A stretch of 63,999 nucleotides of DNA, the filler included, from Stramenopiles sp. TOSAG23-3 (Eukaryota), in assembly GCA_900128585.1 (NCBI GenBank). It is 3 parts of 3 records of this genome, joined end to end, with 100 filler letters (N's around TTAATTAATTAA, not from the genome) between each part and the next. Parts side by side here need not be neighbours in the genome. Positions count along the whole stretch, not along the records: positions 43,086 to 63,999 come from LT642365.1; 2 more parts are not named here. One strand, written 5' to 3'. Below are positions 1 through 63,999 of this stretch, piece by piece. The position numbers and the translations under genes were made by a program. Positions within the stretch are counted from its first letter, which is position 1, and every line of letters begins with the position of its first letter. The notes under the pieces were generated by a model. That model saw only the letters and a list, made by a program, of their open reading frames with translations, was not told the DNA's origin and did no database searches.

Positions 1-3000
1 AAATTTCAGAAAAGCAACATAGTCGTTGGGAAAATGGTAATTGCACGTAATTTGAGGATAATTGGGACCTTGGATAAGCCAGCAAGGCTCATTCTCCGCC
101 TCCAAACCGCAGTATCGTGCTTCAACGTGCGCTTTTTCCTGTACCAGTTTTCAAAAATTGTTCAAAAATCGGCGCAACATTTTGAGGTGATGGAACAGGA
201 ATCTGTCGGGGATCGCCACATAGTTTTGACTTTAGATATTATTAATGTTGCCACTATACCACGACTAGCATTTACTCTGGAAGACACGGTAGAGGACGCA
301 CCAAAAGAAGAAAGTAACCCCAACGAAGCGTTCCGAGATCGCCTGATCGATGCCGTTACAATACCGAAATCAGAGACTTACGACACCGAAGATGCGGAAC
401 GGATTCGAAAAGAGCTAGATATATTGGGGCTATACGCTATCGAGAAAGGGGAGGCGAGTGATATCGACCATGAAAACAATTTAGCTATGGCCAGCGCGGT
501 AGACCAAAACCATGTAGATGCCGCTAGATCCGCGTGGTTTGGAAATGTACACTCGCCTTTGAGAGCCTCAAAACGAAAAGCCTTGGAGAGAAAAAACGAA
601 AGCCTCAGCCCTGGAGGGAGTGAAATTGGTGAAAGTGAGAAAACGGTGGGTGTGGACGCACCCGCTGGTAACAGCAGCAACGATGAAATACCCGCAGTAT
701 CGAAAGAACCAGGAGAGGGAGGCGACGACAACCCGACAACTGGTGAGCAATCCCACAAAGAAGTTGCCAATGATGCACAGCAAGAAGTTGCCGACGACAC
801 TCAGCAGGAAGCTGGTGACCCCACCGAACAAGAAGATGTCGAAGACGCTGATGAAGAAGACATTGGCAGTGAAGCAGATAATGATGAACAGAAGGCGGTG
901 CCCAAAGACCTTGTATTTAAAATTGCTATTGAGAATCTACGACCAGATAGGACAACTGGGAAAGTTGGAGAGGAAAAAAAAAGAAATGTGACGCAAGTTA
1001 GTTTTGAGATGGCCCGATTGGTCGGAGTTGAAGAGATTCTTAGAAAAGCTCGTCAAACTACCGTGGAGAAGGACCCCGACAAAGCAAAAGAGATGTCGTC
1101 CTATTTAGACCCACCAGAGTTTTTGCCTCAAACCATACAGCGCGGTCGGCTCGTTGATTTCATACTAAATAGGAACAAGGACTCCGTAGAGAAAATCTTA
1201 CACGACAGCGCAAAGGAGGAGGGGAATACGCCCAAATTAGCCGAAGTAGATGAAAAGGCTGCACGCCGCTTTGTGCGGCAATATAACTCGATAAAAAATA
1301 ATTTGAATGGCGTTCTGGATTCAAAGTCCAGTCATCAATTAGCCGTCGAAATAGCAAACGCTGCTAAATTTGGTCTTAAGGAAGCCGACCTTGACACCGC
1401 TTTGGAATATTACAGAAAAACAGAAAATTTTCATACTATGGATGCTGCATTTACTGCGTTCAGAATCTTAATACAGGCAATGGGGTCAAGGAACCTTGCT
1501 CAGATTAGGACAGCTATATCCAACGCTTCAACAGTCGACAATCCGGGCGTCCAGATTTTAATTAATGCTGCGGACGAATTGATAAAGAAAATTGAGACAG
1601 CCCTCTCTCTCCTTGAAGACGCGGTGTTACTTTGCTCGCTCAACAAGGGCAACATTAAAATGCTGGAATCTGCCATGACGTATTCGGCTCAAGTTGGCAT
1701 TTCAAGTAGCGAAAGCCTTTGGGCATCTATTTTGGATGCAAGAAAATCAGAAGCAAAAACATTTTCAGTCGAATACTGTATACAGTTAGCGATCGATTGT
1801 GCCTCGTTCAGTAAGTTTGAAAAGTACATCAACTATGCATCTATGCGTGCCATATCTACAAACTTTATCTTTCACGCAAAAAATTTGCGGGGACTCGTTA
1901 GGCAATTAATGAGAACACTGGAAACCAGCGCAGCGCTAAAGGCTCTTAGCGAGCAGATAGACAATGACAAGCTTGATGATGATGAAATCACCGCTGGTTA
2001 TGTCAGAGACACCTTGGATGATGCAAATGAAATGCCCGTTTTTACAAGTGGCCGGTTCAAACCATTTGAAAAGCTGGTAAAATGGTACAACAAGCGTTAT
2101 ACCAAAGTGATTGACCTTATAAACACAGATGTCATTGCAGAGAATGGTACGGTCGTTACTGATGAAGAAACCGTCGAAAAAGAAGAGAATAAAGAACATA
2201 GTGTGATTATCGACCCTGCTGGAATCCCCGGCCAAACTGTCGAGGAACCGCTTGGTTCTGTTTACGCGACCCTCGATGAAAAAGAGATAAAAATCCCTTT
2301 CGGGAAAAACGAAATTGAAAAACGATTCAAGATAAGCAGCATCGATAAAATGCTATCTGACCTGGAGAACGCAACAACCAATGTTGACTTGCCTGCGTTT
2401 GCAAGTACAGTGAGAGACTGTCATGAGAACACGGCAATTGAAAACGATCGAGGGGCTTATCGCCGATTTATAAACTTGCAATTAAGGATGGCATGCTATT
2501 GCGAAGGCCCTACGTCCAGATTGTTTGACGAAGCGTTGCTTTTATCTGTCTCCTCGCGAACCCATGGTAGGAAAATCAAGTTGGCAGCAGTGCTATCGGC
2601 TTTAGAAGAAATGCGACGGGGGCAAGGAGACGGAATGCTGATTTCCTGCGATTCAGACCTAAGTGGGCCTAACCGTCGGTCCCATGAAAGGTTTTTGATG
2701 CAAGCAGATATCGATAGTACGTTAAAGTTGGAACTCTGGCCCAACATGCGTTCTATTTACAGCTTCAGAAAAGGATACGGGACTCGCAGGCTGGTAGCTA
2801 CAGATTTTAACCAGAGCATGATGTCCCACACAAGCATGGGCATACCAAACTCTTTAACAAAACTGGGCGATTGGGAAAGCAATGAAGCCATCAGCCTGTT
2901 CTATAGCCTACAGCATTGCATGCGGAAATCAAAATTGAATTCGTCCTACTACGCAAGTGTGAGGTCTCTAGCATCGCGGCTGCTCCTATCGTCACAAAAG

Positions 3001-4467
3001 TTATCGGAAGAAATGTACTTGCAGCTAACCAAGCAGCTGAACTTGAACAAAAATGTGCATGAATTAAAGCGAGGGTGGGACATCATGGCTGTGTACCTAA
3101 GAACCCGTCAGCCCGTAAAAGCACTGTTTACCCGTCTGAAGCTGTTCGTCTTCAGACAAGCTTCCCTTTTGTACCAGTACAACAGCGTGGAAGCGCACGC
3201 GTGCTATCGAGTGGCGCGTTATTGTGCACTATACCTGACGTCTTACAACTACTACTCAGCACAGACGGCACCTTCTGATAGACTTTATGAATATGCTTTG
3301 TCTGACCCGCGAACAATTATCATTGTGTTTCCCGACGGTCTGCAGAGAGATTTTCTAATATCTCCGTACACCCCCACATCACAGTTTCTTGAGGATCTCT
3401 GTGCGGAGCTAAATCACAACGTTGGCGAATGGAAGGAGTTTTCATTGGCAATTGATGAGCTTTCGGATTTTAACCATATAAAAAAAAAGGTGGGTGGACG
3501 TGTATTGGGAGACAACGAGGACATTTTATGGGCGTGTGGGGGGCACTTTGTAACCAACAAACACACGGTGCCTTTCGATTTTAGCGATACTCCACTGCGC
3601 CTCAAATTAATTCCAAAATCCCCGTTGCGACGATTGCGGCGCCATCTTTCGAAGAATGCAGCGTCTTTGCAAGTCGACAAGTTTATGCTGTATTACTCGC
3701 TAGGTGAATTAAGCGACGGGAAACACAGAGAAACTATGGATGTTTTTGCGTTCCTGGCTCTGCTGCTGCTTCGCATTCAAAAACCAGATTTGCTGATCCG
3801 AGACTCGCGGTCCAATGCAACTCCAGACATGGTAGAATCGTTGTCACAAATTGTACCGATGGAGATATACAGAGGACCTGGTGTTGTCAGTACACTTTTA
3901 AGAGTTATGAAAACTCTGGATCAAGATATTAAGACCAATAATCCTGATATATGCACCCAGGCGTTTCTTGGCTTTGCCAAATGCCTACCGTTCTATGGGT
4001 CAAAGATATATGATAATGTCAGCTTCGAAATCCAAAAGTATAGCGACAGATTTTCGTGCCACGCAATGGTTGCAATAAACGGCAACGGGATTGCGATACT
4101 TAGCAAAGGGGAAAGAGCACTTTTGTACAAGATTTCATTTTTAGACATAAGTGGGTGGAGGTTGATTGAAACCTACAGTAAATCTGGCAGCGCAATTGTA
4201 ATTACGTTGAGGGCTATCGACGTAAAATTTGTCGCAAAGCTAGAAACATGCCACCGAATTTGTGAATCGATGAGTCACTTTTGCCAGTCCCTTTTGCGAA
4301 ATGAAGTAGCTGAAGATATCAGTAGCTCTGCCGCGTTTGAACTCTGGACTAATGAATACGGAGAACATTTGTTTCCTGGTCGTCCTCAAATAATGCCTAT
4401 GAACGTTGATAAACGATACGAGAATATATCAAGACGGTTCATATGCAGTGAGCATGATGTCTTTTAA
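1..4467 (+). CDS. Large protein with C-terminal MyTH4-FERM module (probably 5'-partial)
   Basis: The frame is open from base 1 (first ATG at 34). MyTH4-like motifs: MMSHTSMGIPNSLTKL, EEMYLQLTKQL, RGWDIMAVYL. FERM-like motifs: IIIVFPDG, FLGFAKCLPFYGSKIY, VAINGNGIAIL..ISFLDISGW. No myosin motor is visible in the window. Confidence 0.75.
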   Translation, partial: KFQKSNIVVGKMVIARNLRIIGTLDKPARLILRLQTAVSCFNVRFFLYQFSKIVQKSAQHFEVMEQESVGDRHIVLTLDIINVATIPRLAFTLEDTVEDAPKEESNPNEAFRDRLIDAVTIPKSETYDTEDAERIRKELDILGLYAIEKGEASDIDHENNLAMASAVDQNHVDAARSAWFGNVHSPLRASKRKALERKNESLSPGGSEIGESEKTVGVDAPAGNSSNDEIPAVSKEPGEGGDDNPTTGEQSHKEVANDAQQEVADDTQQEAGDPTEQEDVEDADEEDIGSEADNDEQKAVPKDLVFKIAIENLRPDRTTGKVGEEKKRNVTQVSFEMARLVGVEEILRKARQTTVEKDPDKAKEMSSYLDPPEFLPQTIQRGRLVDFILNRNKDSVEKILHDSAKEEGNTPKLAEVDEKAARRFVRQYNSIKNNLNGVLDSKSSHQLAVEIANAAKFGLKEADLDTALEYYRKTENFHTMDAAFTAFRILIQAMGSRNLAQIRTAISNASTVDNPGVQILINAADELIKKIETALSLLEDAVLLCSLNKGNIKMLESAMTYSAQVGISSSESLWASILDARKSEAKTFSVEYCIQLAIDCASFSKFEKYINYASMRAISTNFIFHAKNLRGLVRQLMRTLETSAALKALSEQIDNDKLDDDEITAGYVRDTLDDANEMPVFTSGRFKPFEKLVKWYNKRYTKVIDLINTDVIAENGTVVTDEETVEKEENKEHSVIIDPAGIPGQTVEEPLGSVYATLDEKEIKIPFGKNEIEKRFKISSIDKMLSDLENATTNVDLPAFASTVRDCHENTAIENDRGAYRRFINLQLRMACYCEGPTSRLFDEALLLSVSSRTHGRKIKLAAVLSALEEMRRGQGDGMLISCDSDLSGPNRRSHERFLMQADIDSTLKLELWPNMRSIYSFRKGYGTRRLVATDFNQSMMSHTSMGIPNSLTKLGDWESNEAISLFYSLQHCMRKSKLNSSYYASVRSLASRLLLSSQKLSEEMYLQLTKQLNLNKNVHELKRGWDIMAVYLRTRQPVKALFTRLKLFVFRQASLLYQYNSVEAHACYRVARYCALYLTSYNYYSAQTAPSDRLYEYALSDPRTIIIVFPDGLQRDFLISPYTPTSQFLEDLCAELNHNVGEWKEFSLAIDELSDFNHIKKKVGGRVLGDNEDILWACGGHFVTNKHTVPFDFSDTPLRLKLIPKSPLRRLRRHLSKNAASLQVDKFMLYYSLGELSDGKHRETMDVFAFLALLLLRIQKPDLLIRDSRSNATPDMVESLSQIVPMEIYRGPGVVSTLLRVMKTLDQDIKTNNPDICTQAFLGFAKCLPFYGSKIYDNVSFEIQKYSDRFSCHAMVAINGNGIAILSKGERALLYKISFLDISGWRLIETYSKSGSAIVITLRAIDVKFVAKLETCHRICESMSHFCQSLLRNEVAEDISSSAAFELWTNEYGEHLFPGRPQIMPMNVDKRYENISRRFICSEHDVF

Positions 4468-4685
4468 AGCGATATACATGATAAATGTAAAAACAGCAAT
4501 TTAAAAAAAAAACTTAATTCAGTTTATCTAGCTTGAAATTAAAAACAAAGTAATGGCTATTATTATTTACGAAGTAGGTAAAAACTTATCTAAAACAAAA
4601 TAATTTAATGGTCTAAACAATACTAAAAACAAAAATTCAATTATCAGCCAATTTTTTGTTTTATTTAGGAAATTCTTAGGTATTT

Positions 4686-4859
4686 AAAACAAGAAAATTG
4701 GCTGTTATTTATTCATAAATTGATTAGTGAAATTACAGGAGCAGAGATAAGTTCGCAGTACATGAAGGAATGTAAACCTATACTGGACAAAAGGAGCAGA
4801 TTCACATCCGCGGTACACGAGGAAGATAAATTTTAAATAACAGCCAATTTTTTATTTTT
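4686..4859. mobile_element. MITE-like element bounded by ~25-bp inverted repeats (family A)
   Basis: AAAACAAGAAAATTGGCTGTTATTT at 4686-4710 and its near reverse complement at 4835-4859. The internal sequence recurs at ~33320-33365 and ~40878-40965. Confidence 0.5.
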
Positions 4860-4894
4860 ACAAAAGTAAAGGTTTATCACTCTGATTAAAGTCA

Positions 4895-7800
4895 TCATTT
4901 TGCAGAAATGCATGCGCGTATAAACATATCGTAATAAACTTTTTGGCCAGATGTGCGTGGTTTCTTTTCAAACACTTCTAATACGGAAAAGAAATCGTTT
5001 TCATCCATATTCAATGAGTACTTGGCAAGAATTTCTCGAAATTTTCTGCCTGGTATGTATCCTTTACGAGATCGGTCTATTCGCTTGAGCTCGAGCCGAA
5101 TGGGTTTCCACATGTGCATCATTCTTTCTTTTAATTTTCTGCACACCATTTTAGAAGCATTTGTATGCATTGGAGCAGCATTATTAGTCTGTTGCAATTG
5201 TTTGGTAAAAAGGTCATCTGCATCAACGGACATGACTCGATATGAAGATACCGAAGAACAAATAGAGGCAGTATCAAATGGCTCGGGCGTATCGTTAGAC
5301 GCGACGGAAGGCGTAATGGTGACAGACATTGCATATTTGCTGGGGTTTTTTTTCGGCGCTCGGTCGTTGTTGCGCACTACTGCTGCTTTTTCTCTTTGTG
5401 GATTTGAAGAATATAACGCCCTTGAATCCTTTTTCTTTCCTTTTTTGCTGAAAGTGTATTTAGACGAATGCTTCTTTTTCTTCAAAGACTGGACTTTCGC
5501 TCGAAGCTTGTTATTTCTGATTACCGCTAGTGATGGCGCGGAAGCACTGGGGCGTAACGATACCTTTCTTGGTATGTAGGTCGGTGCCCTCCTAACGCTT
5601 TTGGAACTTTCGTCCACAGTAAAGTACTTTATAAACTCAGTGTACGATATCCCCTTCCCATTTGAGGAATTTCCGAATAGTTTTTTCAGAAATCGCATTG
5701 TTTCTTCAGACAAGTGGACATTAAAACCATACAGCACTCTTCGAAATGTGTTTGGGCTCAAATAACCTTTTCTTCTCGTGTCTTGCCCTTTCAACATGCT
5801 TAGCAAACGTTTCCATGAAGACTTCACCACCTGTCTCAACTCACTCATCGCGGTTTCGGGTGCATGCAATCTTTCGTGCAAAGTATTAGCTAAATCTGCA
5901 GTCGATCTTGATCGGAACCCAGATCTTAGTAACGTTTTTCCTTGGCGGCCTATACGTGGGGTATATTTAGCACCGTGTTTTCTTGGCTGGTACATTCTTG
6001 CTGTAATGACCTTGGGAGCCCCAAGGATGGCAATCAACTTCTTATACTCGACGCTTGCGCGTCGGCTACAACCGGCCAGTCTTACGATTTCAAGACAGTC
6101 TGCATCATTACAGTGAATTCCCATTTGGCAGATAACAAATCTCAACTCTGCTCGTGTTACCAGACCGTTTGAAAATCGGCAAACTGCATCTAATTTTTTC
6201 TGGAGTTCAGACGATCGGCGCAAAACCAGTTTCACTAAGCGTCTCCCAATAGGGTGATTTGCAACACGGCCATGGATTTCTTCCATACTATCTTCTGGTT
6301 TCGGTGATATTGTGAGTGGCTTCGAGGCATGGTTTGGGGTTGCTGGCCTAATTTTAAGGCGGCTAGTGCTTACTCTCTTTGCTGTCCTCGGTTGTGTTTT
6401 AGGCAGAAACCGTTGATAGAGTTTCTTCATGTTTTGCTCAGTAATTTCGAGGTTGAAATGGATACGAACGACTCTCTGGAATTCTTCAAACGATATGTCA
6501 CCACTAGCGTCATGGTCAAATTTTTGAAACGCCAAGTACAGTTCCCGAGGTCCCCCTTTAGTTTTCATCATGATCTTCTCGCGGAGAATCATTTCTAGCT
6601 TGTCCACAGACATAACTTGGGACGCAACCATAGCATTACGTGCCATCAAACTTGCTGCCTGGCGCTGCGCCTGTCTTTGCCCGGCCCGCGTTGAGCCTCC
6701 TGGCATGCCGCCCATATTTTTGAGCTTGTCCGCTGGTATAAAATCGTCAGGTAATAAATGCTTGATGAAGTCATAATATTGTATGTGACCAACATTGCCT
6801 TTATCGTAGCGATCAAAAAGTTTTGCGAGCGTGTGATTGTCAAGATTGAGATTCCATTGATTCAAGATATGTGAGAACTCTTCAAAGTCAATGACCCCGT
6901 CCTTATTGGTATCAAATTTTCGAAATGTACGAAATAGTTCCGAGCCACCAGCTTTCGATTTCCCCATAATTTTGTCCCGTAGAATTTGCTCCAAATGTGC
7001 AACGGTGTCCAGTCCAGTATAGCCAACTTCTACATTATGCGTGCTTAGGAGTTTAGCTTTTTCGTAACCAGACATCGTGTCACGAGCGTAATCACTAGAG
7101 GGCAACGGCGATGAGCTTCCCATCTTCTCAATGAGCGAGTTTTTATCTGGAAAATCAGCTGGCATCAAATGTTGAAGAAATTCGTAATACTTGATGTGTC
7201 CCTTACCGTCTTTGTCGTATCGTCGGAACAACCTGTTCATGTCATTGCGGCCCATATTTAGATTCCACTTATGCATTATTTCCCTAAATTCCTTGGAGTC
7301 TATCACCCCGTCTTTGTTGGTGTCGAACTTGCGAAAAGTTCGGAACAGCATGGACCCCCCGGCTTTGGTTTTGCCATTAATTTTTTCTCTCAGTATATTC
7401 TCCAACTGATCGTCCGAACCTAACCCGACTGCTCCCCGCCTCGCATTGCGCTCTGCTCGTTGCGCGGCTAAGGTCAACTTATTTTTTGAGGGGTCTTCTT
7501 TGGTTTGACCTGGAAGGCCTCCCATTCCTTTCATTTTCTCCAACGAAACAAAATCGTCTGGCAACAAATGTTTAATAAATTCATAGTAGCTTACGTGCCC
7601 CTTTCCGCCCTGATCATACCTATCGAATAGCTCGTGGAGCTCTTCGTCGTCTAAGTTCATGTTCCACTTTAGCATTCCATTCTTAAACTCTCCAAAATCA
7701 ATAACGCCGTCTTTGTTTATGTCAAATTTACGAAACATTCGGAAGAGTACTAGCCCGCCACTTCTGGTTTTACCACGAATTTTTTCTCTCAATATTTTTT

Positions 7801-8038
7801 CGAGTTGATCAAACGATTTTCGCCCCGCTGCCTTTGTCAAGCTCATGCTGGCCAGGTCACGTGCTCGTCGCCTTGCTTTGGCATTTGGGGGCACAGTATA
7901 ACCTGGTACACCACCATACCCAACTCTACTCTGGAAATCAACCGGCATAACATTTGCAGAAAAGTCTTTGAACAGCAGTGTTTGCTCCGGCTGTTCATTG
8001 GTCCCGTGCTGGAGTGAGACGTCTTGCTCTGCAAACAT
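4895..8038 (-). CDS. Multi-EF-hand calcium-binding protein (EFCAB6-like architecture)
   Basis: Three near-identical modules (FRKFD.NKDGVID..EF and F.RYD....GH..YY.F..HL.P.DF), followed by further degenerate EF-hand pairs up to the C-terminus. Confidence 0.85.
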   Translation of the reverse strand: MFAEQDVSLQHGTNEQPEQTLLFKDFSANVMPVDFQSRVGYGGVPGYTVPPNAKARRRARDLASMSLTKAAGRKSFDQLEKILREKIRGKTRSGGLVLFRMFRKFDINKDGVIDFGEFKNGMLKWNMNLDDEELHELFDRYDQGGKGHVSYYEFIKHLLPDDFVSLEKMKGMGGLPGQTKEDPSKNKLTLAAQRAERNARRGAVGLGSDDQLENILREKINGKTKAGGSMLFRTFRKFDTNKDGVIDSKEFREIMHKWNLNMGRNDMNRLFRRYDKDGKGHIKYYEFLQHLMPADFPDKNSLIEKMGSSSPLPSSDYARDTMSGYEKAKLLSTHNVEVGYTGLDTVAHLEQILRDKIMGKSKAGGSELFRTFRKFDTNKDGVIDFEEFSHILNQWNLNLDNHTLAKLFDRYDKGNVGHIQYYDFIKHLLPDDFIPADKLKNMGGMPGGSTRAGQRQAQRQAASLMARNAMVASQVMSVDKLEMILREKIMMKTKGGPRELYLAFQKFDHDASGDISFEEFQRVVRIHFNLEITEQNMKKLYQRFLPKTQPRTAKRVSTSRLKIRPATPNHASKPLTISPKPEDSMEEIHGRVANHPIGRRLVKLVLRRSSELQKKLDAVCRFSNGLVTRAELRFVICQMGIHCNDADCLEIVRLAGCSRRASVEYKKLIAILGAPKVITARMYQPRKHGAKYTPRIGRQGKTLLRSGFRSRSTADLANTLHERLHAPETAMSELRQVVKSSWKRLLSMLKGQDTRRKGYLSPNTFRRVLYGFNVHLSEETMRFLKKLFGNSSNGKGISYTEFIKYFTVDESSKSVRRAPTYIPRKVSLRPSASAPSLAVIRNNKLRAKVQSLKKKKHSSKYTFSKKGKKKDSRALYSSNPQREKAAVVRNNDRAPKKNPSKYAMSVTITPSVASNDTPEPFDTASICSSVSSYRVMSVDADDLFTKQLQQTNNAAPMHTNASKMVCRKLKERMMHMWKPIRLELKRIDRSRKGYIPGRKFREILAKYSLNMDENDFFSVLEVFEKKPRTSGQKVYYDMFIRACISAK

Positions 8039-9025
8039 ACTCCGAAGAAAGTATTTTGCGGTCTGTACTAACTCAAATTTCTTTCGATTGGTGCCTAAAA
8101 TTAATAGTAGGATTACAACAGACTTTAAGCTGAAAAAATTGCATGTAGATACTTACACGTCAAACGTTATTGTTGATTTTCCAAGTTTGCACTCTACCAG
8201 ACAACGAAACGACGGTTCAATGTACGAGGAGTTGTTGTTGGTATATTTTTTCAATAGTAAAATAACACTACCGGTACAAAAAACTTTACATTCGAATAGC
8301 AGCTACCACCGGTACCCAGGTCATACCCGTTCCGGTACCGTGCCTGGTACCGGTACCTGTACCGGGTACCGGTACCTACCTGGTTCCGTAGTTCGGCAAG
8401 TGGAACTCACATCAACGAGACCGACCACCGGGCTAATTTGAATAATTTATTAGTCTCTATCTATATTATTAAAACGCCCAAAAATCGATGGATGAAGCAT
8501 GCCAACCGGTTCGTACGTACGACGGTAGTCTACGGTGACAATTCCACTAATAGTCTATTAAATTATAATACTGCTTTTTTATTAGTCTAGTATCATTATT
8601 AATTAGATGCTACAACTCCTAGAACCCGAACCGCAACACAGGACACACAGGTGAACGGATAAATTCATTGTTTGTTGCACGAAAGGTGCTCTTTCTTCCT
8701 ATCCGTATGCTGCATCCAGCAGGGTATTATTAGGGTGTAGCATTCACCAGCAGCACCAAATTAAAATTAAAAAAAAAAATCATGTCCTCGTCCTCGTACG
8801 GTACGGTATGCTCTCTCTGGCATCAGTCAGGAGGTCAGAGCATTACTACTGCCTCATTGTTAAAAAAAAGTCTGCAAATAATTGTCACTGTCCCGGTTTG
8901 CTTTGTTTCGTGTATAACTATAAACAAGTGATTATAACATTATGCACGGGTTTTAAAATCTATTCTGCTCCTAAAACCGCGTATTTCACTTTGCCGTTTT
9001 GCAATTGATTTTGTAAGGGAACAAA

Positions 9026-9892
9026 ATGAATGAGAGTGTAGCAAAAGAAATCATGGGTCGGTACTCGCACAACAGTACAATGGCTCTGAATAATCCGAGA
9101 AGGGGGGGGGGGTTTGATATTGCACCACGGAGCACATATCTTAAAAAATATAGCAACACAAAAATTAAAAAAATGCTTGCGGAAGAAGCTGCACAAGGGA
9201 AAAGTTTGGGCTATAAAGATGGTGCAGCCACTATGAAGTGGAGGAAAAAGCAAATGAAAATGCACAATAGACTGATAAGGACAGCAGAATCTTACGTTGG
9301 CAAACAGATAAAAGGACACCAACACTTTTGTGCTGTAACGGATAGGATATATGAATTGGGAAGGAAGTATAGAGAGCTAGACGAAGAAAGAAGACGGAAA
9401 AAGGCGATTAAGTTTCACGAGGAAGAAACGGCTAGGCTGAAGACGGTAATTCCAAATTTGAATCAAGGAAACGAGTGGAACGATGCGTATTATAGGCACT
9501 GCAAACGGCTGAACGTCATGACTCACGTGGATGACCCGTGGTTACCAGAGAGCGAGAAACATGTAATTGAAAATCAGTTATGGAAAAAGAAGGGCAAGCG
9601 ACACCGTCGGCCGTCCTCTGATCGAAAATTGTCATCAAAGAACAGTACTATGGCCGAGAGATTGATTGGAAATACACTTTTCTATTCCCCCTCGCTGTTC
9701 TCCAACACCAACAGGAAAAGTATTGAAAGAACACCTTCGCTGATGTACCTAGAAGATTTTATGGACGAAGGCCTGGGTGGGATGTGGCCGAAAGACAACA
9801 ACAACATCACGTCCAAAGCCCCTTATAATAAATTGGTAAAACGTTCGGGAGCAGAATCAAGGGCAAAGAAGCAGTTGGCAGAAACTGTATAG
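9026..9892 (+). CDS. Hypothetical basic protein with a coiled-coil segment
   Basis: 288-aa ATG-initiated ORF filling a GC-richer block between AT-rich spacers. No family recognised. Confidence 0.6.
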   Translation: MNESVAKEIMGRYSHNSTMALNNPRRGGGFDIAPRSTYLKKYSNTKIKKMLAEEAAQGKSLGYKDGAATMKWRKKQMKMHNRLIRTAESYVGKQIKGHQHFCAVTDRIYELGRKYRELDEERRRKKAIKFHEEETARLKTVIPNLNQGNEWNDAYYRHCKRLNVMTHVDDPWLPESEKHVIENQLWKKKGKRHRRPSSDRKLSSKNSTMAERLIGNTLFYSPSLFSNTNRKSIERTPSLMYLEDFMDEGLGGMWPKDNNNITSKAPYNKLVKRSGAESRAKKQLAETV

Positions 9893-10090
9893 CGAGCGAA
9901 CAGGCACGAAGTATAAACATCGAATGAAAAGCAAAAGGATAAGAACAAAAAAATGGCTGTTATTTTAAGTAAAGCAAAATGGTAATTTACGATTTCAAGA
10001 ATTTAAAAACAAATTAATTTTTAGCCATTATTTTGTTTTTTACAAGAAATAAAAATAATTGTATTAATGATTACACTGAGATTATCAGAT

Positions 10091-11632
<1,542 letters not shown>

Positions 11633-12297
11633 TCAATATCAAAACTTTTCTTTATGTTCAATCAACCAATGGTACACGATTTTTTAACAATTGATTTGTT
11701 TTTTTTGATTTGTTTGATTGGGTTTAAATCTATCAAGTGGGTGGTGGTGGTGGTGTTCTACACTTTTAAATAGGTATTACTAATTGTACAGAACTATAAA
11801 TGTTATTACTCTAAAGACTACATTCAAATTGAACCCAATATTTCTACTTTTTTATTTTTATTATTAAATAGGGATAATAATGTGTATTCTATTACTTTAA
11901 TAAGTACATATTAGGTTTTACGCGCCTTTTTGTGATTTGGTATTTTATAGTGGTTGCTACGGTAATATACCTGTACCGAGACAACGAGGTTTATGGAATA
12001 ATGCACTAAAAAAGAAAATGAAGAAGAAGAAGGGATGATAATAATGATATTGAGAAGGGGTGTTGTATTATCTCGACGATCTTTTTCTTTCTTTTTTTGA
12101 ATTTTGATTTTTCTTCTTCTTGTTTCCTTTACGTTCGTTTGTGTAACTATAAGTAAATAATTATTAAGAAAAAATTCAGGATTCCGTTATGAGAGAGAGA
12201 GAGAGTATGGTTTCATCACTTTTACAAGAAGTTTCTTCGTTTAGATTTTAGCTTATTTTTAGAAAGAACGGTTGGAACTGGAAAGGGAACTAAAACC

Positions 12298-13686
12298 ATG
12301 CCAAGAGAGATTATTACGCTTCAGGTGGGCCAGTGCGGGAACCAAGTTGGCTCAGAGTTTTGGAAGAAATTATGCCAAGAGCACGGGATAAGCAAAGAGG
12401 GGCAACTTGAAGATTTTGCCACTGCAGGGAACGATAGAAAAGACGTCTTCTTTTACCAAGCCGACGACGAGCACTACATTCCGCGTGCCCTTTTGATGGA
12501 CTTGGAGCCGCGAGTACTCCACTCCATCCAAAACTCCGACTACAGGCACCTGTTCAACCCAGAAAACTTTTTCATCGCCCCGGAAGGTGGGGGCGCCGGT
12601 AACAACTGGGCGTCCGGGTATGCCCAGGGGGAAAAGTTACACGAGGATCTCATGGAGATGATCGACCGCGAAGCGGACAATAGCGACAGTTTAGAAGGTT
12701 TCCAACTCTGCCACTCCATTGCTGGTGGTACGGGTTCTGGCATGGGTTCCTACCTGTTGGAAAACCTGAACGACCACTTTCCGAAGAAACTCATTCAGAC
12801 TTACTCTGTGTTTCCCAACACCGATGCGTCGCAGAGTGACGTCGTCGTCCAGCCCTACAACTCCCTCTTGACGTTGAAGCGCCTAACGTTGAATGCAGAT
12901 GCCGTGGTTGTCCTGGACAACACTGCGCTCAACCAAATTGCGGTGGACCGGCTTCGGATTCCGAACCCCTCGGTTGGCCAGTTGAACTCGTTGGTCAGCA
13001 CCGTTATGGCAGCGAGCACGACCACCCTGAGATACCCGGGGTATATGAACAACGACTTGATTGGCCTGGTAGCGAGCCTGATCCCTACGCCCCGCATGCA
13101 TTTTCTGATGACCGGGTACACGCCGATGACCACGACAGACAAAGTGAGCCGCGTTAGGAAGACGACCGTGCTGGACGTCATGAGGCGGCTGTTGCAGCCG
13201 AAGAACATTATGGTTTCCAGCAACATTCGGAAGGGTTGCTACGTATCAATTCTAAACATTATTCAAGGCGAAGTAGACCCGACCCAAGTTCATAAAAGTT
13301 TGCAGCGTATACGGGAGCGAAAGCTTTGTCGCTTCATACCGTGGGGACCTGCTAGTATTCAAGTGGCGTTGTCCAAACAATCTCCCCACATCGAGCACCA
13401 ACATAAAGTAAGCGGTCTTATGCTTGCAAACCACACAAGCGTTGCTGGCTTGTTCGCCCGCACGTTGAAACAGTACGACACTCTGCGGAAACGGAACGCT
13501 TTCCTTGAAGTCTACCGCAAGGAGCGAATGTTTCAAGACGGCCTGGAAGAGTTTGACAGTGCGCGAGAAATTGTAAATTCTGTTCGAGAAGAGTACATCG
13601 CGTGCGAAAAGGCGGACTACATCAATTACGGGGAGAACCAACTAGCAATGTCAGCTGCGAGCAATGAAAGCGCGGGAATGTCGTGA
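12298..13686 (+). CDS. TUBG1: Gamma-tubulin
   Basis: [50 protein letters not shown] and [14 protein letters not shown] are gamma-tubulin signatures. Confidence 0.98.
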
Positions 13687-13933
13687 GCTCCGTCCTGCTC
13701 TGGCCCAGGGCATGCGACACAAACGTACACCACGCACGCTGTAAAAAGGGAGAAGAGAAATATTTATAATTTTTAAGTCTTACAAAGTAGATTCATGTGT
13801 GTGTAAAAAATTAAACAAGGAAGAGATAAAAAAGAGAACAATGTTATATTTTAAACTGGAGGATAAAACACGAATTCAAGCCCTTTTCTTTTTATTGTGA
13901 GCGTTGTAATTTCGTACAATTTGTACAAAGTAA

Positions 13934-15148
13934 CTAGCCGCGCTTCATACGCGACCGTCGCATCTCCATTTTCCGCTCTTGCGCTCTCATTTTTTTCTCG
14001 GCCTGTGCCCTTACGGCCAAAATATCTTCTTCTTGCAACTCTTCCAGAAATTCGTACACGATTTTCATGAACTGGTGCGATACCTCTGGGCGTGCCAATT
14101 TTCCATAGTTATCCGTATTGCTCTCCCCAACAAATTCCTGTATCAAAACTTTCGCCTCGTCTAGCCCTTTCGCCCGGTAAAACTCGGGTTCAATCATCAT
14201 AAAGATGGACAGGCCGACCGCATGCTGCAACTCCCTGGCCCCCTCGCGGCTGCACATCAACGTGAAGTAAATGTCGAAAACGTGCAGCGCCGTGTCTCGC
14301 GGGAGGCAGCCGGCGAAAAGCTTCTGAAACCACTGGAAAGTAAAGGCATTAATGTACATTGTCACTTCTTCCTCACCGCGAACGTGCGGGAATTCCAGCA
14401 ACGTTTTGGGTATTTTAGGGATCTTTTCCTTCAGCAATTTCGTGAACACCTCGATCTCAATCCTCGCCCCCTCCAGGCCATGGGTAAAATAGTCCTCAAG
14501 CGACACTTCGCAAATTATAGTAAATGCCCAGTACGCGTGCTCATCGTCCAGAACACCAATCAAAATGTGAGCTATTGCATCCATGCCCTGGACGAAGATC
14601 TCTTGCCCGTACTTCGGGTTCTTGTTGCCAACTACGAACGTGAGCAGCAGTTTGATCAAACGGTCGTTGTCGATTTGTTGGGAACGGTCTAAATCTAACT
14701 TTATTTGGTGAATCGCTTTATATACAGGGGCGCTCAGCCCTTCTTTCGACTGCTCGCGGTCCAAGTAGCTGGTGGCCGCGCCGTTGCCGTCGCCGTCCAT
14801 TGTGTCTGAATAGGTTCGAAAAATATCCAAGACTGTCCCCTCGACAAACTGACTGGCCTCTGCGTACACGTTGTCGTTCCAGGTCTGCGGATGTTCGTCG
14901 TGCAACTCTCCTTTCGCTTCGTCCACGACTCGCTCCCACAGCCGCTTTCGGTGAGCAACAGGGAAGCCACCCGGCCGCTGCACCCCCGACTTCAACGTAT
15001 CTATGCTAAATCCCGCCGTCTTTACGTATTCCCAATAGTTGACGGATTCCAGCTCAATTTTATACTCTTGGACGTTGGACCCGTCGCGAACCTTATCGTT
15101 CCCCGGCTCCTCCTTACGGCCTCCACCACATATTGCAAACCAAGACAT
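13934..15148 (-). CDS. Rab-GAP TBC-domain protein
   Basis: HRKRLW, IHQIKLDLDRS (arginine finger), FVQGMDAIAHIL (glutamine finger), FQWFQKLF..CLP..TALHVFD. Confidence 0.85.
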   Translation of the reverse strand: MSWFAICGGGRKEEPGNDKVRDGSNVQEYKIELESVNYWEYVKTAGFSIDTLKSGVQRPGGFPVAHRKRLWERVVDEAKGELHDEHPQTWNDNVYAEASQFVEGTVLDIFRTYSDTMDGDGNGAATSYLDREQSKEGLSAPVYKAIHQIKLDLDRSQQIDNDRLIKLLLTFVVGNKNPKYGQEIFVQGMDAIAHILIGVLDDEHAYWAFTIICEVSLEDYFTHGLEGARIEIEVFTKLLKEKIPKIPKTLLEFPHVRGEEEVTMYINAFTFQWFQKLFAGCLPRDTALHVFDIYFTLMCSREGARELQHAVGLSIFMMIEPEFYRAKGLDEAKVLIQEFVGESNTDNYGKLARPEVSHQFMKIVYEFLEELQEEDILAVRAQAEKKMRAQERKMEMRRSRMKRG

Positions 15149-15541
15149 CTCTCTAACCTGTACCTTGGTGTATCTACAAGAAGAATAGAAAGTGTGTGTG
15201 TGGGGATAATCCTTCTGCCTCTATATTTTTATACTTCCATCGACGGTAAGTTAAAAAAATTGGTACATTCTATATATAGAGTTCGTACTCGTAGTAGTTG
15301 AACATTAATTAGAAGAATAATAATTGAAGAAAAAAAATTATTATAGTAGTAGAGTATTATTATTATTATTATAAAATAAATAAATACTAATAAATAATAA
15401 TTATTAATAAATAATAATAATAAAATAAAAGAGAATAAAATAATTAATTAATAACGTTGTTGTGGTGGTGATATAATAATAGGACTATTATTATATATAC
15501 ACAGCATTACCGTACGGGTATTGTTGATTGCACGATTACGA

Positions 15542-15639
15542 AACTTGTTTGATGCTGTGTTTATATTCCCTCATCCGTAACATTATATTGTATGCTCTGA
15601 TTATACTGTAAATTTAATAATATAAACACAGCATTAAAC
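15542..15639. repeat. Short foldback/MITE-like element (family B)
   Basis: 21-bp inverted repeats at 15547-15567 and 15619-15639 (one mismatch). The first ~65 bp recur almost identically at 50223-50288. Confidence 0.7.
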
Positions 15640-16051
15640 TTTTTTTTCTTCTTCTCTATAGCTCTACTAGTAGAAACTAGGAGGAAATAATAATAATTCA
15701 AATTTACTGCTGGAAGCATAATGGCACAGTGACACACAGTGACACAAGAAGAAAGACCACCAAACAACATTTTTTTTCATCTCTTTCTTCTTCTTCTTCT
15801 TCTTCTCCGCTCCTCTAATAATTAATATCTCTCATCTCCTCTCCTCATCATCAAGATTCAGCACAAAACATAATAATTTGATTAAATTCAATTCGTATTA
15901 TATTTGAATTGAAGTTAACAGAAAAAGGAATGGTGAAGGTTTATTTTTGTTATGGTAGTTAGTTGTGCATTTTGCAGTTGTAGTAGTAGCAGTAGTAATA
16001 ATAGTAATTGTAGTAGTGAGTGCGTTCTTTTTTTGTATTGAAGAAAGGGAC

Positions 16052-17164
16052 ATGAACGTACCAGGGGCAGACACGGCAGACGCCGCGGCACTGGGCGAGT
16101 CTTTGGGTATTGTAGAGAAAAACTTAGAAAAGGCAGAGGCCAAGGTTAAGAAATTTTACGAGTTGCAGTTTCAAATTAGTACGTTGCAAGAGGAAGTCGG
16201 TGGAATATATAAGGAGTGTTCGAAAGAGTTAAAGCATGTAGAGAAGTCGTTGTCGGCGGTCGAGTCCTTCGGCAACGCCGCGGCGCCCATTGGGCTATTG
16301 CGGGACAGGGTCTCGAAAATGAAACGCCGCAGTGAGGACATGAAGACGATTATGCCCAAGACGGGCAGCATTTTTCTTCGCCTTATGCTTGGCCGCGTCA
16401 ACGTTAGGGTATTTACGCCGAACGATCGCCAGTTGCTGAGGGATGAATTTACGAAATTCAAGACACGGACGACCTACGCCTACACCTTGGTCCCACTGCT
16501 CTCCCTGCTGGTCAATCAATATGGAGACTTTTTGGTGGATACGCACTGGTCGCTGGTGTTGATACAAATCTGGTTGATGTATTACTACATGACGCTGGCC
16601 ATTCGACAGAACGTCCTGAAGATGAACGGTTCGAAAATGATGGACTGGTGGATCTACCACCATTACATTTCCATATTGATGACGGCGATATATTTGACTT
16701 GGCCAAATGCCCCCATCTACAATAGTTACAAGAAAAAGTACTTGCTGTACCTCTCGTTTCAAGGATTTGTACAATTTCTCCAGAATCGGTACCAGAGTGC
16801 GAGGCACTACACTTTGAGGGCCCTTGGTCGCGCGTCCAGCATGGATCTGCCAATGACGGAGACGATCACCGAGACGCCTGGTGCATTTTTGGTGCTTTTA
16901 ATTTATGTCAACCAATTCGTTCAATTTTTCCTTGGAACGAGCCTACTCTACACCCTCTTCACGGAACTTGATCTGTTCCGACCGATCGCCGAGTACCGCG
17001 AGGAGATGCAAACCTTGTCAGTTGGTATACTGATAATTGTCCTTGGAATTGGTAATTTCATTGCAACTACCATAACACTGCGAAAGAAAGGGAAACAAGT
17101 CAAGGGTAAGAAACAGGGCGCCAACGTTGGCGCGGCTTCGAACGATTTGAAGAAACAACGATGA
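16052..17164 (+). CDS. TMEM120: TMEM120/TMPIT-like membrane protein
   Basis: N-terminal coiled coil, then FLRLMLGRVNV, YYYMTLAIRQNVLKMNGSKMMDWWIYHHY and QGFVQFLQNRYQ..RHYTLRALGR. The likely ATG is at 16052. Confidence 0.9.
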   Translation: MNVPGADTADAAALGESLGIVEKNLEKAEAKVKKFYELQFQISTLQEEVGGIYKECSKELKHVEKSLSAVESFGNAAAPIGLLRDRVSKMKRRSEDMKTIMPKTGSIFLRLMLGRVNVRVFTPNDRQLLRDEFTKFKTRTTYAYTLVPLLSLLVNQYGDFLVDTHWSLVLIQIWLMYYYMTLAIRQNVLKMNGSKMMDWWIYHHYISILMTAIYLTWPNAPIYNSYKKKYLLYLSFQGFVQFLQNRYQSARHYTLRALGRASSMDLPMTETITETPGAFLVLLIYVNQFVQFFLGTSLLYTLFTELDLFRPIAEYREEMQTLSVGILIIVLGIGNFIATTITLRKKGKQVKGKKQGANVGAASNDLKKQR

Positions 17165-17380
17165 GGAGGATTTGTTTGAGGAGACCACGCAAAAAATAAA
17201 AACAAAATTATAAAAAAAAAAACAAGAAAAATTGGCTGTTATTTTTTATAGTAATTAAAATTAAAATAAAAAAGAAGGTGTCAGTTCAAGAACAACATCT
17301 CCTCCTATTGCAGATCCTCCCCAATGTCTGGTCAAGGTTCCAATTGGCAAGTAAACAGCGGCATAAATGTTTTAAAGGGG

Positions 17381-18582
17381 CTAGTTTTCTGTTGTACTGT
17401 TTTTTTCCATATTGATTACCACTCTTCCACCCGGGTGGTGCGACATGACGCGTTTTAATGCCTTGCGTATCGGTTCTTCCGAAAAGGGGACCTCTTCCGC
17501 CACGAAAGCACGTGCACCATCTTTGCGCGACGCGTCCCACATGTCTTGTTTAAGTGGAGGGTAGGATCCAATCATGACATACTTATACGACGAGCAACAT
17601 CCGCAAAGAGATTTACCAAGATGAAAACAAACTGCATTGAACATCTCGCCACCGGTCAGTTTTTTTTCACTGCTCATGTATATTGTGGGCCCCACGACGG
17701 TGACAAACAAGCCGCCCTTGCTGAGCAACGGGACTGCTTGCCCTTGTACCTCCTTGCCACCGACGTAGTCGAAGACGACTTGGAACTTCTCCTTCTCGGC
17801 CAGCTGTTCGCCAAAAGACTTTTGGGTGTAGTCGATAACTTCGTTTGCCCCCATCTTTGTCGCCGCCTCGGCATTCTTCCCGCTGCAAACAGCGGTGACA
17901 TGGCCTTTGTATTTGCGCAACAATTGGAGCATCAACTGTATAGGTGTTAGAGTATTAAACGTTAGAGAGAGCCGGAGAGGTTTAACAAATCGAGAAAACA
18001 GAAATTACTTACCGAACCCAGAGCACCAGATGCACCAATTACGAGGCACCGGAATCCACCAGCAACTAAAGGCCTGGTGGCACTTTTGATCGCGTGAAAG
18101 TTTACGAAAGCTCCCATGGCCATAGCGGCCGCGTCAACGAAAGAGATGCTGTCGTCTCCGATTAAACAAACGTCGCTTTCAGGGATAACCGTTCGTTCCG
18201 CCCAAGTTCCTTCCGCAGTATTAGGCGTTAGCAGATTGATGAACCCACATACACGATCCCCTACTTTCAGTTTCTTACAGTCTGGACCACATTCCAAAAC
18301 GACGCCAGCAAAGTCCTGGCCCCCAACCACGGGCTGGGCAACCGTCGGTTTGCGAGTGTGGTATCCCATGCCCCCGCACGCAGTATCTTGCAACAACGGA
18401 CAGTCGTCAACATTGATCGACGCAGCCTTAATGCCGACAATCACTTGGTTCTTTGTCGGTGCCCCTGGCGCTGCGATCGGTCCAAATTTAATTTTTTCGT
18501 ATACAGTCCCAGGCTCGCACCATTCCGTAATGTGTGCGGCCAACATTGTCTTACCGTCCTCCTGCGCGATCACTTTTGCCAT
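17381..18582 (-). CDS. MDR-family NAD(P)-dependent quinone oxidoreductase/alcohol dehydrogenase-like protein; 2 exons (18582-18013, 17935-17381)
   Basis: VGIKAASIN, GQDFAGVVLECG..KLKVGDRVCG, LVIGASGALG, GANEVIDY, GRVVI. The two provided ORFs join in frame across a 77-nt intron. Confidence 0.9.
17936..18012 (-). other. Spliceosomal intron (77 nt)
   Basis: The minus strand reads GTAAGT...CTCTAAC...ATACAG. Removing it gives the in-frame join ALGS|LMLQLL. Confidence 0.9.
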
Positions 18583-19204
18583 CGTCTATAACACTATGCA
18601 ATTACTTGTATAAATACTTTTCGGTGGATTTTTTATAATTGATTTCAAGCGATGAAGGTCAAGGGGGAAATTTTCTCACCCATTCTTTTAAAATGTTTAA
18701 TAATGTCTTTTCTCAAGTTTTCTAATATTTCAACCACCGACCCCGCCCGTAATATATAACACTCCTCCTCTACGAGGACAAAAAACCCGAACGAAAAAAA
18801 AAAAAAAAGATAAATATGCAGCATGTGGTTCCAATGGTGTGTTTATATACCGGGTATTATTCCTACTTCCTTCTGCTCTTCTTCTTGGTTTTACAAAAAG
18901 TAGAATACAATAATCAATAAAAAAGAAAAGGGAATCAAACAGTACATTGAACAACATGGGGGGAAAATCTACAGCTTACATTTACCGTTTAAATAAATGT
19001 AACAAATGTATTAACAAGTTTAAGAATGGCCAAGCTTTTTTCCGGCTTTGACCGGAATTTATAAGTACATTTTTTATGTAATGTAGTTTTATAAAAACTA
19101 TTAATTTATTTTATAATATTGTATAGTATATATAACATAGTTCTTTTATTTGTCTATATAATACTAGTATTGTAAAATATAGTTAAAACAGAATAATTTC
19201 CTTC

Positions 19205-21304
19205 TTAAAGACGCACAACGTCAACGCCCAGAACTGCACTATTTAATCTCTGCGGCTGCTGCCCATAAAACTCTTGATCTTTTGCCAGACGGTTCATTGC
19301 AGGGTCTGCCCCAGCGCGATGTTTCAGCTGTTCTGTGTTTTCCCCGATCACGCCTTTGAAACGGTGAATGTTTGCCATGCCCTTGCTCTCGACAGCACCC
19401 GAAAGAAAGTAATTCTGCCTTTGTCTATTATACCGACCACCATATTTAAACCTGGTGTCGACCGGAACTGGAGGCGCTTCTTCGCGGTTTTCCTCCTCGT
19501 TGTTTAACCTCCGTATCGTGTCTGATGCACTAAAAAATGTAGAAGGCTCTGCTGTAATCTCATCGGTTTCTACAAACGCATACGCCCCAGACTTTTTCGT
19601 TTTTTTATTCTTTTTGTTGCGGTTATGCTTGTTGCTTTTACGGTTCTTAACGTACTTCTTTTCGTCCTTTTCCTCCACCGGGCTTGCCTTAGGACTCCCT
19701 TCTGCATCGTCTTCGGGCGCCGATTCCGCGTCCTCGTCCTCAGATTTCGATTTCCTCTTTTTGACTTCGCCAGACCTCTTGGTTTTTTTATTCTTTTTGT
19801 TGCGCTTATTCTTGTTGCGCTGTTCCGTATTGGAAGAGGATGCACCTGTTGCTCCTTTCGTAATCTCAGATGCGGCCGCATTCCCCCCCTCTCGCTTCTT
19901 CATTTTCTTACCCTTTTTATACACTGTTCCAGCGGGTCCTGAACCCTCGCCAGCAGAAGACACCCCCGTCGCCGCACTCGTCCCCTTGGGTTTTTTTTCG
20001 GAAGAAGAGTCGGGCGTTCTTTCTGCCCCTCTGGCCATTGGGGATTTGTCCGAGCCCTGACCATTGGCTCTCCCCCCTTTCTTCCTACGGTCCTTTCCTA
20101 GACTATTGTCGATCGCTTTCAATATGTGCAGTTTCTGCTTCTTATCCGAACTAGATAACGCACTAGATACTGAACTAGATAACGTTTTGAGAATTTCTGA
20201 CTCTATAAGCTTCTTAGCTTCACCCTTGAAACTATTTTTGCCAGCAGCGCTTCCGCTGCCAGAACCGCCCTCGATACTACCGCTACCACTTCCACTCCCA
20301 GCGCCCTCGCTGCTGGGGCCACTGCTACCACTCCCAGACCCTTCTGAACCCGATGGAGACCCTTCCAAGCCGGAAGGTGAGTCCTCTGGGCCCGATCCAT
20401 CAGACACCACTACTTCTTCTTTTTCGGCAAAAGCCTTCGAGGAGCAGTACATGTTCATCATATCTTCACAAAGGCCGGGGCACTCCGGGGAGTTTGCACA
20501 ATATGATTGTCGAACATCCTCCGTGCATAGTAGCCCAGGAAGCGCCGTGCACGTGCGATAGCACAGCCTATCCCACACCAAACGATAATCGGAACAACTG
20601 CCTCCGTGCGTTTGTCTCATGCAGCCTGAAACGTATTCTTCGCCCATATTGGCGCAATCTAAATCAAACGCAATCTGGGCAAGGGCCTCTTTTTCACATG
20701 CCAACCCAATTTGATGGCGCTTGCACAAACAGAGACCAGTTTTTTTGTCGCAAGGACTGCCGCTACAAATTAAGTGCGTGTCTCCATTCATTGGGCACGC
20801 TTGTTCAGGCACCGGTCCTGTGAGATGACCATACATAAGGTTCCCTGAGTCGCGATTGGCAGCAAAACCGGCCGAAAAGGTTATGCTGAAGCCGCCCTTG
20901 GAACCACCCTTCGTGTCTTTGCCGCCCTTCGTCTTGCCGCCCTTCGTCTTTTTGCCGCCCTTCGTGTCTTTGCCGCCCTTCGTCTTTTTGCCGCCCTTCG
21001 TCTTTTTGGAGGAGCCCTTCTTACTCTTTGAGGAAGCACTGGAACCGCCGGAACCGCCCTTCCCTACACCTGCCCCAACTTTGTGCAGTGCAAGTCTATC
21101 TCCTTCCCGTGTTTCAGTAAACCTAAACGTCGTTTGGGGCAAGTCATCCCTTGAATAAACTAACGGGCTGTCTGGACTGTTATGAAACCTCTTAAACTGG
21201 GGGTTCTTTTCCGCTATTTCCCTTCTCCGGTCTCTATCAGGACGAAAGCCTGAGACTAACACTATCCCGCAACAGAAAGTCGCCACAAAAGCCCACCAGT
21301 TCAT
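19205..21304 (-). CDS. Secreted protein with Cys-rich EGF-like region and Gly/Ser/Lys-rich low-complexity tracts
   Basis: Signal peptide MNWWAFVATFCCGIVLVSG; EGF-like CPMNGDTHLICSGSPCDKKTGLCLCKRHQIGLAC; GGKKTK repeats; GSGS tracts. Confidence 0.75.
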   Translation of the reverse strand: MNWWAFVATFCCGIVLVSGFRPDRDRRREIAEKNPQFKRFHNSPDSPLVYSRDDLPQTTFRFTETREGDRLALHKVGAGVGKGGSGGSSASSKSKKGSSKKTKGGKKTKGGKDTKGGKKTKGGKTKGGKDTKGGSKGGFSITFSAGFAANRDSGNLMYGHLTGPVPEQACPMNGDTHLICSGSPCDKKTGLCLCKRHQIGLACEKEALAQIAFDLDCANMGEEYVSGCMRQTHGGSCSDYRLVWDRLCYRTCTALPGLLCTEDVRQSYCANSPECPGLCEDMMNMYCSSKAFAEKEEVVVSDGSGPEDSPSGLEGSPSGSEGSGSGSSGPSSEGAGSGSGSGSIEGGSGSGSAAGKNSFKGEAKKLIESEILKTLSSSVSSALSSSDKKQKLHILKAIDNSLGKDRRKKGGRANGQGSDKSPMARGAERTPDSSSEKKPKGTSAATGVSSAGEGSGPAGTVYKKGKKMKKREGGNAAASEITKGATGASSSNTEQRNKNKRNKKNKKTKRSGEVKKRKSKSEDEDAESAPEDDAEGSPKASPVEEKDEKKYVKNRKSNKHNRNKKNKKTKKSGAYAFVETDEITAEPSTFFSASDTIRRLNNEEENREEAPPVPVDTRFKYGGRYNRQRQNYFLSGAVESKGMANIHRFKGVIGENTEQLKHRAGADPAMNRLAKDQEFYGQQPQRLNSAVLGVDVVRL
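20897..21008. repeat. Coding minisatellite (15-18 bp units encoding GGKKTK/GGKDTK)
   Basis: Repeated TTGCCGCCCTTCGT(G)TCT units on the + strand. Confidence 0.85.
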
Positions 21305-21459
21305 CTTCACGCGAACCGGTAGACGAGACGAGGCCGTGTCAAACTTGTCAACAGTGGCCTGGTGCCGGTTAAATCCTTGTAGAACTTATGAACTTTTCCA
21401 CCCACTGATCCCAACTCAACAAAAATTGTCTATACAACAACAAGCCTTCTCCGACATCG

Positions 21460-21559
21460 NNNNNNNNNNNNNNNNNNNNNNNNNNNNNNNNNNNNNNNNN
21501 NNNTTAATTAATTAANNNNNNNNNNNNNNNNNNNNNNNNNNNNNNNNNNNNNNNNNNNN
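21460..21559. other. Artificial contig-joining spacer
   Basis: 100-nt block of N with a central TTAATTAATTAA (stops in all six frames). Confidence 0.95.
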
Positions 21560-21868
21560 CTGGTAAACTTGATAATGTTGTACGATCGTTTCCTTTATCT
21601 ACTTTTGGGATAGCCACCACTACTTTCGCCGTTCTACTACAGTAATTAAAACTGACACCTTTTCTTATTCATTCCTTTGGTATCTAAAATAAATACCGTA
21701 AATAAAACACTTATTTTCTTGTGAACGATTAGGAACATTTGAGTTTTAGATCGTTGAAGAAGATAGGTAGGATTTATATAGGTGTATTTTGATCTATAGT
21801 GACGTCGTGGAAAGGTATGCTTTGATATTTGAATTGTTTTTGTTGTTGTGTAAGCACGAAACGGCGAA

Positions 21869-24800
21869 ATGGCAGACGCTGGCCCCCCAGCTTTCTATTT
21901 TGTCCCAAGGGACGTGTCCTTGGGCATTTGGCCTTCGGAAAAAATGAAGGACATTTATGGTGATGCAGAGGGCGTGAATATTCCAAACAGTGGGGCGGAA
22001 AGAAGTGGAAAAAAGGATGGGCTCGACATGGTCCCTTCAAAGCCGTCTGCGGGTCAGCATAATAGCAGAAGGAGAGAACGCTTTTTCCGTGCACGTGGTT
22101 ACAACGTTGCACCACCAGCGACTCACCACTATGTTCCCGAGGACGAAAGCCGTGAAAAGGGTGCATCTGAGACTCGCCCTTCTACCCAGACCAAAAAAAT
22201 GCAAAGGATGGCTAAGCAGCAGCGCACCCTCTTTCGAATAGGAAATCAAGAGTACGACGTCAAACCTGCGCACTACGTACTTTCGGACCTTAATTTCACC
22301 TCAAACCTTCGAGGGCGGAGACCCAAAACTACCAACTACGTTCCACGGAGGTCCTCTCGGATGCTACTTAGTGGAAAAGAGATGAAAAAAGATTCTGCGT
22401 CCCACTTCACTACTCAGAAGATGTTGGAGGCTAATATTCTAAACAGGCAACTCAATACACAGACGCCTTTGGTAGTGGGAGTTGGGGCAGTGCGCAGCTC
22501 ATCTGCTGTGCAAAAAGATCGAAGTTTAGGAAAAAGCAGGTTGGGCAATGCGACGATGGCCAATCTGGCAAAGCCAAAGGTTCGCGCCTCAGACGGTTTC
22601 TTTAAGAGAACCGGCACAAAAGAGATGGAACCACAATTTCCAGAGACCCAAAGTGGTTTAAAGCTTCCTCCACCCCAACCCTGTTCGAGGGACGGAGGCC
22701 AGGAAAATCGAGGACAGCAGCACGAGCTTAACTTGCAAACAGTTCCAAGCTTCCTTCCCGAAGGCGAAGATGTTGCTACGAATCCTGGTCCAAATGAAAA
22801 CAACGATAGAGAAACAAAGAGTGTAAGTGTAAATATTGATGAACTGCGGAAAGAAAAAGATAGGGGAAAAAATCAAGCTGCTATCGTCGAAGAAAGTAGA
22901 ACGGCGAAAGTAGTGGTGGCTATCCCAAAAGTAGATAAAGGAAACGATCGTACAACATTATCAAGTTTACCAGGATGTTAGTACGGAGAACAGTTTGGAG
23001 AAGCAGAGCCCAATCACCCCGATGATAGACCGAATGGAAGAAGAGCATCAAGCAAATACTCCCAAAACGGATGAAGCCGACCAAGTACAATCACCGCCGG
23101 CATCCCATCCAACTGCATATAACACAGTCGTCAGCTTTGCGAGCCCAGAAGATGAAAACATAAGCAAAATTGAAAATATAGTCGAGGGTGAAAATGATTA
23201 TATTGAGGGTTGGGATACCTCTAAGGAAGACTTAGTTGCAAAAAATATGAAGGGTGAGCCTGAGTCAGCGGAAATAAAACTGGAAAAGCCCATTCAAAAA
23301 ATGTCAGATACGTTTGAAGAGTACCACGAGGAGTCCAGGAAAATTGCAGAGGAAGACATCATTTCAAACATGCCAGAGTTGGAAATAGAACCTGATACCA
23401 TCGCACAAATTATTATGGAAACTGATATTGAAGACTATCAACAAAGTGGAAAGATCGAAGAGGAAGAGTCTAAGGACGTTTCTGCTAGTGGCTCGTCTGA
23501 CGCAGACGATTCTAAGCCGGTCGATTGCAAGAATGTTGGCAAATCTTCTGACGCATACCAAATTATTAATAGAGTGGAACAGGGGCTAGACGCGGACGTT
23601 TTAAAGGTCATACGAGAATCCGAAGAACGTGTAAATTTGAAGAAAGAAACAGCTTTGCAAGGAAGCAAGGGAACGGAAAGAGACCCTTTTGAGACTGGGT
23701 CACTGCAGGAAGACCCTGAAAAGATTACAGGCAGTACAAAGAGTAAGGATCTCCTTAAAGATGAATTGCTGACGGACAAAACAGAAAAAGATAAACCAGC
23801 GGAAGTTTTTGTTGACTTTTATGGCATAGAAACTGGAAATAGTGTCCCGCCGACTGATTCGAACAGGGCCCACAAGCATTTTCCCACTCCAGATTTACCA
23901 GGAATCCAAGAAATGTTAACCCCACGGGATGCAGCGACCGAGCGAGGATTCAGCACTGCTGTGTTTGATGAAATCGAAGGATTGCCATCAAGTGCAAATG
24001 TTAATCTTCACAGACAAGACCCCCCTCGGGCTCAAAAATGCTTCGAATTTGGTCTGATTGCCGAAAGTGAAAGTAAATTCGATGAGGCAATTTGTTGGTA
24101 TTCGATTGGTTACGGTGTAGAACTCGATAGCATCAATCTTCTAGAAGGGCCATTTGAGAAAACACCCAGCGAGGATATGCACCCTTCGTCTAAACCGAGG
24201 CATTCACATGACGTTTCGCTTCAAAATGACACAGCTTTTGCGCTTCGATGCTTATTACGCCGTGGAGAGCTGTACCAGCAAATGGGAATTTTACCGCAGG
24301 CAAAGTGGGATTTTGCCAGAGCCATGTTGTTGTCTCCTAAAATGCTGGTATGCGTTTATCACAAAGCTCGCGTAGAAATGGAAATGGGCGAGTTGTTACT
24401 GTCATTGAATACGCTCGACCTCTGCATAAAGCATGAAATCGAGGACAGACACGACAAAGCAATCGTGTCCAGCCTGTGGACTGAAAAAGCCGAAGTATAC
24501 CTTCGACGTCACAATACGAACGATGCCGTTGAGGCTTTAAAGAAGGCAATTTCGTTAAACGAGAGAAACTACGGCGCCTATAGTATTTTGGGCGATGTTC
24601 TACTGAACCACAAGAAAATCAATCCTGATGGAATGGGAGCGTTTGAAGCATACATCAACTGTGCAAAAATTTGCCCGAACGATGTAAATTCAGTAGAGTC
24701 ATTGGTCAACGTCGCGACAAATGAGCTAAGTGGAAATATTCTTGACCAGGCAATCGAGGTTACCTCGCTGACCATTAAAGAACTCTTGCTCACGAAGGAA

Positions 24801-27800
24801 GGATTTATTGAGGAAGACGGTAGAAACGAAAACTACATGTTGGAATGGATTTCTGGTCCTGGTTGGACAGTAGGGGGAGTTTCTGGAATAGCTACAGACG
24901 AAAGCATTGCACACGTATTTTGCCAACGAGCACGTTTATACGCTTGCCAGGGAAGAATCAATCTGTCTAAACGAGATTTAAAGCGCGCTGAAGAGTTTGA
25001 TTCGAATCACTTGGAAATCTTTTTATATCGTAGCGCGTTGACGCACCCTGAGGGCTTGCTAAGCGAAGCAGAGCGTTTTGGCCTAGACAAAGGTATTCGG
25101 GCGGAGGATGCGTACACGGAACGCGAGTTTCATGGGAAGCACAGTCTTGATGAGGAGACGAGCGAGGACAGTAAAGCTTTGTTAAATGGTCCGGAAGAAT
25201 CTTGTATTGAAGATTTGAGCCGGTGCTTGGACTTGTTTCCGGATAGTTTTGATGCCCTGGTATTACGGGCCTCTATTTACACACGAGAGAAAATGCACGC
25301 AGCTGCACTGCATGATTTGCATTCTGCAAGTGTGATAGACCCAGATTGTATCAGTATATATTTTGAAATTGCTCGTTTAAATTTACAGCATTTTCACGAC
25401 TACCACAGCGCTTTAGATGCCGCCCAAGGCGCATTCCAGTGCTATCCCGTGGGAGAAGATCGAAAAACTGCTCTGTTTCTTCGTTCCGAAGCATACTTGC
25501 GCAGTGGTCATACAGATGAAGCCATTTCTGACTACTCTCGATTAATTCGTGATGACCCCGGTGATCCTTGGCCTTACTTGTTTCGGGCCATTTGCCTATC
25601 ACGAACCAACCGAGGGCGCCTAGCACTCTATTCCTTCATTGCCGCCCTGAAATTGTTCCCATTTTCGAGAGGAACCGAAGCGAGAATAGGAGAGGCTCAG
25701 ATTATACTAAGTGAGTACGCAGAAGCGGTTAGTACTCTTAAACATGCGGTCAAGAACTCACATGACGTGCACAACTTATGTCTTCTTGGAGAGGCTTTAT
25801 TAGGAGCTGGGGACATGCCTGGTGCAGTTCAAGTTCTCCAGCAAGCAATATCCGAGAATCCAAACAGCACCTTGGGGTATAATTATCTGGGAAAATGTAT
25901 GATGAAAATGAAAAACTACGAAAGCGCATTGTCCTACTTTGATTCCGCAATTGATCTGGACCCTCGCGACCCCGCTTCGTACAACAATAGGGGGTTATGC
26001 AAGACTATGCTAAAAATTGAAATGATGGAAGCGGAAGAATTGGAAGAAAGCAAACGAGTTTCTACTAATTCAAACGCTGTATTTGTCGAAGATGCTCCCG
26101 GCGCGTCCAATTCCAAGAAGTCCCGCAAGAAGAAGAAAAAGAAGAAAAGAGGGCGGCGTCGTAAAAAAGCTAAGCCTATTTGGAGGGACGTAGACGATAA
26201 GACTCTGGCTACGAGGTACGAAATGCTAGTCGGTCTCGACGATTTTAACAAGAGCTTGTCTCTGGATAAAAAGTGCGTGGAAGCACGATTAAACCGAGCC
26301 GAGATGTATTTAATTGCAAACCGTTTCAACAAAGCGCTAGAAGACTTGGACCTGGTTATCAAGTACGACCCAAGCAACGTTCGCGCACTAATTAACCGTG
26401 GGGTACTGCATTGCAACTGTAAAAGGTATGGGGCCGCTATTCGAGACTTTGATGATTCTTTGGTAATAAACGAGGACAGTCCGTTATGTTACTTTAACCG
26501 TGGTATTGCGTACAGCCATTTTGGTGATTTTCAACAAGCATATTCGGATTATACTAACGCTCTTGAGCTTGCACCTGAAGCGATTGCTGCTTTGCGAAAT
26601 CGTGGGTTACTTCAGTTGCAAGATGGCAAGTTTAAGGAAGCTTTGCAAGATTTAAACCAAGTAATGAAGGCTGTCCGGGACACTCATCTTGAAACAAGTC
26701 ACGCAGATCTTATCAGCGCAGTTGCCCATTGTGAGCTTCACGCCAACAGACTCTTTCCAAATGCGCTAGACGCTTTTCACACAGCAATAGAGGCAAACCC
26801 ACGAGCAGTCGAAGCCTATATTGGTCGTGGTAATGTCTACTTGCGCCTTGCATTAAGGGATGAGCCCCTTCCGCAAAACCTTAACTTAGCAGTGCCCGCA
26901 GTACCATTTTTAGATAGCACACTGAATGCGATAGAAGGCGACCAAAGATTTATGTCAGAGAAAAAGAGAAGCGAAGTTGCTTGCAACGCACAAATAGCAT
27001 CGATGGCAGCAAGAAGTCAAGCATTTAGATATTGGGGGAAGCACGCCCAGAAAGATTTTTCTCACGCCCTTCGTCTTAATCCAAAACAAGTTGAGGCACG
27101 AGCGAACCTGGGTTTTTTGCTGTGCGTTCAAGGAAAGTTTGAAGCGGCCCTTAGGATATTTAATGGGGCTTTGAACTTGTTTCCTCACCACAGAAAGGCG
27201 CTCGAGGGCAGAGCATTAGTTCACATGCATTTGCATAGATACCGTGAGTCCTTGGAGGATATCAATGCTGCTTTAGAAGACTTTGATTATCAAGGACCAA
27301 TAGGGAATATTATGGATATGATTCGGGTAAAAAATGCTATGGACAAGAGCAAAGAAACGTACCGTGCAAGCACCGAAGAAGAAGACATTGCTGTAACAAA
27401 CGATAATCGCAGACGTACTTTGAACAGCATTAAGAGGGAATGTGAATGCCTGGTAAGCCGGGCGGTAATTAAACTCAACTCTGGTAAACTGTGGGCAGAA
27501 GCATCTGTGCTAGCATGCAACGATTTGTTAGCTGCGATTAACAAGGGAGAGAAGCACAATGTTCCGTGTCCCTCTGCATATTATAATTATGGAACGATCC
27601 TTCTTCGGCACAATAAGATTGAAGAATGCATCAGCATGATGAACAAATGTATTGAAAATTCAAGCGATCCATTTTATTTGGCTCACATAAATCGTGGCAT
27701 TGCTTACGCGATCCAGGACAAAGGACACGAGGCACTTGAAGATTTTGACTACGTTATTTCCAAACAGCCGTCGAATATTCATGTTCTGTACAACCGTGCA

Positions 27801-27989
27801 GTCTTAAGGAAACGGACGAAAAATTATTCTCAGGCTACAGCTGATTTAAATCGTGCTATAATGTATGCTCCAGACGATGCTCAAATGTACGTGGAACGAG
27901 GTCGGGTTCGAGCAGCCCAGAAAAAGGTAGAAGCAGCAATGAAGGATTTTGCGATAGCACTTCAGTTAGACGAAACGGTCAAGTTGTGA
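21869..27989 (+). CDS. Large TPR-repeat protein, probably one gene split into ORFs 21869-22981 and 22995-27989
   Basis: Many TPR motifs (e.g. ASYNNRGLCK, ARLNRAEMY, CYFNRGIAYSHFGDFQQAYSDYTNALEL). The second ORF is called from a TTG and its frame is open back to 22935, overlapping the first. A candidate intron at 22823-22973 joins them in frame. Confidence 0.75.
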
Positions 27990-28367
27990 ATTTCGTTTTT
28001 TAAATATTTCTTAATACGAAGGTAAATAAAACCAAAAATATAGGGCTGTTATTTAGATATTATCTCTAAAGTTTTAGATAAATTAAAAACAAGAAAATTG
28101 GCTGTTATTTAAGTAATTAAAATCAACCCGAACTAAATCTACTAAATCTTAGATAAATTTAAATACCTAAATACCCGCTTCATTATTTAAAAAAAAAAAC
28201 GAATTGATTATGTATACTGAAATTTCCAAATTCACCCTTCCTCGCAATGCAATTTGTTTTTGTCCACTAAAGTTTTACTTCCTTCTTAAAAACAAAAAAT
28301 TGGCTGTTATCTTCCTTCTTATTCGTAAAGATAACTTTCAAATGCTTTATGGATTTATTATCAAGTT

Positions 28368-29210
28368 CTACCGTTCCTCAACCCCTGTTATTCCATGTTT
28401 GTTCAGAAAATTGTACAAGGTCCCAAAATACCGCTCAGGATCTTGCCTTCCATGCTGTATATGAGCAGTAGTGTCCCACACACACTCTTCTACTTCAATT
28501 CCTCGCTGCTTCCATTTCCCGACGACTGTTTCGCAATCACGGTGATTGGCTACATTGTCACTTAAGCTATAGAACCAAAGCGACGGGGCTGGCAGAATAT
28601 TGTTGTGAAAGGCTTCACTGGACGCTCGGTATTCTACACCTGCTGTATTTTCAGTTATTGTTAAATACGCATCTAGCGTTTTACGGATACTAGCGTGCAG
28701 GAAAACTTGCATCCCCTTTGGTTCTGGAAAAACGTGAGAGGCCAAGCCTACTGGGATGCCACGAATATCTGGAGGACTATCATAAATTTGAACCTTGATT
28801 TTTTCGTCAATTAAATGTCCGTACTTTTCTCTGTCAGATGCCATTATTCTGAGTGCTTGGCCACACAGAAACCCCCCCACAGAGAAGTGGTGAAGTATAA
28901 TATCCTTTGGATTCTGCGACACGGTCGTGTCCAGAACCTTCTGCATATGCGAAGACGCGGACTTGGGATTTAATACATGTTTCGGTCCTACAGAATACGA
29001 CAGCGTGTCTATTCCATGTTTATGATACCATGCCAAGTAGGTTTTCATTTGCCGTTGTGTTGCTGCCATCCAACCACACACAAGAGCAATCGGTTTAGGA
29101 TCTCCTTCGCTACTAACTTTACGCAAAATTATCCCGTCCCCAAAATCGACTTTCGAGCGAACTGTAGAAAAACGCCGCTGAGAGCATCGCCCAACTCTCA
29201 AAAGTAACAT
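28368..29210 (-). CDS. TMEM53/DUF829-like alpha/beta-hydrolase-fold protein, likely mitochondrial
   Basis: ALVCGWMAA, IILHHFSVGG, QIYDSPPD, PSLWFYSLSDNV, WDTTAHIQH...PERY. Presequence-like N-terminus MLLLRVGRCSQRRFST. Confidence 0.8.
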   Translation of the reverse strand: MLLLRVGRCSQRRFSTVRSKVDFGDGIILRKVSSEGDPKPIALVCGWMAATQRQMKTYLAWYHKHGIDTLSYSVGPKHVLNPKSASSHMQKVLDTTVSQNPKDIILHHFSVGGFLCGQALRIMASDREKYGHLIDEKIKVQIYDSPPDIRGIPVGLASHVFPEPKGMQVFLHASIRKTLDAYLTITENTAGVEYRASSEAFHNNILPAPSLWFYSLSDNVANHRDCETVVGKWKQRGIEVEECVWDTTAHIQHGRQDPERYFGTLYNFLNKHGITGVEER

Positions 29211-29845
29211 ATTCTCTGTTGTTGAACTTAAAAAACTAAGAGTCGTATTATTTACTTATAGATATAATTTTCGACATTAAAATAATTGGTTTTAATTGAA
29301 GTTTGACTTAATTAACGTACATGTCAACGTAAAATTCAAAAACAAGAACAGTTTGAATCCATTTGCTCGTTCTTGTAATAGAAGATACAATAATATTAAT
29401 AATCAAAATAGAAGAAACTTGTTGAAGTTGATCAATATAGTATTTTTTATTAGACGACTACGAGTGATGATATGTATTGTAATATAATAGCTAGGCTAGA
29501 AAATAAAAAAAATACGACGATAATAGAGAGGAGATGACGTCATGAGATAAGGTTCGATGATGATGATATGATGTGGAGAGCTCAAGACGAACGAAGACGA
29601 ATTTTCTTCTAATAATATTTAAAAAAATGTTTTTAGATAAAAAAATAATATCAATATCTTTTTTTTCGCTCCTCCTCTAGTCTCTAGTACGAGGACTTAC
29701 CGAAAAAAAAAAAAGAAGAAGGCAACCTGAAAAAAAACTAAGAAAAATTGAAAATGAGATTATTAATTATCTTTTAGTCGTCTTCCTGTGCTACGTATTG
29801 TATACACAAGGACAGTAAATGTTATTCATGTATTGCACTAGACGA

Positions 29846-31549
29846 CTACTTTTTCTTCTTTTCCCCCCCTTTCCCTTTCTTCTTTTCGTTCTTCCCACCT
29901 CCACCGCGAGGCTTTTTCGCGGCCGCTTTTGTCTTTTTATCTTTTGTACCTTTTTTCCCCTTCTCCTTCTTCCCAGATTTTTTGGCAGAGCCTTTCTTGC
30001 TCTTCTTTTTTGAGGCCGACTTACCCCTTTTTTTGCTGCTTTTTCGAGACGATTTTTTAGAACTTTTCCTGGAGCTCTTTCTCGAGCTTTTCTGGCTACT
30101 ACCACCTCTAAGATCGCCTTCCATAGTATCTTCTAATTGCATCATTTCCCATTCCTTCATTCGTTTCGACTTTATTTTAGACATTCCTAATTTCAAATTT
30201 CTCTGGAGGACAGTGGCGGACTGAAACTGATTTCTCAGAATAAGGCCATAAATCTTCTTTCGTGCAAGATAGGGCCTTTCGTTAAGTGTAACGTAGTCAA
30301 GGAATACAGACAGACTAGGTCGATCAATGACAGCCTCAGCCAATAAATCGAAGCCTAGATTGGTCATGTCTGGGTTGTTAAGAACCTTTAAGGACGACAG
30401 GGAGGAAAACGTACCGCTCTGGGAGTTTTTATATTCTTCAACGCCCTCCACCTTTGTTTCCCAAATTCGCTGAGTGTGAATCGCGTGTGCCAACGCCCTC
30501 GCGCCCTTGAGGCAAATGTTGTTCGAGGAAATGTCCAACAATTCCAAGGCTGGGTGACTTTGCAAAACACTGATCAACGTAATCACCCCTTCTGATTGTA
30601 AGTTGTTTTTTGCACAAACCAGAAACTTTAAGCAGGGCACAGACGTCTCATTAACCGCAGCATTATCAGCGCTTTCACTGGATTTAAATGTGTATGGAAA
30701 GGCACAAATTCCTGCTGCTATTGATTTGGCAGATTCTGGACCCAGTGTATTCCCAGATAAATCTATTTTTGTAAGTGTAGGAATGGTGAACAGCGCGTTC
30801 AATGGATCTGCCGGAAGTTTTATACGTTCACCATGTGCTGTTCCTTCTTCTGCGTATTTTCCTTCATACTTTTTTGCCTCCTCTTCCCCCTCAAGGCTTT
30901 CCTCTTTCCCTTCTATACCACTTGCAAACAAGGCTTCCATAGAAGGGTCATCCATGTACTGCGCCTGAGGTGGTGGAGTGTAAAATTCGGGGTACGCTGC
31001 CCTGCCGTCTTTTCCAGACCCGGGCCTACTCCTTGATTTTCCCGAAGCAGGCCTGCTTCCTGGCTTGCTACTTTTGGCTGAAGCAACCGTTGCAAACTTT
31101 CCAAGTGAATTGTACGACAAATCTAATACATCTATACCCTTACTTTTTGACAATATGACAGATGCAATGAACCGTCGAGTATCTAATATTCGTTGTCCCC
31201 CAAAAGATATTTCCCGCAAACCTTGCCAGTGAGCCATTGATGGGATGGCAATTTCAATTATGCCGTCCTTAATTTGCCTTAAATTATGGTAGGATAAATT
31301 CAACACGCTCCTTGGCCCATGGTTCAACTCTTTTGAGAGAGGGTTTTCTTCCTGCTTCTCAGGAGTTTTACCCCTAGACCGTGACCTACTTCTGGATTTT
31401 GACTTCCCGCGGGACCTACCTCTTTTACTGCTTTTAGAACGGGACCGTCGCGAACTTTTGCTACCTGACTTACTACTGCCTTTTGAAGACCCCGAGCGCT
31501 TTCCGCCTTTCTTCTTCTTTCCACTACCTTTCTTCTTCTTCTTTGGCAT
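29846..31549 (-). CDS. RNI-like leucine-rich repeat protein with basic K/R/S-rich termini
   Basis: LRR motifs LNLSYHNL, LDLSYNSLG, LTKIDLSGNTLGPESAKSIA, LELLDISSNNICLKGARALA. The likely ATG is at 31549 (MPKKKK). Confidence 0.8.
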   Translation of the reverse strand: MPKKKKKGSGKKKKGGKRSGSSKGSSKSGSKSSRRSRSKSSKRGRSRGKSKSRSRSRSRGKTPEKQEENPLSKELNHGPRSVLNLSYHNLRQIKDGIIEIAIPSMAHWQGLREISFGGQRILDTRRFIASVILSKSKGIDVLDLSYNSLGKFATVASAKSSKPGSRPASGKSRSRPGSGKDGRAAYPEFYTPPPQAQYMDDPSMEALFASGIEGKEESLEGEEEAKKYEGKYAEEGTAHGERIKLPADPLNALFTIPTLTKIDLSGNTLGPESAKSIAAGICAFPYTFKSSESADNAAVNETSVPCLKFLVCAKNNLQSEGVITLISVLQSHPALELLDISSNNICLKGARALAHAIHTQRIWETKVEGVEEYKNSQSGTFSSLSSLKVLNNPDMTNLGFDLLAEAVIDRPSLSVFLDYVTLNERPYLARKKIYGLILRNQFQSATVLQRNLKLGMSKIKSKRMKEWEMMQLEDTMEGDLRGGSSQKSSRKSSRKSSKKSSRKSSKKRGKSASKKKSKKGSAKKSGKKEKGKKGTKDKKTKAAAKKPRGGGGKNEKKKGKGGEKKKK

Positions 31550-32315
31550 ATCGCAGATTAATTGAACAGCTCTGAACGCAAAGAATTGACATTCCACCAG
31601 ATCAACAAAGCCGGGTTTTCAAATAATATAAATCAAATGATTTGAGAACATTCGCTTCATTTCTATATCATACAATTTAACGATTTTATCGACAAACTTT
31701 GTGGATTACACGGTATTCCGTGATACCTACAACAACAGAAGGAAAATGTGTTTAGTCCGTCTACGTATTTTATTTATAACCGTTTTTCTCATATAATTAG
31801 TCGTCTAGTGTACATTAAGCTAATAGCGAGTTAGTATTAAGAGATAATAATAATAATTCCAGTACCGTACAAATACTATTTCTATTCTGTACCGTTTTGT
31901 TCATGTTATTGCTATATATTTTTACATTACAATATATCTATAACGAACATTTGGATTATTATATTATGTACGTATGTGTATATCGATCGATACACGACTA
32001 ATAATATTACGACATAATAGTCTAATAATAATTAATTCATATGATGATGAGATGAGGAGGTCAGTTTTTCTTCTTAATGAGTTAGGAGTGTGTGTATATT
32101 AGTTGTTACAATTTTTTTCCAAAAAATATACAACGTATTCGTATCTCATACGGTCTTCTCTTTGAAATAATTGAAAGTGACCAGAATCAGGCCTTTTATT
32201 TCAGACCACCAGCTTCCGTATTTTGCATTAGTTTTTCTTTCCTTTTATTTAGAAAAAGATAGAACTACACTAGGAATCTGCAGAAGAAGATGGGACTGAG
32301 TAAATTGACCCGACA

Positions 32316-33131
32316 ATGAGCAAAGAAAACCCGGACGCTAATATTCAAGATGCCTTGACACGTCAAAAAAAGGAAGACCTTCGCTTGATATCGGATGCAG
32401 CTGGCACAAAATATGCGTACCGATTGAAAGCGCATGCATATGTGGCATTCAAAAAATCCAGGAAACTCAGATCATTTTTAGAAAAGGTTAAGAAAAATAA
32501 GAAAAACGCGAAATCAAAACGGTTTGATATAAATGTTCAACTGGAACCTGATGGCGAAACACTTTTGCACTGGTGTGTTCGCTGGAACAGGCATAAGGTG
32601 ATTCCTTTCCTCCTAGAGCACGGAATTGACCGTAGTGTAAAGAACGATGCAGGGTGGACGGCGCTAGACTATGCCAAGAAACTTCACAATGTTCATATCT
32701 CTGGGCGATTAAAATGTACTGATGCGCTTAGGGTGGAGTCAACATATGAATTTAGAATCCGATGGCATAGGAACTTGAGATCCGTTTTGTTCCCCCTTTT
32801 CAATTGTCATTTCACTTTAGTTGCTTTTGTAAATGTAGATGATATAGCAACGTATTTGGCGACTGGTGCTTCAGAGGCAGCTTATTCAATAGTTTGTGCA
32901 GCCGCAATAACGCACCCATTATTACTCTTCAGGTACGACGAACAGCCCTCTTTTTACAAGCACGTTTACGTATGTTATGGACTGTATTCTCTGGTGCACA
33001 AGCATGTGCTTCGTTTGGCGCCTTTTCTCGTTGGCTTTGGATCTTTGGCAATTCTTTTTGTCTTAGGGGCCATGGCAGAGCTTTTAGGGAGCAGATTTTG
33101 GTTTCGAAGAAAGCGGACGAAAACGTCGTAA
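32316..33131 (+). CDS. Ankyrin-repeat membrane protein
   Basis: Ankyrin pair DINVQLEPDGETLLHWCVRWNRHKVIPFLLEHGIDRSVKNDAGWTALDYA, with hydrophobic C-terminal segments. Confidence 0.8.
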   Translation: MSKENPDANIQDALTRQKKEDLRLISDAAGTKYAYRLKAHAYVAFKKSRKLRSFLEKVKKNKKNAKSKRFDINVQLEPDGETLLHWCVRWNRHKVIPFLLEHGIDRSVKNDAGWTALDYAKKLHNVHISGRLKCTDALRVESTYEFRIRWHRNLRSVLFPLFNCHFTLVAFVNVDDIATYLATGASEAAYSIVCAAAITHPLLLFRYDEQPSFYKHVYVCYGLYSLVHKHVLRLAPFLVGFGSLAILFVLGAMAELLGSRFWFRRKRTKTS

Positions 33132-33176
33132 CAAGAAAATATTCTTTTTTATAAGTATTTTTAACTGATTTACATG

Positions 33177-33442
33177 GCAGACAACGAGCACCTCTAAAAC
33201 AATTACGCCGCTGCTTTGAAAATCACACAAGGAATGAGTCATCTACAGATCATAAATGGTCGGAGAATGATAGTCAAGACTAAGTGTCAAAGGGTAATAT
33301 TGATTTAGTAAAACCAAAAGAGCAACGAGATAAGTTCGCAGTTCCCTGAAGGAATGTAAACCTAGAATGTCTAAATCTAGATTCAGTTCGCAGTACATTA
33401 ATTTTAATTACTTTTAAATAACAGCCAATTTTCTTGCTTTTT
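33177..33442. repeat. Composite dispersed repeat (family A segments)
   Basis: Shares GAGATAAGTTCGCAGT..TGAAGGAATGTAAACCTA with 4745-4780 and ACGAGCACCTC.AAAACAATTA.GCCGCTGCTT with 40722-40754, and ends in the reverse 25-bp motif. Confidence 0.75.
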
Positions 33443-33525
33443 TCAAGTATTTTTTAAAAACAAACTGGAACTTTACTGGACAACAGTCTCTCGCACAGTT
33501 CTCTCTATTCTACGGGCACGCTACT

Positions 33526-36500
33526 TCAAAAAGAATTTTGTTTTAGTAGGTTACGTTTAGATTCTCTTCGTTTGAAAGACAAGTGCATACCCGACGGTAC
33601 GGAGAGTGCGGAGACGAGAGAATTTTCCTTACTAGAAATGCTCTCCACTATTTCTTCAGGGCCAATCATTTCTAATGTAGTGATCAGCTCATCAAACGTT
33701 ACTTTATGGTCTACCAATTCAATATCGGCATCAAATATCATTTCCTCTGCTAACTGTTCGTTTACTGTAATCCCGTGCCTTCCTCCATACCGTTGCACAG
33801 ATTCAATTAGGGCCTCTTTTGTGATGACTTGCTTCGCCAACTCTTCCGGGTTCATACTCATAGGCTCTTTACAATTGCATAGCTTCCCAAAGTCTACTTC
33901 CATTTCGCTGTCAAGTTTCTCTAAGTGCAAATAAGTCGCAACAACTGACACAAGTGCTTCAAACGAAATATTCCCCTCGCGGTTGACGTCCCATTCGTTC
34001 ATGATACAATCTAGTTCAGAATCGTCCTCCTCATGACCAAGATCTTTCATTAGCTCTTGTAACGCCTTTTTTGTGAGCACTTTCTTACCGTCTTTTTCTA
34101 AGGCATACTGCTTAAAAATTTTGTGCAGACTGGCTATTTCTACCTCTTTCAGATTCGCCAGCGTTAGCTTCTCAACCATCTTTAAGAACATATCGATACC
34201 TATTTTTTCGGACTTCTTATTTTGTGGTTTCTCCTCGCTCAAAAGTGTATGTAAATTACGAACTTCTTGAATTGTTGGAAATATGCCCAAGTCCATAATT
34301 GCCTTTTGGGTAAGACCAAGCGAAATTCTGCCGTCAGACTTTAGGTTAGCGCTTGGGGACTTAAGGTTAGCATCAAAGACTGCTTCACTTTGATCATTTA
34401 AATGAAATTCAAACCATTTTTTGGCCTTTTTTTCTTGCATTTGCGAAAGGTGCGGGTTACACTCTCCCCATTCTGCCGATTTCCCATTTTCCTGATTCAG
34501 AGCTACTTTGAGGTCGCCCGTCGGAAGGCGCTGCAGTTTCAAGTGTCTAAAGTTGTGCACGTGGTGATCAGCATCGTACTGCATCAACGTTTCAACTTGC
34601 TCAGCCTTACCGGAATCATCTCCATGCACCATCCTCCAATCCAGCGCTTGAGTTTGAAAATCTAAGTGCGCTTTTCTGATTTTGCTCAGAACAGTCGATC
34701 CAAGGTTCAGAGTCAGACTGTTATGGAAATCTCCAGCGCTCTCCGTGACACGTGCTGTCTTTTTGCTCGTGGGCTCTTTCCCGTGCTCTAAGCTATGAAG
34801 ATCACGTTCTAACCTCTGCCGCACCGACGAGGAATGGCGGAGTATGTGTTGAGTTACGGCAAGAGCCAAGCGAGGCTCATTTTGTTCCATCAGCTTTAGT
34901 TTTTCTTTAGATATGCACCAAAATGTGCTGTCTTTATCAGCGACGATGGAATGGCTCACCGGTAAGTTTAGGAATATGCAAGCATCATTGACTACGGCCC
35001 CTTTCGAGACAGTTTGTATTCGTTGGACTACTCCACTGTCTTGCGCCGTGTAGGAGGTTACCCTTCCAGTTTGCAAAATGAAAATAGAAGAGTTCATTTC
35101 ACCTTCCTTACACAAGAAGTCCCCCTTCTTTATTTCCTTCAGTTCGGCATATTCCCAAATATTATGGCCTACATTAGACCCTATTGCAATTTCAAACTCT
35201 TGATATTTCTGCTTTTCCAACGATTCTTTGTGTAATTTGATAAAAGAGTCGAACACCAGCCATTTCGATCGCACTCGGGACGCCCGAGTCAATATTTTGT
35301 CTTCAATCAGTTCCATCCCGTAGTCTATGTCAGGTGCTATGAGTATGCCAGCAGCCGACGCTGAGCCACGATGTCTGTGTTCTTTGTTTTCACCACCATC
35401 TTCCATCCCTGGAATAAGTCCGTAACGCATGAACAAAAGGTCCAGCTTGGCAGAGTTTTGGCCCATTTTCGTCAAGCCGGTGTAACAAATACTAATTGCA
35501 CTTCCATCGTGGTTTTGTACGTACCGCTGGACGTCTTTGAGCATCTTTATACCAGACTCATCGACAGATTGCACATGCTCGAAGTCGAACAGAAAGTAGC
35601 GCGTTTGCTCGGGACGCCGACGTTTGCTACTTTCTTCGAGGATCGACTTAACTCTCTCAAATATGGACGCGGCCGAAGCAAAGAAAATGAACCCGTCGAA
35701 CTGCAGTACGCTGACTCTCTGGCCCACACGAGTCAGAAGGGCTTCTTCCCAATAGCTTCGCACAACTTTACTTCGCAGAAGCCGTCCATCGGTGGCATTT
35801 CGTATGACAGTTATTTGCGTTGACTGGAAGACAAATGCAAACACTGAGATGACAATACCCAAAACGACGCCATCGAGCATTGCGTGGGTCATATGCAGCA
35901 CCTGGTCAACAAAGATGACGACCACTAAGATAAAGTAAATAGTGAATATATCTACGTACTTCATCGTGTAGCAAGGCTTGTACAGGTAGTTGTCGATGAA
36001 AGGCATGGCAGCGTAGAAGAGCAAACTGCTGAGCAGAAAGCGGGGCAGAATGTTCAGCAGCGGAACCGCACCACCACACAGCCACATTATCCCGCAGAAT
36101 AGGCCAACTCCGTAGCCCACTCTCGTTTCAAGCTTATTCCCTAAGATTCCGTAACTAAGAATATTGAACTTCACCTGGGGGTAACCTGGAGCTGAAATTC
36201 CAGCAAGTGCAGCGACCACGTTTTCTTTCCCAGTCAACTCTATTTCGTACCGTACGTCGACTTCCATTTCCAGGGCACTTTTGGTAGCAGCCAGTTTCAA
36301 CAACGAATCGACCACAAGAATAATCATCATGACGATCATGTCAGGCAACGATTCTCTGACCGCCCCGAACGCTATTTTATCCTTCTGAAACCACTGCCCA
36401 TAGGACTCCGTGTACAGTTCCCAAAATGGACGGTGAGCAAAGTCAGGAAACATCACACCCCATTCTCTGTAAGTCGTCAGGGGCTCACCGATGGCCAAGA

Positions 36501-37371
36501 ATACAATGTAAAATACGATCAAAGGTGCAAACAGGAATGTTGGCAGAATAACCATAGCACCACCGTATTTTTGAAAGAAATGCTCACGTTTCAAGAAAAA
36601 GAGTGTGGTCCCGAGAATGAGTGAAACAAAAAGCATGATCCAAGGAACCAACTCCGTTTCCTGTCGTCCAAGCGCAACTTTCCCAGCATATTTAAGCACT
36701 TTCCAAGCTATGCAACCGAGAAAACCGTTTACGACCGGTTCAGGGAGAAACTGCACAATTCTCGTGGCGCCAATATAGCCAAGAATGTACCAGACAAAAC
36801 CCATCAGAAAAGTAGACAAAAAGATGAGAAATGTCAACGTCGGAACTGCCTGTTCCTGGGGATACTTCGTCAACACTTTTGCCCAATTGACTACGAACAG
36901 ACAGGCAATTATGTCCGGGCCACTTATGTTTATTTTAATTTTCGATAACTTGGAAGTTATCAAACAAGTTATCAGAGTAGAAGAGCACTGAACTCCCACC
37001 CCAATCGCCAACGATTCGCGGAACATTTTGTATGTGGCCTTGTCGTCATGAATAATAATTGCACCAACCATACAAAATATGTACTTCAGGAAGCCCAGTA
37101 CGAAAACGTCGACTATCCACCTCATCTGGTACTGCCAGCCAACTGGTAAGGTGGGCTTCGCATCATGGTCTTCGCCTCTAATGGTCAGGGAAGCATCCAG
37201 GCTATTCAACAACTTAACATGCTGTTCTACAGCCATGCTTTTTTTCGCCGTTTTGTCAATTTTTGACGGTTGGAATTCTGCAAGTTCCACGGCAACGTCG
37301 CCAGTGACTGTTGCGACTTCTTCGTCGTCTGAAGAGTCTTGTACCTTGCTAGCATTGTTTTCAGTTTCCAT
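33526..37371 (-). CDS. SLC26/SulP-family transporter with STAS, cyclic-nucleotide-binding and EF-hand domains
   Basis: ISGPD, VQFLPEPVVNGFLG, multiple TM segments; STAS motifs LQFDGFIFFASA and FLFDFEHVQSVDESG; cNMP-like KKGDFLCKEGEMNSSIFILQTGRV; EF-hand WDVNREGNISFEAL. Confidence 0.85.
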   Translation of the reverse strand: METENNASKVQDSSDDEEVATVTGDVAVELAEFQPSKIDKTAKKSMAVEQHVKLLNSLDASLTIRGEDHDAKPTLPVGWQYQMRWIVDVFVLGFLKYIFCMVGAIIIHDDKATYKMFRESLAIGVGVQCSSTLITCLITSKLSKIKINISGPDIIACLFVVNWAKVLTKYPQEQAVPTLTFLIFLSTFLMGFVWYILGYIGATRIVQFLPEPVVNGFLGCIAWKVLKYAGKVALGRQETELVPWIMLFVSLILGTTLFFLKREHFFQKYGGAMVILPTFLFAPLIVFYIVFLAIGEPLTTYREWGVMFPDFAHRPFWELYTESYGQWFQKDKIAFGAVRESLPDMIVMMIILVVDSLLKLAATKSALEMEVDVRYEIELTGKENVVAALAGISAPGYPQVKFNILSYGILGNKLETRVGYGVGLFCGIMWLCGGAVPLLNILPRFLLSSLLFYAAMPFIDNYLYKPCYTMKYVDIFTIYFILVVVIFVDQVLHMTHAMLDGVVLGIVISVFAFVFQSTQITVIRNATDGRLLRSKVVRSYWEEALLTRVGQRVSVLQFDGFIFFASAASIFERVKSILEESSKRRRPEQTRYFLFDFEHVQSVDESGIKMLKDVQRYVQNHDGSAISICYTGLTKMGQNSAKLDLLFMRYGLIPGMEDGGENKEHRHRGSASAAGILIAPDIDYGMELIEDKILTRASRVRSKWLVFDSFIKLHKESLEKQKYQEFEIAIGSNVGHNIWEYAELKEIKKGDFLCKEGEMNSSIFILQTGRVTSYTAQDSGVVQRIQTVSKGAVVNDACIFLNLPVSHSIVADKDSTFWCISKEKLKLMEQNEPRLALAVTQHILRHSSSVRQRLERDLHSLEHGKEPTSKKTARVTESAGDFHNSLTLNLGSTVLSKIRKAHLDFQTQALDWRMVHGDDSGKAEQVETLMQYDADHHVHNFRHLKLQRLPTGDLKVALNQENGKSAEWGECNPHLSQMQEKKAKKWFEFHLNDQSEAVFDANLKSPSANLKSDGRISLGLTQKAIMDLGIFPTIQEVRNLHTLLSEEKPQNKKSEKIGIDMFLKMVEKLTLANLKEVEIASLHKIFKQYALEKDGKKVLTKKALQELMKDLGHEEDDSELDCIMNEWDVNREGNISFEALVSVVATYLHLEKLDSEMEVDFGKLCNCKEPMSMNPEELAKQVITKEALIESVQRYGGRHGITVNEQLAEEMIFDADIELVDHKVTFDELITTLEMIGPEEIVESISSKENSLVSALSVPSGMHLSFKRRESKRNLLKQNSF

Positions 37372-38768
37372 CAGTACTGTAAGTGGATAGTTTCAGACGG
37401 TAATTAGAGACGTATTGTAGTGATGCGCCTACTTTCAACCTCTCATTTTTGAACCAAAATTCTACTTCGTGTTATACTTTCAGACGGGCAATATGGATGG
37501 GTCTAGATGAATGCAAAGTCATGCATGCCCTTTTTTGCTTTAACGTCACCTGGGCACTTACTTTCCACTCTACCTACATTTTTAACTGATGTGGGTATTT
37601 ATTATATAGGCTGCATAGTAATTAACTGTAATTAGTATACTGTATTAATATAATACCAGCTGTAGAGAGGGAGGCAGCCTACTTTGATCTGAAGAAGAAT
37701 ACGGTAACCGAATACAATACATCATCCAAAATATCCAAAATCGCTGGCGATTACAGGCTATAATACGTATTATACCGGTATTATTTAAATTAATAGGAAT
37801 ATATAATTAATGGAATTAATAGACTAGACTATCAATAAAATATGGAAAGAAGAAAGAGAATAATAATAATAAATAAGACGACGATGAGAAGCAGCTATTT
37901 TTGTTGCATTGCATTGCATTGTATTGCATTGCATTGCATGCCTGCTTATTATATCACATAGTCTAGTATTATTAGTATCAGTTATCACAGATAACTTTAA
38001 TTACATTTGTTAACCTCTCTTCTTATTCAAGAGGTACGAGAAGCTAGCTGTACGAGAGATATAAAAATGAGGTGGTTTCGTTCAACTCGTAAAAGAACAC
38101 TATTAATACTACGTAGTTGGCAAGTTGGATCTATAATAAAATCATGACACGTATTCATACTATTGGATCTAAATTTTTTTATATAGGAATAATAATAATA
38201 TTCAAGTATATTTATATTGTATTCTTTGGCTTCTCCAAAACCTTGAAGTGAATTTTTGTCTGTTATGGTGTGTCTATATAATATTATTACATGAAAATTC
38301 TTTTTTTTAACAAACTTTTTTCTTCTTCTTCCAGTTAAACTTAGAAAAATATATGCTCCTCCTCCTCCTATTAGCCTATTATAATTATATGGACTATCCT
38401 CTCTTCCTTCTTCTCTAAGTATTACTATATTGTGAAAACTTAATAATAATAAAAATAATAAAAGTCTCTATACTACTACAGTACCGTACCAGTAGAAGAA
38501 ATAAAAAAAAAATAAAAAAAAAAAATAATAAAAAATATAGAGTATTATTATTATTATAATTATAAAACGTGTGCGTGTGGTGGTGAGAGTAACAAGAAAT
38601 TGATTTCCAGAAATGTTCTTATACCCCATCCCATGGTTAGTAATTTTCTATTCTTTGAAATGACGTCATTCATGTGGACAAATATTTAATAAGTTTCAGA
38701 GCTTCGTCTTTCTTCAAAAGCAAACAAAAAGATTTTTACCTACTAAATACGTTGTATACTAAGCGGAA

Positions 38769-40487
38769 ATGGAACCTCTCGAAGAACCTTTCCTGCTAGG
38801 CGACAATGCGAACGTTTACCCCAGTGACGAAGAAACAGTCAGCAGCATAACAGCGGCTGGTTCAGGATTTCACGAAGAGAATATTTCACAATCTCTGCAG
38901 ACTCTTATACGATCTAATCAAACATTTCATGAAGACGCTCTTGAGGAAAGTATGCAAAAGAACAAATCCTTGCTGTTATCACGAGCGTTACGATCTAGTA
39001 AATATCTCAGTGACGTCCAGAGTGAAACAACACGAGGGTGTTGTGTTTCGCCGGAATTTGAGCACAGGCAGCAATGGAAATTGCGCAAAGATGGAGTTAC
39101 ATACGAAAACACGGGAATGTACGAAGACAGAAGGGCTCGCTGGATGGACATTTTCTTCGACCTGATACTTGCTGGTCTGAGTTTACGGTGTGCCGAGTTG
39201 AGCTTGAGAAGCCAGCGCGAGCCTGAATACGATATACACAAACATTGGCTGTTCATGATTGCGTCTTACGGGAGCTGTATCGCTGTTTGGGCCCAAGTGA
39301 CAAACCATCGAAATCGGTATCATTTGAAGAGAACGTCTTGGCTGAATACAGTTATTATTGCCATATTTATTGCTATGCTAGCATTTGAAATTAATGCCAT
39401 GGAATATTGTGTAAAGAGCCTCATGTGCACGGCTTCAACGATAGATATTTTACGCGGCTGTAAAATTGTATTTCTGGCAAATGCATTGAAGTTTTTATTT
39501 TGTGGAATGATTTCCTTTTATATCGCAAAAACCGACACTTTGATGCACAAATTTAACTTCTTAAACGGACTGGTTATGCTTTTCGTTTCATTTTCATTCC
39601 TCGTTTTATATTTTATATACGACGGGAGTGAACGTTGTGCGCAACTTTGGGCAGTGCTGAGTTTGACACCTTTGATTGCAATCCCGCTGGGTTCAAGGTT
39701 TATACCGGGAATAAATGAAGTGTATCAACCATTGAATACGCACTATTTTCTTGAACGATTGGGTCTACTGATTATTTCGCTCTTAGCAGTACTTATGGAG
39801 ACCCTTTTTGCGCATTCATGTACCAATTCTCCGGGGCTGTGCGACAATTGGAACAATCGGACTGTATTTCGTTCCGAAGAACGAGATGATCACCACGGAC
39901 GATCACTAGCACCATACATTAAATTGGGGGTTTGCCTTCTGTATGCGCTATTCATTAAAATGAGCATCTTCAACATATACACTGCGTCTATTCTGGACGA
40001 GCAAGTATCACCATCGACGAAATACGATATCACAAACGATGCGCGCATATTTTCCGGTCTTATACTTGCTACAGGGATCGCAATTTTGTCCAACGAAATG
40101 AACCGAGATGCTTCAGTCTGTGAACTTGATAAGGGACGAAATATTAGCGATTTAAACGAGTTTGGTGAAATCATAGTGTCGTTCGCCATGACCTCTTTTC
40201 ATTATGTAAACACATGGAGATCAAAAAAATGGACATGGTGGAAGACCATTATCTTCTGGTCAGAACGTATCTTGCTACAGGCGATCGGAAGGGTTTTAGC
40301 ACATATGACCAAAGACGTCCCTCAGTCAATTAACCAGCTTGACCCACTTATATACGCCTCGCTTATGCTTGTTTCTTTTTACATAGAAAAACATTTTTTG
40401 AATCTTCCAACGAACCATGGAAAAGAGCAAGATGCACAGATTCTTGTTGAAATGATTCAAGCCGAGTGCGACGCGACCAAGAACTAA
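38769..40487 (+). CDS. LtrA (low temperature requirement A)-like polytopic membrane protein
   Basis: ARWMDIFFDLILAG and PLNTHYFLERLGLLIISL resemble the LtrA motifs W.ELFFDL and H..ER.GL..II; many TM segments. Confidence 0.65.
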   Translation: MEPLEEPFLLGDNANVYPSDEETVSSITAAGSGFHEENISQSLQTLIRSNQTFHEDALEESMQKNKSLLLSRALRSSKYLSDVQSETTRGCCVSPEFEHRQQWKLRKDGVTYENTGMYEDRRARWMDIFFDLILAGLSLRCAELSLRSQREPEYDIHKHWLFMIASYGSCIAVWAQVTNHRNRYHLKRTSWLNTVIIAIFIAMLAFEINAMEYCVKSLMCTASTIDILRGCKIVFLANALKFLFCGMISFYIAKTDTLMHKFNFLNGLVMLFVSFSFLVLYFIYDGSERCAQLWAVLSLTPLIAIPLGSRFIPGINEVYQPLNTHYFLERLGLLIISLLAVLMETLFAHSCTNSPGLCDNWNNRTVFRSEERDDHHGRSLAPYIKLGVCLLYALFIKMSIFNIYTASILDEQVSPSTKYDITNDARIFSGLILATGIAILSNEMNRDASVCELDKGRNISDLNEFGEIIVSFAMTSFHYVNTWRSKKWTWWKTIIFWSERILLQAIGRVLAHMTKDVPQSINQLDPLIYASLMLVSFYIEKHFLNLPTNHGKEQDAQILVEMIQAECDATKN

Positions 40488-40714
40488 TTTCCCCAGAGAG
40501 AGTGTTAAATTTAATTTAAAATTATTATCTAAAATAAAACCCCTTCATTACTTACTATATAGAGAGTAAGACTGAATGGAGGATTGTGTAACATAAATTT
40601 GAGATTTTTTTATTATCATAATGTTGGACATTGCACCGCCGATCGAAAATATCACAAACGACCCTCCCCCGACATCTCAACCCACAGATAACAACCTCTT
40701 GACCGATTTACAAG

Positions 40715-40996
40715 ACAGATAACGAGCACCTCAAAAACAATTAAGCCGCTGCTTGGAAGATCGTACAAGGATTGATTTATCTCTGAGTGAGATATCGGAC
40801 CAAGTTAGGATTAGGGTATGAGGACGCTAAATTTAATTATACTTATAAATAACAGCCAATTTTCTTGTTTTTAATGTTGGACAAAAGAGCAGATTAAAAT
40901 TACTTAAATAAAAACAAAAACTTGGCTGTTATTTAAGTAATTTATCTTCATGTAACCCCGCGAAAATGAGAAGTAACAGCCAATTTTTTGTTTTTA
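40715..40996. repeat. Composite dispersed repeat (family A segments)
   Basis: Three copies of the 25-bp motif (40847 -, 40911 +, 40973 -) plus a ~70-bp segment shared with 33177-33250. Confidence 0.75.
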
Positions 40997-41000
40997 CATA

Positions 41001-42716
41001 TTAGTTCGCCCCGTAACTGGCACCATAGGTTCCACCCCCAGTTGCTTCTTTCCCACCACTGCCAACTTTTGATTCTCCTGCTAGACCTTGGTGTTCGTAC
41101 GCTTCATCTGCGTCTGCATAATAGCTTCGGATAAATTGTATGTCAAAAACAATGACTGCGCCTGGCGGAATCACAGGCGGATGCCCCCTGTCACCGTAAG
41201 TAACACCGGGTTCCATGGTGCAGACAGACCGCTGCCCAAAGGTCATCGCTCTAATAGCATTCTCCCAACCGGGAACAACTTGGCTGGCGCCTAACTTGAA
41301 TTCGAATGCTCGCCCTCGTTCCCGAGAATCCTCGAATGGTTTTTCCGAACCTTCCAACGTTGCGGTGTAGTGAACGCGCACGATTTGCCCAAAAAATGGG
41401 CTATTGATACCATCCCCGTCAAACTTGTTTGTCATCGTAATGCCTGTGAGATCCGGTTTGTCGTCATCGTCCGACAGTGCATCCGACTCTTCTTCATCTC
41501 TCAACTCTGCAAGGCGCTGCTCTGCATCAAATTCGTCCTCGTCACTTTCGCTTTCTGAAATGGATTCTTTTGAGAACTCGTCATCACTCTCGTCATCCTC
41601 GCTGTCCATGCCTGCGTCTTCGCGAAACTTTTCCACTGCGGCAAGCAGTTTCCGTTTGCTTGCTAAGTCAAAACCCATCGCATCGATGTCTTCCGCCATT
41701 ATCGCCAAAACTGCTTCCATATCGTCAAACCCGTCCTCTATAAGTATGTCTTCATAATCAAGTAGATTTTCATCTTCTAAAAAGTCACGAAGCTGCTGCT
41801 TCTTGACAGCCTCCATGTCCTCCATGTTCAACTCGGCATTCCGTTCGCTATATTTTGTCATGGCAGTTTCTGGCCTCTCCTGGTCTGAATCCGAGCCCGA
41901 ATCTTCATTAAACTTTGCTCCGAAATTGCTACTATCTCCCGTCATTGGGCGACTACCCTCGCTCTTGCCAGTTTGTGGTCTGGCTCCATCGCTTTCAAGA
42001 GCGGTGCTGGGGCGTTCACTGCCCAGCGCACTGCCTGGTGGGGTTTCGGCGGCCGCCTGGGCTTGCTGCTGCTGCTGCTTCTGTTCGTCTATAGAATTTG
42101 TCTCGTCATAAAATTTGCTTTCGACACCGTACTGATCTTGTTCCGCGGCACGAAAGAGCTCATCGACGATCTGTTGGCTACGCGGTGTCAAGGGCATTTC
42201 GGCATTTCCAAGTATTTTCGGTTTTTCCCAGTGAGATTCTTGCGTCCGGCTGTTGAAATAGAAGTAACGGTTGCTAGCCTGGTCGTAGCAGCGCTCATAT
42301 TGCGCAATCACCATTTGCCTGACATGCTGCAGGGCTCGTCTAGCACGGAACATCCCTTGTATTTTACGCGCAGCTTCATCTTCGGTCATTTCGTTGGCAG
42401 TTTTCCATTTTCCATTTTGTTTTTTGTACACCATCAACTCTCGTGAGCGGGGACTCAAAACGTTGACCGCCCCGGCGTGCCTCATGAAGGACGGCTGCTC
42501 CCAACTGCTTGAACCGGTCTTACTGTTAAAATAAAAATAAGTTCCTGTGCTTTCATCATAAACCAGCTCATACGTATCGTGAATCTTCTCCCTGATCTTC
42601 TTCTTTGCTTTCCACGTTCTATAGAGACCATTTTGTATCCTTGTCGCCGCGAGGTCTTGAGACGGCATATCGTCCGTTTTGGTTTCAACCTTTGCCTCTT
42701 CCTCACCCGCTGACAT
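41001..42716 (-). CDS. IQ-WW-IQ-WW-SAM-FKBP-type peptidyl-prolyl isomerase
   Basis: IQ motifs AATRIQNGLYR and AARKIQGMFRAR; WW-like YFYFNSKTGSSSWEQP and YFYFNSRTQESHWEKP; SAM-like FLEDENLLDYEDILIEDGFDD; FKBP VRVHYTATL..FEDSRERGRAFEFKLGASQVVPGWE..VIPPGAVIVFDIQF. Confidence 0.88.
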   Translation of the reverse strand: MSAGEEEAKVETKTDDMPSQDLAATRIQNGLYRTWKAKKKIREKIHDTYELVYDESTGTYFYFNSKTGSSSWEQPSFMRHAGAVNVLSPRSRELMVYKKQNGKWKTANEMTEDEAARKIQGMFRARRALQHVRQMVIAQYERCYDQASNRYFYFNSRTQESHWEKPKILGNAEMPLTPRSQQIVDELFRAAEQDQYGVESKFYDETNSIDEQKQQQQQAQAAAETPPGSALGSERPSTALESDGARPQTGKSEGSRPMTGDSSNFGAKFNEDSGSDSDQERPETAMTKYSERNAELNMEDMEAVKKQQLRDFLEDENLLDYEDILIEDGFDDMEAVLAIMAEDIDAMGFDLASKRKLLAAVEKFREDAGMDSEDDESDDEFSKESISESESDEDEFDAEQRLAELRDEEESDALSDDDDKPDLTGITMTNKFDGDGINSPFFGQIVRVHYTATLEGSEKPFEDSRERGRAFEFKLGASQVVPGWENAIRAMTFGQRSVCTMEPGVTYGDRGHPPVIPPGAVIVFDIQFIRSYYADADEAYEHQGLAGESKVGSGGKEATGGGTYGASYGAN

Positions 42717-42985
42717 TGCGCCTGTGTCTTTTCCACCAGTAAGCGTACGGTTGGAAAATGCAAGAACCAGATGATCACTAGGTTATTCGTTTTACCAACA
42801 CGGGATAACAAACCGTCAATCTCTCTTTCTCTCTCTTTCTCTTTCTTTCTTTCTCTTTCTACAAACAATGTAGCAAATACAATGGAACACTTGAAATTAT
42901 ACTTACTATTGCTGGCATGAAATTCTCTCTTTTTTCTCTCCTCTTTTTTTTCTACTTCTTTCTTTGTCTTTCTTCTTCTTTTTTT

Positions 42986-43085
42986 NNNNNNNNNNNNNNN
43001 NNNNNNNNNNNNNNNNNNNNNNNNNNNNNTTAATTAATTAANNNNNNNNNNNNNNNNNNNNNNNNNNNNNNNNNNNNNNNNNNNN
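42986..43085. other. Artificial contig-joining spacer
   Basis: Same 100-nt N/TTAATTAATTAA block as at 21460. Confidence 0.95.
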
Positions 43086-43588
43086 GGGGGTCTTTTGTCC
43101 TCCTTTCGTGTATAATGCAATGTCTGCTGAGCGGCTGGGGTTATTTAATCGCCTGTTCCGTAAGTGCATTTTTCAATAGTTTCTACTAAAAGGATACTGT
43201 TTCTGGTCTTTCACCACCTGTTTCGTTCTTTCTTCTTCTTCTTCTTGTTTTTTTTTCTCTCTGCTGCGTTTGCTGCTGGCTTCTTCTACTACTACTACAG
43301 GTATTAATACCCGTACCGGTACCGTACTCTAATCAATCGTGATCTTCTCCTCCGCCGTTCTCTTCCTTCTTCTTCTTCGTCGTTCTTCAGCAGCAAAAAA
43401 AGAAGAAGGAGAGGTACCAACACACGGCAATACCAGGGAAACATATTAATATAGAAATAGGGAGGGAGGGTGGTTTGTCTCTTCATTCTTCATCATATCG
43501 ATATTTATTATTTTTTATTTATTATAAATAAAATATTATTTTTATTATTGTCCATTATTAGACCTACTATACTGCTTTAAAAAAATGA

Positions 43589-43972
43589 ATGGAAACAGCA
43601 TCCACCAGCCAACTAATAAAACCAACAAGCACAAGCGAAGATCCGAACTGTGACTGTGGAATGTATGGAGAGTGTACTATCCTCGTAATGTATTATACAC
43701 TCCACATTATAAGAGGGAAGAGGCAGATTAAAATTTTTAACTTTTTTTCGAGAGGCGGCCCGAAGTCGGCGCATGTCAAAAGCAAAAAATATGGCAACCT
43801 TTTGCATTACGTGTGCCGCCAGAAGCCCATTTCGCTTGTTCTGGTGCAAAAGCTGTGCAATGATCCACAGGCAGCGCTGAAAAAGGACAAGAATGGCAAC
43901 CTTCCAATCCATTTTGTGGTGGAGCGAAAGGATTTCAGCCCCTTCATTTTTAATACACTGTATAGGCTGTAG
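43589..43972 (+). pseudogene. Short ankyrin-like ORF, probably a gene fragment
   Basis: GNLLHYVC and KDKNGNLPIHFVV are ankyrin-like. The ORF stops abruptly and is followed by AT-rich low-complexity DNA. Confidence 0.45.
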
Positions 43973-44644
43973 GGTATTATATACTAGGATCGAGGAAAAG
44001 TTGTAGAAGAACAAGTTGCAGGTATCACATATATAATGTCATAGTGCCATAGTGTAGCCAATGCCTTATGCGTGTATTATACGAGTAAGATAGAACGATA
44101 TAGAACACCAAAAAAAATATGATGATGGACAAAGCAAGCTCTCCAATTAGAAGACTATGGGGGGGGGGTGGGGGTTAATATTATACTTTATTAGACTACT
44201 AGAACGACCACTATCGATTATCATTCATCATCATCCACAAAATAAAAATAATAATAAAATACAGCAGCAGCAGCAGAGCAGCAGCAGTAATAATAAAAAA
44301 TAATTTTTAAAAAATGGATATTACAGACGACTATACTGTATCCATTTTTTTTATTTTTGAACAACTACTGCTTTTTTTTTTGATGATTCGTCTTTTTTTT
44401 AATTCTCCTGCTGTGTGCTGTGGGCTCTTCGTCATCAAGCAGTGTCTAATGATGGCGTTCTTGTTGTGACCTGTCACGTCGCCTTGGCAGTGCCATGATA
44501 ATACTTTTAGAGCAGAGTTCCCAGTTGGCAATTCCACAAAATCGCTTTCGGGGAATTTCCTTGCAAATATATTCCCGTGAAAACTAACCACAACTCATCA
44601 TTCAGTTGCTTGTAGCCAGACAAGTTTGCAACAATTTGAAAAGA

Positions 44645-46316
44645 ATGGCTAACACGGCGGGTCCTGACCTGAAGGGTGACGGGGCCAGAAAAGTAAGGAG
44701 AAAAAGTGTGCCTATGAGGAGACGAATGACCACGGAGCAAAGAGTTGGTCGCGAGGGGGTGCAACACAGGGGCAAATACGGTAGAATAGTGTGTGCGGTT
44801 TTCATAAGCCTCTCAGTTTTCACCACGATAGTCGGTAAAGCACTAGGAACGTTCGACAATCCAGAATTGAACGAAGCACAGTATTATGTGTTCAACGTAC
44901 TCACAAATATATTCTTGGCAGGTAACTCGCTGGGTATCTGCATCATTTCCCACAAAAATATCTCAAAGACCGTTTTGAAGCGTGTGTACAAAGATTTTAA
45001 TGTGATACTTATCGTTGCCTTAAGTATTACCAACTTTGTTATAGAGTGCGCCCGGCCAAGTTCGCAGCTTAGCCCAGTGTTTTCATTCAATTTTATTTTG
45101 CTGGTTATATCTGTCTTTTCATTCGACGCAGTTGAGAAAAAAACTCGAAACTTTACGCTGCTATTAAATTTCATGTTTTTAGCTTTTGTCGTCATTGGGC
45201 TGTATGACTTGGCGATTGGAGTGCTAGATGTAAAGACGGTGTTGGTAGACTTTGGCTACGGCAGAGTTTTCTACAAACGATCTGTCAAGAGAGCAATATA
45301 CGTCGAAATATTTTTCCTGCTGGCCGATGGAATGAATGTCCTGATTAAAGATAGTAAGATGGAACTGCTAATGTTCGCCAGTGGACCAGTTTATAAAGAC
45401 TCGGAAAGGATATCTCAGAGCGTACCAGATTCAAACCTTAGAAAAAAGCCCAAACTAAGATTCCAAGTGTTTGCGTTTATGGGATGTGTGGTGGTTAGTG
45501 CTATAGTCCATATCGTCCACGCGTCTGTAGGCCGAACAGTGCCAGGTAAGTTCATTTTTATTTCTTGTTATAACCCGCCATCTCCGCCGCTAACGTTTTT
45601 GTTTTCTTCTTTGTTCAGGGCTTCGGATCGCTGTGGCAGTCTCTTACATCGCGACTATGGCTGCCTTTGGAAGCATATGCTGGAATAATGTTTCTGTCCA
45701 TGATTTCAAAAACATCATGAAAGAAAGTAAGATTGTTATCGTCTTTTTTCTTGGAATTGCAAACTTTATCCTGGACTTGCTGGCATCGAATAATGTTGAG
45801 ACACATTTTGAGGGGTTTCTTTATCTTGCAGCTGTCACTACACTCTTGCTACTGGACGTTATCCAAACGAAAACCAAACCAATGATGATTTTTATCGCGG
45901 CATATGTCTGCGTTAGCACCCTTTATCTGATTTATCAAACCACTTTAGGAATTTCGTACGTCGGCATTGTTTTTTACGATGCGGGAGAAAACCGGGTCTT
46001 TTACTTGCGCGGAATTAAGCGCGCGATATTTATCGATATTCTGACGTTGTCTTTGACAGGTTTGTTGACATGGTTTATGGATCCAGACTTTGAGCACTAT
46101 CTGTTTGTCCGGTCCCACATCTTTCGTGAATCAGGACAAAGCACGATGACGAGAAGAGATGTCAGTTACATTGAAACGCGTGTGAACGAAAGGCGTGGTA
46201 GAGGATCGCTCATGAGGGGAGTATCCCAGCTGGAATCCGTTGTTGTAAAAAACGAAAGAGAAATGAAAACATTGAAACGATTGTATAGCTTGGACGAAGT
46301 AATATCTAGAGAATAA
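44645..46316 (+). CDS. Polytopic membrane protein with two internally duplicated halves; 2 exons (44645-45545, 45619-46316)
   Basis: The ORFs join in frame across a 73-nt intron. The halves share motifs, e.g. RVFYKRSVKRAIYVEI and RVFYLRGIKRAIFIDI. Confidence 0.8.
45546..45618 (+). other. Spliceosomal intron (73 nt)
   Basis: GTAAGT...GCTAAC, pyrimidine tract, TTCAG. Removal gives TVPG-LRIAVAV in frame. Confidence 0.92.
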
Positions 46317-46387
46317 AATTAGCAGCATCTCCTCACATTATTATACATTTTTTGTTAACTTTAATTAACTTTGTACGCATTTTTGTT

Positions 46388-49300
46388 TTATTTTTTACTT
46401 CGTAATTCAATTTCTTTGTCCGTTTTTGTATCTTCATCGTCATCGTCTACCTTCACTTTCTTGTACTTCGCTTTTGTACTGTGTTTCAGTTTTATCATCA
46501 AATCTTGAATTCGGCTCCTTTGAGACATTGCAAAAAATCCTAAGAAGATCAGGACAATAATTGCAACTACGCCACAAATCAAAAGCAATCTTTTGCGGCT
46601 GGCCCGCTTTTCAAGCGCACCTTTAGGTTTGCATTTTTTTGTAAAAGCAAAATTGATATCAGCAGGAGCATCACTGGGCAAGTCAACACCCTCGTCCAAC
46701 GATGGTCGCAGAGGGAATGTCAACGACACTATTGAACTGCCGAACGTTACACACTCAAAATCTATGCGCAGCTCGACTGGTTTGACCCGTCGGGAGAGTT
46801 TTAATGATTTGCTCCCTGGGCCTGAGAGTGAGACTTCCACTGCTTCGTTGTTGACTGATACTATTGGGGGCTCAAATACCATCGTGTTGTTGGCTTCTGA
46901 AGTCAAATACAAAAACGCGGACGTCAAGTGTGCCCCATACAGCCAAGAATGTACATTTGGTGCAAACTTCTTCGTCGGTGTCCCATCTTTCACTGCAGAT
47001 ACACCCTTCACTGCGAGCCCGGTCTGATCGCGTGAGTCTCGAACTTTTACGTTGAAGCCTTTCGCCGCGGGAACATGGCACTCCTTTACCCAGCCTACTG
47101 TAAACTGTCGTGGCCCCCCATACGTGGGGGTGTATTTCTTAGTTTTCCTGTTTAAACGATACTGAGCCACGTGGAAAGAGAAAAATAGCTTCGCTAGGCC
47201 GCTTGCTTTGCAATTGTACTCAATCTCAACTATCTTCGCGTTTGTCCAACGCCTTGTCACGGAGCGCATGAAAGATTTTGGCCCAAGGATTGTAAACGGT
47301 TTTCCTCCACGGGAAAACTGGTCTTCCGTGCTACTGCCAACAGCGCCCATTACCCGAAGTCTTGCATCGAGAATTTCCGAGGCTACCTGGTTCCCGATTC
47401 TTGGGTGCGTCAGCACCGACAATTTTGAGATTTCTACCTTTGTTCCAGGCATTTTTTCGCTGAAATACACCCTGGATACTTTCTCCCCTTCTCGTACTCT
47501 CATCTCAGTTCTAGAGGCACGGTATGACGGGGTGATGACCCCGCTTTTGACAGGATAAAATGCCTTCACCCCCGTCGTCATCACTTGACCCAAAGAGACA
47601 TCAAATCCAGGAACAGGTCCACTTTTGCACTCTTTTACATACGCGAATTCAATGACCCTTTCATTTCGCATCTGCTTCAATTTTTCCACGACGCGTTGAA
47701 AGAAAGCCTTCTCGTCGTCGTTTTCAGATTTTTTAATGGACATCTGGGCGCGTGGACGTTTCAAAGGGATCTTCACTTTAATTATAGCGGAACCGGTCAT
47801 CTTACAGTCGTGGATGATCGTCAACATTGAACTTGAATTCGACATAATAGTCCCGCCCAATGCCGCATCCCCAGTAAGGGCTACCTCCAAAATACGGTCG
47901 CGGTTTCGTATGTCAACGATCTCCGTTGGTCCTGAGTGCTTCGGGCGCCACAAACGACGGCGCACGCCACCGGGGCCATCGAAATTATCATCGTCTTCAT
48001 CTGAGTCTTCCTCATCGTCCCCACCAGGAAGTGGTATCGGCGGTGGTGGCGGCGGCCGGGCACCTCCAATTCCGATATCCCTGATGCGCTTGAACACGGG
48101 TGCAATGCGGTCAAAGATAGAGCCCCCTCCCCCAAATATTGAATGAGGCCCCACAATTTTGTCAACTACTTCTGAAAAGGGGACCATTTTTTTGTTCCCA
48201 CCACCTAATGGTATGACAGAAACACTTGGGCGGTGAAAATCAAGGGCAATCATTGGACGAGCCATTAAAAGTTCAAGGTTAAGTGCGGTTTCTTTGGCGC
48301 TTACCCTGGCAGTATGGTCAGTCGGTGAAAATGACGCCAACGGCTTTCCGTCTTTCACGGCAAAAAAATCACTGCCCAGTTCGACGCCTGAAATTGCAAT
48401 GTCAAATCCGGGCAAAGGTCCGACGTGGCAGACTTTCTTAAAAGCAAAGGAAGCAGGGCGTTTGTCCTTTGCGCCACCAGCTCCACTCCTTGAATGGACG
48501 CTGAATTCTACTTCAACGGTGGCAGTGCCACTTTCTAAACAATCGTAGCGTAAAATGAGCGGAACTTCGTCTCCTGCACTTAGCGTTCCACCGCCACTGG
48601 CTTCCCCATCAATCATTACAGCGAGTATTTTCGGTTCCCGCCTCCCCCTTTGTTCCTGCGCTGCTTTTGGCTTCACATTCGATATTTTTATGTTCGATAT
48701 GTTGAAGTCTAACTGGAACTCCTCGGACATGTACTTATCGTCTTTCGGTGGCCCTTTGACAATGAATCCCGTCGATGACTCCTGGAACCCCACGTTGAAT
48801 CCCCGCGATGAAACGAGATAAGACAAAAATTCAGGAGCTGGGTTGCCATCTTTAATAACCTCCCCGTTATTTTCCCCGATTTTGTCCCGCAGCTCTACAT
48901 TAAAGCCATACAAGGGTCCGTTCCCGCAGGCTTTGTTCCATGACAAAGCATACCCGGATGGACCGTTTCCGCCTCTGCTCGAGCGCTTCGTGATTGAAAA
49001 CGAAACAGGCGACATCCCCTCCTTTCGGCACATGTACGTGATGTAAGTTTTAATTTGCCACACGCCGTCCAAGCCTTTTACGAGAGAAGGGCTAGTGCGA
49101 ATCCTAGAACTAAACGCACGGCACCGTTTTTTTTCTACGCAGTTCACTTGCAATATGCCAACGTTTTGAAGAATCATCTTATCTTTCGAGCGCATGTAGA
49201 CCTCTTGTCGGTTTTCTCCCCGGGGTACTTGGTGCCGTGTGCCGTTCTTTACCGCCTTTGCCACGTTGAACTTTTGCACGGGCTTTCCTTTCAAAACAAC

Positions 49301-49594
49301 AGGCTCCCCGGGGGTTTTCGGGTCGGAGTATGTGTTAACAGAGGAGGAGACGAAGACATCGAAGTCAAGACTGCCGGAGGCAGCGTCTGAAGCAGACTCC
49401 TTCTTCTTCCCTAGCTTGCTCAAATACTTTTCCAGCTCTTCCGGCGTCACTTCGTCTGCCGTAGTTATTGCATCAATACCAACATGGTCTATTTGGCCGT
49501 CTGCAAAGTGCATAAGGCATACCACAACAAACACCAAGAAAACGGCAACTGAGGCAGCGCCCCTGCGGTACGAATCTATCGCCTTCTTGCCCAT
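46388..49594 (-). CDS. Type I membrane/surface protein with about 6 tandem Cys-bounded beta-rich repeats
   Basis: N-terminal hydrophobic signal; repeated (Y/F/H)xC...G...(F/W)xKxC...GFxV motif; C-terminal TM LLLICGVVAIIVLIFLGFFAM and a basic tail. The first ATG is at 49594. Confidence 0.75.
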   Translation of the reverse strand: MGKKAIDSYRRGAASVAVFLVFVVVCLMHFADGQIDHVGIDAITTADEVTPEELEKYLSKLGKKKESASDAASGSLDFDVFVSSSVNTYSDPKTPGEPVVLKGKPVQKFNVAKAVKNGTRHQVPRGENRQEVYMRSKDKMILQNVGILQVNCVEKKRCRAFSSRIRTSPSLVKGLDGVWQIKTYITYMCRKEGMSPVSFSITKRSSRGGNGPSGYALSWNKACGNGPLYGFNVELRDKIGENNGEVIKDGNPAPEFLSYLVSSRGFNVGFQESSTGFIVKGPPKDDKYMSEEFQLDFNISNIKISNVKPKAAQEQRGRREPKILAVMIDGEASGGGTLSAGDEVPLILRYDCLESGTATVEVEFSVHSRSGAGGAKDKRPASFAFKKVCHVGPLPGFDIAISGVELGSDFFAVKDGKPLASFSPTDHTARVSAKETALNLELLMARPMIALDFHRPSVSVIPLGGGNKKMVPFSEVVDKIVGPHSIFGGGGSIFDRIAPVFKRIRDIGIGGARPPPPPPIPLPGGDDEEDSDEDDDNFDGPGGVRRRLWRPKHSGPTEIVDIRNRDRILEVALTGDAALGGTIMSNSSSMLTIIHDCKMTGSAIIKVKIPLKRPRAQMSIKKSENDDEKAFFQRVVEKLKQMRNERVIEFAYVKECKSGPVPGFDVSLGQVMTTGVKAFYPVKSGVITPSYRASRTEMRVREGEKVSRVYFSEKMPGTKVEISKLSVLTHPRIGNQVASEILDARLRVMGAVGSSTEDQFSRGGKPFTILGPKSFMRSVTRRWTNAKIVEIEYNCKASGLAKLFFSFHVAQYRLNRKTKKYTPTYGGPRQFTVGWVKECHVPAAKGFNVKVRDSRDQTGLAVKGVSAVKDGTPTKKFAPNVHSWLYGAHLTSAFLYLTSEANNTMVFEPPIVSVNNEAVEVSLSGPGSKSLKLSRRVKPVELRIDFECVTFGSSIVSLTFPLRPSLDEGVDLPSDAPADINFAFTKKCKPKGALEKRASRKRLLLICGVVAIIVLIFLGFFAMSQRSRIQDLMIKLKHSTKAKYKKVKVDDDDEDTKTDKEIELRSKK

Positions 49595-49823
49595 CCTTGC
49601 CAACTGTGAATATATCTATCAGGTCGTCTGAACGTCGGTGCTACTGTGAGATAATAATCTTGGGCTGGTGGGGTATCTTGGTGTAATGTAACGTTGAAAC
49701 TAAATCTAAGTTGCACTCGACGATAGGGCTATATTTGGCAGTGGATGGATATGTTTGCAGAATAGAAGAAGAAAATCAATTACGGTATTTAATAATATGT
49801 ATATTTTTTTTATAGACGACGAC

Positions 49824-49856
<33 letters not shown>

Positions 49857-50222
49857 ATTATTATATATATTACAGTACACAGTATTACACGTATTATATT
49901 TTATTATTTTTTTTTTTAATAATAATAAATAATAAAAAAAAAAATTTATACAACATGATTGATGTAAGAAGAAGACGACTATTACGACTTACTAATAATA
50001 ATTATTTATTATTATTTATTAATCTCCTTCTTCTTCTTTCTTCTTCTGTAGTACTACTGGTACCGTACCTTATTAATACCAGGTACCCGAACAGGTATTA
50101 AATCCTGGTACCGGTATTGTACTTTGCACGATTAGTGCACAGGGGGGGGGGGAATTAATAATACCTCTCGGCGTGCACACACCTTTTTTACCAACTTGTT
50201 TNNNNNNNNCACCTTTTTTACC

Positions 50223-50288
50223 AACTTGTTTAATGCTGTGTTTATATTCCCTCATCCCTAACATTATATTGTATGCTCTGATTATACT
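50223..50288. repeat. Truncated second copy of family B repeat
   Basis: AACTTGTTTAATGCTGTGTTTATATTCCCTCATCCCTAACATTATATTGTATGCTCTGATTATACT matches 15542-15607 with two substitutions. Confidence 0.8.
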
Positions 50289-50448
50289 ACGTACTACGAC
50301 GAAGTAAAATGTTTTATAAGACACAATAACCAACTAACGTACTACACTTATAATAATCCAATAGAACACCACGAACAACACGCGTCGCCTACCGGCCTGC
50401 TCCGATATGTTGGTAACCCAATCAAAAACCACGAGAACGTCGCTTTAA

Positions 50449-51045
50449 TTAATTGATGGTCGATATGACAACTCCGTTTTTCGGTAATTCCCATACACTG
50501 TTGCCCTTGCGCCTGCCAACATAAAATACTTCCCCATCCTCGGTGAGGGCTTCCTCGAATTCTTCTTCATTGCCTTCGCCATCGCCCTCGGCTTCGGCTT
50601 CGGCCGTATTGCCCCCATTCACCACTACAGCCCCTTGCGGGAGGTCCCAGGTAGTTTCACCGGTTACTACGGAAGTATAATAAACTTCACCTTCGGCGGT
50701 GTCGAACTTTTTATATCTGTAATTTGATGCTAATTCTTCGCCATATTTCAGCCGTCGCAGCTGCGAGATCCTCTGGGCACGTATAGACGCTTGCTGCCGA
50801 GAAGTTCTATCTCGTGCCGCTTTGGTTACTTCTGAGTTTCCTACCCGAGACTTCATAAAACGTTTCAGCTGAACGGAGTTACATGCCGATTGAAGTCCTA
50901 GCGCTGATTCGTCGCCGGAAAAATCATCCTCCGATAAAGGGTTCTCCCATTGTGTTTCTCCCGTACCCCCAAGGTCAGGGTCGTCGTAGAAATAGTTTGG
51001 CCCCTCTGGGTTCTCTACTTCTGTCCAAGAACTTCTACGTGACAT
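50449..51045 (-). CDS. Small protein with three WW-like domains
   Basis: WTEVENPEGPNYFY...GETQWENP, VYYTSVVTGETTWDLP, VFYVGRRKGNSVWELP. The ATG is at 51045. Confidence 0.8.
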   Translation of the reverse strand: MSRRSSWTEVENPEGPNYFYDDPDLGGTGETQWENPLSEDDFSGDESALGLQSACNSVQLKRFMKSRVGNSEVTKAARDRTSRQQASIRAQRISQLRRLKYGEELASNYRYKKFDTAEGEVYYTSVVTGETTWDLPQGAVVVNGGNTAEAEAEGDGEGNEEEFEEALTEDGEVFYVGRRKGNSVWELPKNGVVISTIN

Positions 51046-52393
51046 TCTAAACAGCCTGAAGTAAACAATCAAATAAAATCTCAACACTTGCTACTCCGCT
51101 TTCGAAACTCTGCTGATTTTTTTTCGTAAAACAGTATGCACGGCATAGAAGAGACACGGAAAATCGTTATGAAAAGAAGGCGAGCCGCCCCCTACATTTC
51201 AAAACTCTCCCGTTGGAATCGAGAAGTCAAACCGTGTCCCGGAATGATATACATACAACAAAAAGAGCAGAGAAGAAGAAGAGAGGGAGAGATAGAGGTA
51301 GAGAGTAGAGATAGAAAGAAGCAGCTCACTAGCTCACTGATGATGTACGGGTATGTGGTTCGTTGTATTATTGTAGCAGTACGGGTGCCGTGCCGTACAT
51401 ATATATTATAGCTGAGATCTTCTGTCTGTGTGCATTGTACTTCCCTGTTGTTTAATTACTTTGGTGGCAGGCAGATTATTTAGTTGTAATAATATAACAC
51501 CACAGTATGGGATTTGTTAAACATTTCGATCCTATAGCGGTCACTCCTCTGCTGTGTACGAGCGAAGAAGAAACTACAGGAACCGGTACTTGTACGATGT
51601 ATATAGAGATAGGCCGATTGGCATTTATTAAATTAAAAAAATGCAAGAAGACGCTACAGTTGAGTTCGGTTGATGAGTTAGTTGGATTTTATACATCAGA
51701 CAGCAGAAGAGCTCATTGTGTAATATTTATTATATAATTTAATATATAATGTAATGTACACTTGATGATCTCTTCTTCTCCTTCTTTGATGTTTTTGCTT
51801 TTTTTTTTTTTCTATTGAAATAGTGTACATTACTGTACCGTACCGTACGAACCCCGTATTTTCTTCACTTGAACTTGTTACTCTCCTCTGTTGATCTGTT
51901 GATGATGATATTAAATGTATATTATTTTCTTCTAGTCGTTCTAGTATGATGTAGTATATGATGATACTTGTATATAATAATAGTCTATGATGTGTTAATG
52001 ATAATTAAATAATAATTTAAATTCGTCGAACTAAAATAAAACAACTAACGAACACACACCAGAATGGTGAGAGGAGGGAGTGTATTATTATTATTGTTTG
52101 TTACCGTAGACGACGACTAATATAATAATAAAAGTCGTCTAATAATAATAAAATCTAATAACATACCAAGGTACAATAATAATAATTAAAATTAATTAAT
52201 TGGGGACTTGGTATTTAAATGAATGGAAGAATGGAACAGGACTTTAACTTCGAAACATCAAGAAATGGGTTGCTCTAATTTGGAGAAATTTATTTTTCTT
52301 TCTGTTTGCAAATTACAGAAACCCATTGCTACATTTTTTTCTATTGTGTTTTCAACGCCACCTTGTTACTGAAGAAACAAAACTTTCTGAATA

Positions 52394-54538
52394 ATGTTGT
52401 CAAAGTTACAGACGGCTGCGACGGTTTCGACGTTTGGGACCGCCCGCCGTGCATTTACTGCAGCTGCCGCCGGAGGAGAGGACGGGATGTTTAAGAAAAT
52501 ATTGATCGCTAATCGTGGAGAAATTGCATGCCGTGTGATAGAAAGTGCAAAGAGAATGGGCATACAGACGGTTGCGCTGTATAGCGACATTGACCAAAAT
52601 TCCAAGCATGTCTCGTTGGCGGACGAAGCGTACTACGTTGGACCCAACCCAGCCAGTGAGTCGTACTTGCTCGGGGACAAGATTCTAGAGATTTGCAAGC
52701 AATCTGGCGCGGAGGCAGTCCATCCAGGGTATGGATTTTTGAGCGAAAATGCAGGGTTCAGTGAGGCCTGCGCTAGCAATGGGATAAAATTCATCGGCCC
52801 CCCTGCCAGTGCCATCGTCGATATGGGCAGCAAGAGCGCGTCGAAGGATATTATGATTGCCGCCGGCGTGCCGGTCACCCCGGGCTACCACGGCGAGGCC
52901 CAGGATCTCGAAACCCTGAAATCGGAGGCCCGAAAAATGGGATACCCGGTCATGATTAAGGCGGTTCTGGGGGGGGGTGGAAAAGGCATGCGCGTAGCCT
53001 TGACTGAGGACGTCTTCGAGGAGAACCTGGACGGTGCACGGCGCGAGGCCATGAAGTCGTTTGCGGACGACCGCGTGTTGATCGAACGTTTCTTGGTAAA
53101 GCCCAGGCACGTTGAGCTGCAAGTCTTTGCCGACGAACATGGAAACTGCGTTCACCTTTACGAACGGGATTGCAGCGTTCAGCGAAGGCACCAAAAGGTT
53201 TTGGAAGAAGCCCCCGCACCCGGGATGACAAAAGAGCTGCGCGATCGTATGGGCACTGCCGCGGTCAACGCTGCGAAGGCGGTCGGCTATGAAGGGGCGG
53301 GAACCGTTGAGTTCATGCTGGATGACGATGGAGAAAGCTTCTACTTCATGGAAATGAACACTCGCTTGCAGGTCGAACACCCTGTGACGGAGATGGTCAC
53401 TGGGGTCGACTTGGTCGATTGGCAGCTGCGCATCGCAGCAGGCCACCCCCTGCCAATGTCCCAAGACGAAATCCCCCTCACCGGGCATGCCATCGAAGCA
53501 AGAGTGTATGCTGAAAACCCCGAAAACGAATTCCTGCCAGCCAGTGGTCCGGTGGCGTTCATGGATTTGCCAGACCACGTGTCGTTTAAGAACGGGGACA
53601 TTCGAATCGATTCTGGGGTACGCGAAGGCGACGATGTTTCCATATTTTATGACCCAATGATTTCCAAACTGATCGTCAAGGGTAATGACCGGGACGAGGC
53701 GTTGCGACTCCTCGACCAGGCGCTTAAAAACTACCGTGTTGTTGGCCTGCCAACGAACATCGAATTCTTGAGGAAAACGGCATCTCACCGGGCCTTTCGG
53801 GAGGCGGAGCTAGACACGAACTTTATCGAGAAGAACTACGACGAACTGCTCCCAGTCGCCCAGCCGACCCCAGACCGTGTTCTTGTTTTGGCTGCCCTTG
53901 CCCGGTTGCTTGAAGAAGCCGAAAGCCTGAGCTCCAACGCGTCGCCGTGGGGCAACGTAGCCGGTGCAGGTGCAAGGTTCACGGGGGAAGGCGGACGAGT
54001 GAGAACGTTAAACTTCACGGGAAACAACGGTAGTGAAGACCTTTCGGTTGCGGTAAAGTATTTTCCCGGGAGTGACGGGGATGAGGTCAAGTTTTCGGCC
54101 GATGTTGGTGGAGAAAGCGACGTTGTCGTCCGGGGACGGCTCGTAGGCAAGTCAAAGATCCTTGCATTCTTTGGGAAAGAACGCGTCACTGCAACTGTCA
54201 ACCGGCACGGGGATACGTTCTCTGTTTTTTGTGACCAAGGTGATTTCAAGCACGTTTATAACGTCGATGTGGCGCCCCTTGACTTGGGCGATGACTCGGG
54301 CGCAAAAGGGAAGTTGAACGTTTTGACACCAATGCCTGGCACGGTCATTAAAGTCATGGTTGGCAAGGGGGACTCGGTGGCGAAAGGTGAGCCTATGATG
54401 ATTTTGACTGCAATGAAAATGGAGCATATTATACGAGCCCAAGCTGATGGGACGATTGCAAGCGTTGGTTACGGGGAAGGGGACTTTGTCGAAGATGGCA
54501 AAGTTCTCATCTCATTTGTTGATGAAGACGAGGAGTAG
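52394..54538 (+). CDS. MCCC1: 3-methylcrotonyl-CoA carboxylase alpha subunit, mitochondrial
   Basis: KILIANRGEIACRV, HPGYGFLSENA, MGSKSASKDIM..AGVP..GYHG (MCC-like), ERDCSVQRRHQK, EMNTRLQVEHPVTE, biotin site AMKME. Presequence MLSKLQ...RRAFT. Confidence 0.88.
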   Translation: MLSKLQTAATVSTFGTARRAFTAAAAGGEDGMFKKILIANRGEIACRVIESAKRMGIQTVALYSDIDQNSKHVSLADEAYYVGPNPASESYLLGDKILEICKQSGAEAVHPGYGFLSENAGFSEACASNGIKFIGPPASAIVDMGSKSASKDIMIAAGVPVTPGYHGEAQDLETLKSEARKMGYPVMIKAVLGGGGKGMRVALTEDVFEENLDGARREAMKSFADDRVLIERFLVKPRHVELQVFADEHGNCVHLYERDCSVQRRHQKVLEEAPAPGMTKELRDRMGTAAVNAAKAVGYEGAGTVEFMLDDDGESFYFMEMNTRLQVEHPVTEMVTGVDLVDWQLRIAAGHPLPMSQDEIPLTGHAIEARVYAENPENEFLPASGPVAFMDLPDHVSFKNGDIRIDSGVREGDDVSIFYDPMISKLIVKGNDRDEALRLLDQALKNYRVVGLPTNIEFLRKTASHRAFREAELDTNFIEKNYDELLPVAQPTPDRVLVLAALARLLEEAESLSSNASPWGNVAGAGARFTGEGGRVRTLNFTGNNGSEDLSVAVKYFPGSDGDEVKFSADVGGESDVVVRGRLVGKSKILAFFGKERVTATVNRHGDTFSVFCDQGDFKHVYNVDVAPLDLGDDSGAKGKLNVLTPMPGTVIKVMVGKGDSVAKGEPMMILTAMKMEHIIRAQADGTIASVGYGEGDFVEDGKVLISFVDEDEE

Positions 54539-54690
54539 GCGTAGACCAACAAAATGAAACACTGCGCTAAGGACAACTTCAGTTGTAAGTATTGTATGAC
54601 GGTACGTAATGTTCTTTTTTTAATACCATATGTGTGTTGATTACCGAGAGGGAAATATAACATATTTACGCGCGTTCAATATGAATTATT

Positions 54691-54951
54691 GACCTGTGTT
54701 GCCCTTGCTGCTGTGTAGCCCGTCTCGAACAAGGGCAAAGTGGCGCCGGCAGCGAAACGTTTCGGTCCGGTGCCACTCTTCCCAGTGAATGAAGGTTGGT
54801 TCTGTGGCAAGAGTCAATGGTCACGCCACGGGAAGAGAATGCAGGGGGGGCACGAGCATGCGCGTTTTCGATTTATATATTTTTGTACCCCCGCATTTTA
54901 CATTTGGAGGCTGTGGGTGCACTGCACGGCAACAGCGTCAGAATACAGGGT
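54691..54951 (+). ncRNA. Putative structured RNA element (five hairpins closed by a terminal stem), family unknown
   Basis: Consecutive inverted repeats found by eye. The G-U pairs favour the + strand. GC-rich island with no convincing ORF. Confidence 0.5.
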
Positions 54952-55014
54952 GTAGTACAAACACGAATTTTCATATAAAATAATCATTAGGATAGCAATA
55001 AAAAGATTATAGAC

Positions 55015-55290
55015 TAGAGCTCCACTTGCGAGACAACCTCAGTTGCCTCTCAGGGGCGCTACAATACTTGCTTTTGCAGTCAGCAAAGTTCTTCTCTCAA
55101 ACGCAATCACAAACACTTCTGGGATTCTGTGCGGAGGCTCATAAAAAAAGTTGCTAGGGAATTATTTCCCAAACAACACCGCCACACCCAAGCCGTTGAA
55201 GTAATTTGAAGCGACTTCAGTAAAAATATTCGACCACCAATTGTTTCCATTCTCTTGCGGTCGAACGGCAAAGACATGCAAAGCAAGTAT
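55015..55290 (-). ncRNA. Putative structured RNA element downstream of RPS27, family unknown
   Basis: A long-range stem 55064-55078/55277-55290 encloses nested hairpins, and a separate hairpin lies at 55015-55061. G-U pairs favour the - strand. Confidence 0.45.
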
Positions 55291-55405
55291 GCGCATAACT
55301 GTTTCTTCTTACACGAATCAATGATTATAATGGATTCCATCGCCCTTGAGGACCATCATTTATATAACAACTCCCCTAAAAATCTATATATACGCAAATA
55401 TACAT

Positions 55406-55657
55406 TTAGTCGTACTTCTTACGGAAGGAGCAACCTTCAGTGAGTTTAGATTTACCACCCGTTGGCTGGGCGATCAAGATGGAGCAACTAGAGCAGAAAA
55501 CCGTGGCATGAACGTGGGAGAAGACTGTTTGGATGTTGTAGCAACCTGGGCACTTAACGTCCATAAAGTAACTGTTTGGTCCTTGCACTAATCTCTTAAG
55601 CTTGTGCTTTTTGGCCTCGTCGGCCTTCGATGGGAATAGCATATCAGTAACTGGCAT
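55406..55657 (-). CDS. RPS27: 40S ribosomal protein eS27 (S27)
   Basis: [23 protein letters not shown]...VFSH...CSSC...[17 protein letters not shown]. Confidence 0.96.
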
Positions 55658-57176
55658 TTTGAAATATAGGTTATCGTTTGTTTTGTTATGTTTCTTTTTT
55701 CTTATTTCTTTTGTTGCTTCTTTGAATTGTTATCGGGGGAAGCTAAAAAGTTTATCATTTGTCCGCATCAGACCAAACGCTTCTACCGTACACGAACACA
55801 AACGGAACGAAGAATAAAGTCGAAGAAATTAATGTAATTAAAAAATGAGTGTGTTTGTTTTTCTTTTCTTCTTCCTTATGATGTGTTCATATAAATAAAA
55901 TAAAAAACTACAGCTGTAATCTAACTTTCCTTCTTTCTTCATGATTTGATGATAGATTATGTTTTATAGAATATACATTGAATAGCATTAATATTATAAT
56001 AAAATCAATGCTGTGATTATACTATTTATATATTTAATAGGTTAATAATATTGGAGAATGCGGAGGTCTTTTTCATTTTTTTGAGAAGATTGAACAAAAT
56101 GACTGGACAGGGGATCTTTATTCAATGCTATTAAGGCTAACATATTTAATAATACTTATCAATACATTGAATAGTATTAAATAGAACAAAATAGGTCGGA
56201 TTACAACCATAAGAAAATTATTCGATTATTCGTCCATAATAGATATACCATTGAATCGTATTTTGATTAAATAGGGTATTGTATCGTATTCTAAAAGTAT
56301 AATATTCGTGTTTGAAAAATGACTGGCTGTGAAGGGTTTCTGATGCTGTGTTATGAAATTGCAAAGAGAAAACGATGTCAACGAGCACTTTCCCCCCATT
56401 ATTTGTACAGTAATAATATATAGAAGGGACAAACCCTTGTTATAACTACTATATCTATCTATTTATAACAAAATGTACATATTATGTATAAACAAGTACA
56501 ATTATATATATAATTTAGAATATAAAATACACCTATTATATTTATACTTTATAGTTTTAACATACATGGATACAACCCTAATTGAACCCCCATATAATAG
56601 AGAAAGAAGAGGGGGGCGGGGGGCGGCGGGGGTGATTTTATAGTCCTGTTCAGGTTTTTTTACTATAATAATAATACCAGGTAACCGTACCACCAGGTAT
56701 TATATATTAATAATACGAGGAGTCGTCGTCTCTACTACCTGTATTAATACCGGTATAATAGTCCACTAATACCTGTATCCTCCCAACAAGACGAGGGAAT
56801 AATAATAAATAATTATAATAGTTAGTCTTCTTACAGTACCCAGGTACCGTATTATTATTCCAATTATATATTACAGCATTACAGCAGTATTATTTATTTA
56901 TTTTCGCACACATTTTTTATTATTATTATTTTTCATCATCATCCTTTTTTTATTATTATTACTTTCAACTTCTACTCCGCATGTCCCATTCCCCATTACA
57001 TCCCCCGACTTAAATATCTTATCCGGCGGTGTTTGTAGTAGAAGAAGAATTTCTACACCCGTGTCGTTCTCCATAGACACAGCTACTGTGTGTGGTTGGA
57101 ACATTGTGAAAGCGAATATTTATTTTTAAGACAAATCGCCACCGCGCTTTCCTTCACTGCTGAAAAGCTTGTCCAC

Positions 57177-58676
57177 ATGCGTACTGCAGTCGCAAGAATT
57201 TTCGCGTTTCAAAACTCTAGAATTGGAGCACCTTCGGTTCGAACTGCGAATAGGGTCCTTATGTCAACCGTTAGTGTTATTGGTACTCAGCTCGAATGTG
57301 CTGGGTGTGGACATATAGAGGATGGGCTCGCGAATATTTTGTTTAAATGCCCGAATAGCGAGAGCAGCCCTGAGTGCGACCACGTGTTGGCACCCAAAAC
57401 CCCTGGAAAGGACTGTACTGCAACTTTGCAGAACGGGTGCACGTTCCCTGCAGAGGAGATCAACGAAATACCCTTCCTGCGGTACCGTGCTTTGCTATAC
57501 CCTTACCGCATTGCAATCGCAAAGGGGATGTCGGATGAAGTGTACGTGAACATTATCCAGGACTTGAACAACGAGCTAGTCGCCGTTGGTGGCACCGGCT
57601 TTACCGAAACGCCGCTGCTGTGGAACAACGAGCTGAACAGTTTCGTAAAAAATGAGACTCTCAATGTGGCCCAGTCCCACAAAGCCCGTCACCTGTTTAA
57701 CCTGATGTCCTATTTGCTTGTCATGTCTTATGGGGAACAGGGTGTGGGGGGCGGGTTGCGCAATAGACGGTTGGCCGTAGCCAGCTGTGGCAATGCTGGC
57801 TTGGCGGCGGCGACCGTTGCCGCCGCTGCAAAATGGCCCATTGACGTTTGCATCCCCCCAGATGCCGAGCCCGCCGTCGTTGAACAGCTCCATCATTTGG
57901 GAGCTAGCGTGCACATTTGTCGCCGTGATGCAGATTTTGTCGAGACTAGCCTTGGCAAAATATCGTCAAAGGGCGAGGCCGACCCCACGCTTGCAGTATT
58001 TAAGAATTTAGTAAAAGACCATGGAAGCATCCCTTTCAGTGTCCAAGGCTCCGAATGTGGGTTAGGGGTCGAGGGATCCCAGACAATTGCATGGGAGGTG
58101 CTGGAAGCAATGCAGCGGGACTTTCATGATTCCAAGTCGCCCGTGGAAAACTCTACGATAGAGAACGTTTTCATCCAAGTGGGCGGGGGGGCTCTGGGCT
58201 CTGGGATGATTCAGGGGTTCCAGCGTGCGTTGGATGGGGAGCTAGAACAAGTGAATCCCACCCTTGGGTCGAATGTAATCAGGTCGTTGCCGAAACTCTT
58301 TTGTATTCAGCCGGTAGGGTGCGGGCCGTTGAAGCGAGCACTTGACGAAATGAAAAAGAACGACATTACCAACGGCAAAACGGCAGCAAAAGACAGGGCA
58401 ACGTACATGTACCCCTGGGAAAATCCTCACTCCATAGCGCATGGTATTTTGGACGATGAAACCTACGATTGGTTGTCCTTGGTGGACGGAATGATTTCGA
58501 CGGAGGGGGGGGCTTTGCTTGTGGACGATGACAGTATTTGTGAGGCAAAGAAATTCGCTGAGGAACAGTTCGGTTTGAACCCTTGCCATACTGGTTCGGC
58601 TGGGTTGGCGGGTTTGATGAAGAACCGAAAGGAGGGGGTCAGTTTGGTAGTATTAAGTGGCCTTGATCGATCGTAA
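57177..58676 (+). CDS. Threonine-synthase-like PLP-dependent enzyme (fold type II) with presequence
   Basis: N-terminal CAGC...CPN...DH putative Zn site; TPLLW; PLP-lysine motif KNETLNVAQSHKARH; ASCGNAG; QVGGGALGSG; GSAGLAG; VLSG. The ATG at 57177 starts an Arg/Ser/Ala-rich leader with no acidic residues. Confidence 0.8.
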   Translation: MRTAVARIFAFQNSRIGAPSVRTANRVLMSTVSVIGTQLECAGCGHIEDGLANILFKCPNSESSPECDHVLAPKTPGKDCTATLQNGCTFPAEEINEIPFLRYRALLYPYRIAIAKGMSDEVYVNIIQDLNNELVAVGGTGFTETPLLWNNELNSFVKNETLNVAQSHKARHLFNLMSYLLVMSYGEQGVGGGLRNRRLAVASCGNAGLAAATVAAAAKWPIDVCIPPDAEPAVVEQLHHLGASVHICRRDADFVETSLGKISSKGEADPTLAVFKNLVKDHGSIPFSVQGSECGLGVEGSQTIAWEVLEAMQRDFHDSKSPVENSTIENVFIQVGGGALGSGMIQGFQRALDGELEQVNPTLGSNVIRSLPKLFCIQPVGCGPLKRALDEMKKNDITNGKTAAKDRATYMYPWENPHSIAHGILDDETYDWLSLVDGMISTEGGALLVDDDSICEAKKFAEEQFGLNPCHTGSAGLAGLMKNRKEGVSLVVLSGLDRS

Positions 58677-59976
58677 CGCATCGCTAGCTTTTTAAAAGTT
58701 TATAATTAATACGCTGTAGCATGTAAATACAATTAAGGAGATTTAGGAATAATAGTTTTATCCTTTTCCGCAGTATTGAGTATTGTGCACATTACGGAGA
58801 AAGGTGGGGCAAGGCCACAGTAAGAGTATGTAATAAGTACGGTACCAATAAGGCCGGTGTAATAAATAGAAAGAAGGGACACTGTCCTTATTATACTGTA
58901 AATTTTATATCCATCAAGGGCCAAAAAAATAGAAGAATAATAATAAAATAATAATAATACAGTATATAATACAACAAAAACAAAATATTGAAGAAGAACA
59001 ATAACCACGAACGGGTGGTGCTGGTGCCATGTAAACTGTAAACCATAAAAAAAAGATTCATTTTTTCTGCTGATGGAAGCCAAACGTAAGGTATTGTATA
59101 CATTATTACGTATATATATATAGATAGGGAGAGGAAGTCTATATGCTGTGTGTATATTTATGGAGAAATACGTGTCGTTTCGCGAATAAAGTGCATGCGC
59201 CTTAATAATTGTGGCTTATTTCGCCCACGGGTTCAATTTTTCAATTTTCGTTCTTTACCCCTTTCCTTCCCCTATTTTTATCCCAGTTAAAATGATGCTG
59301 AATTATAAATAAGGTTTAAATAAGATTAAAACTAGTTTCTTCTCTCTTCATTATACAACATATCCTTAATAAAGAAAGAGAAGCTTATCGAAAACAATTG
59401 AATCCTTTTTGAGTTTATTTCAGTTCTATTTATATGTATGCACGTCAGATACACCTTCCTTATTAAAATAGATAGGGTCAATACTCCTAGTGTACTTTAA
59501 TGGTGGTAGTCTAATGATGAACGGATGGGTGGTGGATTTTGTGGTTGTTGTGTTCGATCAGTGTTCGTTAATTTATTAAAATAATATACAAAACAGCATG
59601 AAAGTACCCTGGTACGGTAGTGTTATTATTTATATATAGCTAGATAGGAGGAGGGGGGCTACCACCACCAAATAATAATAAAATTAAAAAAAAATAAAAA
59701 AAATTTTTTTTTAAATAATAATAATAAAATTATACAACACAACAGTACCGGAGTGGAACCCGTACCTTGTAGTAGAAATAATAATGCTTCTGCTTTTTTT
59801 CCCTTTTTTTCCACCATTTACTTTGTGAATGTTATAATGGTATATCTAAACAAAATTTACATGTTTCACCTGGACAGCGAGGAGAAATTGTCTTTTTTAA
59901 GAAATACATACCAATCCTAAGTACCAAAAAGTTCAAACTCACAAATACTTACCAGCAACAACTTTCCGCACGAGGT

Positions 59977-62565
59977 ATGAACAGTTTCCTTCAAAAGGCA
60001 TGTCGAGCGTCGGGAAAGAAGGGCCGTTTGGGTAGCATCGCGCGTATCCCCAGAACGGGGTCCTCGGGCGCGTCCATTCGGTTTACCTCTGTGTCAAATG
60101 CTGCAAGATCAATCGGTCAGCTTGAGCCGGTGTCCTACCTCGAAACAACCTTCTCGCTGGAAGAACTGCAGAACACTAAATATACGGGCTATGACGTGTG
60201 CGACAGCAGCCCAATTTGCCACGACGTAGGAAATACCCCATTGGTGCACTTGGAAGACGAAATATATGCCAAACTAGAAGGGCACAATCCAGGGGGAAGC
60301 TTGAAGGACCGAACCATTTCGTCCATACTGCTCCACATGTTTGAAGAAAAAAAGTTGCGGCCGTCTGGGGAGACCATTTGCCTCGTTACGTCAGGCAGTG
60401 CAGGTGTCTCGCTCCGAAAGGTTCAGCAGGACTTGACGAAACTTGGATTGCTTGACTTCAACGTCGTCGTAGTAATACCAAAAGCGTACTGCAGCAAGAC
60501 TGCCCCGAGCGCATTGGCATCGAAAGTGCCGGGCAGTATTTTTGAGGACGTGGGCGGGCGACAGGCGCAAGTTGCCGTCGAGGACGACAATAAGCCTCGG
60601 AACCGCTTTGACCTGATATTTGCGGACGGTGTGTTCATAGACGTCTTGGCAGAGTACGAAGCCCACGCCAAGGAGTTGGGCTGGAGCATGTTGGAACAGC
60701 ACTACGATGCAAACTCGATGAAGGGTCACCGCAGCACTGCGAAAGAGATCATGATGCAGTGCCCAGATGTGACTGACATCATCGTTTCGACCGGAACAGG
60801 GGCCACGGCGGCCGGCCTTCGAAATTTCATGCCTGACCACGTCCGAGTCCACTCGCGCCCAGCAGAGTCTGGGACGATCGATGGACTCACGAACGTGCAA
60901 CGCTACAACAATTTTTGTGATTCCTCCCGTCTGGTAGGATATAATGACTGTGTCTTTGACAAAGCGCATGCGGAGGACGCTCAGAAAGACTTGGAGGAGA
61001 AAGGAATCGTTGCTGGACCAAGCAGTGGCGCTACCTTGTGGTTGGCCCGCCAGCTTTCGCGTGAAAGAGTGGAGGAAAAAAGAAAATTTTTGGTCATTTG
61101 TGCGGACGGTAAACTTGAGGAAACGTCAAAATCCAGCAACGGGCCGCAGCACGCCCGTAGGTCTCAAGGCCTTTTGAGCAGCTGTGGACTCCAAAATCGG
61201 TCGCATGCAAGAATGTACTCTACTTCCCGAGCCGCATTTAGTGAACCGAGCGTCCCAGTGAAAGATTATATAGTAGTAGGTGGTGGCCCCGTCGGAGCCT
61301 CGACGGCATGGTTTCTGTCCGAAAAGGAAGTAGAAAACGAAAAGTCTATTTTGCTTATTCACGACCCCAAGAACAAGGGTGCGCACGAGGACTGGAGCCG
61401 CCTTGCGCGACTGTCTTTTGATGGCCCCATCGAAGAGATGGAGTTGTCGCGGCATGCTGTAGAATTGTTAGACTTGCTTGACGAAGTGCAGAGCATGAAT
61501 AGTGGTGCGCCAATCGTGCCGTTGCGGCCTGGAATGTTGTTTTTGGCCTCCCCTGGAACCAACATGGCTCGAGTGTGCGCGCACGGCGAGTCGTACGGGG
61601 ACAAATCGTTTGTCCCCGTAGACCCGAAAGATTTGGAGAGCTTGTTCCCTGGAAATAAATTTAGCCTTCCCCCAGATACCCTCTGCTGGACCCATCCGAC
61701 TGGGCTGTGCGTGTCTCCGTTGGAATTGGCCTCTGCAGCAAGAAAAACTGCTGAGGCGTATGGTGCGGAAATCATTGAAGGGCGTGCAACTATCGATGCG
61801 CTTCCTAGGTCCGAAGACAAAGTCAGGGTCACACTAGAGGATGGACGGGTCTTTGACACTCCAAAATGTTTCCTGTTCGCGGGAGCCCAAAACAAGACGA
61901 TTTTGAAGAATGCCATAGAGCGGGATCCCGCAGCAAATGCGGTCCTGGGCATACCAGAGTTCGACGAGACGTACATCACCGCGATCTCCACCATTCGATA
62001 CAAGCATGTGAATCACCCTGCCAACCCAGCGCCTGGGTCTGGGCATGTCCCCACTCCGATAACTCTTGGGCAATTGGAAATTCCCGGTTTGATTGATTTT
62101 CAGGCTAACTTTAGTATAGTAGCCGAAGAGTACGGCGATGTCTTGAAGACGCGTCTTTCTGGGTCAATCGGTAGCGAAACGATAGAGTCTGTTGCAGACA
62201 TGCACAACATTGGAGATGATCAAAATGCTGAAATGGCAGAGACATACCAAAACTTTTTTGGGAACCTTTTTCCGTTTTTGGACACGGAAGAACCACTCGA
62301 CTTCAACCGTTGCGTAACGTACAGAAACCACAACCCGAATTTTAGTGGCACGAGTATTCTTGAAAAGAAAGTCGGCGGCGCGTCCATTTTGACCACACCT
62401 GGTTGCTTTGGTGTAGGGGTTAAGTTTGGGCCGGCGCTCGGAGAAGCTGCCACTGCGCACGTGTTAAATAATGAAGTTCAAACGGGGATGAATGTGTTTC
62501 AATCAGGGTCGAAAGAATTGGAAACTGCAGACGAAGATGCAGACCGTGTTGAACGGGCCTGGTGA
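59977..62565 (+). CDS. Fusion of a cysteine-synthase-like PLP enzyme and a sarcosine-oxidase/DAO-family FAD oxidoreductase
   Basis: N-half: VGNTPLV, YAKLEGHNPGGSLKDR, TSGSAG, STGTGAT, AGPSSGA, ICADG. C-half: DYIVVGGGPVGASTAWFLS (FAD Rossmann fold), HEDWSRLAR, GVGVKFGPALGE. One uninterrupted 862-aa ORF. Confidence 0.85.
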   Translation: MNSFLQKACRASGKKGRLGSIARIPRTGSSGASIRFTSVSNAARSIGQLEPVSYLETTFSLEELQNTKYTGYDVCDSSPICHDVGNTPLVHLEDEIYAKLEGHNPGGSLKDRTISSILLHMFEEKKLRPSGETICLVTSGSAGVSLRKVQQDLTKLGLLDFNVVVVIPKAYCSKTAPSALASKVPGSIFEDVGGRQAQVAVEDDNKPRNRFDLIFADGVFIDVLAEYEAHAKELGWSMLEQHYDANSMKGHRSTAKEIMMQCPDVTDIIVSTGTGATAAGLRNFMPDHVRVHSRPAESGTIDGLTNVQRYNNFCDSSRLVGYNDCVFDKAHAEDAQKDLEEKGIVAGPSSGATLWLARQLSRERVEEKRKFLVICADGKLEETSKSSNGPQHARRSQGLLSSCGLQNRSHARMYSTSRAAFSEPSVPVKDYIVVGGGPVGASTAWFLSEKEVENEKSILLIHDPKNKGAHEDWSRLARLSFDGPIEEMELSRHAVELLDLLDEVQSMNSGAPIVPLRPGMLFLASPGTNMARVCAHGESYGDKSFVPVDPKDLESLFPGNKFSLPPDTLCWTHPTGLCVSPLELASAARKTAEAYGAEIIEGRATIDALPRSEDKVRVTLEDGRVFDTPKCFLFAGAQNKTILKNAIERDPAANAVLGIPEFDETYITAISTIRYKHVNHPANPAPGSGHVPTPITLGQLEIPGLIDFQANFSIVAEEYGDVLKTRLSGSIGSETIESVADMHNIGDDQNAEMAETYQNFFGNLFPFLDTEEPLDFNRCVTYRNHNPNFSGTSILEKKVGGASILTTPGCFGVGVKFGPALGEAATAHVLNNEVQTGMNVFQSGSKELETADEDADRVERAW

Positions 62566-62752
62566 TGAAGAAAAAGCGACAGGAAAGGGAGATACAAGAA
62601 GTAAGAATTCTTTTTTAAGAATTCCTAAATAACTTATTTATGTTTTTTAAAATTGGAAATTAGGAATACATGCCTATTAAACTTGTTTCCAAAGAAGTAA
62701 ATGTATGACATTAGGAGAAATTTGGCTTTTCTTTTTTCCTCTTTTTGCCAGT

Positions 62753-63283
62753 TCACTCTTTCAAACGAACAATGCATTCAACGGTGACTGCCGCTGGCAA
62801 CGACCCTGCACCTGTGCAAGTGCGTGCGTGCCTTCCTCTATCGCCGAGGCATTCTACGAGCATGTCCGATGCACCGTTAATTACCTTTCCGTGCCCAATA
62901 AAGTCCGGAGTCCCATTGACAATTCCGACTACTTTTACCATTTGTTCGACCTTGTCTAAGTCACCGTCACAATAGTGAGAAATCGTAGAAAGCAAACGAA
63001 GTGCGGCCTGACCCGCTAGTTTCTCAGCTTCTTCTGGAGTAACAGCAGCGTCAGCTCCCTCGCCAACTTTGCCGCGCACTGTTTGTGCATTTTCATCCTG
63101 TCCTACGTGATCTCCAATATACAACAAGTTTCCATGTCTTTGCCCTTTAACGTAGGACCAGACCGCATCCTGGTACTCTGGCAATACAATCCCCTTCAGT
63201 TTCATTAGCTTTTCTGTGTGAACCAGACGCCTGGAAGAGCCAGAGAGCAGCTTCGCGCCTACCTTGAGACTGCGTGTAAGCAT
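62753..63283 (-). CDS. Rid/YjgF/UK114-family protein (long Atu1372-like subtype) with presequence
   Basis: SYVKGQRHGNLLYIG, GKVG, GDLDKVEQMVKVVGIVN, VINGASD...GRHARTCTGAGSLP. Leader MLTRSLKVGAKLLSGSSRRLVH. Confidence 0.9.
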   Translation of the reverse strand: MLTRSLKVGAKLLSGSSRRLVHTEKLMKLKGIVLPEYQDAVWSYVKGQRHGNLLYIGDHVGQDENAQTVRGKVGEGADAAVTPEEAEKLAGQAALRLLSTISHYCDGDLDKVEQMVKVVGIVNGTPDFIGHGKVINGASDMLVECLGDRGRHARTCTGAGSLPAAVTVECIVRLKE

Positions 63284-63843
63284 TTTAAACGATTGACAAT
63301 TCGGATGGTTCGTGGCACAATTAGTTGTGTTTTATAAGTCTTCCCTTTTGGTCGCTTGTTCTTCTTTTGCTAAAACAAACAATTGGGCATGAACAGTTGT
63401 AGGGCGAAAGGGTTGGGCCGATCGATACTATTTAACAATAATACGCTAACAATCATGATCTAAAATTTCGCAATTATTTTTATTATTATTATTATTAGTC
63501 TATATTTTAATAATAATAATAAAAAATAATAATAATATTATTATACCAAGTAATAATCATATTCTCTGCTGCTGTGTACATATTATTTTTATTTCTATAA
63601 TAATATATTAATTATTTTTTTTTTTTAATTATTACTGTACTAGACCTACTGTATTATTTTTTTTTATTTATAAAATAATAAGAAGAAGAAGAAGAAGAAG
63701 AAGAACGAATTTTTTTGTTCCTAATTGTTTAACCCTAATTATAACCATATAAATATTCCCCCCTTCTTCTAGCAACCACAAATTCGTTTAGTTCGAAGAA
63801 AAAATAATTAAATACCAATACAGCATTGTATAAATAACATTGA

Positions 63844-63999
63844 GTTCTAAAGGAACAGCAATACAAGGAAGGGAACAAGAGAAGGATCCCTTGTCTCGCA
63901 CTTCCTCCGATTCCTCCCTTTCGCGGCCATGCATCCATAGCCTACAGGCGTAAAGCCTACGTATTGGGTGGCAGGGCGCGCACGATTACGGACATCCCG
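63844..63999 (+). CDS. Possible partial Kelch-repeat coding segment running off the window
   Basis: My translation reads ...PPIPPFRGHASIAYRRKAYVLGGRARTITDIP, which is Kelch-like (R.GH....Y..K.YV.GG). No in-frame ATG precedes it, so it would need an upstream exon. Confidence 0.35.

Follow-up and report, generated by a model that had tools for sequence, protein, structure and literature searches.

A stretch of 261 nt between two convergent genes of Stramenopiles sp. TOSAG23-3 (assembly GCA_900128585.1) folds into five hairpins under a closing helix. The question that it raises is whether it is a gene for an RNA, serves one of its neighbors, or merely records where it came from. The original prediction took it for a novel noncoding RNA or a regulatory element in the 3'UTR of MCCC1. 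Our answer is a tentative one, held at less than even odds. We propose that this hairpin island encodes a small, structured, non-polyadenylated RNA, as an orphan gene restricted to its lineage and possibly with an H/ACA-like module, and we weigh against that reading an insertion, a termination barrier, an element of a 3'UTR and chance.

Setting of the island

The window, by which we mean the whole stretch of DNA that was analysed (63,999 nt), is eukaryotic in sequence, compact and mostly without introns. It appears to be a stitched draft assembly, and runs of N with TTAATTAATTAA in mid-run at 21460-21560 and 42986-43085 resemble artificial six-frame-stop linkers between contigs. The gene to the left of the island, MCCC1, encodes the alpha subunit of 3-methylcrotonyl-CoA carboxylase. 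Its product is ~53-55% identical to its closest named relatives, which are oomycete proteins, and 73-80% identical to environmental relatives; those at the 80% level bear the name 3-methylcrotonyl-CoA carboxylase alpha subunit and contain biotin-carboxylase and biotinyl Pfam domains. The gene to the right, RPS27, encodes ribosomal protein S27 (eS27). The two converge, and the island lies inside the 867-nt spacer that separates their stop codons, on the 3' side of the MCCC1 stop codon (54538), so that it was correctly described as downstream of MCCC1. By subtraction of ORF coordinates, this spacer is the longest of the 10 convergent spacers in the window, the other nine measuring 71-513 nt.

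The locus has been sampled widely. The interval 54300-55500 is present in DNA and RNA runs from many marine studies, and 0.92-0.95 of its sampled words were found in the DNA runs of three studies. As the island makes up 22% of this interval, we infer from the word presence that it is not peculiar to this one assembly and cannot be an artefact of it. The features discussed below are collected in Table 1.

Table 1. Positions of genes, transcripts, hairpins and candidate signals around the island (window coordinates, except for the relatives)
Feature	Position	Strand	Description
MCCC1 (3-methylcrotonyl-CoA carboxylase alpha)	52394-54538	+	Single 714-aa ORF
MCCC1 3'UTR per RNA contigs	54539-54645	+	Contigs reach 54600 (X11, X16, X17) or 54645 (X19)
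TATA-like hexamer	54656-54661	+	~35 nt upstream of first paired base
GC-rich island	54691-54951		Five hairpins and closing helix; fold and composition
Closing helix	54693-54700 / 54942-54949		8 bp, MFE fold
HP1	54699-54738		Lower stem 54699-54707 / 54730-54738, perfect 9 bp, plus small inner helix
HP2	54739-54777		39-nt near-perfect palindrome; 54739-54749 / 54767-54777, 11 bp, one G.U
HP3	54776-54837		8-bp lower stem, partly self-paired internal loop, 9-bp upper stem with 3 G.U on +
HP3 helices	54778-54783 / 54830-54835; inner 54795-54803 / 54810-54818		MFE fold
H-box-like AGAGAA	54834-54839	+	Fits ANANNA; 15 nt after HP3 upper stem
HP4	54836-54899		12-bp lower stem 54836-54848 / 54888-54899, one bulge, large AU-rich loop
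T runs of 4-5	54865-54868, 54880-54884, 54896-54899	+	Inside HP4
ACA triplet	54900-54902	+	Directly after HP4
HP5	54907-54939		Small 5+4-bp hairpin: 54910-54914 / 54932-54936, 54917-54920 / 54924-54927
Sole RNA-library contig on island	54769-54972	Unstranded	Run X11, 206 nt, depth 2.5
RPS27 3'UTR	54968-55405	-	~430 nt; poly(A) site 54968-54976
RPS27 (ribosomal protein S27, eS27)	55406-55657	-	83-aa ORF; Pfam PF01667, E 4.2e-26
Convergent MCCC1(+)/RPS27(-) pair in relatives	L001 413-3747; L002 392-3421; L003 1563-4779		Pair kept

Fold, composition and strand

Every stem listed in the original prediction is present in the sequence and in the minimum free energy (MFE) fold. The pairing is real, and only the accompanying remark that nearly every base lies in a hairpin went too far, as the 90 pairs take up 180 of the 261 bases (69%). 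The comparison with dinucleotide shuffles for which the prediction called came out in the island's favor on both strands: its MFE is -107.4 kcal/mol as + strand RNA (z -3.30) and -90.4 kcal/mol as - strand RNA (z -2.95), and folding with DNA parameters gives z -3.69, with 0 of 200 shuffles as good in each of the three cases. We also scanned the entire window in 260-nt windows at 65-nt steps, with energy regressed on GC. The best three + strand windows all overlap the island (z -3.6, -3.58 and -3.04), and on the - strand it falls outside the best 15. A fold z near -3.3 is borderline once the number of windows is counted, the island being the best of ~64 kb.

The hairpins contribute unequally. 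Two of the five stand out when folded individually, namely HP2, the strongest (-26.1 kcal/mol; z -5.00 on + and -3.70 on -), and HP3 (z -3.26 on + and, via a different fold, -3.40 on -). The other three have z of -1.7 to -2.1 on the + strand: HP1 (-2.03 on +, -2.55 on -), HP4 (-1.73 on +, -1.93 on -) and HP5 (-2.10 on +, -0.83 on -). HP4 has no convincing upper stem, its inner pairs having probabilities of 0.33-0.67. The five are mutually unrelated and share no repeated module.

Composition singles out the same segment. Four non-ORF islands of at least 0.50 GC per 150 nt occur in the 17.8 kb outside long ORFs, and the hairpin island, at 0.60, has the highest GC among them, 3.4 sd above the non-ORF mean of 0.324 (sd 0.081).

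Several other places in the window are strongly structured or GC-rich in their own right. Hairpin energies over 64 nt are as strong or stronger at 8293-8412 and, within a CDS, at 57741-57868. The former belongs to a divergent spacer and is a palindromic repeat of the CCGGTACC type, with no sequence relationship to the hairpin island; no other 64-nt hairpins in the window have energies as strong (-37.4 and -39.3 kcal/mol on the two strands), and a 201-nt fold has z -3.0. The latter, where strong local hairpins are clustered (-36.9 on +, -33.5 on -), lies within a 499-aa ORF at 57177-58676. A further non-ORF GC island (0.507) at 43751-43900, near a contig join and upstream of an ORF at 44645, may be an unannotated short exon or gene.

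These surroundings bear on the explanation by chance, in which an ordinary spacer segment happens to be GC-rich and self-complementary and was picked out as the most extreme in 64 kb. Chance would accommodate a z of about -3.3, borderline when windows numbering roughly in the hundreds are scanned on two strands, as well as the unremarkable scores of three of the five hairpins taken singly and the equal or stronger local hairpins that exist elsewhere, one of them inside a CDS. Chance fits less well with the same 260 nt being the top outlier for both non-ORF GC and folding, or with the z of -5.0 reached by HP2 alone, and we consider it quite improbable.

The original prediction had further argued that imperfect positions of the G-U type point to selection on + strand RNA. 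The count behind this argument is borne out, with 11 G.U among 90 pairs on the + strand versus 4 among 76 on the -, but the strand inference is not. A fold restricted to Watson-Crick pairs, which treats the strands alike (-93.0 kcal/mol), leaves 4 transition mismatches of the G.U type and 2 of the A.C type, and on this strand-neutral count the claim of selection fails. The z against its own shuffles is alike on the two strands, both for the full 261 nt and for the 148-nt block of HP1-HP3 (-3.22 on +, -3.38 on -), and the + strand is G+T rich (A54 C62 G82 T63). We ruled out G.U pairs as evidence of strand on the basis of the equal z, the z under DNA parameters and the 4:2 split of mismatches. 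Taken together, the equal z, the mismatch split and the base composition of the + strand mean that the strand cannot be called from sequence. The palindrome of HP2, moreover, continues across its centre, a feature seen more typically in inverted repeats at the DNA level than in RNA loops under selection.

Transcripts and syntenic relatives

Our RNA evidence consists of contigs from four metatranscriptome runs (X11, X16, X17 and X19), belonging to four studies, placed on 54100-55600. The MCCC1 contigs end 46-91 nt before the island with no loose ends, a weak hint that these ends mark the end of the mRNA. On the other side, the RPS27 contigs start at 54968 (X16), 54976 (X17), 54975 (X11) and 54987 (X19), and two of them are preceded by loose ends, T19 at 54968 in X16, a PolyA library, and T8 at 54976 in X17. 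These T runs are the poly(A) tails of the - strand RPS27 mRNA, whose poly(A) site is thus 17-25 nt beyond the island's other side. The gap between the 3' ends of the two mRNAs is about 320-370 nt, and the island is inside it. Given the poly(A) tails and the MCCC1 contig ends, the island is probably in neither 3'UTR; it is probably outside both mature mRNAs, being apparently outside that of MCCC1.

The part of the original prediction that envisaged a regulatory element in the 3'UTR fares poorly in this light. A cis-regulatory 3'UTR element of MCCC1 or of RPS27 would have to lie downstream of the stop codon, as the island does for both genes, and the X19 MCCC1 contig, 45 nt longer than the others, suggests that longer isoforms may exist. 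Yet the tails at 54968 and 54976 put the island outside the RPS27 mRNA, and the MCCC1 contigs of all four runs end at 54600 or 54645, before 54691, which hints weakly at the same for MCCC1. We regard such an element as extremely unlikely.

Two further observations concern these mRNAs. The MCCC1 contigs of all four runs carry G where the window has A at 54317, and the window base may be strain-specific or erroneous. The RPS27 3'UTR, as delimited by the poly(A)-tailed contigs, is unusually long. It has a moderate degree of structure on the - strand, where the GC-adjusted z falls as low as -2.9, and no conserved ORF was found within it.

Only one contig, from X11, lies on the island. None of the four runs has a contig over 54646-54768, and three have none over 54646-54967, to which we give no weight as evidence, since contig building, filters and library type can each leave a segment bare. 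It begins inside the HP2 stem, 7 nt upstream of HP3, covers HP3-HP5 and ends beside the RPS27 poly(A) site, 21 nt past the island, and is therefore a poor match to a 261-nt RNA ending at 54951. Two variants distinguish it from the window, A>G at 54875, in a loop, and C>T at 54892, which in a stem turns G-C into G-U on the + strand; at a depth of 2.5 both could be errors. Their density, 2 in 204 nt, is no lower than that of the flanking mRNA contigs (0-2 in 413-633 nt). The contig could be read-through from RPS27, DNA carry-over, or part of a + strand precursor.

Read-through is central to another explanation, in which the island acts as a two-way hairpin barrier in the termination zone of both convergent genes. 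The hairpins would stall Pol II or be cut by an RNase III-type enzyme, a 5'-3' exonuclease would enter, and collision and antisense RNA would be prevented. Termination in fission yeast is triggered when Pac1, directed by stem-loops, cleaves the RNA (PMC8421224). The position of the island suits such a role, since it occupies the interval from the RPS27 poly(A) site to the MCCC1 contig ends, and so does its folding on either strand, which a two-way element requires. The X11 contig, moreover, spans from the RPS27 poly(A) site to 54769, within the stem of the strongest hairpin. That end, however, is the end of a single unstranded contig of depth 2.5, and cleavage, pausing and RNase III dependence of the island are hypothetical, drawn by analogy. 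The same gene pair does without such an island in 3 of 3 relatives, and the other 9 convergent spacers of the window have no island of at least 0.50 GC. A barrier of this kind therefore seems to us unlikely.

The relatives come from a metagenome scan with the MCCC1 C-terminus, which returned 76 loci, three of them syntenic eukaryote relatives (L001, L002 and L003). Their MCCC1 C-terminal halves are 56-69% identical to that of the window, and L001, the closest, is the species of the 80%-identical MCCC1 protein (80% overall). The spacers between MCCC1 and RPS27 measure 899, 606 and 787 nt in L001, L002 and L003 and have fully diverged from that of the window; at this distance UTRs and spacers are saturated. 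Searching the whole spacer (54539-55405) against all 76 loci with blastn and nhmmer returned nothing in the three relatives. Alignment of their spacers with MAFFT revealed no similarity, and the longest common substring was no longer than in shuffles. A GC-adjusted fold scan found no outlying + strand fold in any of the three spacers, that of L002 being uniformly AT-rich, and a covariance model (CM) of HP1-HP3 had no match. The homologue in related genomes that the original prediction would have looked for thus has, at this locus, a counterpart in 0 of 3 syntenic relatives.

Copies and repeats were sought more widely. Within the 64-kb window, blastn at word size 7 with 54601-55050 returned the region itself and the palindrome of HP2, and the HP1-HP3 CM with filters off returned the island and its own reverse strand; neither gave a second copy, and none occurs at the three environmental loci. 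Plasmids, phages and viral contigs yielded no matches to the island, and prokaryote genome contigs none to the exact pattern of HP2. By eye, no terminal inverted repeat with a target-site duplication was seen besides the 8-bp closing helix.

Such findings cut both ways for the idea that the island is a lineage-specific insertion or remnant without selected function, its hairpins reflecting origin and not present use. It might be a low-copy fragment of palindromic or mobile DNA, or a retro-copy of a structured RNA such as an rDNA spacer. An insertion would account for the absence of the island from this spacer in all three syntenic relatives, for its folding equally well on both strands and with DNA parameters, and for the palindrome through the centre of HP2. 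Another GC-rich palindromic stretch in the window, that at 8293-8412, is plainly a repeat, and the variant density of the X11 contig, in which errors are possible at its depth, is not below that of the flanking mRNA contigs. Counting against an insertion are the single copy in 64 kb, the lack of terminal inverted repeats with a target-site duplication beyond the closing helix, the absence of matches in plasmids, phages, viral contigs and prokaryote genome contigs, and the fact that the five hairpins are unrelated to one another. No neutral process is known to us that would give rise to five different hairpins abutting one another. On balance we hold an insertion or remnant to be a close rival, only slightly less probable than the RNA gene.

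A candidate RNA gene and its likeness to known systems

Known families do not claim the island, as the original prediction had anticipated. Rfam 15 gave 0 matches at the gathering score over the whole window, and at E<=10 over 3 kb and 361 nt only chance-level hits to HIV-1_SL4, mir-239 and Xist_exon1 (12.8-16.7 bits, far below thresholds). ARAGORN found no tRNA, and inspection by eye for C/D boxes, a telomere template, RNase P/MRP, SRP and U1-like features gave no convincing fit. Nor does the island appear to encode protein: six small ORFs spanning it matched 0 Pfam families at E<=1, and tblastx against the spacers of the relatives gave nothing below E 0.08. The window, L001 and L003 have ORFs of 77-78 aa on the - strand, and a coding reading through these was rejected, as they are not conserved (24% identity). 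A search of the literature on noncoding RNA of marine stramenopiles gave unrelated papers only.

We therefore return to the orphan RNA gene as the reading that we tentatively prefer. It would be read probably from the + strand and lodged where the convergent MCCC1 and RPS27 mRNAs leave a gap between them, as a transcription unit of its own whose strand, ends and any function we infer. In compact genomes, a GC-rich and structured island within an AT-rich spacer is the classic signature of an RNA gene, and here the top GC island coincides with the best + strand fold of the window. Five hairpins without a shared module or a second copy in 64 kb point to one folded RNA rather than a repeat array. 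The island is outside the RPS27 mRNA and apparently outside that of MCCC1, and the exceptional length of the spacer (867 versus 71-513 nt) fits an extra unit lodged there. The X11 contig over HP3-HP5 is consistent with transcription, its variants being one change in a loop and one C>T by which a pair is retained as G.U on the + strand, and the presence of most sampled words of the locus in the DNA runs of three studies argues that the island is no assembly artefact.

Other findings weigh against an RNA gene. No Rfam family matches, and the corresponding spacer of the three syntenic relatives lacks any similar sequence, any k-mers shared above the level of shuffles, any + strand structure and any CM match. 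The strand is left unfixed by the equal z on the two strands, the z of -3.69 for DNA and the 4:2 mismatches, the folding z is borderline given the number of windows scanned, and the palindrome of HP2 through its loop is typical of DNA-level inverted repeats. The X11 contig misfits a 261-nt RNA and has the extent that read-through or DNA carry-over would give, at a depth of 2.5.

Signals for transcription are equivocal. The TATA-like hexamer upstream of the island is suggestive only, such hexamers being common in the AT-rich spacer. An 11-mer at 54733-54743, overlapping the 5' arm of HP2, agrees at 10 of 11 positions with the A-box consensus, and the best B-box-like site in the island is poor. 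The three T runs inside HP4 speak against transcription of the entire structure by Pol III. A Pol III type-2 gene or tRNA-derived SINE was considered and rejected, given the poor B box, these internal runs of T4-5 and the lack of an ARAGORN tRNA.

A more specific possibility arises from the middle of the island, where HP3, AGAGAA, HP4 and ACA (54776-54905) may form the outline of an H/ACA-type guide RNA, in which case the remaining hairpins would be extra domains or processing signals. H/ACA RNAs consist of two hairpins with an ANANNA hinge between them and ACA after the second, each hairpin having a lower stem, a pocket and an upper stem, with 14-16 nt from the top of the pocket to the box. 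In such RNAs the ACA stands 3 nt before the mature 3' end, and the pocket pairs in two parts with rRNA or snRNA on either side of a target U. The layout of hairpin, AGAGAA, hairpin and ACA agrees with the pattern and adds to the case for an RNA gene. From the HP3 upper stem to the H-like box there are 15 nt (54819-54833); in HP4 the upper stem is too ill-defined for this distance to be taken. The X11 contig starts 7 nt upstream of HP3.

The details are less favorable to a genuine pseudouridylation guide. The internal loop of HP3 pairs with itself over 3+3 bp (GUG/CAC and UGA/UCA; P 0.79-0.90), and HP4, besides lacking a credible upper stem, has a lower stem that leaves ~3 nt for the 3' guide, so that neither hairpin offers the open pocket of H/ACA guide hairpins, the one having a self-paired loop and the other weak inner pairs. 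The chance of the box pattern among four adjacent hairpin pairs is ~0.04 on a rough estimate, and no Rfam H/ACA family matches. Two scans for eukaryote rDNA by primer motif found none, and a target search with E. coli 16S/23S rRNA as a stand-in for the organism's own came up empty, its best match being 7 bp, with 152 of 300 shuffled guides equal or better. These points also count against the RNA gene insofar as it has an H/ACA module. That 54776-54905 is a genuine H/ACA pseudouridylation guide RNA seems to us very doubtful.

The island is at present a well-delimited candidate, not a discovery, and by itself changes nothing. Were it an RNA gene, it would be among the very few noncoding RNAs known from uncultured marine heterotrophic stramenopiles, and scans for GC islands would work in the AT-rich spacers of these organisms. 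Were it instead a barrier to read-through, it would shed light on how convergent genes are kept from interfering with each other in very compact eukaryote genomes, and a two-way terminator would mean that a marine stramenopile with a very compact genome deals with polymerase collision by way of hairpins. The boldest version, that it is either a structured RNA of roughly 200-260 nt, the first member of an undescribed class in uncultured marine stramenopiles, or else a two-way fail-safe terminator, is in our estimate distinctly unlikely.

Comparison with known systems places the island among several partial likenesses. With the GC-rich palindromic repeats of the REP/BIME kind it has in common a GC-rich, hairpin-dense island in an AT-rich spacer between convergent genes, absent from relatives. 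Those repeats, of prokaryotes, organelles and giant viruses, are multi-copy families with recognisable modules, whereas the island is a singleton in 64 kb, with mutually unrelated hairpins and a eukaryote nucleus as its host. Hairpins of Rnt1- or Pac1-dependent termination (PMC8421224) are likewise stable stem-loops just past a poly(A) site, formed in nascent read-through RNA; the known cases are single stem-loops with proven cleavage, whereas the island has five, between convergent genes, and is missing from the same locus in relatives.

H/ACA snoRNAs share with the island two hairpins of ~60 nt, a hinge that fits ANANNA and an ACA, as well as one hairpin with lower stem, internal loop and upper stem. 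They differ in that the second hairpin of the island lacks an upper stem and pocket, its first pocket is partly self-paired, three extra hairpins flank the pair, and neither a target in the E. coli stand-in rRNA nor an Rfam family matches. Lastly, the orphan GC-rich noncoding RNA genes of AT-rich compact eukaryotes have been validated by expression and conservation, whereas the island is known from its sequence and a low-depth contig. Like them, it combines a compositional island with a fold above that of shuffles, in a spacer and outside mRNAs.

What the first reader, a model, noticed from the sequence alone, without database searches (positions are those of the whole stretch)
57177..63283. 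Candidate mitochondrial amino-acid metabolic gene cluster: two PLP fold-II enzymes, a flavin amine oxidase and a Rid imine deaminase
Seen: three adjacent, apparently intronless genes on one contig encode four catalytic domains (threonine-synthase-like, cysteine-synthase-like, sarcosine-oxidase/DAO-like, Rid). All three start with Arg/Ser-rich leaders lacking acidic residues. The rest of the window is a functionally random gene mix, so this coherence stands out. Established: fold-II PLP enzymes generate enamine/2-aminoacrylate intermediates, flavin amino-acid oxidases release imines, and Arg-containing Rid proteins hydrolyse such enamines/imines. The HART motif here appears to keep that Arg. 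Inference: an operon-like eukaryotic pathway that makes or degrades a non-proteinogenic, beta-substituted or N-alkylated amino acid in the mitochondrion, possibly of bacterial origin. The substrate cannot be read from the sequence.
Basis: partly seen in the sequence, partly recalled or inferred. Interest (0 to 1): 0.85.

Follow-up and report, generated by a model that had tools for sequence, protein, structure and literature searches.

The report
Conserved amino-acid enzyme cluster in marine protists
Three neighbouring genes of an uncultured marine protist encode four linked amino-acid enzymes, and the same genes stay neighbours or fuse in distant relatives, so they probably form one still-unknown pathway.

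Summary
Window 57177-63283 carries three uninterrupted ORFs. They are a ThrC/dehydratase-like PLP enzyme (g1), a fusion of a CysK-like PLP domain with a sarcosine-oxidase-like flavin domain (g2), and an Arg-bearing Rid protein (g3). All three occur in marine metatranscriptome contigs. The window is nuclear DNA of a stramenopile close to MAST-4.

The linkage is not chance. Ten of 26 metagenome loci with a g2 relative have 1 kb or more beside the match, and all 10 hold a partner there. The partners are g1, g3, an orphan GNAT or a MetX-like O-acetyltransferase. Gene order and fusions differ between lineages.

It is not a transferred bacterial operon. None of 80 bacterial g1 loci or 80 bacterial g3 loci has the other genes nearby.

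The flavin domain's nearest folds oxidise secondary amines. My best reading is an O-acetylated hydroxy-amino acid, PLP beta-replacement by an amine, flavin C-N oxidation, then Rid-assisted imine hydrolysis. This resembles SbnA/SbnB with a flavoprotein in SbnB's place. Substrate and product remain unknown. Mitochondrial targeting is inferred only.

The parts
57177..58676 (+). g1: ThrC/serine-dehydratase-like fold-II PLP enzyme, 499 aa. Arg/Ser-rich leader at residues 1-37. Conserved C41-x2-C44...C58...H69 cluster. PALP domain at residues 142-486. PLP lysine in the invariant SHKARH motif (K169).
   Evidence: ORF. Pfam PALP 3e-31. Best NCBIfam model is threonine synthase at 56.9 bits against a cut-off of 303. 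Invariant columns in the alignment. RNA contigs of runs X1 and X2 cover it, and one starts at 57165.
58677..59976 (.). A+T-rich spacer between g1 and g2, with short A/T-rich tandem repeats. No gene recognised.
   Evidence: GC is 0.386 for 58001-60000. Tandem repeats. No Rfam match. The only ORF is a low-complexity 116-aa frame on the minus strand.
59977..62565 (+). g2: bifunctional fusion protein, 862 aa, including the stop codon.
   Evidence: ORF. An identical protein (P0001) is in public collections. RNA contigs from four studies cover it, and two of them end at 62593 and 62598.
59977..60117 (+). g2 leader, residues 1-47: 9 basic residues, no acidic residue, disordered in the model.
   Evidence: pLDDT is below 50 for residues 1-41.
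60223..61101 (+). g2 CysK-like PLP beta-replacement domain, residues 83-375. Nearly invariant K110 in NPGGSxKDR, then TSGSAG, GTGAT and SSGA motifs.
   Evidence: Pfam PALP 1.1e-22. NCBIfam cysKM 80.2 bits against 344, and SbnA family 58.5 against 350. PDB sequence matches are cysteine synthases, cystathionine beta-synthase, O-ureido-L-serine synthase and SbnA. Conserved columns.
61102..61263 (+). g2 interdomain linker, residues 376-429. It is disordered and ends in a conserved basic 'RRxFSTS'-type stretch that looks like a relic presequence.
   Evidence: pLDDT is below 50 for residues 383-422. Consensus. Stand-alone relatives of the flavin domain carry Arg-rich N-termini.
61264..62562 (+). g2 flavin amine-oxidase domain of the monomeric sarcosine oxidase type, residues 430-862. 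GGGPVG dinucleotide motif. Invariant R475 and R478 in GAHEDWSRLARLSF. Invariant C779 in NRCVTYRN. Invariant K816 in GCFGVGVKFGP.
   Evidence: Pfam DAO 1.3e-15. A profile of the domain hits MTOX at 1.3e-5 and MSOX at 1.6e-4, with motif alignments shown. Foldseek finds MSOX at E 5e-21 with TM 0.77, followed by NikD, MTOX, iminodiacetate oxidase and flavin opine dehydrogenase. Invariant columns.
62566..62752 (.). Short spacer between the convergent 3' ends of g2 and g3.
   Evidence: g2 RNA contigs end at 62593 and 62598. g3 RNA contigs begin at 62724-62732 (table 8).
62753..63283 (-). g3: Rid-family (YjgF) imine/enamine deaminase-like protein, 176 aa. About 20-residue basic leader. Invariant Arg154 in HART. 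It is not the RidA type.
   Evidence: PF14588 at 39.1 bits is over its cut-off. PF01042 at 19 bits is under its cut-off of 27.3. PDB matches: 3d01 at 2e-20, and the Rid1 proteins PA0814 and ACIAD3089 at 1e-10. R154 is invariant. RNA contigs of X1, X2 and X10 cover it.

Best explanation
This is a real, expressed, evolutionarily maintained metabolic gene cluster in the nuclear genome of a MAST-4-like marine stramenopile. It encodes consecutive steps of one amino-acid pathway whose substrate is unknown. I put the functional linkage at about 0.85.

The core is g2, which fuses two enzymes. The CysK-type PLP domain should form a PLP-bound aminoacrylate from an O-activated hydroxy-amino acid, most likely O-acetylserine. 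In other lineages the activation is supplied by a MetX-like O-acetyltransferase that is fused or adjacent to g2. The domain would then add a nucleophile, most likely an amine, to give an N-substituted (secondary-amine) 2,3-diamino acid. The sarcosine-oxidase-type flavin domain then oxidises a C-N bond of that product to an imine. g3, a Rid1-like protein with the catalytic Arg, speeds hydrolysis of that imine, or of the enamine released by g1. The net result is a new amine plus a carbonyl compound.

This is the logic of SbnA/SbnB in 2,3-diaminopropionate synthesis, with a flavoprotein in place of the NAD enzyme. I put this specific chemistry at about 0.35.

g1, a ThrC/dehydratase-type PLP enzyme, acts before or after g2. 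In some lineages it is fused to an orphan GNAT and an AnmK-like kinase, which would acetylate or phosphorylate an intermediate.

Shown here: domains, catalytic motifs, conserved linkage and fusions, and presence of all three genes in RNA-derived contigs.

Inferred: order of steps, nucleophile, product and mitochondrial location.
For: Domains and motifs.

Linkage, direct evidence on contigs:
- L001: [AnmK-GNAT, -][g2, +][g1, -].
- L002: g2 then g1, convergent.
- L021 and L024: g2 then g3, convergent as in the window.
- L015 and L011: g2 beside the GNAT.
- L006: g2 beside a separate MetX-like gene, 42% identical to the fused domain.
- L004, L005, L007 and L019: MetX fused to g2.
- Overall, all 10 of the 10 loci (of 26) that have 1 kb or more beside the g2 match hold a partner.

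Linkage, indirect evidence:
- The homologues P0016, P0073 and P0207 share a longest-contig length of 12611.
- The pairs at 10406, 6438 and 11001 do likewise.
- Consecutive gene numbers occur for MAST_4_protein_195/196 and g5422/g5423.
- The last 100 residues of g2 are 53-76% identical between these lineages, except L001 and L002 at 89%.
- None of the other 24 window ORFs tested has a match in those loci. The adjacency is therefore not general synteny, as far as the flanks can show.

Fusions that vary between lineages: PALP-DAO, MetX-PALP-DAO, stand-alone DAO, DAO-PALP and g1-GNAT-AnmK.

Secondary-amine chemistry. The top Foldseek hits are MSOX, NikD, MTOX, iminodiacetate oxidase, heterotetrameric sarcosine oxidase beta, proline dehydrogenases and flavin opine dehydrogenase. 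Primary-amine oxidases rank lower. The MSOX motifs GSHHGDTRIIRHAY and GHGFKF align with the invariant GAHEDWSRLARLSF and GVGVKF.

The SbnA reaction (O-phosphoserine plus glutamate gives the secondary amine ACEGA, on the way to L-Dap) was read in passages of PMC12414870.

The Rid Arg is invariant. Rid1-3 proteins with that Arg deaminate imines and 2-aminoacrylate in vitro (PMC5619798, passages).

Expression: RNA contigs of four studies cover g2. Two of them also cover g1 and g3, and a third also covers g3.
Against: No member of any of the three families has been characterised, and the nucleophile cannot be read from sequence.

No domain reaches the curated cut-off of any named NCBIfam enzyme, so no named activity can be transferred.

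The MetX-like domain scores close to true homoserine O-acetyltransferase: 315.7 bits against a cut-off of 331. O-acetylhomoserine is not a known CysK-type substrate.

This window itself has no MetX-like, GNAT or AnmK-like gene.

L007 has only the fused MetX. Its two downstream ORFs are unrelated.

Bacterial g1 relatives sit in catabolic clusters of the SsnA/YgfK/Xdh type, which favours a degradative role for g1.

Contig-length matches are indirect evidence of co-location. Many metagenome loci are too short to inform.

Contigs from RNA libraries show presence, not co-regulation.
Confidence: 0.6

Rival explanations
1. Catabolic or salvage pathway. The cluster breaks down an N-substituted or beta-amino alanine (2,3-diaminopropionate, an albizziin-like compound, an N-alkyl amino acid or a prey-derived amino acid) to pyruvate or 2-oxobutyrate plus ammonia. 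The flavin domain removes the N-substituent. g1 acts as a deaminating lyase that releases an enamine. g3 hydrolyses the enamine, as RidA-type proteins do beside threonine or serine dehydratases.
For: Bacterial g1 relatives lie beside a CysK-like gene (26 of 80 loci), SsnA-like amidohydrolases (23), Xdh-type molybdoenzymes (28), carbamoyltransferases (20) and YgfK-like proteins (9). These are the marker enzymes of the reductive uric-acid pathway, which ends in 2,3-diaminopropionate cleaved by a fold-II PLP lyase (abstract and sections 8-9 of 10.1101/2025.05.19.654654).

None of 5 such genomes has a canonical diaminopropionate ammonia-lyase over the cut-off, so the g1 type could fill that role.

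PDB relatives of g1 include serine dehydratases and racemases as well as threonine synthases.

A biotin carboxylase of the propionyl-/methylcrotonyl-CoA carboxylase alpha type lies 2.6 kb upstream.
Against: A MetX-type O-acetyltransferase that spends acetyl-CoA is fused or adjacent to g2 in 5 lineages, and a GNAT recurs. Both are hallmarks of biosynthesis, not breakdown.

g1 is only 44-46% identical to the aligned bacterial proteins, 34-41% over the best tblastn segments of the 80 loci, and lies on the far side of a long branch from them.

The CysK-like domain has no obvious role in a purely degradative route.
Confidence: 0.2
2. Sulfonate route. The CysK-like domain adds sulfite to O-acetyl- or O-phosphoserine to give cysteate. 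The flavin domain oxidises cysteate to the imine of sulfopyruvate, and g3 hydrolyses the imine. This would feed marine sulfonate pools such as sulfolactate and DHPS.
For: Weak matches to cysteate-synthase models: NF053679 at 1.3e-11 for g2 and TIGR03844 at 3.9e-4 for g1. Both are far below the cut-offs and cover short stretches that all fold-II enzymes share.
Against: The nearest folds of the flavin domain all oxidise secondary amines, not primary alpha-amino acids.

The cysteate-synthase matches are no better than those to ordinary CysK or ThrC models.

A full-text search for 'cysteate synthase', 'diatom' and 'DHPS' listed no paper holding the term 'cysteate synthase' among the 20 shown.
Confidence: 0.07
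3. Ordinary housekeeping enzymes (threonine synthase, cysteine synthase, sarcosine or pipecolate oxidase, RidA) that merely happen to be neighbours.
For: The names given by sources for homologues are 'threonine synthase', 'cysteine synthase' and 'RidA'.
Against: Scores are 5-6 times below the curated cut-offs for all these enzymes. g3 is below the RidA Pfam cut-off.

The flavin domain belongs to a small isolated family. Only 62 proteins reach E<=1e-10 among 1.84 billion representatives. Ordinary oxidases of this type appear only at about 5e-9 or weaker.

Linkage and fusions recur across lineages.
Confidence: 0.04

Closest known systems
SbnA/SbnB (and VioB/VioK, CmnB/CmnK) route to L-2,3-diaminopropionate in bacteria
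   Same: A CysK-type PLP enzyme adds an amino-acid nitrogen to a serine-derived aminoacrylate and makes a secondary amine (ACEGA). A second enzyme then oxidises the C-N bond so that hydrolysis releases a new amine and a 2-oxo acid (SbnA step read in PMC12414870; the SbnB step is recalled). The PLP domain of g2 matches SbnA in the PDB and in NCBIfam, though weakly.
   Different: The oxidising partner here is a sarcosine-oxidase-type flavoprotein fused to the PLP domain. It is not an NAD-dependent enzyme of the ornithine-cyclodeaminase type. Activation appears to be by O-acetylation (MetX-like), not phosphorylation. The genes are eukaryotic, and the extra partners g1, Rid, GNAT and AnmK-like kinase are present. 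The SbnA-family score is 58.5 bits against a cut-off of 350.
Monomeric sarcosine oxidase family (MSOX, MTOX/SolA, NikD, pipecolate oxidase)
   Same: Same fold (TM 0.77 to MSOX). The FAD motif, the Arg-containing GxHxxxxRxxR motif and the GxGxKF lysine motif all align.
   Different: About 16-18% identity in the structural alignments. The NCBIfam MTOX score is 45.6 bits against a cut-off of 257. The domain is about 60 residues longer, has conserved blocks of its own (ANFSIVAEEYGDVLKTRLSG, DFNRCVTYRN) and is fused to a PLP enzyme. Whether C779 carries covalent FAD is not shown.
Threonine dehydratase with a RidA paralogue (E. coli tdcB/tdcF), and flavin amino-acid dehydrogenases accelerated by Rid proteins (DauA with Rid2/Rid3)
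   Same: A Rid protein encoded beside enzymes that release enamines or imines. Rid proteins with the conserved Arg act on such products in vitro (PMC5619798). The tdc example is recalled.
   Different: g3 is not a RidA. Its closest characterised relatives are Rid1 proteins. The abstract of that paper says the Rid1-7 subfamilies occur only in prokaryotes, yet g3 belongs to a clade of 57 eukaryote-ranked sequences.
DcsE/DcsD of D-cycloserine biosynthesis, and fungal MetX-type serine O-acetyltransferases (recalled; no paper found in the library)
   Same: A homoserine-O-acetyltransferase homologue that acetylates serine, paired with a CysK homologue that adds an unusual nucleophile. O-ureido-L-serine synthase is among the PDB matches of g2.
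   Different: Those systems have no flavin oxidase, Rid or ThrC-like enzyme. The substrate of the stramenopile MetX-like domain is untested.
Eukaryotic metabolic gene clusters (fungal and plant clusters, nitrate-assimilation cluster)
   Same: Non-homologous enzyme genes of one presumed pathway are kept adjacent in a nuclear genome, with lineage-specific rearrangements and fusions.
   Different: This one is found in uncultured heterotrophic marine stramenopiles and in bolidophytes. The genes are separately transcribed, with convergent or divergent orientation, and the product is unknown.

Membership tests
CysK/CysM O-acetylserine sulfhydrylase (fold-II PLP beta-replacement) | PALP domain with a Schiff-base lysine and the phosphate- and carboxylate-binding loops | tested here: met
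   Pfam PALP 1.1e-22. K110, TSGSAG, GTGAT and SSGA are conserved in at least 90% of 17 sequences. The assignment of these motifs to their roles is recalled.
CysK/CysM O-acetylserine sulfhydrylase (fold-II PLP beta-replacement) | Score above the curated equivalog cut-off | tested here: not met
   cysKM 80.2 bits against 344. cysK 69.8 against 351. cysM 64.4 against 394.
SbnA family (TIGR03945) | Score above the curated cut-off | tested here: not met
   58.5 bits against 349.95.
SbnA/SbnB system | Partner is an NAD-dependent SbnB-type enzyme | tested here: not met
   The partner domains seen are DAO-type flavoprotein, ThrC-like, Rid, GNAT, MetX-like and AnmK-like. No SbnB-type domain appeared in the cluster genes or in the flanks scanned. 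A dedicated search for SbnB relatives was not run.
Monomeric sarcosine oxidase / MTOX family | DAO-type FAD fold closest to MSOX | tested here: met
   Pfam DAO 1.3e-15. Foldseek MSOX 2gb0 at E 5.4e-21 and TM 0.77 normalised to the target. The model has mean pLDDT 75.
Monomeric sarcosine oxidase / MTOX family | Score above the curated cut-off for a named enzyme | tested here: not met
   MTOX NF008425 at 45.6 bits against 257. soxA_mon at 16 against 480.
Monomeric sarcosine oxidase / MTOX family | Covalent 8-alpha-S-cysteinyl FAD and carboxylate-binding Arg/Lys | tested here: inconclusive
   R475, R478, K816 and C779 are invariant. The Arg and Lys motifs align with MSOX and MTOX. HMMER did not align C779 with the flavinylated Cys. 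The residue roles are recalled.
Threonine synthase | Score above the curated cut-off | tested here: not met
   The best model, NF006050, scores 56.9 bits against 303. thrC TIGR00260 scores 17.5 against 167.
Diaminopropionate ammonia-lyase (DpaL/YgeX) | Match to the family model | tested here: not met
   No DpaL model appears among the 11 NCBIfam matches of g1 at E<=0.01.
Rid (YjgF/YER057c/UK114) deaminases | Rid fold family and the conserved active-site Arg | tested here: met
   PF14588 at 39.1 bits against a cut-off of 35. R154 is invariant in 17 of 17 sequences.
RidA subfamily | Match over the cut-off to the RidA-type model PF01042 | tested here: not met
   19 bits against 27.3. No NCBIfam match.
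Rid1 subfamily | Closest characterised relatives are Rid1 proteins | tested here: inconclusive
   PA0814 and ACIAD3089 match at 1.1e-10. Table 3 of PMC5619798 lists them as Rid1. The best hit, 3d01 at 2e-20, is uncharacterised. No formal subfamily classification was run.
Eukaryotic metabolic gene cluster | Three or more non-homologous enzyme genes adjacent, with linkage kept across lineages | tested here: met
Eukaryotic metabolic gene cluster | Co-regulation of the members | tested here: inconclusive
   All three genes are found in the RNA-library contigs of two runs from two studies. Contigs cannot give expression levels.
Mitochondrial matrix proteins with a cleavable presequence | N-terminal extension that is basic, rich in hydroxylated residues and free of acidic residues | tested here: met
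   Extensions relative to bacterial homologues are seen. Several orthologues share the feature, but P0207, P0217 and P0073 lack a leader in their gene models.
Mitochondrial matrix proteins with a cleavable presequence | Positive call by a trained predictor, or experimental localisation | not testable with these tools
   No TargetP- or MitoFates-type tool was available.

The most novel reading that the evidence does not exclude
Marine stramenopiles assembled, within the eukaryotic nucleus, a biosynthetic gene cluster for an undescribed small nitrogen-rich metabolite. A candidate is an N-acetylated diamino acid that serves as a compatible solute, metal ligand or signal. The route would be a flavin-dependent analogue of the SbnA/SbnB reaction that has not been described. 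It would use the first eukaryotic members of a non-RidA Rid subfamily. Its PLP-flavin core has been exchanged with intracellular Legionellaceae.
Probability: 0.25. Interest if true: 0.85.

Novelty: new variant of a known kind. Interest (0 to 1): 0.7.

Why it matters
Conserved multi-enzyme gene clusters are rare in protists. This one lies in MAST-4-type flagellates, which are uncultured marine grazers, and in their algal relatives.

The cluster points to a pathway that standard annotation hides behind the names 'threonine synthase', 'cysteine synthase' and 'RidA'. It offers a PLP-flavin fusion enzyme family with no characterised member. It also offers a test case for what non-RidA Rid proteins do in eukaryotes.

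If the product is an abundant solute or a signal, it would add a compound and marker genes to studies of marine dissolved organic nitrogen.

Tried and rejected
Genome-wide searches for the missing MetX-like, GNAT and AnmK-like genes in this organism were therefore impossible.
- Pattern scans of bacterial genomes found nothing with the flavin-domain profile or with P0040. Only the scan with the alignment of permuted forms found one locus.
- The protein-atlas search gave only generic DAO clusters with scores of 0.85-0.86, below the level the tool calls meaningful.
- A PDB sequence search with the GNAT found nothing. NCBIfam gave only a 0.0016 match to an aminoglycoside acetyltransferase model, far below the cut-off, which I do not interpret.
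- Neighbourhoods of bacterial g3 relatives (FemAB-like, GDPD, ABC transport) gave no functional lead.
- I read passages of a paper that implicates a single-domain diatom CysK in BMAA formation (PMC12184485). It concerns an ordinary CysK, not this fusion, and I reject it as evidence for any product here.
- No RNA contig covered 58447-59993.
- No g1 or g3 relative was found in the 1.4-Mb Legionellaceae MAG. The MAG is incomplete, so this is not evidence of absence.
- Full-text searches found no description of this fusion or cluster. The terms and hits are (cysteine synthase, sarcosine oxidase, fusion protein, stramenopiles; 5 papers held 3 of 4 terms, none on this; 60 papers, 15 listed, none on this). 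Supplementary files could not be read and might hold gene lists that include these genes.

Full report
WHAT IS THERE

The region holds three uninterrupted ORFs:
- g1, 57177-58676 (+), 499 aa
- g2, 59977-62565 (+), 862 aa
- g3, 62753-63283 (-), 176 aa

Pfam gives a PALP domain for g1. It gives PALP (residues 83-375) plus DAO (from residue 430) for g2, and the Rid-type family PF14588 for g3. No domain reaches the curated NCBIfam cut-off of a named enzyme:
- g1: threonine synthase, 56.9 bits against 303
- g2: cysteine synthase, 80.2 against 344
- g2: SbnA family, 58.5 against 350
- g2: N-methyltryptophan oxidase, 45.6 against 257
- g3: no match at all

The names 'threonine synthase', 'cysteine synthase' and 'RidA' that sources give to homologues are therefore family-level labels only.

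Catalytic features are kept:
- The PLP lysines K169 (g1, invariant SHKARH motif) and K110 (g2, NPGGSxKDR) with their binding loops.
- The FAD motif and invariant R475, R478, C779 and K816 in the flavin domain.
- The invariant Arg154 of g3, in 17 of 17 sequences.

THE ORGANISM

The rest of the window encodes ribosomal protein S27e, WW/FKBP, cNMP-binding, LRR and DUF829 proteins. This is eukaryotic nuclear DNA.

The closest named relatives of the three proteins come from EukProt 'Stramenopile-MAST_4', from MMETSP transcriptomes, from Triparma species and from an EukProt record whose 'INCI' id prefix I take, from recall, to be Incisomonas. One more distant Rid relative is from Chromera. The source is thus a MAST-4-like marine stramenopile.

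Contigs from marine metatranscriptome libraries of four studies match at 99% identity or more. They cover g2 in all four runs, g1 in two and g3 in three. They show no joints, which fits intron-free genes over the covered parts. The g2 contigs end at 62593 and 62598, and the g3 contigs begin at 62724-62732. This is a weak hint of separate, convergent transcripts.

IS THE ADJACENCY MORE THAN CHANCE?

Yes. A scan of metagenome contigs with a g2 alignment gave 26 loci. Ten of them have 1 kb or more beside the g2 match, and all ten hold a partner there:
- L001: a GNAT gene that runs on into an AnmK-like domain (-), then g2 (+), then g1 (-)
- L002: g2 then g1, convergent
- L021 and L024: g2 then g3, convergent as in the window
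- L015: the same GNAT family
- L006: a separate MetX-like gene, 42% identical to the fused domain
- L004, L005, L007 and L019: a MetX-like domain fused to the N-terminus of g2

L011 shows the GNAT in a flank of only 360 bp. L007 has nothing recognisable beyond the fused MetX.

The lineages are distinct. The last 100 residues of g2 are 53-76% identical between loci, except L001 and L002 at 89%. None of the other 24 window ORFs tested matches these loci. The flanks are short, however, and the window ends 716 bp after g3.

Indirect support comes from the protein tables. Homologues of all three genes share a longest-contig length of 12611. Pairs share 10406, 6438 and 11001. Gene numbers are consecutive for MAST_4_protein_195/196 and for g5422/g5423.

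Fusions vary between lineages:
- PALP-DAO
- MetX-PALP-DAO
- stand-alone DAO
- DAO-PALP
- g1-GNAT-AnmK, about 1080-1110 aa

Repeated linkage together with changing order and fusion is the signature of a functional unit.

ORIGIN

g1 and g3 have many bacterial homologues.

None of the 80 best g1 loci has a g2 or g3 relative within 8 kb. None of the 80 best g3 loci has a g1 or g2 relative within 6 kb.

In quick maximum-likelihood trees, the rows I ranked as eukaryotic and the 80 bacterial rows fall on two sides of one branch. There were 30 such rows for g1 and 57 for g3, with SH-aLRT support of 99 and 100. Only some of those rows carry a eukaryotic source label. No donor can be named, and the root is unknown.

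The flavin domain is an isolated family. Against 1.84 billion representatives, only 62 proteins reach E<=1e-10, many of them fragments. After that, ordinary DAO-family proteins of about 400 aa appear from 5e-9 downward.

The only bacterial relatives found are permuted DAO-PALP proteins. One lies in a Legionellaceae MAG, in the arrangement LuxR | HAD | CysK-like PALP | DAO-PALP | LuxR. Ordinary bacterial genes and a eukaryote-like MATCAP gene lie beside it. No g1 or g3 relative was found in that incomplete MAG. Exchange between protists and their intracellular bacteria is plausible, but the direction is open.

The cluster was therefore assembled in eukaryotes, not inherited as an operon.

WHAT IT MOST LIKELY DOES

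An AlphaFold model of g2 has mean pLDDT 75. The leader and the linker are disordered. By Foldseek the model matches monomeric sarcosine oxidase best (E 5e-21, TM 0.77). Next come NikD, N-methyltryptophan oxidase, iminodiacetate oxidase, heterotetrameric sarcosine oxidase beta, proline dehydrogenases and a flavin opine dehydrogenase. Glycine oxidase and D-arginine dehydrogenase rank lower. All the top enzymes oxidise secondary amines of amino acids.

A profile search aligns the MSOX/MTOX motifs GSHHGDTR(I/L)IRHAY and G(H)GFKF with the invariant GAHEDWSRLARLSF and GVGVKF. By recall, these motifs carry the carboxylate-binding Arg and Lys.

The PLP domain belongs to the CysK/CBS/SbnA/O-ureidoserine-synthase group. 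The recurring MetX-like partner scores 315.7 bits against the MetX cut-off of 331. It would supply an O-acetylated hydroxy-amino acid. By recall, the DcsE/DcsD pair and fungal serine acetyltransferases are precedents for MetX homologues that feed CysK homologues.

Taken together, the most economical reading has four steps:
1. O-acetylation of a hydroxy-amino acid.
2. PLP beta-replacement by an amine, giving a secondary amine.
3. Flavin oxidation of a C-N bond.
4. Hydrolysis of the imine, helped by g3.

This is the logic of SbnA/SbnB (SbnA step read in PMC12414870), but with a flavoprotein.

Rid proteins that carry the Arg deaminate imines made by flavoenzymes and the 2-aminoacrylate made by PLP enzymes (PMC5619798). 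The nearest characterised relatives of g3 are the Rid1 proteins PA0814 and ACIAD3089 (Table 3 of that paper). The paper's abstract places the Rid1-7 subfamilies only in prokaryotes, so g3 is unusual for a eukaryote.

The role of g1 is the least clear. It is of the ThrC/dehydratase/racemase type and has a conserved Cys/His cluster near the N-terminus. In some lineages it is fused to a GNAT and an AnmK-like kinase. That suggests a phosphorylated or acetylated intermediate.

A RIVAL WORTH KEEPING

Bacterial g1 relatives sit next to a CysK-like gene and to SsnA-, YgfK-, Xdh- and carbamoyltransferase-type genes. These mark the reductive uric-acid pathway, which ends in 2,3-diaminopropionate cleaved by a fold-II PLP lyase (10.1101/2025.05.19.654654: abstract and sections 8-9). 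Five of five such genomes lack a canonical diaminopropionate ammonia-lyase over the cut-off.

g1 may therefore be a deaminating lyase for a beta-amino alanine, with g3 clearing the enamine. That would make the eukaryotic unit partly or wholly catabolic. The acetyl-CoA-spending MetX and GNAT partners argue the other way.

LOCATION

All three proteins start with basic leaders free of acidic residues. g1 and g3 extend beyond the start of their bacterial homologues. The Triparma MetX-PALP-DAO protein carries such a leader at its own N-terminus. The g2 linker keeps an 'RRxFSTS'-like stretch, and stand-alone DAO relatives have Arg-rich N-termini. This suggests a fusion of two proteins that were once targeted separately. 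Some orthologue models lack a leader.

Mitochondrial targeting is a reasonable inference, not a result.

VERDICT

It is too narrow in its parts list and unsupported on block transfer from bacteria.

I found no description of this fusion or cluster in print. Supplementary files could not be read.

Noticed in passing
window 52394-54538 (+): A 714-aa biotin carboxylase with a biotinyl domain, of the propionyl-/methylcrotonyl-CoA carboxylase alpha type, lies 2.6 kb upstream of g1 with only the S27e gene between them. It may be coincidence, or a link to 2-oxobutyrate/propionyl-CoA metabolism.
   Followed up: no
window 61102-61263 (g2 residues 376-429): The disordered linker between the PLP and flavin domains ends in a conserved basic 'RRxFSTS'-like stretch that resembles a mitochondrial presequence. 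Stand-alone relatives of the flavin domain have Arg-rich N-termini. This suggests a fusion of two separately targeted proteins.
   Followed up: partly
window 62551-62562 (g2 C-terminus): The C-terminal tetrapeptide ERAW is conserved in nearly all full-length g2 relatives. Its meaning is unknown, and it is not a classical peroxisomal signal.
   Followed up: no
L187 1-5871 (Legionellaceae MAG contig): A HAD hydrolase, a CysK-like PALP gene and a DAO-PALP fusion form a tight same-strand block. Two LuxR-type autoinducer-binding regulators bracket it. A eukaryote-like MATCAP tyrosine carboxypeptidase gene lies at 13432-14808.
   Followed up: partly
L027-L106 (bacterial loci around g1 relatives): A large bacterial family of about 430-aa ThrC-like PLP enzymes is usually preceded by a roughly 500-aa CysK-like gene. 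It often lies with SsnA-, YgfK-, Xdh- and ATCase-type genes in Pseudomonadota, Actinomycetota, Chloroflexota and Acidobacteriota. Five of five such genomes lack a canonical diaminopropionate ammonia-lyase. This may be an undescribed variant ending of the reductive uric-acid pathway.
   Followed up: partly
P0464, P0471, P0472; L001 2-760 (-): An AnmK-type (anhydro-N-acetylmuramic acid kinase family) domain in eukaryote-derived proteins is fused behind a GNAT and, in three proteins, behind the g1-type PLP enzyme. A kinase of this family in an amino-acid cluster is unexpected.
   Followed up: partly
window 57297-57383 (g1 residues 41-69): A conserved C-x2-C ... C ... H cluster lies ahead of the PLP domain and is shared by eukaryotic and bacterial members. 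It is probably a small metal-binding module, as in some archaeal-type threonine synthases (recalled).
   Followed up: no

Follow-up and report, generated by a model that had tools for sequence, protein, structure and literature searches.

A gene joining a PLP enzyme and a flavoenzyme

The stretch analysed here (the window, 63,999 nucleotides from Stramenopiles sp. TOSAG23-3) contains an intron-less gene whose single open reading frame encodes P0001, composed of a PLP enzyme, a linker and an FAD oxidase; an identical 862-aa protein is present in public collections as P0002. The features of the locus are as follows.

57177..58676, plus strand: ThrC-like PLP enzyme with a basic, acid-poor N-terminus (Pfam PALP, 109 bits)
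59977..62565, plus strand: single open reading frame for PLP enzyme, linker and FAD oxidase (P0001; 862 aa plus stop)
59977..60099, plus strand: putative N-terminal matrix-targeting presequence, aa 1–41 (composition, charge, helical moment, pLDDT below 50)
60223..61101, plus strand: fold-type II PLP domain (PF00291), CysK/CysM/SbnA-like, aa 83–375 (Pfam PALP)
61123..61242, plus strand: interdomain linker, an internal presequence-like segment, aa 383–422 (40 aa; composition, charge, pLDDT)
61210..61221, plus strand: R412-M413-Y414-S415, predicted MPP site (strict motif; cut between M413 and Y414 with Arg at −2, after which Icp55 would remove Y414)
61264..62562, plus strand: FAD-dependent amine oxidase domain (PF01266), MSOX/MTOX/NikD-like, aa 430–862 (Pfam DAO, 58.2 bits)
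62753..63283, minus strand: YjgF/RidA-like protein with a basic N-terminus, MLTRSLKVGAKLLSGSSRRLVH (Pfam YjgF_endoribonc, 39.1 bits)

Pfam PALP matches the PLP domain with 81.1 bits (E 1.1e-22), and the PDB sequence matches of this domain are cysteine synthases, CBS and SbnA. It misses the NCBIfam equivalog cut-offs for canonical cysteine synthases (cysK, 69.8 against 350.95 bits; cysM, 64.4 against 394.2 bits) and scores 80 bits with cysKM, for which the cut-off is 344 bits; judged by these matches, it is placed in the PF00291 superfamily only. The family consensus keeps the NPGGS-x-KDR motif, the Lys of which we take to be the PLP-binding residue. For the oxidase domain, the best Foldseek matches were MTOX (2uzz), NikD (2q6u) and MSOX, with probability 1.0, TM scores (target) of 0.75–0.79 and 15–18% identity, and the score against the NCBIfam solA equivalog was 45.6 bits, under the cut-off of 257. 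Its GGGPVG sequence begins at aa 435. In the AlphaFold2 model, both domains lie mostly above pLDDT 90, and values below 50 occur only at aa 1–41 and 384–421.

The N-terminal one of these two low-confidence segments has the appearance of a presequence, a character that was judged throughout by proxies only (composition, charge and helical moment). The first 49 residues of P0001 contain no Asp or Glu, aa 1–45 carry a net charge of +9, and the maximal 18-aa helical moment reaches 0.50, the 95th percentile over the whole protein being 0.41. No hydrophobic core of a signal peptide was visible by eye in this N-terminus.

RNA contigs span positions 60011..62598 of the region, and no joints were seen in the contigs over the open reading frame in four runs. 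The linker itself is bridged by contigs of two studies (X1 record 3, 61082–61690; X2 record 7, 60946–61295). As contigs, these data speak to the continuity of the transcript, a minor internal transcript and the positions of transcript starts being beyond their reach. The GC content of the linker (0.542) resembles that of coding sequence (0.51–0.53) and not that of the flanking intergenic DNA (0.28–0.32). The absence of RNA joints and this coding-like GC content rule out a retained intron at the linker. An artefact in which two genes were wrongly joined in the model is likewise ruled out, by the open frame, the bridging contigs and the existence of complete fused open reading frames elsewhere (P0010 and P0022 are labelled complete in their transcriptome-derived sources).

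An internal presequence-like linker with a predicted cleavage site

Translated in the frame of the fusion gene, positions 61117..61260 read EETSKSSNGPQHARRSQGLLSSCGLQNRSHARMYSTSRAAFSEPSVPV. As the original prediction had described, the linker is rich in Arg and Ser, free of acidic residues and carries R-M-Y-S close to the FAD domain: aa 383–422 comprise no Asp or Glu, five Arg, one Lys and 12 Ser or Thr, giving a net charge of +6. The R412-M413-Y414-S415 site, 23 residues ahead of GGGPVG, fits the MPP consensus of Arg at −2 and an aromatic residue or Leu at +1, followed by Ser or Ala, which we searched as the strict motif R-x-[FYL]-[SA], a definition drawn from sections of PMC8847149 and PMC8734313. 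We compared the linker with 15,422 40-aa segments taken from the 34 open reading frames of at least 150 aa in the window, some of them spurious antisense frames. Acidic residues were absent from 317 segments, 62 of which also had at least five Arg, and a single one, the linker itself, additionally contained R.[FYL][SA]. This combination of features is more than chance. The maximal helical moment of the linker is moderate (0.35), below the values given above for the N-terminus and for the protein-wide 95th percentile.

The motif recurs in related proteins. Linkers of 20 of the 24 fused orthologues (47–69% identical to the query) contain it in strict form, a count that does not represent 20 independent events because the orthologues are related to one another. 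Three of the four fused orthologues without it are near-misses (RNYT, RSFC and RAMS), and the P0022 linker (...QQCAFSTS) lacks Arg at both −2 and −3. Wherever a fused orthologue bears the motif, its final copy stands 15–26 aa before GGGPVG, the near-misses falling in the same range, and at least seven fused proteins have two or three copies in tandem. The linkers themselves range from 42 to 124 aa and are otherwise not conserved (n = 23 delimited linkers, excluding P0015, for which the PALP end was not found). Composition-preserving shuffles produced the motif with P values of 0.05–0.48 per linker; outside linkers and presequences it occurred 36 times in 26,134 positions of 38 family proteins, a density of 0.0014.

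We compared compositions over the 35 aa that end 15 aa before GGGPVG. Fused linkers (n = 24) contained 15.0% Arg, 2.6% Asp plus Glu and 23.2% Ser plus Thr. Similar values were obtained for the N-termini of fused proteins (13.5% Arg, 1.3% Asp plus Glu; n = 11) and for the presequences of stand-alone oxidases (14.9% and 0.9%; n = 14), whereas the mature oxidase had 4.2% Arg and 14.8% Asp plus Glu. The acetyltransferase–PLP (MetX–PALP) junction of triple fusions, which served as an internal control, was acidic (6.2% Arg, 18.6% Asp plus Glu; n = 6). The linker composition thus matches the N-terminal presequences of the family and differs from both the mature domains and the MetX–PALP junction. The original prediction had proposed examining orthologous linkers for the R-x-Y-S pattern and had named loss of the basic composition and of the motif as one outcome that would speak against it; the orthologous linkers retain the basic composition, and 20 of 24 the strict motif.

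Fused and stand-alone relatives

Fourteen stand-alone oxidase orthologues start at a Met and carry an N-terminal extension, rich in Arg, Ser and Ala, over the segment equivalent to the linker, and one of them, P0030, has a presequence that can be aligned to the linker of P0008, its fused sister. Judged by alignment, the linker is positionally homologous to these N-terminal presequences. Since the site is conserved and occupies this homologous position, the linker is, on the same grounds, a retained presequence of an oxidase gene that was once separate and still is in other lineages, one of the origins that the original prediction had put forward. With the motif kept under constraint, internal cleavage by MPP is favoured. 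Only 7 of the 14 stand-alone presequences contain the strict motif, so the MPP rules of this lineage may not match the consensus.

In a quick tree of the oxidase with SH-aLRT support, fused and split states interleave, and well-supported branches force at least three changes between them. Stand-alone PALP genes (L001 and L002) finish at a real stop codon; together with the split oxidases, they indicate that both modules work as separate polypeptides in nature. In a MAFFT alignment, split PALPs end beside the first cleavage motif of a fused relative, a tentative placement seen with MAFFT only; the BLASTP alignment of fused P0008 with stand-alone PALP P0053 stops short of the last approximately 30 residues. 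Fused, split, triple-fused and reverse-order forms exist side by side in the family, and the internal site is therefore recognizable as a former N-terminal presequence.

The two flanking genes probably belong to the same pathway as the fusion gene. Threonine-synthase-like NCBIfam models match the ThrC-like neighbour under their cut-offs, and P0024 combines a homologue of this neighbour with DAO and PALP. Tentatively, and with somewhat more against it than for it in our judgement, the presequence may double as a reusable linker that marks where to cut, such that fusion and fission of mitochondrial genes would be nearly neutral and reversible, in an uncharacterized pathway of clustered mitochondrial genes. 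Two targeted genes that fuse would yield a polyprotein resolved at once by MPP, and a new stop or start codon at the linker would restore the pair of targeted genes; the interleaved states, the tandem site copies and the PALP ends beside the first site could be traces of such exchanges. The pathway might run from an acetyltransferase through PLP-dependent beta-replacement and MSOX-like oxidation of a secondary amine to RidA.

Proposed processing and competing explanations

We suggest, with fair though not high confidence, that P0001 is a composite mitochondrial precursor that is cut internally, a stramenopile case of the kind represented by Arg5,6 and Atp25. The basic N-terminal presequence (about aa 1–41) would direct import into the matrix, where MPP, meeting the entering chain in its unfolded state, would recognize R412 at −2 and cut between M413 and Y414; Icp55 would then trim the destabilizing Tyr. 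The predicted products are a CysK-like PLP enzyme with a basic C-terminal tail of approximately 30 aa and an MSOX-like flavoenzyme that begins at S415, approximately 20 residues ahead of the Rossmann strand. Mitochondrial location and both proteolytic steps are what this scheme supposes, and its benefits could lie in equal dosage and in assembly of consecutive pathway enzymes. In the seven supplementary files of a diatom N-terminome (PMC3774753), GGGPVG, cysteine synthase, sarcosine oxidase and FAD dependent oxidoreductase had no occurrences; the tryptic peptide predicted for the mature N-terminus would in any event escape detection because it is too short.

Instead of being cut, the presequence-derived segment could persist as a tether in a bifunctional 95-kDa enzyme, where it would act as an internal matrix-targeting-like sequence (iMTS-L) that aids Tom70 binding and import of the long precursor. 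Such segments occur widely among mitochondrial proteins and promote import, according to PMC5881500; the family tolerates a permanent junction without presequence character between acetyltransferase and PALP; and the amphipathicity of the linker is lower than that of the N-terminus. An import helper would, however, need a basic amphipathic character rather than R-x-[FY]-S-[ST] at a set spacing from the domain that follows, yet nothing else in the linker is conserved apart from this string, which is often duplicated, and the identical string ends the genuine presequences of stand-alone orthologues, where cutting is expected. We therefore regard a lasting tether as rather unlikely. Kinship could also account for the conservation, if the linker were a neutral relic of fusion whose motif is shared through ancestry alone: the fused proteins are phylogenetically related and the linker is clearly derived from a presequence. 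But linker sequence and length have diverged past alignment between proteins of 47–69% identity, whereas the motif stays in place at its usual spacing and several lineages have gained tandem copies of it; a presequence-like composition (2.6% Asp plus Glu) also extends across all 24 fused proteins. A neutral relic is improbable on these grounds.

It is more improbable still that the linker serves as an alternative start, with a separate oxidase isoform made from ATG 61213 or from an internal promoter. The original prediction was right that this ATG is in frame; it encodes M413, the sole Met between aa 300 and 488. Its suggested use as a start fared less well, because only 5 of the 24 fused proteins have a Met at this site, which is thus no conserved alternative start, and because the product (MYSTSR...) would lose the entire basic segment. 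Moreover, contigs from two RNA studies pass through the linker, where neither piled-up nor loose ends were reported, and its GC content is coding-like rather than intergenic-like. R-x-x-S is also a consensus of basophilic kinases and of 14-3-3-type sites, and both R-M-Y-S and R-R-x-F-S formally match it, so that the motif might be a phosphosite in a bifunctional enzyme outside mitochondria. This, too, has very little probability in our view: the motif also terminates the N-terminal extensions of stand-alone orthologues, an aromatic residue or Leu is conserved at −1 of the Ser, a feature specific to the MPP/Icp55 pattern in the sections of PMC8847149 drawn on here, and the protein as a whole begins with a presequence-like N-terminus.

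Comparison with known systems

In the portions of PMC8734313 and PMC8847149 considered here, the composite precursors described as cut internally by MPP are a few fungal proteins and a single one from plants, and those portions report no algal or stramenopile case. A well-conserved stramenopile candidate that joins two other enzymes would extend the documented reach of this MPP "tailor" activity, and a family with fused and split members allows tests of how readily mitochondrial genes merge and come apart. Annotators should not presume that the 862-aa model acts as one 95-kDa bifunctional protein. A literature search found no relevant report of a PLP–oxidase fusion or of internal MPP processing in diatoms or stramenopiles, and a search on diatom mitochondrial N-terminomics found nothing relevant.

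The functional analogy to SbnA/SbnB and CysK/SAT lies in beta-replacement on an activated hydroxy-amino acid by a fold-type II PLP enzyme, with an oxidative step next. The PALP domain matches SbnA, CysK and CysM, and relatives are fused to acetyltransferases. P0001 differs from SbnA/SbnB in having a flavin amine oxidase, and not the NAD-dependent SbnB, in second place, and all equivalog cut-offs are widely missed. A link to the diatom CysK that forms BMAA is unsupported: PMC12184485 deals with a canonical CysK, and the parts of that paper at hand mention neither a fusion nor an oxidoreductase nor mitochondrial targeting.

Like the iMTS-Ls of Backes et al. (2018, PMC5881500), the P0001 linker is a presequence-like stretch inside a probable mitochondrial precursor. 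In general, iMTS-Ls are not cleaved and do not need R-x-[FY]-S, whereas the P0001 family conserves a cleavage-type motif. Also related in architecture are the composite precursors Atp25, S. pombe Rsm22–Cox11, Etp1 and rice RPS14–SDHB (PMC8734313, PMC8847149). In the portions considered, their junctions hold an iMTS-L together with an MPP motif, as in P0001, but their modules, unlike those of P0001, are functionally unrelated or assembly factors. Atp25 is cut more than once according to the excerpt of PMC5063612, a parallel to the tandem motif copies of P0001 orthologues.

A close counterpart is Arg5,6 of yeast and other fungi, in which, as described in the sections of PMC8734313 drawn on here, MPP cuts at an internal R-S-Y within a presequence-like segment to separate N-acetylglutamate kinase and N-acetylglutamyl-phosphate reductase, consecutive enzymes of one pathway. 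Both precursors combine two enzymes that act, or in P0001 would act, in consecutive steps, an N-terminal presequence, putative in P0001, and a presequence-like segment at the junction, and the junctions themselves agree in Arg at −2, an aromatic residue at +1, conservation in fused orthologues and predicted trimming by Icp55. P0001 differs in its enzyme pair (a CysK-like PLP enzyme and an MSOX-like flavoenzyme), in that its cleavage is a prediction, and in its supergroup, the stramenopiles, an assignment based on Triparma, MMETSP, EukProt and similar labels of the sources. It differs, too, in that fused and split states interchange within its family, where the split forms reveal the origin of the site as an N-terminal presequence.

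A presequence-like linker between two enzyme domains

The window comes from the nuclear genome of a eukaryote whose DNA is compact and poor in introns; other genes in this stretch include those for tubulin, a TTC21/IFT-like TPR protein, and MyTH4 and EF-hand proteins, and GC content is 0.28–0.32 in the AT-rich intergenic DNA versus about 0.52 (0.51–0.54) in coding sequence. The gene under study has the following layout:

59977..62565, + strand: PALP–oxidase open reading frame, 862 aa
aa 83–375 of the 862-aa protein, + strand: fold-type II PLP domain PF00291 (Pfam)
aa 383–422, nt 61123..61242, + strand: interdomain linker, translated in the ORF frame
from aa 430 of the 862-aa protein, + strand: FAD oxidase domain PF01266 (Pfam)

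Asp and Glu are absent from the linker, which has 5 Arg, 1 Lys and 12 Ser/Thr and carries R412-M413-Y414-S415 23 residues upstream of the GGGPVG motif. The original prediction, which described aa 383–422 as acid-free, Arg/Ser-rich and bearing this tetrapeptide, was therefore correct. Among 15,422 segments of 40 aa taken from the window's 34 ORFs that reach 150 aa or more, 317 were acid-free, 62 of these also had at least five Arg, and a single one, the linker itself, additionally contained the literature-defined MPP/Icp55 pattern R-x-[FYL]-[SA], which we used as the strict motif. The background frequency of this motif was 36 in 26,134 positions of 38 family proteins, linkers and presequences left out.

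Low-complexity tracts (long A/T, (AAT)n/(GAA)n) flank the gene in intergenic DNA at 59640–59730 and 63470–63700. Elsewhere in the window, adjacent minus-strand ORFs about 30 nt apart (17381–17932, ADH_zinc_N; 17962–18582, ADH_N) encode the C- and N-terminal halves of one zinc alcohol dehydrogenase (17381–18582), probably split by a very short intron or a frameshift.

A fixed motif in freely varying flanks

A search of 5.8 billion proteins returned one identical protein (P0002) and 23 more with the PALP-then-DAO order (43–69% identical by BLASTP), with source labels that include Triparma, MMETSP and EukProt transcriptomes; in six fused relatives the N-terminus bears an additional module, a 'homoserine O-acetyltransferase-like' alpha/beta-hydrolase (PF00561). 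The conservation of R-x-Y-S on which the original prediction depended was borne out: the strict motif is kept in the linker of 20 of the 24 fused proteins (the window's protein counted), three others are near-misses (RNYT, RSFC and RAMS), and the last, P0022, has CAFSTS without Arg. The last motif copy consistently lies 15–26 residues upstream of GGGPVG, and in at least seven proteins the motif is repeated in tandem, as two or three copies, such as RRFASTSTLGRRNFSSSPSRNFSS in the fused protein P0008. Outside the motif the linkers are unalignable and 42–124 aa long in the 23 delimited proteins, a range that leaves out P0015, whose PALP end was missed by the search pattern. Composition-preserving shuffles of each linker yielded the motif with a probability of 0.05–0.48, so that R/S-rich composition alone is insufficient to explain 20 of 24; because the proteins share kinship, this count does not equal 20 independent events. 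The main argument for a constrained site is the fixed motif against freely varying flanks.

In composition, 35-residue linker segments ending 15 aa upstream of GGGPVG were compared with presequences and control segments. Within the family, the presequence-like junction is confined to PALP–oxidase and is not found at acetyltransferase–PALP.

Residue composition of linkers, presequences and control segments
Fused-protein linkers (n = 24): R 15.0%, D+E 2.6%, S+T 23.2%
Fused-protein first 35 aa (n = 11): R 13.5%, D+E 1.3%, S+T 20.3%
Stand-alone oxidase presequences (n = 14): R 14.9%, D+E 0.9%, S+T 18.6%
Triple-fusion acetyltransferase–PALP junction (n = 6): R 6.2%, D+E 18.6%, S+T 11.9%
Mature oxidase domain (n = 24): R 4.2%, D+E 14.8%, S+T 12.1%

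The linker is an N-terminal presequence in sister lineages

The same search yielded 14 oxidase-only proteins (474–555 aa, 45–66% identical across the oxidase half), all of which start with Met and continue with an extension that is rich in R/S/A and almost devoid of acidic residues. In seven this extension ends in the strict motif at a matching distance from G[GA]GPVG. In a quick maximum-likelihood tree built from the oxidase module, stand-alone proteins are intermingled with fused ones; six changes are needed under parsimony, at least three of them forced by branches with SH-aLRT ≥95. Fused P0008 is sister to stand-alone P0030 (support 98), whose 77-aa presequence aligns with the P0008 linker. 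Thus, as judged from these extensions and this alignment, the internal segment of the window's fusion is an N-terminal presequence in sister lineages, and the retained-presequence reading of the original prediction holds, with a constrained MPP/Icp55 site.

Many proteins made up of PALP alone, about 370–430 aa long, came from a second search. Some derive from fused genes by truncation (P0064 agrees with fused P0015 as far as the point where P0064 is cut off). Others are genuine: in contig L001 the frame closes with a TAA stop after ...NCYTNFRRS and about 100 nt lie beyond it, and in contig L002 the 373 nt downstream of the PALP stop hold no oxidase ORF. MAFFT placed the C-termini of five stand-alone PALPs beside the earliest RRFAS in P0008, where that fusion has its first putative cleavage motif; BLASTP alignment of P0008 with a stand-alone PALP falls short of the PALP C-terminal end, so this placement is only suggestive.

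The stand-alone PALP orthologues (L001 1150–1412; L002 236–1336; P0050, P0052–54, P0058) share a conserved 60–70-aa C-terminal tail (..NPP.xGYPF....NCYTNFRRS, then stop) that seems to have its own function. In L002 the PALP frame is split near its 5′ end into two overlapping ORFs (30–239 and 236–1336), for which an unspliced intron or misassembly may be responsible. Five reverse-order, oxidase-then-PALP fusions (P0041, P0173, P0174, P0175 and P0184; 658–729 aa, 35–39% identical) are Lys/Asn-rich and begin about 10–35 residues before GGGPVG without a presequence-like extension; these relatives of the enzyme pair may come from bacteria.

Predicted processing and its alternatives

AlphaFold2, run with a 49-sequence alignment, gave a mean pLDDT of 85.4, with values below 50 only at aa 1–41 and 384–421; disorder is thus predicted nowhere but in the two proposed signal-like segments. 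The pTM of 0.56 suggests no fixed orientation between the domains. Net charge is +9 for the first 45 aa, where the helical moment peaks at 0.50. For the 40-aa linker the values are +6 and a peak of just 0.35, with the protein-wide 95th percentile at 0.41, and the linker therefore resembles a cleavage site more than a strong targeting helix. Marine metatranscriptome contigs cover 60011..62598, and the linker is spanned by contigs from two RNA studies (X1 record 3, X2 record 7). None of the four contig runs had a reported joint, indel or loose end; such contigs are blind to transcript starts and rare isoforms.

The processing proposed here follows the rules summarised in PMC8847149: MPP acts at R-X-(F/Y/I/L) followed by (S/A)(S/T), and the −3R motif reflects MPP cutting at −2R and then ICP55. 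Internal cleavage of the window's protein is likely, and we consider it reasonably probable that a composite precursor is imported and cut by MPP and then Icp55 into two enzymes. The precursor would enter via its putative N-terminal presequence, assessed by composition; MPP would cut at R412-M413 / Y414, Icp55 would take off Y414, and this would leave a CysK-like enzyme that ends in a basic tail, plus an MSOX-like oxidase starting STSR.... That the linker instead stays uncleaved as an iMTS-L tether is doubtful, though the foremost alternative; a neutral relic is improbable. The original prediction had also offered the in-frame ATG at 61213 as an alternative start. It encodes M413, the sole Met within aa 300–488, and this start is unlikely: the x of R-x-Y/F is a Met in only 5 of the 24 fused proteins, and a product initiated there would lack the basic segment. 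As a replacement for the cleavage site it is very improbable, as is a phosphosite at the motif.

Enzymes and possible pathway

The PALP domain matches CysK, CysM, SbnA and CBS, below every equivalog cut-off, and the oxidase has the MSOX/MTOX/NikD fold. In relatives that join PALP to an acetyltransferase (P0011–P0014, P0017, P0018, P0192 and P0180), the added module is either a MetX-like alpha/beta hydrolase (PF00561) at the N-terminus or, for P0180, a hexapeptide-repeat serine-acetyltransferase-like domain at the C-terminus; these fusions hint that the PLP enzyme uses an O-acetylated hydroxy-amino acid. The fusion gene (59977–62565, +) sits between two neighbours, and all three N-termini are basic and acid-poor:

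57177–58676, + strand: ThrC-like PLP enzyme, basic, acid-poor N-terminus
62753–63283, − strand: YjgF/RidA-like protein, basic, acid-poor N-terminus

The predicted protein P0024, from another organism, joins oxidase, PALP and ThrC-like modules in one chain. In their adjacency, the three genes resemble a physical gene cluster for one mitochondrial pathway, here in a eukaryote. Together, the domain matches, acetyltransferase fusions and neighbours suggest, speculatively, an uncharacterised mitochondrial amino-acid-derivative pathway.

Comparison with known composite precursors

In the portions of the literature on internal MPP processing that were covered, we found no stramenopile or algal case of a composite MPP-cut precursor and none with this PALP and oxidase pair. 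PMC8734313, which the proposed steps also follow, describes Arg5,6 as cut by MPP at an internal R-S-Y inside an iMTS-L, a cleavage that requires a strong N-terminal presequence; in the window's protein that presequence is putative, judged by composition. In its two modules and at their junction, the window's protein shares the sequence-level features that define the composite precursors Arg5,6, Atp25, Rsm22-Cox11, Etp1 and rice RPS14-SDHB, and it is predicted to be cleaved as they are.

Follow-up and report, generated by a model that had tools for sequence, protein, structure and literature searches.

A predicted mitochondrial tandem precursor joining a CysK/CysM-like PLP enzyme to a sarcosine-oxidase-like flavoenzyme in stramenopiles

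The window analysed here, a stretch of 63,999 nucleotides from Stramenopiles sp. TOSAG23-3, carries a frame in which a cysteine-synthase-like domain is followed by an FAD oxidoreductase (Table 1). The locus raises the question of whether these two halves belong together, whether they act as one protein or as two, and which chemistry they would serve. The gene product probably yields two enzymes, which would belong to an amino-acid pathway that is so far undescribed and is common to many plankton groups. Our best explanation, a tandem mitochondrial precursor together with a route from O-acylserine and an amine through 2,3-diaminopropionate (Dap), is given a probability of roughly 0.45 as a whole.

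Table 1. Features of the fused frame and of its two neighbours in the window
Feature	Position	Strand	Basis or remark
ORF, 862 aa: presequence-like N-terminus, CysK/CysM-like PLP enzyme, presequence-like linker, MSOX-like flavoenzyme	59977..62565	+	intron-free single frame
Mitochondrial presequence-like segment, N-terminal, residues 1-41	59977..60099	+	composition; pLDDT < 50
Fold-type-II PLP domain, distinct CysK/CysM-like clade	60199..61116	+	Pfam, alignment, structure, tree
Schiff-base Lys110	60304-60306	+	within PLP domain
Loop TSGSAG, residues 138-143	60388-60405	+	within PLP domain
Gln241-His242, GTGAT phosphate loop, Ser349	within 60199..61116	+	residues of the PLP domain
Linker, residues 381-428: disordered, basic, Ser-rich, mitochondrial-presequence make-up	61117..61260	+	
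R412-M-Y414↓S415-T416, predicted MPP/Icp55 site	61210..61224	+	consensus match; cleavage inferred
FAD amine oxidase, monomeric sarcosine oxidase/MTOX/NikD fold	61261..62562	+	structure and alignment
GVGVKF, residues 812-817	62410-62427	+	oxidase C-terminal motif
ThrC-like PLP enzyme, Cys-rich N-terminal motif, presequence-like start; candidate beta-lyase of same pathway	57177..58676	+	
Rid/YjgF-family imine/enamine deaminase, presequence-like start	62753..63283	-	

The 862 codons were observed to run in one open frame with no internal stop and with a single match in the genome assembly. Pfam places PALP at residues 83-375 (E 1.1e-22) and DAO at residues 430-646 (E 1.3e-15), and its listing has both domains in 25 of 48 homologues. 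Complete transcript-derived fused proteins are found among the homologues in Mataza and Incisomonas, and the same fused frame is present in ten cluster members from several sources. In addition, the metatranscriptome contigs X1 (61082-61690) and X2 (60946-61295) cross the linker with zero gaps or changed letters there, although bridging contigs of this kind are insufficient alone as proof of one mRNA. The intergenic bins at 58592-59935 have no RNA contig cover. An earlier note on this DNA had read the locus as a single frame and had asked whether a stop or two separate mRNAs occur at the junction; the frame, domains, homologues and RNA contigs bear out the first, and the junction is open and unchanged. 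The fusion is real and is neither chance nor mis-assembly.

The PLP half was observed to match CysM (2bht) with a Z score of 30.6, and CysM, CysK, the lanthionine-forming Fn1220, M. tuberculosis CysM and DcsD tie as structural matches at Z 30.1-30.6. It shares with CysM and CysK (TIGR01136; 2bht and 1fcj, Z 30.4-30.6, rmsd 2.2-2.3) the Schiff-base lysine, the glutamine after the loop, the phosphate loop, the pyridine-nitrogen serine and a linkage to serine acyltransferases, but identity is only 25%, TSGNT is replaced by TSG(S/W/R)A and QF by QH, and the clade has its own invariant HSRP and RYxNFC motifs. Key residues are highly conserved (K110 in 94 of 96 sequences, S349 in 99 of 106, Q241-H242 in 99 of 99; phosphate loop TGTGA). 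The TSGSAG loop had been singled out earlier and is present here, but its serine is not fixed in the clade (S 87, W 7, R 2 and N 1 of 97); it is the loop asparagine of TSGNT, which binds the PLP hydroxyl, that is lost in 96 of 97 (alignment A5). The closest generic sequence relatives are CysM-type enzymes, and in a quick tree the PLP half forms a separate long-branch clade. Its scores lie far under the curated cut-offs (TIGR01136, 80.2 against 344.15; TIGR01139, 69.8 against 350.95; TIGR01138, 64.4 against 394.2), and the same holds for the flavin half (TIGR01377, 16 against 479.65; NF008425, 45.6 against 257). The suggestion that the PLP half differs from the usual CysK/CysM enzymes, and the flavin half from the usual sarcosine oxidases, is therefore upheld.

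The fold of the flavin half is closest to that of MSOX (1zov; Z 35.6, rmsd 2.9, 373 residues aligned), with MTOX and NikD within about one Z unit (1zov, 2uzz and 2q6u spanning 34.3-35.6). The dinucleotide-binding GxGxxG is present as GGGPVG, and Arg475, Arg478 and Lys816 are the equivalents of MSOX Arg49, Arg52 and Lys348 (R478 in 44 of 45 sequences, K816 in 39 of 40), while H470 aligns with His44. The half differs from these oxidases in its identity of 16-18%, in the replacement of Tyr55 by a phenylalanine (Phe481) and of His345 by valine, and in four extra invariant arginines (Arg674, Arg726, Arg778 and Arg783). PMC12582975 describes a carboxylate clamp in MSOX formed by Arg52 and Lys348 with Tyr55, and at the level of sequence this clamp is retained here. 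The earlier contrast of GVGVKF with the GHGFKF of sarcosine oxidase is correct as to the letters, yet the Lys348-equivalent lysine is kept despite it. In MSOX, Cys315 is the site of covalent FAD attachment, and Lys265 and His269 serve oxygen activation. An invariant C779 lies in the strand matching the Cys315 region; MAFFT set the MSOX-like cysteine against Y782 and hhalign fell short there. The counterpart of Lys265 is K724 or R726 depending on register, and no histidine occupies the 269 position in either register. A complex prediction of the two domains, run without alignments, scored 0.01 and carries no weight for or against an interaction.

Partners of the PLP domain in other lineages bear on its substrate. 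Homologue P0295 combines it with a CysE-type serine acetyltransferase (TIGR01172, 209.1 bits against a cut-off of 210.65), Triparma and others have it fused to MetX-family acyltransferase domains, and at one locus (L011) a MetX gene adjoins. The closest solved structure to the MetX partner is 3vvl/3vvm (E 2e-68; next entry 3e-46), which we take to be the serine acetyltransferase DcsE. DcsE and DcsD are presumably enzymes of D-cycloserine biosynthesis, with 3x43, titled O-ureido-L-serine synthase in the PDB, presumably being DcsD. As in that pair, which uses a non-sulfide nucleophile, a MetX-family acyltransferase is found with a CysK-fold enzyme, and both members are top-rank structural or sequence matches; unlike that pair, the present system is eukaryotic and predicted to be mitochondrial, has an MSOX-type oxidase as partner, and does not preserve exactly, in its protist MetX, the G-L-S-P turn carried by the best solved relative. 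Positions 52-55 of the MetX partner read S-F-S-H against the G-L/I-S-A/P of serine-specific enzymes, so that homoserine is also a possible substrate, and positions 149-150 read S-L, matching S-L/M. MetX-like and CysE genes were not found in this genome's assembly, which is incomplete. The CysE and MetX fusion partners nevertheless point, with fairly good confidence, to O-acylserine as the substrate.

The earlier analogy with SbnA breaks down at the residues for phosphoserine. The score of the PLP half against TIGR03945 (SbnA) is 58.5 with a cut-off of 349.95. According to two reports (PMC12414870; bioRxiv 10.64898/2026.06.04.730285), SbnA uses Arg132, Tyr152 and Ser185 for phosphoserine and Lys100, Arg132 and Arg224 for glutamate binding. 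When matched via motifs rather than by superposition, Tyr152 becomes histidine and Ser185 (STTGS loop) becomes glycine, and the Rosetta partners indicate O-acylserine, not phosphoserine. What remains alike is the logic, in which an amine enters by PLP-dependent beta-substitution and a C-N bond is then cleaved oxidatively. SbnB is an NAD-dependent enzyme that acts on the alpha-carbon; here the oxidase is a flavoenzyme of another fold and regiochemistry, and the match is one of logic only because the carbon attacked by MSOX-type oxidases belongs to the N-substituent.

In several SAR lineages the PLP and flavin halves, whether fused or adjacent, were found repeatedly alongside genes for a ThrC-like candidate lyase, Rid and GNAT/AnmK-like proteins. 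The ThrC-like gene adjoins PLP/oxidase genes here and at L005 and L006, and it is fused to a CysK-like domain in P0024 and P0434. The Rid gene has a matching convergent position at the related locus L019, and a GNAT gene adjoins at L005, L020 and L024. The two-step diaminopropionate chemistry put forward earlier gains indirect support from the lyase and Rid genes next door, but not as a match to SbnA and SbnB beyond their logic. In the ThrC-like protein the NSVNPYR motif has become sVQG-s-enGlaveG, which replaces the NPYR arginine that binds phosphate in ThrC, and its scores against curated threonine synthase families are low (TIGR00260, 17.5 against 167.1; NF006050, 56.9 against 303). The DpaL family is not among the 15 NCBIfam families that it matched at E <= 0.1, and its model is nearer to threonine synthases (Z 21.2 and 19.9) than to the Dap ammonia-lyase 4d9g (Z 17.0). 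No bacterial homologue was found in 401 Pseudomonadota genomes with either P0456 or alignment A7, no plasmid match was found with P0503 and none occurred in viral contigs; an archaeal search with the window protein gave one weak ThrC match, and phmmer against the PDB gave nothing.

These observations suggest the following scheme. An acyltransferase of CysE or MetX/DcsE type, encoded separately or as part of a fusion, would convert serine to O-acylserine, a step that the fusions in other lineages make rather probable. The PLP half would then form aminoacrylate and capture a non-sulfide nucleophile, most likely an amine, to give an N-beta-substituted Dap. The flavin half would use O2 to oxidise the C-N bond of this secondary amine, with Dap, H2O2 and a carbonyl compound as products. 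Finally, Dap or a derivative of it may lose ammonia through the ThrC-like neighbour, and Rid would hydrolyse the 2-aminoacrylate or imine set free to pyruvate; alternatively, the linked GNAT may acetylate Dap or another amine. Dap ammonia-lyase is known to release 2-aminoacrylate, which is removed by RidA (PMC9127364). In PMC12184485, diatom formation of BMAA is described as CysK-dependent and is reported for protein-bound cysteine, which is likewise a marine protist case where a cysteine-synthase-type enzyme is implicated in the addition of methylamine to a C3 amino-acid unit. Amine substitution followed by oxidation to Dap is favoured only tentatively, the substrates being inferred, and the scheme accounts for neither the GNAT nor the AnmK-like kinase partner.

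The same precursor might instead serve sulfur chemistry. The nucleophile that the PLP half adds to O-acylserine would then be a thiol, thiosulfate or sulfite, and the substrate of the oxidase would be a cyclic thio-imino acid of the thioproline or thiazane type, unless the oxidase acts first and supplies the nucleophile. The CysM-type sequence relatives and the tie of CysM, CysK, Fn1220 and M. tuberculosis CysM with DcsD fit this reading. So does the chemistry of the oxidase: MSOX oxidises the carbon on the nitrogen adjoining the clamped carboxylate and accepts L-thioproline (PMC12582975). With this geometry a Dap substituted by an amino acid would return the amino acid rather than Dap; the amine scheme therefore needs a shifted binding mode, and cyclic imino acids suit the geometry better than substituted Dap. 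The CysK-like CapA1 and the ThrC-like CapA2, both of which make cysteate, also appear among the structural matches of the ThrC-like neighbour. However, none of the recurring partners was seen to be a gene of sulfur metabolism, GNAT and Rid are more in keeping with amines and imines, and the TSGNT and QF residues common to sulfhydrylases are altered, which together leave sulfur chemistry somewhat unlikely.

Whether one protein or two is made depends on the linker. Structure prediction (pTM 0.63) gave residues 386-421 as disordered (pLDDT < 50) between two confidently folded domains. The disordered N-terminus has the composition of a presequence, with nine R/K and no D/E in its first 45 residues and a hydrophobic moment of 0.67; this moment is lower in the linker (0.43), where the 25 residues ending at R412 hold four R/K and no D/E. 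Identity among homologues is 49% and 67% in the flanking domains and 16% in the linker, whose length ranges from 38 to 120 residues, and 57% in the junction motif. The motif R-x-[FYL]-[SA] occurs at most 40 residues before GGGPVG in 22 of 27 fused homologues, against a mean of 2.9 and a maximum of 8 when the same windows were shuffled 2000 times and 51 hits among 1882 control windows taken from within the oxidase, counts to be read with the motif having been first spotted by eye in these same sequences, which are related and non-independent. It is often found in tandem copies. The wider form of the motif was also observed at unrelated junctions of the pathway (ThrC-like to GNAT, 2 of 3; CysK-like to ThrC-like, 2 of 4), but is absent from six bacterial oxidase-PALP linkers and seven MetX-PALP junctions. 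A methionine before the motif is missing in 7 of 23 parsed linkers, where an internal start therefore cannot provide the presequence. A proposal that the tails of standalone PLP proteins are what is left of the linker was rejected, as the motif is present in only 1 of 63 such tails.

The sequence R412-M-Y↓S-T fits the MPP/Icp55 consensus RX(F/Y/I/L)↓(S/A)(S/T) (PMC8847149). MPP is predicted to cut after Met413 and Icp55 to trim Tyr414, so that the mature oxidase would begin at Ser415. Import via the predicted N-terminal presequence and this cut would free two matrix-pathway enzymes, and we hold with good confidence that the protein is an Arg5,6-type precursor split inside mitochondria. MPP-cleaved tandem precursors are described in PMC8734313 (yeast Arg5,6 and Atp25, S. 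pombe Rsm22-Cox11 and rice RPS14). The present frame resembles them in its presequence-like N-terminus, two folded enzymes, internal presequence-like segment and R-2/Icp55 junction site, in the conservation of that site in fused homologues and in the split genes with their own presequences elsewhere. It differs in its enzymes, in its occurrence in stramenopiles and a cercozoan rather than fungi and plants, in that cleavage is predicted, and in the use of the signal at several junctions of one pathway with shuffled orders. The fusion enzyme of the earlier note thus persists as a joined frame, but probably not as a single final product.

Independently of the chemistry, the linker could be an uncut leftover of an oxidase presequence tethering both active sites in a true bifunctional enzyme. 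The same motif ends the presequence-like N-termini of 8 of 12 standalone oxidases and could therefore have been inherited, bacteria hold both domains covalently joined without such a site, and the strict motif is missing in 5 of the 27 fused homologues, with Incisomonas P0022 lacking the wider form as well. An uncut tether is nonetheless distinctly unlikely, since so well conserved a motif within so variable a linker is kept in stramenopiles and a cercozoan, is often tandem and recurs at independent junctions, and since branches with the fused form alternate in the tree with split ones.

The fused form with the junction motif was found in stramenopiles and one cercozoan. Legionellaceae and giant viruses also have relatives. 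Bacterial fusions have the reverse order, oxidase-PALP, and giant viruses carry the PLP gene only, so the PLP enzyme must be useful without the oxidase. That the halves belong together, as had been supposed, is confirmed by their retention as PALP-oxidase, oxidase-PALP and separate genes. A pattern scan of 185,579 prokaryotic genomes with alignment A1 found no homologue of the eukaryotic form, and a scan with the bacterial alignment A4 found one locus; viral scans gave none with P0172 alone and two with an alignment, and the ESM Atlas gave generic DAO and PALP clusters only. The quick tree does not group the long branches of bacteria, viruses and P0305 reliably, and we therefore claim no direction of transfer. 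A possible likeness to the Photorhabdus pcf operon (LuxR, cysteine synthase and oxidase) was set aside as unsubstantiated, the paper on it giving no list of the enzymes.

It is improbable that the PLP half serves housekeeping mitochondrial cysteine synthesis of the Cys2/Cys1a type with the oxidase as an unrelated passenger on a shared import signal. Cysteine is known to be made in eukaryotes by a MetX-family Cys2 together with a cysteine synthase (PMC9506716), and unrelated passengers do occur in mitochondrial polyproteins such as RPS14 and Rsm22-Cox11 (PMC8734313). However, the genome already has CysK-type (L032) and Cys1a/PRK10717-type (L029) genes outside the PLP clade, the PLP-binding loop asparagine is lost, and both domains are fused in bacteria too, where there is no import to share. 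An artefact of assembly or gene calling uniting two genes, in favour of which there is nothing more than the unconserved linker, is refuted by the ten cluster members, the junction-crossing RNA contigs and the same joined frame in distant lineages.

The analysis delineates a putative but complete enzyme set that is conserved across abundant marine protists. It consists of an acyltransferase, a CysK-like synthase, an MSOX-like oxidase, a ThrC-like lyase, Rid and a GNAT/AnmK-like kinase, with members currently mislabelled as cysteine synthase, threonine synthase or homoserine acetyltransferase. The range of predicted internally cleaved mitochondrial precursors would widen from fungi and plants to SAR lineages, where they would work in the manner of a shuffled operon and have a precisely defined cut site. 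A broader and rather unlikely reading is that marine protists run an undescribed mitochondrial amine-oxidation shunt as MPP-cut polyproteins, in which an amine from prey or water would be loaded onto O-acylserine and released as a carbonyl compound, the Dap carrier ending as pyruvate and ammonia. Were this true, methylamine input would make BMAA an intermediate, amino acid or amino sugar input would account for the additional arginines together with the GNAT and AnmK-like kinase partners, the shunt would be a counterpart, on another carrier, of the N-methylglutamate route of bacteria, and parts of it would have been borrowed by giant viruses and by bacteria that infect protists. Chemistry via substituted diaminopropionate would bear on amine turnover in the ocean and on the sites where BMAA-type amino acids arise or vanish.

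P0001 is encoded by one open, intron-free frame of 862 codons carrying both a PALP and a DAO domain, and the single ORF joining PALP to an FAD oxidoreductase described in the earlier note is therefore borne out, as are its TSGSAG and GVGVKF motifs. The frame was the sole match within the genome assembly (G000), on a single contig that is colinear with the final part of the window, starting at 56100. The junction, which the earlier note wanted checked, is spanned by two RNA contigs from two studies with no gap or changed letter in the linker, although such contigs cannot prove one single mRNA across P0001. In the 4 of 24 listed RNA runs from which they were drawn, three neighbouring frames were also covered by RNA contigs and the intergenic stretch 58592-59935 was not. 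Full-length transcript-derived fusions are present in Mataza and Incisomonas. A G>T change at 60209 (Ser78 to Ile), seen in two runs from a single RNA study, is a strain difference and creates no stop. The window is eukaryotic, with ribosomal S27-like and gamma-tubulin-like frames (both named by sequence reading) and a methylcrotonyl-CoA carboxylase-like frame; this last was not observed next to the fusion elsewhere. Since the window consists of concatenated contigs, the cluster has no true neighbours before 43086.

Positions of the fusion, its domains and other features in the window, in the assembly and in other genomes
Feature	Location	Strand	Remark
P0001 frame	59977-62565	+	
PALP	residues 83-375 of P0001		Pfam
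DAO	residues 430-646 of P0001		Pfam
ThrC-like neighbour	57177-58676	+	
Rid neighbour	62753-63283	-	
Biotin carboxylase	52394-54538	+	methylcrotonyl-CoA-carboxylase-alpha-like; presequence ends in RRAFTA; 2.6 kb upstream of cluster
Zinc-type/quinone oxidoreductase	17381-18582	-	two successive frames resembling one enzyme divided by intron or frameshift
Sulfate-transporter-family-like frame	33526-37371	-	1281 aa; STAS, cyclic-nucleotide-binding and EF-hand-like parts (by sequence reading)
Runs of N	21460-21559, 42986-43085, 50202-50209		
PLP enzyme in G000 (L034)	G000:C834:5900-6481		D-cysteine desulfhydrase/ACC deaminase/cysteate sulfo-lyase group; within 546-codon open frame
GNAT-kinase protein in G000	L039:1453-3333 (G000:C3192)	-	626 aa
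Legionellaceae gene group	L004:1-5871		
Giant-virus PLP genes	L002:7998-8891, L003:5200-5943		

The AlphaFold model of P0001 (116 sequences; mean pLDDT 86.9, pTM 0.63) shows two well-folded domains, and disorder at residues 1-41 and 386-421. The linker is basic, contains few acid residues, has a modest hydrophobic moment (0.43) and terminates in R412-M-Y-S-T, which matches the consensus RX(F/Y/I/L)|(S/A)(S/T) reported for the mitochondrial peptidases MPP and Icp55 (PMC8847149). Of 27 fused homologues whose junction is intact, 22 have R-x-[FYL]-[SA] in the 40 residues that precede the FAD-binding motif, against a mean of 2.9 and a maximum of 8 in 2000 shuffles; inside the oxidase it occupies 51 of 1882 windows. 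A wider form, picked after the data were seen, occurs in 25 of the 27 and in none of six bacterial linkers or seven MetX-PALP junctions. All eleven representatives of different tree clades, chosen by hand with the motif-less Incisomonas protein left out, carry the junction motif (shuffled mean 1.4). Across 20 homologues, the PLP domain and the oxidase share 49% and 67% identity with P0001, the linker 16% and the motif 57%. The strict motif also closes the presequence-like N-termini of standalone oxidases (8/12), and the motif turns up again where other genes of this set are joined (ThrC-like-GNAT, 2/3; CysK-like-ThrC-like, 2/4).

An internal start codon as the source of a presequence was ruled out because five of 23 parsed linkers are free of Met and two, including that of P0001, have Met only within the motif. 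We infer that the linker is an internal presequence at which P0001 would be cleaved, an anatomy like that of Arg5,6-type precursors, which MPP is reported to cut internally (PMC8734313). These genes also occur, with their order shuffled, in further mitochondrial polyprotein-like fusions (P0439, P0430, P0450, P0434, P0442, P0295 and P0024), several with R-x-F-S-T-type linkers.

The PLP half matches the folds of CysM, O-ureidoserine synthase, CysK, Fn1220 and M. tuberculosis CysM equally well (Z 30.1-30.6), and it should be active because Lys110, Gln241, the phosphate loop and Ser349 are retained. The loop Asn, described as binding the PLP hydroxyl (bioRxiv 10.64898/2026.06.04.730285), is substituted in 96 of 97 family members, and QF is changed to QH in all 99. 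A quick maximum-likelihood tree built from 77 rows groups 67 family members in a single clade (SH-aLRT 100); the 10 canonical CysK/CysM/Cys1a-type rows, which include the two ordinary cysteine synthases of the assembly, fall outside it. Together with curated family scores all well under cut-off, the lost Asn and the separate clade uphold the earlier view that this is not an ordinary O-acetylserine sulfhydrylase. The proposed analogy with SbnA fared worse, as Tyr152 and Ser185 of SbnA are without counterpart in the PLP half.

Depending on the lineage, the PLP domain is fused to one of two non-homologous acyltransferases, CysE (P0295) or a MetX-family domain (Triparma, P0305 and others), and in one metagenome locus (L011) a separate MetX gene adjoins the family gene. 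The nearest PDB entries to the MetX domain are 3vvl/3vvm, which we take to be the serine acetyltransferase DcsE. The domain also matches one of two serine-specificity motifs described for the MetX family (PMC9506716). On these grounds an O-acylserine is the likeliest first substrate, although neither acyltransferase was found in the incomplete assembly, which counts against it.

The closest structures to the flavin half are monomeric sarcosine oxidase (MSOX), MTOX and NikD (Z 35.6-34.3), with glycine oxidase just behind (33.6). Arg475, Arg478 and Lys816 align with Arg49, Arg52 and Lys348 of MSOX, the last two of which are reported to clamp the substrate carboxylate (PMC12582975), whereas Tyr55 and His345 are replaced by Phe and Val. 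No position equivalent to the covalent-flavin Cys could be placed in the alignment. In 28 members from eukaryotes and bacteria, Arg674, Lys724, Arg726, Arg778, Cys779, Tyr782, Arg783 and Cys810 show little or no variation, which may point to a second anionic group on the substrate.

Presequence-like starts are also seen in the flanking genes, ThrC-like upstream of the fusion and Rid downstream. Among 24 metagenome loci, mostly too short to reveal neighbours, the adjoining genes were ThrC-like (2), Rid (1), separate MetX (1) and GNAT (3). ThrC-like domains are fused to CysK-like domains (P0024, P0434, P0437, P0442) and to GNAT and AnmK-like kinase domains (P0430, P0439, P0450). On a separate contig of the assembly, a protein with a presequence-like start combines GNAT with a levoglucosan-kinase/AnmK-like domain (E 2.9e-35 to 4zxz), and its homologues adjoin or fuse with pathway genes in other lineages; a second AnmK-like gene is present at L038. 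In bacteria, the ThrC-like protein has relatives about 40% identical to it; where ThrC carries the motif NPYR, the ThrC-like protein is without the Arg. YgeX is described as a diaminopropionate (Dap) ammonia-lyase with a role in reductive urate operons (PMC12507026), and such lyases are reported to yield 2-aminoacrylate, cleared by RidA (PMC9127364). The favoured route would lead from serine to O-acylserine, then to an N-substituted Dap, to Dap and finally to pyruvate. Its weak points are MSOX regiochemistry, the choice of nucleophile and the GNAT and kinase, which it does not account for; sulfur chemistry instead is a serious rival. BMAA in diatoms has been linked to a cysteine-synthase-type enzyme (PMC12184485), and on that ground methylamine is one candidate nucleophile, though no more than that.

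The suggested architecture search found PALP and DAO together in 25 of 48 near-full-length homologues among the best 8000 candidates scored, five of them with an additional N-terminal alpha/beta-hydrolase domain. With the PLP domain alone, the best 120 of 2392 matches comprised 82 proteins at 34-54% identity, followed by generic CysM/CysK at 26-30%. Fused and unfused forms alternate within the clade. A 65%-identical cluster including a protein labelled Stramenopile-MAST_4 is the sister of P0001, which makes a MAST-4-related marine stramenopile the probable host. Named carriers are MAST-4, Incisomonas, Triparma, Mataza, dinoflagellates and Picozoa; in the dinoflagellate Gymnodinium smaydae the halves are separate proteins. 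Legionellaceae and Silvanigrellaceae records have the reversed order, oxidase-PALP. In the Legionellaceae group, two LuxR-type genes enclose genes for a HAD phosphatase, an intact PLP enzyme, and an oxidase joined to a PLP copy that lacks the lysine; its first two proteins have basic presequence-like N-terminal extensions, unusual for bacteria. On two giant-virus contigs the PLP gene occurs without the oxidase, as a candidate auxiliary metabolic gene. The viral proteins are compact and presequence-free, with the Lys intact and a TSGSAG-type loop, and the surrounding viral genes are unrelated.

Neither the architecture nor the family was found described among the open-access papers listed on cysteine synthase-sarcosine oxidase fusions, MPP polyproteins and MAST-4, in agreement with the earlier failure to recognise the architecture from any characterised protein. 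Cleaved tandem precursors, CysK-fold beta-substitution and MSOX-fold oxidation are already known kinds; what is new is these subfamilies, their pairing and their organisation as a polyprotein cluster.
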